IMG/VR virus record: IMGVR_UViG_3300047355_000120
Length of the DNA: 20,000 nucleotides
Reading direction: 5' to 3' (one strand)
Source: an uncultured virus (IMG/VR IMGVR_UViG_3300047355_000120)
Taxonomy: Duplodnaviria; Heunggongvirae; Uroviricota; Caudoviricetes
Shown here: in pieces, positions 1 through 20,000 of the stretch
Layout: each line of letters starts with the position of its first letter
How positions within the stretch are numbered: position 1 is the first letter of the stretch
Translations under genes and position numbers: made by a program
The notes under the pieces: generated by a model
The model's database searches: none
Told to the model about the DNA's origin: nothing
What the model saw: only the letters and a program-made list of their open reading frames with translations

Positions 1-34
1 CAAAGCTCAGATTTTTTACAATTGCATTTGACAT
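1..34 (-). CDS. 5' end of a gene running off the window (MSNAIVKNLSF...), possibly a phage GroEL/Cpn60-like chaperonin
   Basis: ATG at 34-32 after an A-rich pentamer leader. The 11 visible residues resemble the Cpn60 N-terminal K-x-L-x-F-G pattern, but this is too short to be sure. Confidence 0.3.
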   Translation of the reverse strand, partial: MSNAIVKNLSF

Positions 35-35
35 A

Positions 36-60
36 ATTTAATTTAATTTGATTTGATTTA
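36..60 (-). repeat. Five tandem pentamers (YAAAT) in the leader of the left-edge gene
   Basis: Plus strand reads ATTTA ATTTA ATTTG ATTTG ATTTA; on the minus strand this ends 1 nt before the ATG. Confidence 0.6.
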
Positions 61-66
61 TTGATA

Positions 67-366
67 TTATTTAAACGTCTTAACTACTTTAGGTCCTTTT
101 AAGAAATCTACTTTTTTCTTGTAGTGATCAACACTACCATCAATAGCGATTTCAGCGGCTTCCATAGTTTCACGTCTTGTTACATCGTACCATTTGTCTT
201 TTTCTACAAGGTCACGGTGTTCGGTTTGAAAATAACCATTAGGTAACTGAACTATTCTCCAATGTTTCTTTTTGGATAAATGTTTCCATACGTTAATAGT
301 TTCTTCGGTAATCTGCGGTGTTTGTGGTTGTCCCATACTTGTGGACAACGAGTAAAAATAAGTCAT
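67..366 (-). CDS. Hypothetical phage protein (99 aa)
   Basis: Clean ORF with A-rich leader, co-oriented with its neighbours, globular-looking sequence (HWRIVQLPNGYFQTE). Confidence 0.8.
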   Translation of the reverse strand: MTYFYSLSTSMGQPQTPQITEETINVWKHLSKKKHWRIVQLPNGYFQTEHRDLVEKDKWYDVTRRETMEAAEIAIDGSVDHYKKKVDFLKGPKVVKTFK

Positions 367-440
367 CGTTTTTTGGTTTTAAGGGTTAAACATTATTTTT
401 GGTTAATATTGCGTCGCTAGCAATATAGGTTTAATTATAG

Positions 441-466
441 TATCACTTGTTTTTTTACAAACTTAC
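441..466 (-). promoter_or_regulatory. Candidate late promoter GTAA-N16-GTGATA, copy 1
   Basis: Minus strand GTAA GTTTGTAAAAAAACAA GTGATA in the intergenic gap upstream of 67..366; same boxes and spacing as 17325-17350. Confidence 0.5.
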
Positions 467-467
467 A

Positions 468-839
468 CTATTCTTCCACTGGTGGCACTGGTGGTGCTGG
501 TGGCATATCCCATGTAAAATATAAATCTTCATTTACAGGTGTAATTTGAAGGTTAATGTTATCTTCAATAGATTTAGCCATTGAAGCTACATCTAAAACA
601 TCTTCAAGCCATCCGATCACTACGTTTTCAAAAGCTTCAGTATCTGCATATGGTACAAAAGGTTCTCCAGCTACATAAGTAAAGCTTTGAGCACCTATTT
701 GACTTGCTTGATATTGTTGTCCTCCAGACTTTTCAACTCCTTGATAAGTCCAATGTACTGTGTATATCACATTATCCTGGCCTTCAGCTTGAATATGTGC
801 ATTCATTTGGTTAATATTCCATTTGTAAGTAATTGCCAT
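468..839 (-). CDS. Small acidic protein at the end of the fibre cluster (possible fibre assembly or accessory protein)
   Basis: 123-aa ORF, MAITYKWNI...VIYTVHW, Pro-rich tail. Function is inferred from position only. Confidence 0.7.
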   Translation of the reverse strand: MAITYKWNINQMNAHIQAEGQDNVIYTVHWTYQGVEKSGGQQYQASQIGAQSFTYVAGEPFVPYADTEAFENVVIGWLEDVLDVASMAKSIEDNINLQITPVNEDLYFTWDMPPAPPVPPVEE

Positions 840-861
840 TTTTATTGTTTTAATTTATTAT

Positions 862-1410
862 TTATGCCGTAATTTGTGTTACGGTCCATGTAACTAATTT
901 TCCATTTTCTGGTGGATTCCATTGTGGTATATTTGATGGTGAACCGGGATTAGACCAAAACCATACCCAATCATTTGCATTGTAAGCACCACTAAGTCTA
1001 GTTGCAACAGCAGAGCTTCTATCAAATTCTTGTGTATAAGTAACGCCACTAGTGGTCCATTGATATATTAATGTTTTCCAAGAATTAGGTGGATTAGTAT
1101 TGCTATTATCACCATTATTTAATCTAAATACTATATTATTTCCTCCTGGTGGTACCCCTGAAGAAGAGTCTAAATAAAGACCCGTTACAACGGCATTACC
1201 TGATGTTTGAGCACCACCAATTAATGATTTAGCTATTGATGTGTTAGTGGAGCTTCCCACACTACCTTGTTGAGCTACTGCAAAACCTCTCCAATAAATC
1301 AATCCTCCTATTGAAAAAGAAGTAGCTGTAGTCATTACTCCACTATGATCTGGACAAGGTCTATTATATGCTGCCCAATCACTAAATTTATATGGATATG
1401 GATAAGGCAT
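862..1410 (-). CDS. Small beta-rich virion/adhesin-like protein (182 aa)
   Basis: G/S/T/N/W-rich ORF starting 1 nt after the upstream stop (TAA A ATG). Confidence 0.7.
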   Translation of the reverse strand: MPYPYPYKFSDWAAYNRPCPDHSGVMTTATSFSIGGLIYWRGFAVAQQGSVGSSTNTSIAKSLIGGAQTSGNAVVTGLYLDSSSGVPPGGNNIVFRLNNGDNSNTNPPNSWKTLIYQWTTSGVTYTQEFDRSSAVATRLSGAYNANDWVWFWSNPGSPSNIPQWNPPENGKLVTWTVTQITA

Positions 1411-1411
1411 T

Positions 1412-1894
1412 TTAACAGGTTGGATTAGTATATGTTATTCTTCCGCTTGCATCAACTACAAAATCATTAGCGCATGTTGTGTAATCATAATTGTATGTTC
1501 CTCTTTGATTACTCAATGGTGTAGGGTTATTTAAATTAGAAATACTTTCAAAACCTTGAGCACCAAGTGAATTAACCCATGTTTCACCATTTGTCCACTC
1601 TGCTGTTATAAAATAAACAGTTATAGGCACATTAGGAGGGGTTTGAGTCCCATCGTAGTATGTTGCTGTAATAGATGTAAAATCTGAACTAAAAGCTGGA
1701 CCATATGGAGGGTTTGAAGAGCAAGGAGAATTGTTCCAAGCTGGATAACTTACTCCTGAACCAGCCGCTTGGCCAGAATTCATTAAATCATACATATGTA
1801 TAGGACCGGTAATTGAACCACTAGAGCTATAATTATTATAATATAATTCTTTAGCTATTCCTAACATTGATATATTTGTATTTGGTACTGCCAT
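1412..1894 (-). CDS. Small fibre-associated (putative tip/adhesin) protein (160 aa)
   Basis: TAATG overlap with the S74 fibre stop; MAVPNTNISMLGIAKEL N-terminus; G/S/N/Y-rich. Confidence 0.7.
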   Translation of the reverse strand: MAVPNTNISMLGIAKELYYNNYSSSGSITGPIHMYDLMNSGQAAGSGVSYPAWNNSPCSSNPPYGPAFSSDFTSITATYYDGTQTPPNVPITVYFITAEWTNGETWVNSLGAQGFESISNLNNPTPLSNQRGTYNYDYTTCANDFVVDASGRITYTNPTC

Positions 1895-4800
1895 TATTTA
1901 ATTTTTTTCTTTAGTTCTTCTATTTCAGCTTTTAATTCTTTAATAGCTTCGACTAGTATTGGTGTTATACCTTGATGTCTCATTGATAGCATACCGTTGT
2001 CATTTTCTCTAACAAGTTCAGGTAAAACTTCTTGAACGTCTTGAGCTATAAATCCTATATCTTCTTTTATATCAAGTATACCTTCTGATTTTTCTTTCCA
2101 ATCAAACGTTACACCTTTTAGTTTCATTGTTTTTTCTAAAGCATTTTCTACAGGTTTTATATTTTTCTTTAATTTTTTATCTGATGGAGAACCGTATGCA
2201 ACAATATCACCAAGTATAGTCAAAGTACCACTTGAGTTTAATTTACCTGTTTGAGCCGGTGTTGATCCTGTTCTAAAACAAACTGCATAACCAGATATTG
2301 TAGGCCCTTCATTTGCTTGATCATAAAAAGTTGCTGTACTAGTTGTAGGATTTGAGTGATTAGCTCTAAACCTATATGAATCAGTAACAGCGTCTCCAGT
2401 TATTGTAAGATCTCCAGTATAAGAACCAGACATTGTAATATCGTTTGCATTAGCCGTTATACCGTTACTACCAATAACATTTAATGTAACACCACCACTT
2501 GTTCCACCACCAGTCATACCTGTACCAGCGGTCACGCTAGTTATATCACCTGTTGTTGGTGGAGCTGTCCATACCAAATTTATAGAACCTGAAGCTTTTG
2601 ATAGATAATAACCTGTTCCAGGTGCTGCGGTTGTTGGCATTCTCCAATACGTATTAGCTATAGTTGAAGTTGCAGCGGGACCAACTAACTCTAAATTTCC
2701 ATTACCATATAGCTTAACTAATGTGTCAGTTACCCTAGCATTTCCACTATTTGAATTTAAATATTCGTTTATAATTGCAAGATAACGAAGTTTATTATCA
2801 TCTGGTGTAACAATACCTGGATTAAAGAAAATTTCATTTTCTCTGCTTCCACCAGAATTATTATAAGCAAAAGCCATACCTTGATTGTTTATAGGTGCCG
2901 CGTTTGCTGCGTTACCAGCCACATACAAATAACCATCAGATCCAGAACCATTCATAATTATTCTTTGATTTGTGGTATCTCCTCTTTGTGTGACTGATTG
3001 TAAATCGTCAGCTTCTGAAGTTAAATACCCACTGTCATTAGTCCACATGGATATATTACCTGATTTGTTGGTTAAAGTACTTGTACTTACGTTAGAAACT
3101 AAAGTTGAACTTGAACCAGCTGGTAATAACATTGTGTTAGTTACACCAGCACTATGAGGCTGAGCAGATAATGTTTGACCATGACTATTATCATAACAAT
3201 TAAGCTTTATTTTTGCATCTACTGAAGATCCATCACCTTTTATTGTTAGTATAGCTCCAGAAGGTACTATTTCATCAATAACAGGAGAGGTTAATGTTTT
3301 ATTAGTTAATGTTTGAGTACCTGTTTTTGTAACTACGGTGCTGTCTATAGAAAATTCTTCATTTGATAAACTTAAACCTGTTCCAGCCGTATATTGTGTG
3401 TCATCATTAGGTGGTGTAGCCCAAGCGTTATCACCTCTTAAAAAAGTTGAACTACTAGCTGTTCCTGACGCGGATAAATCTAAAGTTGTTAGAGCCGAAG
3501 CAGCATCAGGTGTTGTTTTTATAAAAGTTCCAGCTGTTAACTGTATTGTTGATGCAGTACCTGTGTTTGGTGTTATAGTTACATTAGTGTTATTACTACC
3601 AGGAGCTGACAAACTAATAGTATAAGTTATAGGTGGTGTATCGCTATCAGCTCTCCAAGCTGGTACGCCACTTGCGTTTGTTTTCCAAACTAAATTAGCA
3701 TCTGTAGCTGCTGGAGCGGCAACATAACCAGCAACAGTTACTGCATTTGGAATCCATGGTGGTACACTAAAACTACCATCACCATTTAAATAATATGTTC
3801 CTCCTTGTGTTCCAGCAGCAGGCGCAGGCACAAGACCAGCTGTTCCCGCCACATTAGCTGTAGAAGAAACAAAATCATCATATGTTGTTCCAGTAGGCAC
3901 AACCCATGTTGCATCAGCTCTTAAAAATTTATCAGCATGAGGGTTTGGTAAAATAGGTACTAAACCAGCTGTACTTGTTGTAACAACACTATAAGTAGTA
4001 TTAGGTGATGTTAAAGTCATTAAATATGGATCTGTCGTAGTACCTGCTCCTGTTAAAGCAGTTCCTAAAGTTCCTGTTGCAGTTTCGAATTTTAAAAATT
4101 CATTATTAAGTAGTGTTTTATTTACAGGCGTACCTTGTGTATCTCTTACTTTCCATTGATAACTTCCAGCTGCACTGTTAATAGTAAAAGCAGTTGCTGA
4201 AGTTCTAGTTACTGTAGTCGCACCTGATCCGGTAATAGTTATATCATCAGGACCACCACTACCAGCTAATCTAAGTATAGGGTTACTATTTGATCCACTA
4301 TTTTGCTCTACAGATAAATCATATGTATTTTGAGTATTTGTATCAGGAGAGGTAAGCGTCATTATATAAGGATCGCTTGTACTACCAGAACCTGTAAGCG
4401 CTGTACCTAATGATCCTGTAGCTGTAACAAATTTTAAATATTTTTCGTTATCAACTGTTTTATCTAAATCTGCAAAATCTCTAACATACCATTCAGTATT
4501 TTCTTGAGTATCAGTCCAAGGTACATTAGCAAACATTTTTTCCGAATTCAACTGTATTGCATAATTTCTATTTGCAGCGTCTGTAGTATATCCTATTTGT
4601 ACTCCACCTCTAGTACCATCTGCGGCAAGTGGAAGAGTGTATGTTCCTGGTGGAACATCCCAAGTATTATCTCCTCTTAAAAATGTAGTTCCATCTTTGG
4701 TTCCAGTTGCTGATAAATCTATTGTACCAACAGTTACAGCACCAGTTGCGGCTGAATTTTCTATTCCAGCAGATATAAATGTACCATTAGCATTTGTAAA

Positions 4801-6453
4801 TGTAGTTACACCTGCACCTGTATAACTAGGGACATCCCATGTGTTATCTTTACTTAAAAACCTTGTGCTAGTATCAGAAGTGCCGTCTTGTGCACTTAAA
4901 TCAGCTGTAACAGTCACAGCACCTGTTGTTGCGGTGTTAGGTGTTAAATCTACATAAGTTCCATCAGTTGTAGTAACGGTAGTTACACCTGAATTTGTAG
5001 CAGGTACTCTAGTCCAAGCAGTTCCATTATAAATACACCAATCACCTAAATTCCAAGAATTTGGAGCCACACCTGATCCGTTTGGTGCAGCGGAACCAGC
5101 CACATCAACTATGTATAACCAACCATCAGCTGGTGATAAAGCTGTTAAGTCTGGATTACCACCGCCTGTGCCTGCAGCACTCCAAGTATCTTTAAACTGT
5201 AAGCCCGTTGGTATTGCACCCCAAGATCCATCACCTTTTAAATAAGTTGTTCCAGTTCCACCTTCAGGTACGTAACCCACATTAGCACCACCAATATATT
5301 TAGCCGATGTTAAAGTTAATTCTCTATTTGCTATACTTTCAACTAAAGGTGCACCCGCTGAATCTGCTGTAGCTAAAGTAACGCCAGTTATACCAGTGTC
5401 TGTATTTGTACCTGTTAAAGTTATTGTGTTACCTGTTTGTGATGCCGCAACACTACCTGCACCTAATATTAAAACCGTTCCACCACTGTTGCTTAATAAT
5501 ATGCCAGAATTAGTATTATTTGATCCAGTACCTGTTATAGTTTGAAAGGGATTTTGCGTATCGGTCCAAGGTACATTAACAAGCATTTGTTCAGTATCTA
5601 AAGTTACCGCATAATTTCTTGCTGTGGCATCTGTAGTATAACCTATTTTAACACCACCTAAATCTGCAGCTGTAGCAACTGGTAAAACATAAGTTGTATC
5701 TGTCCAAGGAACATTTACAAACATTTTTTCACTACTTAATTGAACTGGATAATTTTTAAGATTTTGACCATAACCTATTTGAACACCACCTCTTGTACCA
5801 TTTGCAGCTAAAGGTAAAGTATATACTGTGTCAGTCCAAGGCACATTAACAAAAGCTTTTTCTGCAGCTAATTCTAATGGATAATTTTTAAGATTTTGAC
5901 CATAACCTATCTGAATTCCACCTCTAGTTCCATCAGCTGCTAAAGGTAATACATAAGTACCTGGTATTGTAGATATTAATTGTAAACTACCTCCACCATC
6001 AATAAACTGAGTATTATTACCAGCTCCAGTAACAGTTAAAACTCCGGCTGTTGTTATAGGTGAATTAGTTACTGTAAATGCGGTAGGCATAGTAAGACCA
6101 ACGCTTGTAACCCCTAAACTTGTATTATTTATCCATTGTGTACCTACGTTTGTTGATGATAATATTTGACCAGCTACTCCTGGTTGATTAGAAGAGTCAT
6201 AATATTTTCCAGAAACAAGTAAATCATTACTTATAGTGATAGAATTAGTAGTTGTAGATCCAAGATTTGTAACTTGTTGTAATGTTTGAGCTCCTCCTCC
6301 AGTTCCTATTAAATCTAATATACTTTGTACAGTAAAACTAACTGTAGGATTATTTTTAGGAGAATTATCATCATTTTCATCATGCGTTATTGTTCCAATT
6401 AATAAGTCTGCCGCTTTTGGCGTATTTAAAGGATACGAATATATTATTGCCAT
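1894..6453 (-). CDS. Long tail fibre (1519 aa) with internal repeats and C-terminal peptidase S74 intramolecular chaperone
   Basis: G/T/A/S-rich; four (V/A)NVPWTDT repeats; six FLRGDxxW-type motifs. C-terminus SDKKLKKNI...GFIAQDVQEVLPELV...LVEAIKEL coiled coil (~1894-2184). Confidence 0.9.
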   Translation of the reverse strand: MAIIYSYPLNTPKAADLLIGTITHDENDDNSPKNNPTVSFTVQSILDLIGTGGGAQTLQQVTNLGSTTTNSITISNDLLVSGKYYDSSNQPGVAGQILSSTNVGTQWINNTSLGVTSVGLTMPTAFTVTNSPITTAGVLTVTGAGNNTQFIDGGGSLQLISTIPGTYVLPLAADGTRGGIQIGYGQNLKNYPLELAAEKAFVNVPWTDTVYTLPLAANGTRGGVQIGYGQNLKNYPVQLSSEKMFVNVPWTDTTYVLPVATAADLGGVKIGYTTDATARNYAVTLDTEQMLVNVPWTDTQNPFQTITGTGSNNTNSGILLSNSGGTVLILGAGSVAASQTGNTITLTGTNTDTGITGVTLATADSAGAPLVESIANRELTLTSAKYIGGANVGYVPEGGTGTTYLKGDGSWGAIPTGLQFKDTWSAAGTGGGNPDLTALSPADGWLYIVDVAGSAAPNGSGVAPNSWNLGDWCIYNGTAWTRVPATNSGVTTVTTTDGTYVDLTPNTATTGAVTVTADLSAQDGTSDTSTRFLSKDNTWDVPSYTGAGVTTFTNANGTFISAGIENSAATGAVTVGTIDLSATGTKDGTTFLRGDNTWDVPPGTYTLPLAADGTRGGVQIGYTTDAANRNYAIQLNSEKMFANVPWTDTQENTEWYVRDFADLDKTVDNEKYLKFVTATGSLGTALTGSGSTSDPYIMTLTSPDTNTQNTYDLSVEQNSGSNSNPILRLAGSGGPDDITITGSGATTVTRTSATAFTINSAAGSYQWKVRDTQGTPVNKTLLNNEFLKFETATGTLGTALTGAGTTTDPYLMTLTSPNTTYSVVTTSTAGLVPILPNPHADKFLRADATWVVPTGTTYDDFVSSTANVAGTAGLVPAPAAGTQGGTYYLNGDGSFSVPPWIPNAVTVAGYVAAPAATDANLVWKTNASGVPAWRADSDTPPITYTISLSAPGSNNTNVTITPNTGTASTIQLTAGTFIKTTPDAASALTTLDLSASGTASSSTFLRGDNAWATPPNDDTQYTAGTGLSLSNEEFSIDSTVVTKTGTQTLTNKTLTSPVIDEIVPSGAILTIKGDGSSVDAKIKLNCYDNSHGQTLSAQPHSAGVTNTMLLPAGSSSTLVSNVSTSTLTNKSGNISMWTNDSGYLTSEADDLQSVTQRGDTTNQRIIMNGSGSDGYLYVAGNAANAAPINNQGMAFAYNNSGGSRENEIFFNPGIVTPDDNKLRYLAIINEYLNSNSGNARVTDTLVKLYGNGNLELVGPAATSTIANTYWRMPTTAAPGTGYYLSKASGSINLVWTAPPTTGDITSVTAGTGMTGGGTSGGVTLNVIGSNGITANANDITMSGSYTGDLTITGDAVTDSYRFRANHSNPTTSTATFYDQANEGPTISGYAVCFRTGSTPAQTGKLNSSGTLTILGDIVAYGSPSDKKLKKNIKPVENALEKTMKLKGVTFDWKEKSEGILDIKEDIGFIAQDVQEVLPELVRENDNGMLSMRHQGITPILVEAIKELKAEIEELKKKIK
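4507..5958 (-). repeat. Four 44-46 aa coding repeats in the 1519-aa fibre (5827-5958, 5695-5826, 5557-5694, 4507-4644)
   Basis: YxLPxAxxxxxGGxxIGY...NY...(V/A)NVPWTDT. Units 1 and 2 share GGATAATTTTTAAGATTTTGACCATAACCTAT on the plus strand. Confidence 0.9.
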
Positions 6454-6456
6454 TTA

Positions 6457-9204
6457 TTATTTGTTTTCTAATTCTTTTACTCTAATTTCTAATTCTTGTA
6501 TTGCTTTAACTAATATTGGAACAAGTACTGAATATTTTAATGATTTTATTCTATCACCTTGTGGATTTAAATCGTCTTCTACTAATCCAGGAAAAACCTT
6601 TTCAGTTTCTTGTGCTATTAATCCTATTTGTTTTAAATCATCTCCTATAAAATTAAAGTTTTTTACTTTTAATTTTTTAACATCTTCTAGCTTAGGCGTT
6701 GCATCAGTAATATTTTCTTTTATAGTTTCATCTGAATACTGACCGTAAGAATTGTTTCTGTTTCTTAGGTTACCATTTAAATTACACAGAAGCATGTTTG
6801 TATCTGATCCAGATGTTGGAGCAGCTTGAAATACTAAATGATAACCACCAGCATTCATTGAAGCAGATGTGTATGATAATAAACCTGTTGGGTTACTTAC
6901 ACCATTAAGATTGTTTTTAATACCAATACCATTAGCACTGTTTATTTGTATATTTAATTTACCTCCTATATTACCTGAATTAAAACCTATACCTACATCT
7001 TGAAGAAAATAACCATTTTGCCCAGATAATGTTCCAACAAGTGTTAAAGCGTTTATGTTACTTGTACTGGCAAAATCTCCATAATATGTAGTATTTGTAT
7101 CATAAAAAATTGGGGCAGTCATGGATGTTCCTGATGCTAAAGCTCCAGATTTAGTCTGAGAACTTCCCCCACCGTCTAAAACTAACCTAGCTGTAGATTG
7201 AGACCCGTTAGTTGTTCTACTAACCCAAAAATTGTCAGAGTGAAAAGCGTGGGTTAATTGAAAAGAATAATTATTACCACTCGTCCAGAGATCTCCTGCA
7301 GATTGAATATAGTTTACCCAATCTGTAGTTGGAGGGTTATTTGCAATATTACTTCCAAAGTAAAAACCAGATGGTTCACTGGTTCCTGCAAAAGAATACA
7401 CTCGTGTGCTTTTTCTTCCAGAGCCACCTGAAACTATCATGCTTGGTGTTAAACCTCCTACATTAGTAGCATTAGTAGCATTAGTAGAATTAGTAGCGTT
7501 AGTAGCATTTGCTACAGTCTGAGTGCTAATATTACCACTATGAATAATCTGTTTAGTTGTATTCCAACTACCACCTTTACCCGCTCTTAAATACCAATTT
7601 TCATAAACAGTTGTAGTAGAAGGTCCAATAATTTGCCAACTAGCATAACCATCACTCCAACCTTTCATTTGTATATATGATTGCCAATTTCCATTGCCAG
7701 GAACTTGATTTGTAAAACCTAAGTTCATAGCATGATCGGTTTCAGCGTTTGGAGGTATATCACCAGCTCTTGTATCTTTTATAAAGTACCCTGTAGTACC
7801 ATTCCATCTTCCTGTATAAGTACCTGTTAAAGATACAGTTCCTGTTGTTGTAATTGTTCCACCTGTAATTCCATTGCTTGTAGCCACTGAAGTTACTCCA
7901 CTTGACTGAACAGGGTTAGGTAAGTTAACAGAATCCCAAACTGTTCTCCAACTTTGCCATGTTCCACTATTTTTACCTCTTACGGCTATTTCACCTGTTC
8001 TAAAATTACTAAATATCTGAGAAACCCAAGATGAACTATATGCGGCAACAAAAAGACCTCCATCGGCATAACCAGCAGCTGAAGATGCATTACAATAACC
8101 AGACATGTTAGATGTAGCAGAATCTACAGCAATACCACCAGTACTATTTCTAGACGTAAAAGTAGTTCCAACAAAATTAGTTGTAGCTGTTACGGTTACA
8201 GCTGGACCTGAAGCATTAGTTAAACTTATACCTGTACCTGCAACTAAAGAAGTTAATGTACCCGTATTACTAGTGTGTGAATTCCATGTGTTTGAATTAC
8301 CTCCACTAGCATATATCACGCCTCCAGCTGTAAAACTTCCAGCTACAGTATTGTTTCCTGACATATCTAATGTCCATCTGTCAGCCGATGCAGACCATCC
8401 ACCTATTCTAAGTACATTATCACTGTCTAGCCCAAAATTAACAGCATATGCACCAGGTCTATGGAAATGCATAATAGCTCCAGCGCTACTACTACCATAA
8501 ACGCCTAGTCCAACAGCAGATGACCCGGCTGTTGATCCAATACCATATACATCTAATGGATAAGTTCCTGCTGTAAAATCTGTTGATCCAGTTACGGTTC
8601 CACCAGCTAGTGGTAAAAAAGGACCTGCACCTGGGGTAACACTATCAACATAAGCTTTGTTAGCAGCATCAGTGCTATCGGTAACTGTATCAACGCCTTG
8701 TATTCTACCTGTGCCTCCTAAAGTTATATCACCTCCTGAAACAGTAAAATCTCCAGCTATAGTAACATTTCCAGAACCATCAAAAGATTGTTGTACAACA
8801 TTATTGTGTTTAAATTCTATGTAATCAGGGGTTGCTTCTCTGTAAAATATACCATAAGTTGTTGCGTTAGCAAGTATAACCATAGGTACAGTAGCACCGG
8901 CAACATAATTAATTCCAAAACCAGTTGCGCTTGTTGTAAAACCTGAAAAAGTTGCACTAGTTCCTGTTAAAGCACCCCCAACAGTAAATGATATACCAGA
9001 AGCTGTAGCCGTAGCACCTGTAAGTGTACCACCAGATAAAGGTAAATAAGGTCCACCAATAACAGTTGAAGCTGCTACCCAAGTTGGTGCTGCATTACCA
9101 TTTGATTTTAATATCTGTCCAGCCGTACCGTGGTTACCGTTAAATTGTACAGCACCTGTAGAGTGAACGTCAAATATCCCATTTATATTAGATAATGATG
9201 CCAT
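6457..9204 (-). CDS. Tail fibre / receptor-binding protein (915 aa) with knob-like domains and C-terminal peptidase S74 chaperone
   Basis: YLPLSGGTLTG, FLPLAGGTVTG and DAANKAYVD shaft motifs; three knob-like segments. C-terminal SDETIKENI...IGLIAQE...LVKAIQEL (~6457-6735). Confidence 0.9.
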   Translation of the reverse strand: MASLSNINGIFDVHSTGAVQFNGNHGTAGQILKSNGNAAPTWVAASTVIGGPYLPLSGGTLTGATATASGISFTVGGALTGTSATFSGFTTSATGFGINYVAGATVPMVILANATTYGIFYREATPDYIEFKHNNVVQQSFDGSGNVTIAGDFTVSGGDITLGGTGRIQGVDTVTDSTDAANKAYVDSVTPGAGPFLPLAGGTVTGSTDFTAGTYPLDVYGIGSTAGSSAVGLGVYGSSSAGAIMHFHRPGAYAVNFGLDSDNVLRIGGWSASADRWTLDMSGNNTVAGSFTAGGVIYASGGNSNTWNSHTSNTGTLTSLVAGTGISLTNASGPAVTVTATTNFVGTTFTSRNSTGGIAVDSATSNMSGYCNASSAAGYADGGLFVAAYSSSWVSQIFSNFRTGEIAVRGKNSGTWQSWRTVWDSVNLPNPVQSSGVTSVATSNGITGGTITTTGTVSLTGTYTGRWNGTTGYFIKDTRAGDIPPNAETDHAMNLGFTNQVPGNGNWQSYIQMKGWSDGYASWQIIGPSTTTVYENWYLRAGKGGSWNTTKQIIHSGNISTQTVANATNATNSTNATNATNVGGLTPSMIVSGGSGRKSTRVYSFAGTSEPSGFYFGSNIANNPPTTDWVNYIQSAGDLWTSGNNYSFQLTHAFHSDNFWVSRTTNGSQSTARLVLDGGGSSQTKSGALASGTSMTAPIFYDTNTTYYGDFASTSNINALTLVGTLSGQNGYFLQDVGIGFNSGNIGGKLNIQINSANGIGIKNNLNGVSNPTGLLSYTSASMNAGGYHLVFQAAPTSGSDTNMLLCNLNGNLRNRNNSYGQYSDETIKENITDATPKLEDVKKLKVKNFNFIGDDLKQIGLIAQETEKVFPGLVEDDLNPQGDRIKSLKYSVLVPILVKAIQELEIRVKELENK
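7462..7509 (-). repeat. 9-bp tandem repeat x5 encoding NAT/NST heptad-free linker
   Basis: Plus strand ATTAGTAGC ATTAGTAGC ATTAGTAGA ATTAGTAGC GTTAGTAGC; protein NATNATNSTNATNATN. Confidence 0.9.
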
Positions 9205-9206
9205 AA

Positions 9207-11033
9207 CTATATATTAGCAGATGTAAATAATTTATATACAAGTTTTAATTTTAAATTAGTAAATCCACTTGGTAGAGTACCACCACTTACTCTATGTAAA
9301 GTTGTTCCAGCACCAGGCAAATAAGGTCTTACAACAGCATTACCTGTAACCGCGGGCCTATAAAGCATACCGTTTCCACTGTTATTATTGGTCATATAAT
9401 TCCATTGAGTTGAATTAACTCGTGTTACAGTTTGAACACCTGGTATTTGGTTAGATTGCCTCGCTTCTAGTTGAAGACCACTATTACTAGTGACTGTTCC
9501 TGTTGTCATCCAATAACTTTCTTGTATTACTACATATGTTGCGCCAGGTCCTGTTGTTCCACCTCCAGGAGCTGCTATTAAAGTATATCCACTACCTCCA
9601 AAACCAGCATTAAGTTGAGCTGCAGTAAAAGTCCATGTTTGTTCTAAAACAGCAGGTGTTAATCCACCACCTGCAACTTGCCAACTTGGAGAAGCATTCC
9701 CATTTGATGTTAATACTTCCCCTGCAGCTCCGTAAGCTGTAGCGGATGTTCCTAAAGCTATAGCGCCTGTGCTTGTTATAGTCATACGAGTGCTACTATT
9801 AGTTTCACTTCTAAATATATGGTTTGACGCACTATAATAATTATTGTTATCAACATAAGGAAACCAGTTATCAGCCGTTCCATTAGAAAGAACATTTCCT
9901 CCACTCGCGCCAGCATTAACTTCAATACCACTAGCGTTAGAATTTACATTTGCACCCACAACTAACTTAGCACCCGGGTTGGTATTATCGATCCCAACGT
10001 TGCCAGTATCTTTAATAAACATTAAACTTGAACCATTTCCATCTTTAAATTGAAAGCTTCTACTTGATTGGTTATTGTCTGAATCTATGGTTATAGCTCC
10101 TGATTCTCTAAAATTAATTTCAGCAAAACCTCCTATTAAAAAATTTATTGCAGATCCATATAATCCAATGTTACCATTATTTTCTACATGAGCTTTTTCA
10201 TTACCTGCCTCGTTATAAACAACAAAATTTTTAGCGGTTGTTGCACCTAAATATCCTTCAATTGTATTAGCTATTTTTAGTTCAATTAATGCTGAGCCAG
10301 GAGCATTTCTATTAAGACTTAATATAGTTCCAGATCCTGAAAAAATTGCTGTTGTTCCTGTAACACTTCCTGCAAAAGTTGCGTTTTGTGTACCGCCAAT
10401 AGTTAATGCTAATGTTGGTGTGCTTCCTGTTTTTATTCTAAAATCTCCTGCTGTACTAATTTCTGCGCCAGTTACATTGTTTTCTGGTGTCATAAATGAA
10501 TTAGCAGAATATTGTAATTTTTTTCCAGCGGCTAAATTTATATCTCCTGCAAAAGTTGCGTTTTGTGATGAGTCTAAAGTTAAAGCTGCTAATCCACTAG
10601 CGCCTGTTGCAATAACCAAAGCATTGCTTTCTGTACCATATATAATCCCTAAGTCTCCTTGATTTACATTTGACCAAGTAATAGCGGGTCTAGATGCTCC
10701 AGAACCTTTAACTACTAACCCTGTATAATTAGAAACACCATCAATAAGTACAGTTCCTGCAAAAGTTGCATTTCCTGAAGTGTCTATAACTAATCTACCA
10801 GAAGCAGCATCTACATCATAAAAATTTAATGAACCATTTACAGCTGAATATATAGAAAATGTTTTACCTTGTGCAGCTGAGTTATCTAAAGTTATAGAAG
10901 CACAGTTTCCATTTGTTATAGATATTCCACTTTCAGTACCTGATATATTATTTATAGGGGCTAAACTACCTATTTTAAGAAAATCTCCATCCGTGAATAG
11001 GAATTTATTATTTATATTTGATAAGTTTGCCAT
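9207..11033 (-). CDS. Tail fibre / receptor-binding protein (608 aa), modular, without S74
   Basis: MANLSNINNKF start; three NATFAG repeats; GNVGID; GEVLTSNGNASPSW hinge; beta-rich C-terminal domain. Confidence 0.85.
   Translation of the reverse strand: MANLSNINNKFLFTDGDFLKIGSLAPINNISGTESGISITNGNCASITLDNSAAQGKTFSIYSAVNGSLNFYDVDAASGRLVIDTSGNATFAGTVLIDGVSNYTGLVVKGSGASRPAITWSNVNQGDLGIIYGTESNALVIATGASGLAALTLDSSQNATFAGDINLAAGKKLQYSANSFMTPENNVTGAEISTAGDFRIKTGSTPTLALTIGGTQNATFAGSVTGTTAIFSGSGTILSLNRNAPGSALIELKIANTIEGYLGATTAKNFVVYNEAGNEKAHVENNGNIGLYGSAINFLIGGFAEINFRESGAITIDSDNNQSSRSFQFKDGNGSSLMFIKDTGNVGIDNTNPGAKLVVGANVNSNASGIEVNAGASGGNVLSNGTADNWFPYVDNNNYYSASNHIFRSETNSSTRMTITSTGAIALGTSATAYGAAGEVLTSNGNASPSWQVAGGGLTPAVLEQTWTFTAAQLNAGFGGSGYTLIAAPGGGTTGPGATYVVIQESYWMTTGTVTSNSGLQLEARQSNQIPGVQTVTRVNSTQWNYMTNNNSGNGMLYRPAVTGNAVVRPYLPGAGTTLHRVSGGTLPSGFTNLKLKLVYKLFTSANI
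10368..10770. repeat. Three dispersed NATFAG-encoding DNA boxes (10368-10390, 10545-10567, 10755-10770)
   Basis: TCCTGCAAAAGTTGCGTTTTGTG is identical (23 nt) in the first two; the third shares TCCTGCAAAAGTTGC. A partial copy is at 13441-13453. Confidence 0.85.
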
Positions 11034-11043
11034 TATTTGTTTT

Positions 11044-12987
11044 CTAAGCTTGATATGAAATTATTTTACAGTTCCATCCGTGTGCATTACTATGCCACCC
11101 TGTAAATGTAATCGTTATGTTATTTGTTCCACCATTTGTTGATACAGATATTGCTCCACTACCAACAACAGCTGTTTGAACAAACCCAACAATACCATTT
11201 CCTATGTTAGTGTTACTTCCATTATCCCTCCAGTATATAAACCCATTGTTAACTTTACTTTGCCAACCTGTAACTTGTATTTCACATTGACCACCTTGAG
11301 GATTGTTTCCAAAAAGTGTAACAGGATTAAAAGTATAAGTTCCATTAGCTCCTTGATAACCAATATTTAAAACTCTAGGTGTGTTTAAAATAGTTTGTAA
11401 AGTGTTATCTCTTTGAAATTGTTTATCACAAATAGAATATCCGTTAACATCTAAAGGTTGTGTAGGCGCTCCAGTTGCAATACCTACTTTAATATCACCC
11501 GCGCCTGTATTTTGAAAATTAACTTCTCTACTAGCTCCACTAGACCACCCAATATTTCCTGTAGTTCCGTCTGAAGATATATCAAACACGCTAGAACCAT
11601 AAACATACATTTGTAGTCTAGGTGTTCCACCAGCAACTGTTTCTATTAACACTTGTCCATTTGTAGGGTTAAGTACTGCAGAGTCTGTTCCAAAATGAAC
11701 ACCTCCATTAACGTGTAAAGTTGCGTTAGGCAAATTCGTCCCGATTCCGACGTTGCCACTATTACTCATATACATTACATTAGTGTTGAGACCACCTGCA
11801 TTATTACCTGTATCAAACTGAAGACCACCGTTATCTAATCCTTGTATTCTTGCTAAAGTTCCACCAGGATTTGTAAAACTTATTAATGAATCTAATCCAT
11901 CTGTTGAATTATGCAGCTTTATCATATCTTCAGCCGTATTCTGAATTACTAGTTTATAACCTGTAGGCGAATCCGTTCCGATCCCGACGTTACCTACCTT
12001 ATCTATACGCATTTGCTCAGTTGAAGCAGAACCACCTGTTTGTGTCCAAAAAGTTAATGCAGAACCACCATTACCATTAGATTCTTGATGTACAGAGTTA
12101 ATTCTTGTTTCAACTAATTGACTTGCTGAACCACTCCAGTACCTACCACTCATTCTAATTGAGTTTTGTATTTCATTACTGTCTACTAAACTTGCGTCAT
12201 AATTTCTCATTATAAGCGTGGTTTCACCAGATTGTCTTCCAGATCCTACATTTAATATACCATCAATATTTACATTTGCTCTGTTGTTATTAGCATTAAG
12301 CCCGTTGGTATTCATAAAATGAAAAGTAGTGTCTACATTACCACCACCAGGTGTTGTTAGTGGCATAAACGTTACCGTAGGTGCTCCACTATTATAACCA
12401 CCGTAAGTCATTCTCACTTGATCATAAGCAGAACTATCACCAGCATTACTTAATCTAAAACCTAAAGTTGTGCCACCAGCCACTTCAAGCTTACCATCAG
12501 GCGAATTCGTTCCGATTCCTACGTTGCCTGAGGTGTCGATTAAAAATGGAGTAATTGTAGTTGCGCCCACTCTATTTATACGAAATGTACCATTTGTTCG
12601 AGAATACATACCCCATCCTTTATCATCATTACCATCACCTTGAACTAAAAATAAGCCGGTGTCAGCATAATTCCCTTGCTTTATTGTCAATATAGCACTA
12701 CCTAACACACTCTCTATACCTATCATTACGTTTCCAACAGTATCTATACGCATTTTTTCTGTGGGAGTTTGATTACCGGTTTTAAAATGCAAGGGATAAT
12801 TAACAACATCTAGACTTGTAGTATTAGGACTAATAGTCATTTTTCTTCCAGATGAACCTATAAAATCTGAATCTCCAGTTACTTGAAGTAAAGCAGAACC
12901 TGTTACACTCGTCGCTGTTGCCCCAATTAATACATTGCCTCCAGTTGTTACTAGGAATTTATTATTTATATTAGATAAATTAGCCAT
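11044..12987 (-). CDS. Tail fibre / receptor-binding protein (647 aa) built of GNVGIGT-delimited modules
   Basis: MANLSNINNKF start; GNVLIG, GNVMIG and three GNVGIGT motifs; beta-rich C-terminal domain. Confidence 0.85.
   Translation of the reverse strand: MANLSNINNKFLVTTGGNVLIGATATSVTGSALLQVTGDSDFIGSSGRKMTISPNTTSLDVVNYPLHFKTGNQTPTEKMRIDTVGNVMIGIESVLGSAILTIKQGNYADTGLFLVQGDGNDDKGWGMYSRTNGTFRINRVGATTITPFLIDTSGNVGIGTNSPDGKLEVAGGTTLGFRLSNAGDSSAYDQVRMTYGGYNSGAPTVTFMPLTTPGGGNVDTTFHFMNTNGLNANNNRANVNIDGILNVGSGRQSGETTLIMRNYDASLVDSNEIQNSIRMSGRYWSGSASQLVETRINSVHQESNGNGGSALTFWTQTGGSASTEQMRIDKVGNVGIGTDSPTGYKLVIQNTAEDMIKLHNSTDGLDSLISFTNPGGTLARIQGLDNGGLQFDTGNNAGGLNTNVMYMSNSGNVGIGTNLPNATLHVNGGVHFGTDSAVLNPTNGQVLIETVAGGTPRLQMYVYGSSVFDISSDGTTGNIGWSSGASREVNFQNTGAGDIKVGIATGAPTQPLDVNGYSICDKQFQRDNTLQTILNTPRVLNIGYQGANGTYTFNPVTLFGNNPQGGQCEIQVTGWQSKVNNGFIYWRDNGSNTNIGNGIVGFVQTAVVGSGAISVSTNGGTNNITITFTGWHSNAHGWNCKIISYQA
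11728..12528 (-). repeat. Three 30-bp CpG-rich GNVGIGT boxes (11728-11757, 11965-11994, 12499-12528)
   Basis: Consensus GGY AAC GTM GGR ATC GGR ACG RAT TYG CCT, pairwise 25-27/30 identical. A 16-nt partial copy is at 9989-10004. Confidence 0.85.
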
Positions 12988-12995
12988 ATATTATT

Positions 12996-15900
12996 TTAAT
13001 TCATTACAACAGTTGCATCGTTTTGTCCAAATCCTAAATCAAGTGTAATACCTATTTTTTGAGTGTTAGTATAAACTGGAGTTATTGTACATTTTATAGA
13101 AAGATCAGTTGTATCTTGAGCAAAAACAACATTAAAATCACTTGTATCAAAATCTGGACCAGTATCTAATATTTTATTGTATAAAGGACTTGCACCATAA
13201 GATTTAACTACTGTATACTTTTTTGCAACAGCACAAGCTGTAGACGTGTCACTAGTTAGCATTACATCAAAAATCATAACACCTGTTGTTGCTCTACTTA
13301 TTGTAAAAGCAACTCCTGCTACACCAGCATTTCCAGTTGTATATAGTTTAGTAAAAGTACCACCTTTACCTGTTCCACCCCCACCACCACCGTGGATTAT
13401 ATGACCATCAACAGTTAAGTTACCGTCAACAGTTAAATTACCTGCAAAAGTTGAAGATGATGCTCCAACTGTTAATTGGGCAACTCCACCTGCAGGTTGC
13501 ACTACAAAATTATTTCCTACTGCTCCTATTTCAACATTTCCACTATTATCAGCTAACTGTATAACACCTGTTCCATCTGTGCTAGTAAAACTTGCAACAA
13601 CATTAGTAGTTCCTGAATTAAAAACACCTGCAGTTCCTGAGTTAGTTGCAGTAACAGATCCTGTTACACTAATACCTGTACTTGTAGTGACAAATTTAAC
13701 ACCAGGAGTTGTTGTTCCTCTGTAAGATATTGATACGCCTTGACCACCGTGACTAAGCATAGAGCCACCGCTACCACTTTTTGATAAAGTTAATATATCA
13801 GAAGTTATTTTTAAATTACCAGATGTTGGACCTTCTATAAAACTATCTCCCGAACCTGTTGAATATATTTGAAGACTAGTTCCAGAAAGTTTTATTTTAC
13901 TAGAATCTGTAAGTGTTATATCATCGTTTGCACTTACAGCAATATCAGTACCACCAGTTACATTGTTAACAGCTAAAACTTCTGCTAAGTTTTGATCAAG
14001 AACACCACTTACTTGGCTTACGTTTATCTGCTTAATAGTATTGTCATCAGCATCACTAACCCATAGTTTATCTGTAGCAGCTACTGTTATACCAGTACCA
14101 TCATCCGCAGCTTCAATAGCATTATTATTTCCTACATAATTTATAGCTGTAGTTATAGTACCTGACGCTTCTGTGTTTATTATACCTGTACCACTTGCAA
14201 ATGTAGCCGTACCTGTTGTAGTTATATTAGTTGTATTTGTTCCATCAGATAAAGTCCAGTATTGATAATTATCTAAAGTTGGGAAAGTAATTAAATTACC
14301 TAAACCATTTACATACTTAGTAGCACCACTAGCTCCACCAGCCCATGTTAAAGCTATAGCTGGAGTGGTTGTAGGGTTTGTAACCGTAACATCAAGTGCA
14401 TCACCAGTTGTAGTTGCTGAAACACTTGTAACTGTACCAACTTCAAGAGCTGTCCATGTATTTGCATTACCTGAAGCTCCACCAGAAGTTAAAGCGTATC
14501 CAGCTGTACCGTATTCTGTACCATCTGTTGCTGTACCTAAAGCTAAACCTGTTTTTAATCTAGCTGTTTGTTCAAAAGTACCTGGACCTTTAAAAGTTGT
14601 TGTGTCTGTATTAGCATCACCAAGTGTTGTATTACCTTCAACTATTAAGTTTGCAGAATTACCTATTGTAACTGTTTTTGTTGCAGCAGTATCTTGACTT
14701 ATAACACCTGTGCCTATAGTATTAGTTCCACTCCACATTGTGTATTGGTTAGGAGAACCAGATCCTAACACTTCGTTTGATTGATCTAGCTTTTGCCAAG
14801 CATCGGTGCCAGCACCATTACTTACATATATTGCCCAGTCACCAACTAACCAATCTGTAATACCATCTAAATCTTGACTACCAGCAGGATCAACAATCCA
14901 AAATTGACCGTTTACAGGAGTAGCTGATGGAGGAGTTCCTGCTCCACCTTCACCTACTGTTCTAGCATCCCATGTTCCTTCAAAAGCAAGACTACCAGCT
15001 ATACCTGTAATCTGACCTTGTAGTTTTGCCATTGCAGCAAGTATCGTATCAGATGCAGCGATTGCAGCAGACGTTGGAGTTGGTAAGTTTGTAAGAACTT
15101 TACCAGTTACTGTAGTATCAGCTATTGTTGTAGCTAATGGCATATCACCACCTTGTGTGTAGTTATAAGGACCACCTGTTAAACTAACATCTCCACTCAT
15201 AGTTATAGTTCCAGCACTTGCCAATTGAGCAGCTGTACTTGCGTTACCAATAAAACCTATTGGAGTATTTGTTGCGGTAAAAGTACTAGATGTTATGCTA
15301 ACACCTCCTGTGTAGGTACCAGCTGTACCAGAAAAAGTACCATCTGAAAGAGTTGCAGCTTCTAATTCACCGCCTATAGCTACTTTACCAGTTGCGCCGC
15401 CAGCAAATGTAAATCCTGTAGCACCAGTTATAGTTTGAGCACCATCCCAATATGTAACCTGATTAGCTGCACCACCACCTGAAACAGATGTACCTGCTAT
15501 ACTTATTTTTATTTTTTTGTTTGTATTGTCCCACTCTGTAGCTATATTGCCAACGCCTTCAAAATCTATAGTATTTCCACTAGCAACAGTATAAGGACTA
15601 CCTGTTCCACTGTCAGCTTCTATTAACCATGAATAAGGTGTAGGGTTAGGATCTGTTATCCAATTAGTACCTGTTGCTGTAGAAGATAATATTTGACCTG
15701 CAGTACCTACATCACCGCTTGAATCAGAGTAATAACCTGTATTTAAAATATTAACAAATGTACCTGATCCAGTAGATTCTAAATTACCAGTTACCTTAGC
15801 ACCAGCTGTTAATGTTTCAAATCTTTTAGTTCCATTAAAATAAAGATCAACACCAGCATTTTCAGTAGCTAATATCATTGTTTCAGTAGGTGTAATTTGA

Positions 15901-16637
15901 GCATTTACTCTAAACTGATCTCCTTTAAATACAAAACCACCTGAATTAACTTCACTTATAAAACTTAAATCACCATTTTGTGATTTAGATATTGTTGTTC
16001 CTAAAAAGTTATTATGTTTAAATAATATTTTAGATGTTTCGTCAAGCATAACAATGTCATCATTAGCACTAACATCTATATCTGTTCCACCTGTATCGTT
16101 ACCTGCTACTAAAGTTTCAGCTAAAGTTTCTTTACTAGGTTTTGTTGCTATGTAATCTACAATAGCTTTTGTAGTAGCTAATTTAAGATCATCGCCGGGT
16201 GCTACTATAGACGTTACTATTGAAGTTATAGTTGGAGTTGCATTACCTACTTTTAAATTTAATAAAGTACCTAAGCTAGTTATATTAGTTTGAGCAGCTG
16301 TTTGAAGCGTACCTGTTATTCTTGTCGATGTTAAGTCTGTAAATCCTGTACCGACTTGACCTTCTATACTTACAAGAACATTTGCTGGGTTTTGATTATC
16401 TTGTGTTTTAAACCCTGCTCCTTTAAATACGTTATTAGTTAAATCAATATCTCTACCTACAGCTTTAAAACCTAAATCTAATACTGTTTGTAAATCACCT
16501 GTCGCTACAGTAACAAGATCAATAATACTTTGTACTGTAAAGTTTTTTGTAGGCTTACCCTTAACACTTACATCAGTACCTAATATAAGGTCTGTTTTTG
16601 TAGGCTCTACCGTAGGATATGAATATATTATTGCCAT
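12996..16637 (-). CDS. Large tail fibre / fibre scaffold protein (1213 aa)
   Basis: MAIIYSYP start shared with the 1519-aa fibre; G/T/A/S-rich; duplicated LAExLxxxNxTGGTDIxVSANDDI module; no S74. Confidence 0.85.
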   Translation of the reverse strand: MAIIYSYPTVEPTKTDLILGTDVSVKGKPTKNFTVQSIIDLVTVATGDLQTVLDLGFKAVGRDIDLTNNVFKGAGFKTQDNQNPANVLVSIEGQVGTGFTDLTSTRITGTLQTAAQTNITSLGTLLNLKVGNATPTITSIVTSIVAPGDDLKLATTKAIVDYIATKPSKETLAETLVAGNDTGGTDIDVSANDDIVMLDETSKILFKHNNFLGTTISKSQNGDLSFISEVNSGGFVFKGDQFRVNAQITPTETMILATENAGVDLYFNGTKRFETLTAGAKVTGNLESTGSGTFVNILNTGYYSDSSGDVGTAGQILSSTATGTNWITDPNPTPYSWLIEADSGTGSPYTVASGNTIDFEGVGNIATEWDNTNKKIKISIAGTSVSGGGAANQVTYWDGAQTITGATGFTFAGGATGKVAIGGELEAATLSDGTFSGTAGTYTGGVSITSSTFTATNTPIGFIGNASTAAQLASAGTITMSGDVSLTGGPYNYTQGGDMPLATTIADTTVTGKVLTNLPTPTSAAIAASDTILAAMAKLQGQITGIAGSLAFEGTWDARTVGEGGAGTPPSATPVNGQFWIVDPAGSQDLDGITDWLVGDWAIYVSNGAGTDAWQKLDQSNEVLGSGSPNQYTMWSGTNTIGTGVISQDTAATKTVTIGNSANLIVEGNTTLGDANTDTTTFKGPGTFEQTARLKTGLALGTATDGTEYGTAGYALTSGGASGNANTWTALEVGTVTSVSATTTGDALDVTVTNPTTTPAIALTWAGGASGATKYVNGLGNLITFPTLDNYQYWTLSDGTNTTNITTTGTATFASGTGIINTEASGTITTAINYVGNNNAIEAADDGTGITVAATDKLWVSDADDNTIKQINVSQVSGVLDQNLAEVLAVNNVTGGTDIAVSANDDITLTDSSKIKLSGTSLQIYSTGSGDSFIEGPTSGNLKITSDILTLSKSGSGGSMLSHGGQGVSISYRGTTTPGVKFVTTSTGISVTGSVTATNSGTAGVFNSGTTNVVASFTSTDGTGVIQLADNSGNVEIGAVGNNFVVQPAGGVAQLTVGASSSTFAGNLTVDGNLTVDGHIIHGGGGGGTGKGGTFTKLYTTGNAGVAGVAFTISRATTGVMIFDVMLTSDTSTACAVAKKYTVVKSYGASPLYNKILDTGPDFDTSDFNVVFAQDTTDLSIKCTITPVYTNTQKIGITLDLGFGQNDATVVMN

Positions 16638-16638
16638 G

Positions 16639-17262
16639 TTATTGTAATTTTGTTATGATTAATTGTGCAGGTGGTATGTCTATTCCCCAAGCAGCATCAG
16701 TAACTTGACCTGCTAGTGTACCAGCACCACCTGATGTTGGGTTTTGCATCCATAAGTAGTATTCTTCTATAGTGGATACTTGTATATATGTATTTATTTC
16801 TATACGATGTCTCTCCAAGGTGTTCTGCGATCTAAATCTTTCAGTTGATGTTGGTCCAACTTGAGCACCATTTACATCTACCATCTTAAAATTCAATATA
16901 GCAACAGTACCAACAGTTGCTTGGCCGTAATAAATTTGCTGTATGCTGTATGCACCTTTGATATTAAATGTTATTTTACCATCAGCACCTAACATGACTG
17001 CATCACCAGTAGAACCTTGTGCTGCGCCAAAAGTAATTATAGCTCCAGTGTTGTTATATCCTGGGTCAAACGTTGTTGTTGGGTAAAACGCTGATAATTT
17101 TTGTAAATACTGCTGATCTACTAGCGATTTTATCGATGTGAGTGTATATTGTACTGTAGGGTTGCCCTGTACTGGGTCTCCAGCTGAGTCTACAGTGTTT
17201 GATCCTATAATTTGATCTTGTAATTGTGGACTAGCTATAGGATATGAGGAGATTATTGCCAT
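16639..17262 (-). CDS. Virion structural protein (207 aa), MAIISSYP N-terminus with a possible C1q/BclA-like jelly-roll C-terminus
   Basis: N-terminus paralogous to the two large fibres; DGKITFNIKGAYSI resembles the C1q-like G-x-x-T-x-x-x-x-G-x-Y motif. First gene of the minus-strand operon. Confidence 0.7.
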   Translation of the reverse strand: MAIISSYPIASPQLQDQIIGSNTVDSAGDPVQGNPTVQYTLTSIKSLVDQQYLQKLSAFYPTTTFDPGYNNTGAIITFGAAQGSTGDAVMLGADGKITFNIKGAYSIQQIYYGQATVGTVAILNFKMVDVNGAQVGPTSTERFRSQNTLERHRIEINTYIQVSTIEEYYLWMQNPTSGGAGTLAGQVTDAAWGIDIPPAQLIITKLQ

Positions 17263-17324
17263 TTTTCTTTTTTTTTATTGCATTATGGAAAGCAGACTTT
17301 TGGTGAAGCGTGCTTGATTAGTAA

Positions 17325-17350
17325 TATCACACATTTTTAGCGAGGTTTAC
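17325..17350 (-). promoter_or_regulatory. Candidate late promoter GTAA-N16-GTGATA, copy 2
   Basis: Minus strand GTAA ACCTCGCTAAAAATGT GTGATA, about 60 nt upstream of the fibre operon. Confidence 0.5.
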
Positions 17351-17379
17351 TCTTATATATATAGGCATATTTTAAAAGT

Positions 17380-17424
17380 GTGACACTAGCCTGTTACTCT
17401 ATAGCTATAATAGGCTTATGTCAC
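17380..17424. repeat. Imperfect inverted repeat in the divergence region
   Basis: GTGACA-CT-AGCCT-GTTA ... TAAT-AGGCT-TA-TGTCAC. Confidence 0.75.
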
Positions 17425-17540
17425 TATAAAAGTATTGATTATATAGAATTATGGTGTTACCCCTATCCTCCTGACTATCAACGCATTACGGAAAATGAAT
17501 TTAGTTTGACGGGCCTCCCCCTGCTTTTTCAGATTATTCC

Positions 17541-17589
17541 TATATGTTTCACGTTTTGCATAGATTATATATATATGTTCACGTTTTGC
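17541..17589. repeat. Direct repeat TATATGTT(T)CACGTTTTGC x2
   Basis: Copies at 17541-17559 and 17572-17589 differ by one T. Confidence 0.8.
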
Positions 17590-17614
17590 CCAGAATAAAC
17601 TAACTAATACAATA

Positions 17615-17646
17615 TACATACTAAATACGATGTCACTTGGATAATA
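17615..17646 (+). promoter_or_regulatory. Bipartite early-type motif, copy 1
   Basis: TACATACTAAATACGA-TGTCACT-TGGATAATA. Confidence 0.75.
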
Positions 17647-17750
17647 TATATGTAACAAGTAATTAAAATAATAATAATTAATATTACAATAAGTGACAGT
17701 GTGGTATACATACAAACAAATATAATACAATAAACAATATTACACTAACA

Positions 17751-17782
17751 TACAAACTAAATACGACATGCAATGGATAATA
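17751..17782 (+). promoter_or_regulatory. Bipartite early-type motif, copy 2
   Basis: TACAAACTAAATACGA-CATGCAA-TGGATAATA, upstream of 17829. Confidence 0.8.
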
Positions 17783-17828
17783 TAAATGTAACTAATAAAC
17801 TAAATAATAATAAATAAAATATAATACT

Positions 17829-18056
17829 ATGACTAAATTAACTTCAAAAAGATTTGTAATCAGAAAATCACTAATCGGAAAAAATGTAACTATCGAATTC
17901 ACTAACAAAAAAGGTGTTAAACACACTTACAATCATGATAAAGCGTACAATATCATGAAAGCAAACTTAGAAAAAATGGCCTGCTTCATAAAGTACAAAT
18001 CATACACTGCTACTAATAATATTCCAGTAGTACTAAGAAATGTAGAATTAGTATAA
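17829..18056 (+). CDS. Basic hypothetical protein (75 aa), first gene of the plus-strand arm
   Basis: Lys-rich ORF with A-rich leader downstream of two motif copies. Confidence 0.85.
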   Translation: MTKLTSKRFVIRKSLIGKNVTIEFTNKKGVKHTYNHDKAYNIMKANLEKMACFIKYKSYTATNNIPVVLRNVELV

Positions 18057-18074
18057 TCTACCACTTTAAGTTCC

Positions 18075-18158
18075 ACTTGTTTCTATAAGTATAAAAATGC
18101 GAACAAGTAAAATGTCACTATGGTATACAAGTGTGTTCGATTCACACTGTGACAACTA
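18075..18158 (+). ncRNA. Putative structured RNA: hairpin plus anticodon-less tRNA-like element
   Basis: ACTTGTT/AACAAGT stem (18075-18108), then TGTCAC-TATGGTATACAA-GTGTG-TTCGATT-CACAC-T-GTGACA-ACTA: acceptor-like stem, GG D-loop-like linker and canonical T-arm. Confidence 0.55.
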
Positions 18159-18177
18159 ATCTAATAAATAATTAAAT

Positions 18178-18270
18178 ATGAATAATAACAGAAAATTAAC
18201 TGAAACGCAAAAAGGTAACTTAATACTTACTATCACTTTAATAATAATACTAACAAATATAATATCATGA
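18178..18270 (+). CDS. Small single-pass membrane peptide (30 aa)
   Basis: Translated by hand: MNNNRKLTETQKGNLILTITLIIILTNIIS. A-rich leader; ATGA overlap with the next ORF. Confidence 0.55.
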   Translation: MNNNRKLTETQKGNLILTITLIIILTNIIS

Positions 18271-18407
18271 ATTTAACTAAAATCTACAGCGAACTTCAAC
18301 AAATCGATGAGTTCCACGCTAACTTCAATCCAACTAGTGAATCAAAAGCTAGAATGAGAAAACTAATCTCACTAATACCAATATCTAAATACGATAGAGT
18401 AAGATGA
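18267..18407 (+). CDS. Small hypothetical protein (46 aa)
   Basis: MNLTKIYSELQQIDEFHANFNPTSESKARMRKLISLIPISKYDRVR; ATGA overlaps at both ends. Confidence 0.65.
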   Translation: MNLTKIYSELQQIDEFHANFNPTSESKARMRKLISLIPISKYDRVR

Positions 18408-18547
18408 TATACACTTTAAATACACATTACGCTAAAGATATTGATCTCACTTGGGCAATACTCAGACAAATGAGTGATGAACTAACAAGAGCAGATGTGG
18501 AAGGCATTGTGCTTACACACAAACTAAATACGATTGATAATGGATAA
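18404..18547 (+). CDS. Small hypothetical protein (47 aa)
   Basis: MIYTLNTHYAKDIDLTWAILRQMSDELTRADVEGIVLTHKLNTIDNG; ATGA overlap; 3' end runs through motif copy 3. Confidence 0.6.
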   Translation: MIYTLNTHYAKDIDLTWAILRQMSDELTRADVEGIVLTHKLNTIDNG

Positions 18548-18549
18548 TA
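18518..18549 (+). promoter_or_regulatory. Bipartite early-type motif, copy 3
   Basis: CACAAACTAAATACGA-TTGATAA-TGGATAATA; ATG at 18555. Confidence 0.8.
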
Positions 18550-18554
18550 ATAAT

Positions 18555-18779
18555 ATGAATACAGAATTTAAAGACTATCCCGCTTCAGAAATCAAAGCAA
18601 AGTTACAACAATGTCTTGACTATGAAGCAAAATACGGTGCAATACCACAAGTAACTGCTGTGAAAAAATGGTGTAACAGCTATGAATATCGCAAGCGTGA
18701 GTGGCAATGGCGTCAAAATGTCGCTAAATCAATCAATTTTAACACAGATTACACTAAACCTTATTACAATGAGTTATAA
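18555..18779 (+). CDS. Hypothetical protein (74 aa; start moved from 18534)
   Basis: The track start lies inside motif copy 3. ATG 18555 (MNTEFKDY) matches the motif-to-ATG spacing of copy 5. Confidence 0.75.
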   Translation: MNTEFKDYPASEIKAKLQQCLDYEAKYGAIPQVTAVKKWCNSYEYRKREWQWRQNVAKSINFNTDYTKPYYNEL

Positions 18780-19197
18780 AACATGGAAACTCGAGCAAGA
18801 ATCGTATGAAAATGCATTCGCTAGACGACTACTAGTCGAGTATAATATCAAAGAAGTCACAACACAGCGTCAAGCTAAAAATGGTACAAGAGAATTTGAA
18901 TTTCCTGTGTCAGCAACTTCACCTAAAACTAGGTATACTAACTATAAATCTAAAAATAAACTAAGATTAGCAGTATATAAATCTGGTTATGTAAGAAATG
19001 TAAACTCTTGCTCGTCTAACTATCAACTAAATCCAGTGTACAAATCAGAGCGTAGACAAATGTTTTTAACTGAAGAAGGTAAACTTAAAACATACATTTA
19101 TGATAGTATTACTAGAGTTAAAATATGGAATACTATGGCTAGAATGAAATTTATGCTAGACTTCTATTTAAAAAACTACTTTTATGGTAAATTATAA
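18769..19197 (+). CDS. Basic hypothetical protein (142 aa; start moved from 18682)
   Basis: ATG 18769 (MSYKTWKLEQ) overlaps the upstream gene end by 11 nt instead of ~100 nt. Confidence 0.75.
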   Translation: MSYKTWKLEQESYENAFARRLLVEYNIKEVTTQRQAKNGTREFEFPVSATSPKTRYTNYKSKNKLRLAVYKSGYVRNVNSCSSNYQLNPVYKSERRQMFLTEEGKLKTYIYDSITRVKIWNTMARMKFMLDFYLKNYFYGKL

Positions 19198-19229
19198 TAC
19201 AAACTAAATACGATAACTAACGGATAATA
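19198..19229 (+). promoter_or_regulatory. Bipartite early-type motif, copy 4
   Basis: TACAAACTAAATACGA-TAACTAA-CGGATAATA, fully intergenic; ATG at 19237. Confidence 0.8.
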
Positions 19230-19236
19230 ATTATAT

Positions 19237-19383
19237 ATGAAAAAAATCAAATTCAATCAAGAAACAGGTAATGCTATTATCGAAACAGATAATGGCTACA
19301 AAGCTCTAACTAGACTACATCAAAACACAGAATACACAGATTACTTAAACTGGTATACTATAAATGATAGAATTTATGTGTAG
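19237..19383 (+). CDS. Small hypothetical protein (48 aa)
   Basis: Translated by hand: MKKIKFNQETGNAIIETDNGYKALTRLHQNTEYTDYLNWYTINDRIYV; directly follows motif copy 4. Confidence 0.7.
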   Translation: MKKIKFNQETGNAIIETDNGYKALTRLHQNTEYTDYLNWYTINDRIYV

Positions 19384-19624
19384 TAACATACAAGAGCTGA
19401 AGCAATATGTTGCAAACAAGCGTAAAAAACGTGGTTTTCAACACTATGAGCTTAACAAAGTGCACGGTACTTGTCAACCATTTACCGATCGCGAGTACAA
19501 ACAGGTAAAAATATACCAAAAATCTAACTATAGTAAGCGTAAAAAGCATGTTTACACTAGTTATTGGCGAGAGTATACGCAGAAATATACTGTAGATCAA
19601 CTAAAATTAATAAATAAAGTATGA
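19364..19624 (+). CDS. Basic hypothetical protein (86 aa; alternative start 19376)
   Basis: K/R/Y-rich ORF overlapping both neighbours. Confidence 0.75.
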   Translation: MIEFMCSNIQELKQYVANKRKKRGFQHYELNKVHGTCQPFTDREYKQVKIYQKSNYSKRKKHVYTSYWREYTQKYTVDQLKLINKV

Positions 19625-19824
19625 GTAAAATGAAAATTATAGATGAAATAGCAGATGCTCAAGTCTCTTACATCAAAGAAACATTGTATGATTCTGTTCA
19701 GTGGGCTATTGATGGTTCAGAACTAGATCATAACAAACTAGAAGGTGACGAGTACAATCAATTAATGCACATGATTATGTGTGCTACAATAGAAAAATTA
19801 CATGCAGGATTAGATGAACACTAA
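19621..19824 (+). CDS. Acidic helical hypothetical protein (67 aa)
   Basis: ATGA overlap with the upstream gene; D/E-rich. Confidence 0.75.
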   Translation: MSKMKIIDEIADAQVSYIKETLYDSVQWAIDGSELDHNKLEGDEYNQLMHMIMCATIEKLHAGLDEH

Positions 19825-19948
19825 AAAACTAAGACATAAGCACGTTAAACTACTTAAAATTACTAGGCAAGACGCTGAACGTATAGAACTTGAGTGGTTT
19901 AGGCGTTACAATTTACAAACTAAATACGAAAATAATTGGATAATATAA
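19814..19948 (+). CDS. Small basic hypothetical protein (44 aa)
   Basis: MNTKKLRHKHVKLLKITRQDAERIELEWFRRYNLQTKYENNWII; 3' end runs through motif copy 5. Confidence 0.6.
   Translation: MNTKKLRHKHVKLLKITRQDAERIELEWFRRYNLQTKYENNWII
19914..19945 (+). promoter_or_regulatory. Bipartite early-type motif, copy 5
   Basis: TACAAACTAAATACGA-AAATAAT-TGGATAATA; ATG at 19951. Confidence 0.8.
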
Positions 19949-19950
19949 AT

Positions 19951-20000
19951 ATGAGATGTAAATGTAACAACAAAATACCGGCAGGCAGAATAGCATTAGG
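19951..20000 (+). CDS. Partial gene, probable DksA/TraR-like C4 zinc-finger protein
   Basis: MRCKCNNKIPAGRIAL(G) resembles the C-x(1-2)-C-x-x-x-IP-x-x-R-[LI] first half of the DksA/TraR zinc finger. The second Cys pair is outside the window. Confidence 0.5.
   Translation, partial: MRCKCNNKIPAGRIAL

Follow-up and report, generated by a model that had tools for sequence, protein, structure and literature searches.

Phage host range is set largely by fibres. In shufflons and in the Gin/Cin systems, repeats within the coding sequence of adhesins or fibres allow C-terminal parts to be exchanged in frame; these systems depend on inverted repeats and a dedicated recombinase, and operate inside one genome. 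In T-even phages, the glycine-rich motifs of the gp38 adhesin, together with conserved motifs of gp37, have been proposed as recombination hotspots (Tetart, Desplats and Krisch 1998, cited in PMC12032242). For phages of Klebsiella and E. coli, short conserved 'recombination hotspots' have likewise been described in tailspikes and receptor-binding proteins (bioRxiv 10.64898/2026.05.12.724579; PMC10408124), and the MAT fibres of Bdellovibrio bacteriovorus (Bd2133, Bd1334 and Bd3182) are chimeric proteins with diverse tips, among which a non-S74 subgroup has been published (PMC10769870).

The window analysed here is a stretch of 20,000 nucleotides from an uncultured virus of the Caudoviricetes (IMG/VR IMGVR_UViG_3300047355_000120), in which two fibre genes carry 30-bp boxes encoding GNVGIGTxxP or a part of it (Table 1). 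An earlier sequence-only reading had proposed these CpG-rich boxes as boundaries of exchangeable modules. Its box coordinates and spellings proved accurate, with the genes on the minus strand, and the spacing of 534 and 237 nt between box starts and the four to five CpGs of each full box (four, five and four in boxes 1, 2 and 3, respectively) were reproduced. The three boxes are identical to each other at 25-27 of 30 nt and were also recovered independently by repeat finding, as families D2 and D4. All boxes are direct repeats, and inverted repeats bounding invertible segments were not found. The partial copy that had been noted in the neighbouring gene is likewise present, reads GNVGID and extends over the full box length, as is the 15-nt identity encoding MRID with its rare CGT codon. 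The 15-mer next to box 2 belongs to an extended motif, ERMRIDSSGNVGIGTTSPxxKLxV. Further degenerate motif copies (GNVEIGA, GNVTIAG and GNATFAG) are written in ordinary codons.

Table 1. Fibre genes, modules, boxes and accompanying motifs in the window
Feature	Coordinates	Strand	Details
Tail-fibre gene, 647 aa, three full boxes	11044..12987	-	PHROG tail-fibre families phrog_9942 (E 2.6e-16) and phrog_18345 (E 4.1e-14)
Neighbouring fibre gene, 608 aa, partial box	9207..11033	-	N-terminus MANLSNINNKFL in common
Degenerate motif copy GNVMIG	12706..12735	-	Codons mostly ordinary; preceded by the MRID 15-mer at 12741-12755
Box 1, GNVGIGTNSP	12499..12528	-	GGC AAC GTA GGA ATC GGA ACG AAT TCG CCT; seam between N-terminal part and module A
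Module A, aa 164-331 of the 647-aa protein	11995..12498	-	L145: identity from 97.3% with blastn to 98.2% with megablast
15-nt identity with 12741-12755, encoding (K/Q)MRID (ATG CGT ATA GAT)	12000..12014	-	A short way upstream of box 2
Box 2, GNVGIGTDSP	11965..11994	-	GGT AAC GTC GGG ATC GGA ACG GAT TCG CCT; seam between modules A and B
Module B, aa 342-410	11758..11964	-	L146: identity of 99.6% over 267 nt (blastn) or 100% over 264 nt (megablast)
Box 3, GNVGIGTNLP	11728..11757	-	GGC AAC GTC GGA ATC GGG ACG AAT TTG CCT; seam between modules B and C
Module C, aa 421-647, C-terminal tip	11044..11727	-	96.3% identical to L144
Partial box, GNVGIDNTNP	9975..10004	-	GGC AAC GTT GGG ATC GAT...; in the neighbouring fibre gene

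Neither box-bearing gene has a Pfam match, and a C-terminal S74 intramolecular chaperone was not found in them; PF13884 is present in the adjacent fibre genes at 6457-9204 and 1894-6453. The 647-aa protein aligns to the Bd2133 structure in PDB (8OND, E 2.1e-6) and to 8OML (E 1.4e-3), and both alignments pass through the motif repeats ERMRID..GN(L/V)G(L/I)G..P..L.V. In the MAT fibres such motifs make up capping loops at the edges of beta-helices, according to the available text of PMC10769870, and by sequence the box peptide matches this published capping loop of trimeric beta-helix fibres. GenBank phages include no close relative: tblastn of the 647-aa protein returned six records, all of Pelagibacter and Synechococcus phages and all below 60% identity, and blastn of positions 9000-13000 gave zero matches. 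A search for related loci over viral contigs recovered a single relative. No Rfam match at E<=1 was found on either strand of 9000-13500.

The boxes are written in codons that the phage seldom uses. Its genome has a GC content of 33.6% and a CpG observed/expected ratio of 0.57, and GC3 is 0.19 in the gene with three boxes and 0.13 in its neighbour. In the fibre genes ATC accounts for 4% of Ile codons, ACG for 5% of Thr, GTC for 3% of Val and TCG for 3% of Ser, while GGC and GGG make up 6 and 4% of Gly. Among the seven motif codons, four end in G or C in box 1, five in box 2 and six in box 3, and the chances of at least four, five and six such codons are 3.9e-3, 2.5e-4 and 8.4e-6, respectively. 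A scan for atypical 10-codon windows (11,899 windows, 38 genes) placed the four boxes 3rd, 5th, 7th and 13th among non-overlapping outliers of the genome and as the top four within fibre genes, with the partial box as the third most atypical window genome-wide. The patches of G/C-ending codons are limited to ~15-20 codons around each box. The spelling anomaly exceeds chance, and the comparison of box codons with the remainder, suggested as a check, thus came out against genome-wide bias.

The segments between the boxes had been described as unrelated, and they are: modules separated by boxes show no significant DNA similarity (best blastn E 0.016), which rules out recent tandem duplication, and their proteins are at most remotely related past the first 10-32 residues. 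The modules were each found again on a metagenomic contig of their own, with DNA identities of 96-100%, whereas backbone identity in these contigs is 80-88%, so the exchange is recent. The L145 homologue of module A belongs to a fibre gene with an N-terminus similar to that of the window's neighbouring gene 9207-11033, the L146 homologue of module B is flanked by other modules, and the L144 homologue of module C is in a gene with a different N-terminus.

These module-sized identity tracts are bounded by boxes. The tract shared with L145 is 12529..11965 (97.3%), running between boxes 1 and 2; in L146 it is confined to 11994..11728 (99.6%), between boxes 2 and 3; in L144 it covers 11757..11033 (96.3%), from box 3 to the end of the gene; and the homology to L001 (86%), the closest relative, ends inside box 2, at 11978. 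The identity with L145 starts in the 3' part of box 1 and stops in box 2 after ...ATCGG, that with L146 starts at codon 2 of box 2 and stops at the last base of box 3, and that with L144 starts within box 3. Six of the seven internal HSP ends in 11044-12987 are thus in a box or at most 1 nt away, the seventh lying at the 3' end of the gene; for the partial box, no relative with a breakpoint there was found. The mapping of breakpoints, also suggested as a check, gave the same result in a broader pool, made up of 71 AT-rich loci selected for containing a box and compared through HSPs of at least 90% identity: 19 of 49 internal ends were in a box or at most 5 nt off, against a mean of 1.8 and a maximum of 6 in 200 randomisations, and 16 distinct ends in boxes were left when overlapping loci were removed. 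The other 30 ends were outside boxes, some of them explained by gene ends and another motif. Identity begins at box offsets 0-7 or 26-27 and ends at 17-30, but the identity of the partners' boxes masks the true point of crossover, and BLAST runs through any conserved box.

The reading we favour, with a probability of roughly 0.8, is that the boxes act as in-frame microhomology seams for homologous recombination between fibre modules. Each box encodes the conserved loop GNVGIGTxxP (within ERMRIDxxGNVGIGTxxPxxKLxV), which would lie at the start of a beta-helical module of a trimeric fibre. The peptide is invariant and its DNA nearly so across the pool (core AAY GTC GGR ATC GGR ACG), and because of this, otherwise unrelated modules have ~20-30 bp of in-frame microhomology. 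We infer that the box provides the homology for the crossover itself; this would take place inside the box through general homologous recombination, either in co-infections or with prophages, and would swap, add or delete entire modules with frame and fold intact. The phage's own Erf-family annealing protein or the host RecA are plausible enzymes. The genome search that had been recommended did reveal an Erf-family single-strand annealing protein encoded outside the window (PF04404 ERF superfamily, E 2.6e-26; phrog_155, E 8.7e-32). A tyrosine or serine recombinase, said earlier to be missing from the window, was indeed not found among 29 ORFs compared with PHROGs, 13 of them also with Pfam, on a contig that is possibly incomplete. 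The earlier proposal of in-frame recombination sites for module swapping is in this way largely supported by the breakpoints, but a dedicated site-specific system is not indicated.

How far the spelling itself is conserved was seen across other phages. Canonical boxes are spelled with G/C-ending codons in 11 of 12 cases in the window, L144, L145 and L146, and in 11 of 13 when L001 is included. The orthologous box 2 of L001 has ordinary AT codons (GGT AAT GTA GGA ATT), which shows that the protein does not require the locked spelling and that the lineage has not fixed it. Across 71 boxes from AT-rich ORFs the GC3 excess is found only at codons -1..+8, with flanks at background, and in an unbiased sample of 223 motif instances it spans codons -4..+8. 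A specific DNA word is favoured, not G/C alone: GGC exceeds GGG at codon 0 (0.49 v 0.05), ACG exceeds ACC (0.41 v 0.06) and GTC exceeds GTG (0.33 v 0.15). The same word is found in contigs of 32-75% GC. Most boxes of AT-rich phages are at background usage: in an unbiased sample of 74 boxes, at least four G/C-ending codons occur in 11, still well over the 1.2 expected. The cross-phage excess at the level of clusters is modest, with 52 of 84 positive and, for the two AT-richest bins, 7 of 14 and 13 of 27. The constraint that had been suggested to act on the DNA as well as the protein is not universal, as the AT-spelled box of L001 demonstrates.

The rare-codon spelling presumably persists since boxes that match the common word of the pool keep recombining, and either selection for compatibility or the concerted evolution of a common seam could lie behind this. 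The data fit both a locked spelling selected for recombination and one that is its by-product. On the first account, which we regard as tentative, the box would be a pool-wide standard adaptor, its word (~GGC AAC GTC GGR ATC GGR ACG) being kept against mutation bias from 32% to 75% GC because a match permits module exchange. If so, it would represent second-order selection for evolvability and a natural in-frame assembly standard for host-recognition fibres, and AT-spelled boxes such as that of L001 would be seams fallen out of the exchange network. On the second account, possible but likewise doubtful, the spelling is an unselected, passive result of recombination, through short-patch gene conversion, GC-biased repair or hitch-hiking of an ancestral box; it agrees with the favoured reading on the recombination seam and differs only on the cause of persistence. 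Boxes acting as shared sequence across unrelated modules, the G/C direction of the excess and its over-dispersion in AT-rich phages, in which most boxes are at background and a subset is G/C-coded, are all in keeping with a passive origin. Less easily reconciled with it are the preference for particular bases over any G/C, a slight GC3 deficit at codons 7 and 9, and the lack of any HSP >75 nt joining AT-rich and GC-rich contigs, so that recent import from a GC-rich donor is unseen. Import of the GC island along with modules from GC-rich phages was rejected on the same ground, and the island also stops short of the modules.

Selection of viable chimeras alone would put surviving junctions at module borders. 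It is thus conceivable, though improbable, that recombination is illegitimate and occurs anywhere, that only module-border chimeras fold, and that the DNA spelling of the box is irrelevant. The motif is a structural element bounding beta-helix segments, L001 retains it with ordinary codons, and the codons are unlocked in most AT-rich phages, as such survivor bias would have it. However, it leaves unexplained both the island of 27-30 nt of specific rare codons between background flanks and the recurrence of one word in 11 of 12 boxes of the window and L144-L146. The junction alignments also speak against it: they contain no indels or scars, with frame and motif exact on either side.

A cause in translation or mRNA, with rare codons at the starts of modules pausing the ribosome for co-translational folding or raising decoding accuracy where residues are invariant, and recombination unrelated, is more improbable still. 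The rare-codon cluster does lie at a domain start, and the share of ATC (0.20) and ACG (0.11) is somewhat higher in head genes than in the rest. Translational optimality was nevertheless rejected, as only these two codons are mildly favoured in head genes, GTC, GGG, GGC and TCG not being enriched there. Moreover, GC-rich phages favour the same word although it is not rare in them, with Ile preferring ATT, the conserved motif residues R-5, P9, L13 and V15 have no excess, and the breakpoints are unaccounted for.

Least likely of all is a dedicated shufflon- or invertase-like recombinase or nuclease recognising a GC-rich, partly dyad-symmetric box: the core word is conserved and three of four boxes have weak hairpin potential (z -2.2, -1.5 and -1.9), but no tyrosine or serine recombinase came to light among the ORFs scanned, the repeats are direct rather than inverted, and the same word spans such different GC contents. 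The hairpin or dyad reading was dropped: in DNA folds one box does not surpass its shuffles (z +0.1), and for 200 and 247 boxes the mean MFE falls short of that of position-wise synonymous shuffles by just 0.34 and 0.16 kcal/mol, a difference that a mixture of GC contents is able to generate.

A defined 30-bp seam offers a concrete rule for reading mosaic fibre genes in metagenomes, and the rare-codon island can be used as a sequence signature to find seams in AT-rich viral contigs. It is also a testable case of synonymous sites held by recombination compatibility rather than translation, and chimeric fibres for laboratory phage-host systems could be joined at these natural points. A description of such a rare-codon island at a seam was not found in the searched literature, from which the string GNVGIGT is absent.

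Compared with shufflons and Gin/Cin, the repeats here are direct, no such enzyme was found and exchange is between genomes. The MAT fibres resemble the 647-aa protein through repeats of the same motif, along which the alignment to Bd2133 runs, but they are located on a bacterial surface; the available text of PMC10769870 treats the motif as protein structure, describes no DNA-level seam or codon anomaly, and uses 'recombination' twice, both times for cloning methods. The Klebsiella and E. coli hotspots are similar in that the preferred substrates of recombination are seen in short high-identity segments common to receptor-binding proteins that otherwise differ. They are, however, defined at the amino-acid level (bioRxiv 10.64898/2026.05.12.724579) and cluster in the first 100 residues, at the anchor-to-tip junction, with no repetition along the shaft. 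The likeness to T-even gp38/gp37 is one of short conserved in-frame motifs between variable host-recognition segments, proposed as crossover points among related phages, and the window has the corresponding features: the motif flanks dissimilar segments, breakpoints fall at motifs, and the exchanged segments are younger than the backbone. The gp38 adhesin is monomeric and its hypervariable loops move, whereas here the fibre is predicted to be of the trimeric beta-helix type with GNVGIGTxxP as capping loop, whole modules of 70-240 aa are exchanged, and rare G/C-ending codons form an island that marks the seam within an AT-rich genome. The view that the boxes are probable points of module swapping among related marine phages is largely supported, and they would then be a sharper example of a known route by which fibres are rebuilt.

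The window spans 16200-36199 of a phage contig that is 42,651 nt long, with a GC content of 33.6% and a CpG ratio (observed/expected) of 0.57. Apart from its tail-fibre genes, the contig encodes a portal, terminase, head proteins, GroEL, GroES, endolysin, DNA ligase, a sigma factor and an Erf-like annealing protein. The GroEL/GroES synteny is shared with L001, the closest viral relative. Window and genome sequence differ at seven positions (6486, 6493, 17981, 18000-18002, 18005), none of them in the boxes described below. Several of the six consecutive fibre genes match PHROG tail-fibre families, and two end in an S74 chaperone domain (PF13884). The N-termini begin with MAIIYSYP in three fibres and MA(N/S)LSNIN in three, which points to two anchor families. 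The 5' ends of the latter three genes (11044-12987, 9207-11033 and 6457-9204) share 80-84% DNA identity over 12939-12997, 10985-11043 and 9181-9205, a stretch that takes in bases upstream of the start codon. The 1519-aa fibre gene (1894-6453) carries several internal copies of a ~45-aa segment (..LPLAADGTRGG(I/V)QIGY..NVPWTDT..) at 4500-5950, which appear as multiple overlapping HSPs against the loci L146 and L195.

Features of the fibre region and related genes (window coordinates unless marked as contig)
Feature	Position	Strand	Evidence or remark
Tail-fibre genes, six consecutive	1894-17262	minus	
Box 1	12499-12528	minus	GNVGIGTxxP
Box 2	11965-11994	minus	GNVGIGTxxP
Box 3	11728-11757	minus	GNVGIGTxxP
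Fourth canonical box	9975-10004	minus	partial copy (GNVGID), gene 9207-11033
Module A	11995-12498	minus	gene 11044-12987
Module B	11758-11964	minus	gene 11044-12987
Module C	11044-11727	minus	gene 11044-12987
43-nt box, copy 1	10368-10410	minus	gene 9207-11033
43-nt box, copy 2	10545-10587	minus	gene 9207-11033
43-nt box, copy 3	10755-10797	minus	gene 9207-11033
L146 blastn match	11994..11728		99.6%; box 2 through box 3
L145 blastn match	12529..11965		97.3%; box 1 through box 2
L144 blastn match	11757..11033		96.3%; from box 3 to shortly beyond the stop codon
L001 blastn match	12394..11978		86%; left end is contig end, right end inside box 2
GroEL-like chaperonin	contig 14686-16233 (partly window 1-34)		phrog_5725, E 1.3e-128
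GroES-like proteins, two	contig 14442-14702; 9518-10123		phrog_3188; phrog_13932
ERF-superfamily (Erf-family) single-strand annealing protein	contig 42010-42516 (L143:5811-6317)		outside window, near contig end; PF04404, E 2.6e-26; phrog_155, E 8.7e-32

The sequence-only reading placed CpG-rich boxes in the fibre genes, and its positions proved correct when read on the minus strand, as did the count of 4-5 CpGs per box and the spacing of 534 and 237 nt between box starts. The boxes are direct repeats, pairwise identical at 25-27 of 30 nt. The intervening segments, described as unrelated, indeed lack DNA similarity; their proteins have only the first 10-32 residues in common, plus one weak off-register match. 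Codon usage also bore out the contrast drawn with the rest of the genes: in the fibre genes, the box codons ATC, ACG, GTC and TCG supply 4% of Ile, 5% of Thr, 3% of Val and 3% of Ser, respectively, GGC and GGG 6 and 4% of Gly, and AAC 29% of Asn. A motif with four, five or six of its seven codons ending in G/C would arise by chance with a probability of 3.9e-3, 2.5e-4 and 8.4e-6, respectively. When 11,899 sliding ten-codon windows were scored for atypicality, the four canonical boxes were the 3rd, 5th, 7th and 13th of the non-overlapping outliers. Patches of G/C-ending codons stay local (gene-wide GC3 of 0.19 and 0.13), and degenerate motif copies (GNVEIGA, GNVTIAG, GNATFAG) use ordinary codons. 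The observation of the boxes is solid.

At the protein level, a scan of viral contigs with a pattern leaving all synonymous sites free gave at least 140 stretches, and 141 loci were collected. The extended consensus of 223 in-frame instances among the matches listed is E-R-M-R-I-D-S-S-GNVGIGT-T-S-P-x-x-K-L-x-V. The 647-aa fibre (11044-12987) aligns through three repeats of this kind with the Bd2133 chain of a Bdellovibrio crystal structure (8OND, E 2.1e-6), and a second structure, 8OML, also aligns through the repeats. As described in the accessible text of PMC10769870, Bdellovibrio fibres are trimeric, with intertwined beta-helix subdomains, 'capping loops' at the edges (consensus printed as V-G-G/N-pi-X-X-P-X-X-X-L) and chimeric tips. 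Since the motif aligns to Bd2133 and to these published loops, the box probably encodes a structural loop at the borders of fibre modules.

Evidence for exchange at these borders comes from four relatives (L001, L144, L145 and L146) that were retrieved with query peptides taken from module sequence outside the box. Base-level alignments contain no indels; identity switches on and off inside the boxes, and past that point the sequences are unrelated. The proposed mapping of breakpoints placed six of seven internal homology ends inside boxes or at most 1 nt away; as boxes make up ~5% of the gene, the chance probability is about 1e-7. In these relatives module A belongs to a gene with an N-terminus similar to that of the neighbouring fibre gene 9207-11033, module C to one with a different N-terminus, and module B has other modules on either side. 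The remaining matches of these relatives to the window have 80-88% identity. Judged from these alignments, the shared modules are recent transfers; conserved vertical remnants were rejected, given the different gene contexts and the backbone identity of 80-88% compared with that of the modules. Breakpoints also clustered in a broader set of 71 AT-rich loci, where 19 of 49 internal ends of HSPs (≥90% identity, ≥100 nt) coincided with a box, allowing 5 nt to either side; 200 randomisations gave 1.8 on average and never more than 6. With overlapping loci removed, 16 distinct ends were still in boxes. The other 30 of the 49 fell at the ends of genes, at a different motif or in module interiors. 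Module exchange is solid.

A second seam type may exist in the neighbouring gene. The three copies of a 43-nt box there are 70-81% identical and encode (Q/G)NATFAG in ordinary codons. An HSP with the loci L179/L180 (10577..10369, 83.7%) spans one copy to the next, and L145 homology (10976..10746) stops 9 nt past the third.

The claim that constraint acts on the DNA as well as the protein held in part. In the unbiased sample of the matches listed, GC3 exceeded the amino-acid-matched background of the same ORFs solely at codons -4 to +8 (first box Gly = 0), with peaks of +0.23 (codon 0), +0.24 (codon 2) and +0.20 (codon 6). As motif instances are not independent, those among the matches listed were grouped by single-linkage clustering on masked flanks into 84 clusters (largest, 112 members), with a cluster-level mean excess of 0.76 of 7 codons (52/84 positive, Wilcoxon p 2.6e-4); the AT-richest bins were weak at this level (7/14 and 13/27 positive). 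AT-rich ORFs were over-dispersed among the matches listed: 11 of 74 boxes had four or more G/C-ending codons, compared with 1.2 expected, and the rest were at background. AT-rich phages therefore have boxes that are either ordinarily spelled or 'locked', and those of this phage are of the locked kind. The locked word AAYGTCGGRATCGGRACG was found in at least 131 stretches, in loci of 32-75% GC; 39 loci among the matches listed were below 38% GC, several of them syntenic with this phage. Canonical boxes of the window, L144, L145 and L146 were spelled with G/C-ending codons in 11 of 12 cases. Against a strict constraint, most AT-rich boxes are at background, and a thirteenth box (L001:401-430), orthologous to box 2, keeps the motif in ordinary AT codons (GGT AAT GTA GGA ATT). 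Downstream of it, L001 has a different module, ending in an S74 chaperone-like C-terminus.

We favour a frequency-dependent origin of the locked spelling, where boxes matching the word of the pool would go on being exchanged. Passive homogenisation or biased repair may also be the source; simple GC-biased repair is countered by the preference, among the matches listed, for particular bases rather than any G or C (GGC, AAC, GTC, GGG at codon 5, ACG), and by a slight deficit at codons 7 and 9. Import of a GC island from GC-rich phages is argued against by 71 locked boxes in AT-rich ORFs among the matches listed, where excess outside the searched positions occurred at codons -1, 0 and 8 alone, with flanks at background; the island is 27-30 nt long with no accompanying GC-rich module, and no HSP above 75 nt joins an AT-rich locus to a GC-rich one. 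A translational cause is argued against, among the matches listed, by the lack of GC3 excess at the motif's other conserved residues (unbiased sample) and by GC-rich phages preferring the same word.

As to mechanism, neither a tyrosine nor a serine recombinase was detected in 29 ORFs compared with PHROGs, or in 13 of those also compared with Pfam, on a contig that may be incomplete. The suggested search for a single-strand annealing protein did locate an Erf-family gene outside the window. Erf-type annealing proteins promote recombination at short homologies. Ordinary homologous recombination is the best-supported mechanism, whereby the box would supply in-frame microhomology for module exchange between fibre genes. 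Within the box, shared tracts start at offset 0-7 or 26-27 and stop at 17-30, bounds that are set by the partners' own box identity, so that the exact crossover point is not resolvable.

What the motif does in the fibre structure has already been published (PMC10769870). For the seam-marking rare-codon island, no published description was found in the searched literature, where the string GNVGIGT had no match. According to the portions available, conserved motifs are established recombination hotspots in the fibre/adhesin genes of T-even phages (gp38; PMC12032242, citing Tetart 1998), and motif hotspots have been proposed for Klebsiella phage tailspikes (bioRxiv 10.64898/2026.05.12.724579). 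Conserved motifs as candidate recombination points are common to T-even gp38 and the present fibres, whereas the Klebsiella phage proposal, as far as the available text goes, is at the protein level and the seam here is described at the level of DNA.

What the first reader, a model, noticed from the sequence alone, without database searches (positions are those of the whole stretch)
18113..18158. Minimal anticodon-less tRNA mimic between early genes
Seen: TGTCAC (18113-18118) pairs with GTGACA (18149-18154). GTGTG-TTCGATT-CACAC (18131-18147) is a 5-bp stem with a canonical 7-nt TTCGANT T-loop. The 12-nt linker TATGGTATACAA carries a D-loop-like TGGTA. The 3' end is ACTA where NCCA would be, and there is no anticodon arm. 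Established: acceptor plus T-arm with D/T-loop contact is the shape recognised by RNase P, RNase Z, CCA-adding enzyme and EF-Tu, as in tmRNA and bacterial Y RNA tRNA-like domains. Inference: an mRNA processing signal or a decoy RNA against host tRNA-sensing or tRNA-cleaving defences.
Basis: partly seen in the sequence, partly recalled or inferred. Interest (0 to 1): 0.72.

Follow-up and report, generated by a model that had tools for sequence, protein, structure and literature searches.

The report
Phage anticodon-less tRNA top-half RNA
A marine phage carries a 43-base gene-like element shaped like only the top half of a tRNA; dozens of other phages keep the same shape while the letters change, so it is a real structured RNA of untested function.

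Summary
On this sequence alone the fold is not significant (z -1.3 to -1.4). Comparison makes it decisive.

- **Conservation.** 26 of 45 relatives of the upstream ORF carry the element downstream of it. An IMG/VR motif scan gave 73 non-tRNA copies with both stems among 117 matches. The same scan of prokaryote genomes gave 3 of 120.
- **Covariation.** Every stem pair shows compensatory changes.
- **Invariant parts.** TTCGATT, the G53:C61-type closing pair, a covarying lone pair around an xTGGx loop (57 of 60), and A73-C74.
- **The 3' end.** "ACTA" is the native tRNA-gene 3' context. Two Flavobacteriaceae genomes encode C74 but never CCA (48 of 50 tRNAs), and the phage's own tRNAs end the same way.
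- **Other phages.** A crAss-like RefSeq genome holds a member; Polaribacter phage P12002L holds a variant.
- **Prior description.** No Rfam match, and six literature searches found no description.

Best reading: a transcribed tRNA top-half, cut out by host tRNA-maturation enzymes. Whether the cut or the freed RNA is the function stays open. This scan has noted similar but not identical mini-tRNAs in other phages.

The parts
17620..17646 (+). Promoter-like repeat ACTAAATACGA-N8-GGATAATA, copy 1 of 5 in the window. Inferred start region of the transcription unit that holds the element.
   Evidence: 5 exact copies on the + strand, 0 expected in 200 shuffles. Its role as a promoter is inferred, not shown.
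17756..17782 (+). Promoter-like repeat, copy 2, 47 nt before the ORF start. The next copy is at 18523.
17829..18056 (+). Upstream ORF of 75 aa with no family. It is the conserved neighbour of the element.
   Evidence: ORF; no PHROG or Pfam match; 45 IMG/VR loci encode relatives at 62-100% identity.
18113..18118 (+). Acceptor-stem 5' strand, TGTCAC (T1:A72 type).
   Evidence: Six of six pairs covary in A6.
18119..18125 (+). Lone Watson-Crick pair T18119:A18125 closing the pentaloop ATGGT. This is a one-pair D-arm mimic carrying the G18/G19-like GG.
   Evidence: 57 of 60 unique copies are Watson-Crick here (AT 32, CG 11, TA 8, GC 6). Shuffles average 22.7, and 0 of 2000 reach 57.
18126..18130 (+). 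Spacer TACAA. A18130 can pair with T18148.
   Evidence: Spacer length is 3-6 nt across the family.
18131..18147 (+). T arm: GTGTG, TTCGATT, CACAC, with a G:C pair closing the loop (G53:C61 type).
   Evidence: Five of five pairs covary, and the closing pair is G:C in 50 of 51.
18148..18148 (+). Junction nucleotide T. It is unpaired, or pairs with A18130.
   Evidence: Relatives have 0-1 nt here.
18149..18154 (+). Acceptor-stem 3' strand, GTGACA.
18155..18159 (+). A73-like discriminator, encoded C74, then TAA. This is the same trailer as the phage's tRNA-Met, tRNA-Gln and mini-tmRNA.
   Evidence: A-C follows the stem in 25 of 25 readable homology-defined copies.
18178..18270 (+). Next ORF (30 aa). 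Its ATG lies 23 nt after A18155. Whether it is a real gene is not shown.

Best explanation
Window 18113-18155 encodes a small structured RNA that copies the top half of a tRNA.

Structure:
- A 6-bp acceptor helix stacked on a 5-6-bp T stem, about 12 pairs in all, as in a tRNA.
- A canonical T loop, UUCGAUU, closed by G:C.
- A D arm shrunk to one base pair around an xUGGx loop. Its GG can dock on the T loop and form the tRNA elbow.
- No anticodon arm.

Proposed mechanism:
1. The element is transcribed inside an early polycistronic mRNA of a phage of marine Flavobacteriia.
2. The host's tRNA-maturation enzymes treat it as a pre-tRNA. RNase P cuts before T18113.
3. The 3' end is made at A18155/C18156, as for the host's own CCA-less tRNA genes.
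4. The CCA-adding enzyme completes the tail.
5. This severs the mRNA about 20 nt before the next start codon and releases a 43-46-nt minihelix.

Shown: the structure, its conservation and covariation, the strand, the tRNA-type flanks, and its spread among phages.

Inferred: transcription, both cuts, CCA addition, and which of the two outcomes (cut mRNA or free RNA) is selected for.
For: 1. Structure under selection.
- A2: 10 type-A copies, ungapped MAFFT. 120 of 120 cells pair, 7 pairs have compensatory change, and 0 of 500 shuffles reach the covariation score.
- A7: 9 type-B copies from homology-defined loci, ungapped. 99.1% of cells pair, with 6 compensatory pairs.
- A6: 51 diverse copies, model-fitted and preselected. 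548 of 548 cells pair, 11 of 11 pairs are compensatory, and the score is 1.04 against 0.22 for shuffles.

2. Test not dependent on preselection. The motif ATGG..TTCGATT..ACTAA does not itself demand pairing.
- In IMG/VR, 76 of 117 matches have 5/5 T-stem pairs and at least 5/6 acceptor pairs. Three of these lie in real tRNAs, leaving 73.
- The 73 comprise 50 unique sequences, 35 different acceptor strands and 22 different T stems.
- In prokaryote genomes, 3 of 120 matches pass.

3. tRNA-specific detail.
- TTCGATT is invariant and the closing pair is G:C in 50 of 51.
- The lone pair is Watson-Crick in 57 of 60.
- G.U wobbles occur on the + strand (5 cells in A7).
- Flanking ORFs are co-oriented in 7 of 8 further loci; the eighth had no ORF.

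4. tRNA-type 3' flank.
- A-C follows the stem in 25 of 25 readable homology-defined copies. ACTAA accounts for 18, ACTAT for 4 and ACAAA for 3.
- The phage's tRNA-Met, tRNA-Gln and mini-tmRNA end in A-CTAA.
- All 20 unique phage tRNAs have C74.
- In two Flavobacteriaceae genomes N74 is C in 48 of 50 unique tRNAs, N75 is A or T, and CCA is never encoded.

5. Enzymology, from papers.
- RNase P cleaves acceptor/T-stem/T-loop hairpins at the canonical site and also processes phage M3 and C4 RNAs and mRNAs (passages of PMC11143913).
- Plant mitochondrial t-elements mark mRNA ends (abstract of PMC1920247).
Against: - No RNA ends were seen. The four RNA-library runs gave assembled contigs only. Contigs run unbroken from the ORF through the element to 18160 in two runs (X15, X16). 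That could be unprocessed RNA or DNA carry-over.
- One contig ends at 18117, followed by Illumina adapter sequence. That is 5 nt inside the acceptor strand, not at the predicted RNase P site.
- Genomes hold only 1-3 copies, so this is not a general punctuation system.
- Some relatives have nothing at the same position, or a hairpin without a T loop that is also followed by ACTAA. The trailer word is therefore not exclusive to tRNA-like shapes.
- ACTAA is also part of a repeated promoter-like motif.
- Five cultured relatives and crAss001 lack the element, so it is dispensable.
- A6 was built from copies that I had already filtered for pairing, and it is fitted to the model.
Confidence: 0.6

Rival explanations
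1. The freed minihelix is the product. It acts in trans as a mimic of the tRNA acceptor end and elbow. It would soak up or mislead a tRNA-binding factor, such as a host defence toxin that modifies or cuts tRNA acceptor ends, or a maturation or quality-control enzyme. The mRNA cut would be incidental.
For: - The elbow (GG loop plus T loop) and A73 are kept far more strictly than a mere cleavage signal would seem to need.
- It travels with other translation-directed RNAs. An 81-108-nt tag-less tmRNA-like RNA is present in G000 and in 4 of 4 close relatives, next to a tRNA-Met.
- Some copies sit in tRNA clusters or in front of another conserved hairpin rather than a gene.
- The downstream genes differ between relatives while the element stays.
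Against: - No partner was identified.
- Five complete relatives encode no CCA-adding enzyme family of their own (PF01743).
- The acceptor sequence varies freely, so any partner must read shape rather than sequence.
- With no anticodon arm, it cannot decoy anticodon nucleases.
Confidence: 0.22
2. The element stays attached to the mRNA and acts in cis. It would be a protective 5' or 3' end structure after a single cut, or a ribosome-recruiting structure just upstream of a Shine-Dalgarno-less start codon.
For: - In 41 of 62 unique copies the first ATG lies 14-25 nt after the acceptor end. It is 16 nt before the annotated primase start in crAss-like phage cr53_1.
- RNA-library contigs run through the element uncut.
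Against: - The phage's real tRNAs have the same spacing to the next ATG, 22-23 nt. Dense gene packing explains this.
- The first ATG was not verified as a gene start in most copies.
- Contigs cannot show whether the RNA is cut.
Confidence: 0.1
3. It is a decaying tRNA gene, or the tRNA 3' fragment of an integration site, with no function of its own.
For: The shape can be derived from a tRNA by losing the D stem and anticodon arm. Phages of this group carry tRNAs nearby.
Against: - Compensatory changes occur on both strands of both stems across at least 50 unique copies.
- The loops are invariant.
- No relative has a full tRNA at the site.
- No tyrosine integrase (PF00589) is present in G000 or in 4 complete relatives.
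- The 5' strand and the GG loop would not be part of an att fragment.
Confidence: 0.03
4. It is a transcription terminator or a protein-binding DNA palindrome.
For: It contains an inverted repeat and lies between genes.
Against: - No T run follows it. The terminator scan of 17200-18500 found 0 sites.
- G.U wobbles occur on one strand only.
- The T loop and GG loop are asymmetric and invariant.
Confidence: 0.03

Closest known systems
t-elements of plant mitochondria (PMC1920247, abstract read; 10.1101/2024.09.09.612099, abstract read)
   Same: Both are tRNA-like acceptor/T-arm structures inside mRNAs that do not decode. t-elements are thought to be cut by RNase P and/or RNase Z to make mRNA ends. 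[quoted passage not shown]
   Different: t-elements are organellar, not viral, and are derived from local tRNA genes. They have no shared consensus such as the lone pair with an xUGGx loop plus an invariant T loop. For t-elements the RNA ends have been mapped; here they have not.
tmRNA tRNA-like domain and tag-less 'TLD-only' mini-tmRNAs (Rfam RF00023). One lies 2.4 kb downstream in this same phage, at L171:584-668.
   Same: Acceptor stem, T arm and a stem-less D-loop mimic, with no anticodon arm. The 3' flank is the same, A-CTAA.
   Different: - The defining G3:U70 is absent here. The window has T3:A70, and G:U occurs in 1 of 50 cells of that pair.
- There is no P2 helix.
- There is no Rfam tmRNA match here at E<=10, while the phage's own mini-tmRNA scores 38 bits.
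Synthetic acceptor/T-stem-loop minihelix substrates of RNase P (passages of PMC11143913). Their use with CCA-adding enzyme and synthetases is recalled, not read.
   Same: The same 12-pair coaxial helix capped by a T loop. These substrates are cleaved by RNase P at the canonical site.
   Different: Those are laboratory constructs without a D-loop mimic. This element is natural, conserved, and adds the GG loop.
mascRNA / menRNA at the 3' ends of MALAT1 and NEAT1
   Same: A tRNA-like module embedded in a longer transcript, excised by RNase P and RNase Z and given CCA.
   Different: These are eukaryotic and keep a small anticodon-like arm. There is no sequence relation, and Rfam gave no match here.
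Phage non-tRNA RNase P substrates: phi80 M3 RNA and the P1/P7 C4 antisense RNA (listed in PMC11143913)
   Same: Phage-encoded small RNAs matured by host RNase P.
   Different: I did not compare their sequences or folds here. As I recall, they are not acceptor/T-arm/elbow mimics.
Other anticodon-less mini-tRNAs noted by this scan in other phages (e1-5905807, e1-5743525, e1-5472628)
   Same: Acceptor plus T arm only, in phage or giant-virus tRNA or tmRNA neighbourhoods. They received the same tentative reading.
   Different: These are different sequences; the look-up by sequence found none like this one. Each was reported from one narrow lineage. The present family has at least 50 unique copies and reaches crAss-like phages.

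Membership tests
Canonical tRNA (Rfam RF00005 / ARAGORN) | Anticodon arm with a 7-nt loop | tested here: not met
   Only 12 nt lie between the acceptor and the T stem. ARAGORN finds 0 genes in the window. There is no RF00005 match at E<=10.
Canonical tRNA (Rfam RF00005 / ARAGORN) | T arm: 5-bp stem, G53:C61, loop TTCRANN | tested here: met
   GTGTG-TTCGATT-CACAC. The closing pair is G:C in 50 of 51 relatives.
Canonical tRNA (Rfam RF00005 / ARAGORN) | D stem of 3-4 pairs | tested here: not met
   One covarying pair only. The Polaribacter phage P12002L variant has a 4-pair stem.
tmRNA tRNA-like domain / TLD-only mini-tmRNA | G3:U70 alanine identity pair | tested here: not met
   The window has T3:A70. 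G:U occurs in 1 of 50 cells at that pair in A6.
tmRNA tRNA-like domain / TLD-only mini-tmRNA | Match to the Rfam tmRNA model | tested here: not met
   No match in 17000-19000 at E<=10. The phage's own mini-tmRNA gives 38 bits, E 1.4e-13.
t-element-type processing signal | Acceptor/T-arm fold without an anticodon arm, inside a transcribed spacer and on the gene strand | tested here: met
   Transcription is inferred from gene order and from RNA-library contigs.
t-element-type processing signal | RNA ends mapped to its borders | tested here: inconclusive
   Only contigs were available. One ends at 18117 followed by adapter sequence. Others stop at 18110 or run on to 18160.
t-element-type processing signal | Post-transcriptional CCA addition | not testable with these tools
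   This needs raw small-RNA reads or an enzyme assay.
Intrinsic terminator | G+C-rich hairpin followed by a T run | tested here: not met
   0 terminator-like sites in 17200-18500. The tail reads ACTAATCTAATAAA.
tRNA-fragment attachment site | An integrase in the genome | tested here: not met
   PF00589 is found in 0 of 5 records, 4 of them complete.
tRNA-fragment attachment site | Identity to the 3' end of a host tRNA gene | not tested
   The host is unknown. Compensatory change on both strands argues against it.
The phage minihelix family defined here (models R1, R2) | Scores with a model built without it | tested here: met
   R1, built from 10 type-A relatives, hits window 18109-18162 at 46.1 bits, E 2.4e-7. 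tRNA and tmRNA T arms score 28.6 bits or less.

The most novel reading that the evidence does not exclude
The excised, CCA-tailed minihelix is a working trans-acting RNA: a new class of phage 'elbow RNA' that exploits enzymes which read tRNA shape without the anticodon.

One concrete form is charging by leucyl-tRNA synthetase. [quoted passage not shown] This family conserves A73 and the GG/T-loop features, but it lacks U8 and a variable arm. A charged minihelix could feed a non-ribosomal aminoacyl transfer.

Another form is a sponge for defence toxins that act on tRNA acceptor ends.
Probability: 0.2. Interest if true: 0.9.

Novelty: new variant of a known kind. Interest (0 to 1): 0.75.

Why it matters
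Phage tRNA genes are usually explained by codon supply. A conserved tRNA that cannot decode shows that phages also exploit the non-decoding side of tRNA biology: maturation enzymes, the elbow and the acceptor end.

The family is compact (about 43 nt), sharply defined and abundant in uncultured marine Flavobacteriia phages. It is present in a crAss-like gut phage genome in RefSeq, yet it is unannotated and has no Rfam match. It therefore offers three things:
- A ready covariance model for annotation.
- A natural minimal substrate for RNase P, RNase Z and the CCA-adding enzyme of Bacteroidota.
- A testable case of tRNA-style punctuation, or tRNA decoying, in a bacterial virus.

The side observation may also interest people who study tRNA processing. 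The two Flavobacteriaceae genomes examined encode C74 but not C75-A76 in 48 of 50 unique tRNAs.

Tried and rejected
- **RNA runs.** All four RNA runs are stored as contigs, so no starts, ends or strand could be read. Stops at 18110 (X18) and at 18117 plus adapter (X17), and read-through to 18160 (X15, X16), are compatible with several readings. I use none of them as evidence. The drop in cover after 18160 reflects swapped downstream DNA in related strains (135 and 489 other letters between the two sides).
- **Single-sequence folding.** Not significant.
- **MAFFT alignment A1 of both subtypes.** It put the gaps next to the T loop and misaligned the T stems, so I did not use it for counts.
- **Alignments A3, A4 and A5.** These model-search alignments contained weak junk hits and were not used.
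- **Model R1 on the type-B subtype.** It scores these copies at only 12.6-17.6 bits. I treated them separately in A7.
- **BLAST against cultured phages.** Type A found only T arms of real tRNAs. Type B found nothing. The window region itself found nothing either.
- **Model R2 on cultured or named records.** It found no member in Flavobacterium phage elemoE, Cellulophaga phages phi19:3 and phi38:1, Tenacibaculum phage Gundel_1, MW202828 or Bacteroides phage crAss001. The 26-bit hit in phi38:1 is the T arm of a full tmRNA.
- **Phage-encoded partners.** No CCA-adding enzyme family PF01743 in 5 complete relatives. No Pfam or PHROG family for the flanking small ORFs.
- **Limnohabitans phage DC31 and Lactococcus phage PMBT69 hits.** These are irregular tRNA-like stretches. 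I did not resolve them.
- **Literature.** Six searches aimed at a prior description found none. The single 'tRNA-like' passage in a crAss preprint concerns low-scoring tRNA pseudogenes. Subscription journals are not in the library, and I opened no supplements.
- **Promoter motif pattern.** My first pattern had the wrong spacing and found nothing.

Full report
**What is in the window.** The coordinates and letters of the finding are correct.
- TGTCAC (18113-18118) pairs with GTGACA (18149-18154).
- GTGTG-TTCGATT-CACAC occupies 18131-18147.
- The 12-nt linker TATGGTATACAA lies between them.
- A18155 follows, then CTAA.
- The minimum-energy fold adds A18130:T18148, so the two helices form one stack of 12 pairs, the length of the acceptor/T-arm helix of a tRNA.

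On its own the fold is unremarkable: z -1.40 for 61 nt and -1.26 for 43 nt, with 16 and 22 of 200 shuffles folding as well. ARAGORN calls no tRNA in the window. Rfam at E<=10 over 17000-19000 gives no + strand match. The only overlapping hit is a sub-threshold minus-strand match to RF04354 (21.4 bits, gathering score 65.7, E 0.26), aligned over the element's acceptor and T-arm on the opposite strand.

**Where it comes from.** The window is bases 16200-36199 of a 42,651-bp IMG/VR virus record, estimated 65% complete.
- Minus-strand ORFs in the window are tail-fibre proteins.
- Outside the window lie portal, large terminase, GroEL/GroES, DNA ligase, a sigma factor and Erf.
- The terminase is 44% identical to those of Flavobacterium 'elemo' podoviruses and 36-38% identical to Cellulophaga phages.
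- DNA runs that hold the stretch are seawater metagenomes.
- The host is therefore probably a marine member of the Flavobacteriia. This is an inference.

The element lies on the + strand among small ORFs of no known family. It is 57 nt after a 75-aa ORF and 23 nt before the next ATG. Five exact copies of a promoter-like repeat, ACTAAATACGA-N8-GGATAATA, stand on the same strand. Two precede the 75-aa ORF and the next is at 18523, so the element probably sits inside a polycistronic transcript. This too is an inference.

**Relatives.** Forty-five IMG/VR loci encode relatives of the 75-aa ORF at 62-100% identity.
- In 26 of them a minihelix of the same design lies within 300 nt downstream.
- The other 19 have nothing recognisable, or a hairpin without a T loop.

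Two subtypes occur.
- Type A, with the window's own variant, has the linker (A/T)ATGGT(T/A)...
- Type B has CTTGGAGCAGAG and a 6+6-pair stack.

The stems differ from locus to locus while pairing is kept.
- Acceptor examples: TGACAT/ATGTCA, AGACAT/ATGTCT, TGCCAT/ATGGCA, GGTGAT/ATCACC, TCTCGT/ACGAGA.
- T-stem examples: GTGAG/CTCAC, AGTGG/CCACT, GTAGGT/ACCTAC.

On ungapped MAFFT alignments that were not fitted to any structure:
- Type A (A2, 10 sequences) has 120 of 120 cells paired and 7 pairs with changes on both sides.
- Type B (A7, 9 sequences) has 99.1% of 117 cells paired and 6 such pairs, with 5 G.U cells on the + strand.
- In both, 0 of 500 shuffles reach the covariation score, and sliding the partners by 1-3 columns drops pairing to 19-56%.

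**A wider sample and its control.** I scanned IMG/VR for ATGG-N10-13-TTCGATT-N11-12-ACTAA, a pattern that does not itself require any pairing.
- 76 matches have a perfect 5-pair T stem and at least 5 of 6 acceptor pairs.
- 3 of those lie inside ARAGORN tRNAs, leaving 73 minihelices.
- The 73 comprise 50 unique sequences, 35 different acceptor strands and 22 different T stems.

The design is therefore virus-specific and far above background.

A model-fitted alignment of 51 of these copies (A6) has 548 of 548 cells paired, compensatory change in 11 of 11 pairs, and a covariation score of 1.04 against 0.22 in shuffles. That alignment is preselected for pairing and fitted to the model, so it illustrates the diversity rather than proving the fold.

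**The parts that do not vary.**
- The loop TTCGATT.
- The G:C pair that closes it (50 of 51). This corresponds to G53:C61 of tRNA.
- The GG of the linker.
- The A after the acceptor stem.

A third structural feature emerged. The base before and the base after the five-letter loop xTGGx covary as a Watson-Crick pair, as in AATGGTT, TATGGTA, GATGGTC, CATGGTG and CTTGGAG. It is Watson-Crick in 57 of 60 unique copies, against a shuffle mean of 22.7, with 0 of 2000 shuffles reaching 57. In the window this pair is T18119:A18125. I read it as a D arm reduced to one pair whose GG docks on the T loop to make the tRNA elbow. The docking is inferred from tRNA structure, not computed.

**The 3' end.** It is instead the native context.
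- The phage's tRNA-Met and tRNA-Gln, 2.5-3.4 kb downstream on the same strand, both end ...A-CTAAC.
- All 20 unique tRNAs in the fetched phage loci have C at position 74.
- In 50 unique tRNA genes from two Flavobacteriaceae genomes, N74 is C in 48, N75 is A (33) or T (17), and CCA is never encoded.
- Among the homology-defined minihelices, A-C follows the stem in 25 of 25 readable copies: ACTAA 18, ACTAT 4, ACAAA 3.

The element thus carries the flank of a tRNA gene of its host lineage. This is the strongest indirect argument that it is matured like one.

Two cautions apply. The non-T-loop hairpins found at the same position in some relatives are also followed by ACTAA. The word is also over-represented in the early region, 51 copies against 25 expected, partly because of the promoter-like motif.

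**Distribution.**
- Model R2 finds one strong copy in this genome and 1-2 in four close complete relatives.
- It finds 1-3 in five more distant records of 65-175 kb. Of the nine matches there, five lie within about 7 kb of a record end and two more within 13 kb.
- In the eight of these loci that I examined, the nearest ORFs lie on the element's strand in 7; the eighth has no ORF of 45 aa or more nearby.
- Cultured relatives lack it: elemoE, phi19:3, phi38:1, Gundel_1 and the uncultured MW202828, and also Bacteroides phage crAss001.
- The crAss-like phage cr53_1 (NC_055889) has a clear, unannotated member at 59.8 bits, 16 nt before the annotated primase start.
- Polaribacter phage P12002L has a variant in which the D-arm mimic is a 4-pair stem (32.5 bits).
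- A Listeria phage tRNA cluster holds a looser acceptor / 3-pair D / T-arm relic.

**Mechanism.** RNase P cleaves acceptor/T-stem/T-loop hairpins at the canonical site. It also processes phage M3 and C4 RNAs and some mRNAs (passages of PMC11143913). Plant mitochondrial t-elements, the closest natural analogue, mark mRNA ends (abstract of PMC1920247). [quoted passage not shown]

I therefore think the element is cut out of the early transcript by RNase P before T18113 and by the 3' tRNA pathway at A18155/C18156, and then given CCA. What selection acts on is open.
- Only 1-3 copies per genome, the strict conservation of the elbow, and the company of a tag-less tmRNA-like RNA and an initiator-like tRNA-Met lean towards the freed RNA mattering.
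- The position just upstream of start codons fits punctuation, but real tRNAs here have the same spacing.

I give 0.6 to 'processed like a tRNA, function either or both', 0.22 to a purely trans-acting product, and 0.1 to a cis-acting attached structure. Pseudogene, att-site, terminator and palindrome readings are contradicted by the covariation, by the absence of an integrase, and by the absence of a T run.

**RNA evidence.** All four RNA runs were available only as contigs. They show the region in RNA libraries, which may contain DNA.
- Contigs run from the ORF through the element to 18160 (X15, X16).
- One contig ends at 18117 followed by adapter sequence (X17).
- Others stop at 18110 (X18).

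None of this can decide processing, and I do not count it either way. It does show that related strains share the sequence up to 18160 and differ beyond it.

**Novelty.**
- No Rfam family matches.
- Six full-text searches found no description. The library lacks most subscription journals.
- Earlier notes of this scan describe other anticodon-less mini-tRNAs in other phages, but none with this sequence, and each from a narrow lineage.

I class the element as a new variant of a known kind, the tRNA-like processing or mimic element. It is notable for its size, sharp consensus and breadth.

The boldest reading not excluded is that it is charged. [quoted passage not shown] The family keeps A73 and the GG/T-loop features of that core, though it lacks U8 and a variable arm.

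Noticed in passing
L171:584-668 (G000 36583-36667, about 380 nt beyond the window end): An 85-nt tag-less tmRNA-like RNA. It has acceptor GGGAGTG/CACTTCC with G3:U70, T arm GGCGG-TTCGACT-CCGCC, A73 and CTAA, and lies 3 nt before tRNA-Met. Rfam tmRNA gives 38 bits (below the gathering score of 47), E 1.4e-13, spanning model positions 1-374 with the middle deleted. ARAGORN calls no tmRNA. Similar 81-108-nt matches occur in 4 of 4 close relatives.
   Followed up: partly
L171:671-743 and L171:1494-1566: tRNA-Met(CAT) with three G:C pairs in the anticodon stem and T1:A72 (initiator-like), and tRNA-Gln(TTG). Both are followed by CTAAC and then an ATG 22-23 nt later.
   Followed up: partly
window 17620-17646, 17756-17782, 18523-18549, 19203-19229, 19919-19945 (+): Five exact copies of ACTAAATACGA-N8-GGATAATA, each shortly before an ATG, with 0 expected by shuffling. 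Further copies lie beyond the window. This is probably a phage-specific early or middle promoter; the phage encodes a sigma factor.
   Followed up: partly
L292-L321 (two Flavobacteriaceae genomes): tRNA genes encode C74 (48 of 50 unique) followed by A or T, and never CCA. I do not know whether this is described.
   Followed up: partly
L029, L030, L032, L033, L043, L046, downstream of the ORF homologue: At the position of the minihelix these relatives carry a long hairpin without a T loop (outer stem GTGACA/TGTCAC type), also followed by ACTAA.
   Followed up: no
L060, L061, L158: Three different minihelices are followed by the same conserved stretch, which holds a hairpin GCTAGT...ACTAGC, rather than by a start codon.
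   Followed up: no
L327:1507-1866 (Cellulophaga phage phi38:1, KC821614, about 26799-27160, minus strand): A full tmRNA (Rfam 87.6 bits; ARAGORN gives a tag peptide) in a stretch where the record annotates only a hypothetical protein, gp041, on the other strand.
   Followed up: partly
window 18160: Contigs of related strains share the sequence up to 18160 and then carry 135 or 489 other letters before rejoining at 18404 or 18519. L009 likewise diverges right after ACTAATCT. The element sits at a boundary of swapped gene cassettes.
   Followed up: partly
L331:380-425 (Listeria phage LP-125 tRNA cluster), L332:330-430 (Limnohabitans phage DC31), L333:380-450 (Lactococcus phage PMBT69): Unannotated, irregular tRNA-like stretches next to annotated tRNAs. 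The Listeria one has an acceptor, a 3-pair D-like stem and a T arm, but no anticodon arm.
   Followed up: partly
L170:14686-16233 and L170:9518-10123 (minus strand): Phage-encoded GroEL and GroES homologues (PHROG E 2e-130 and 5.5e-27).
   Followed up: no
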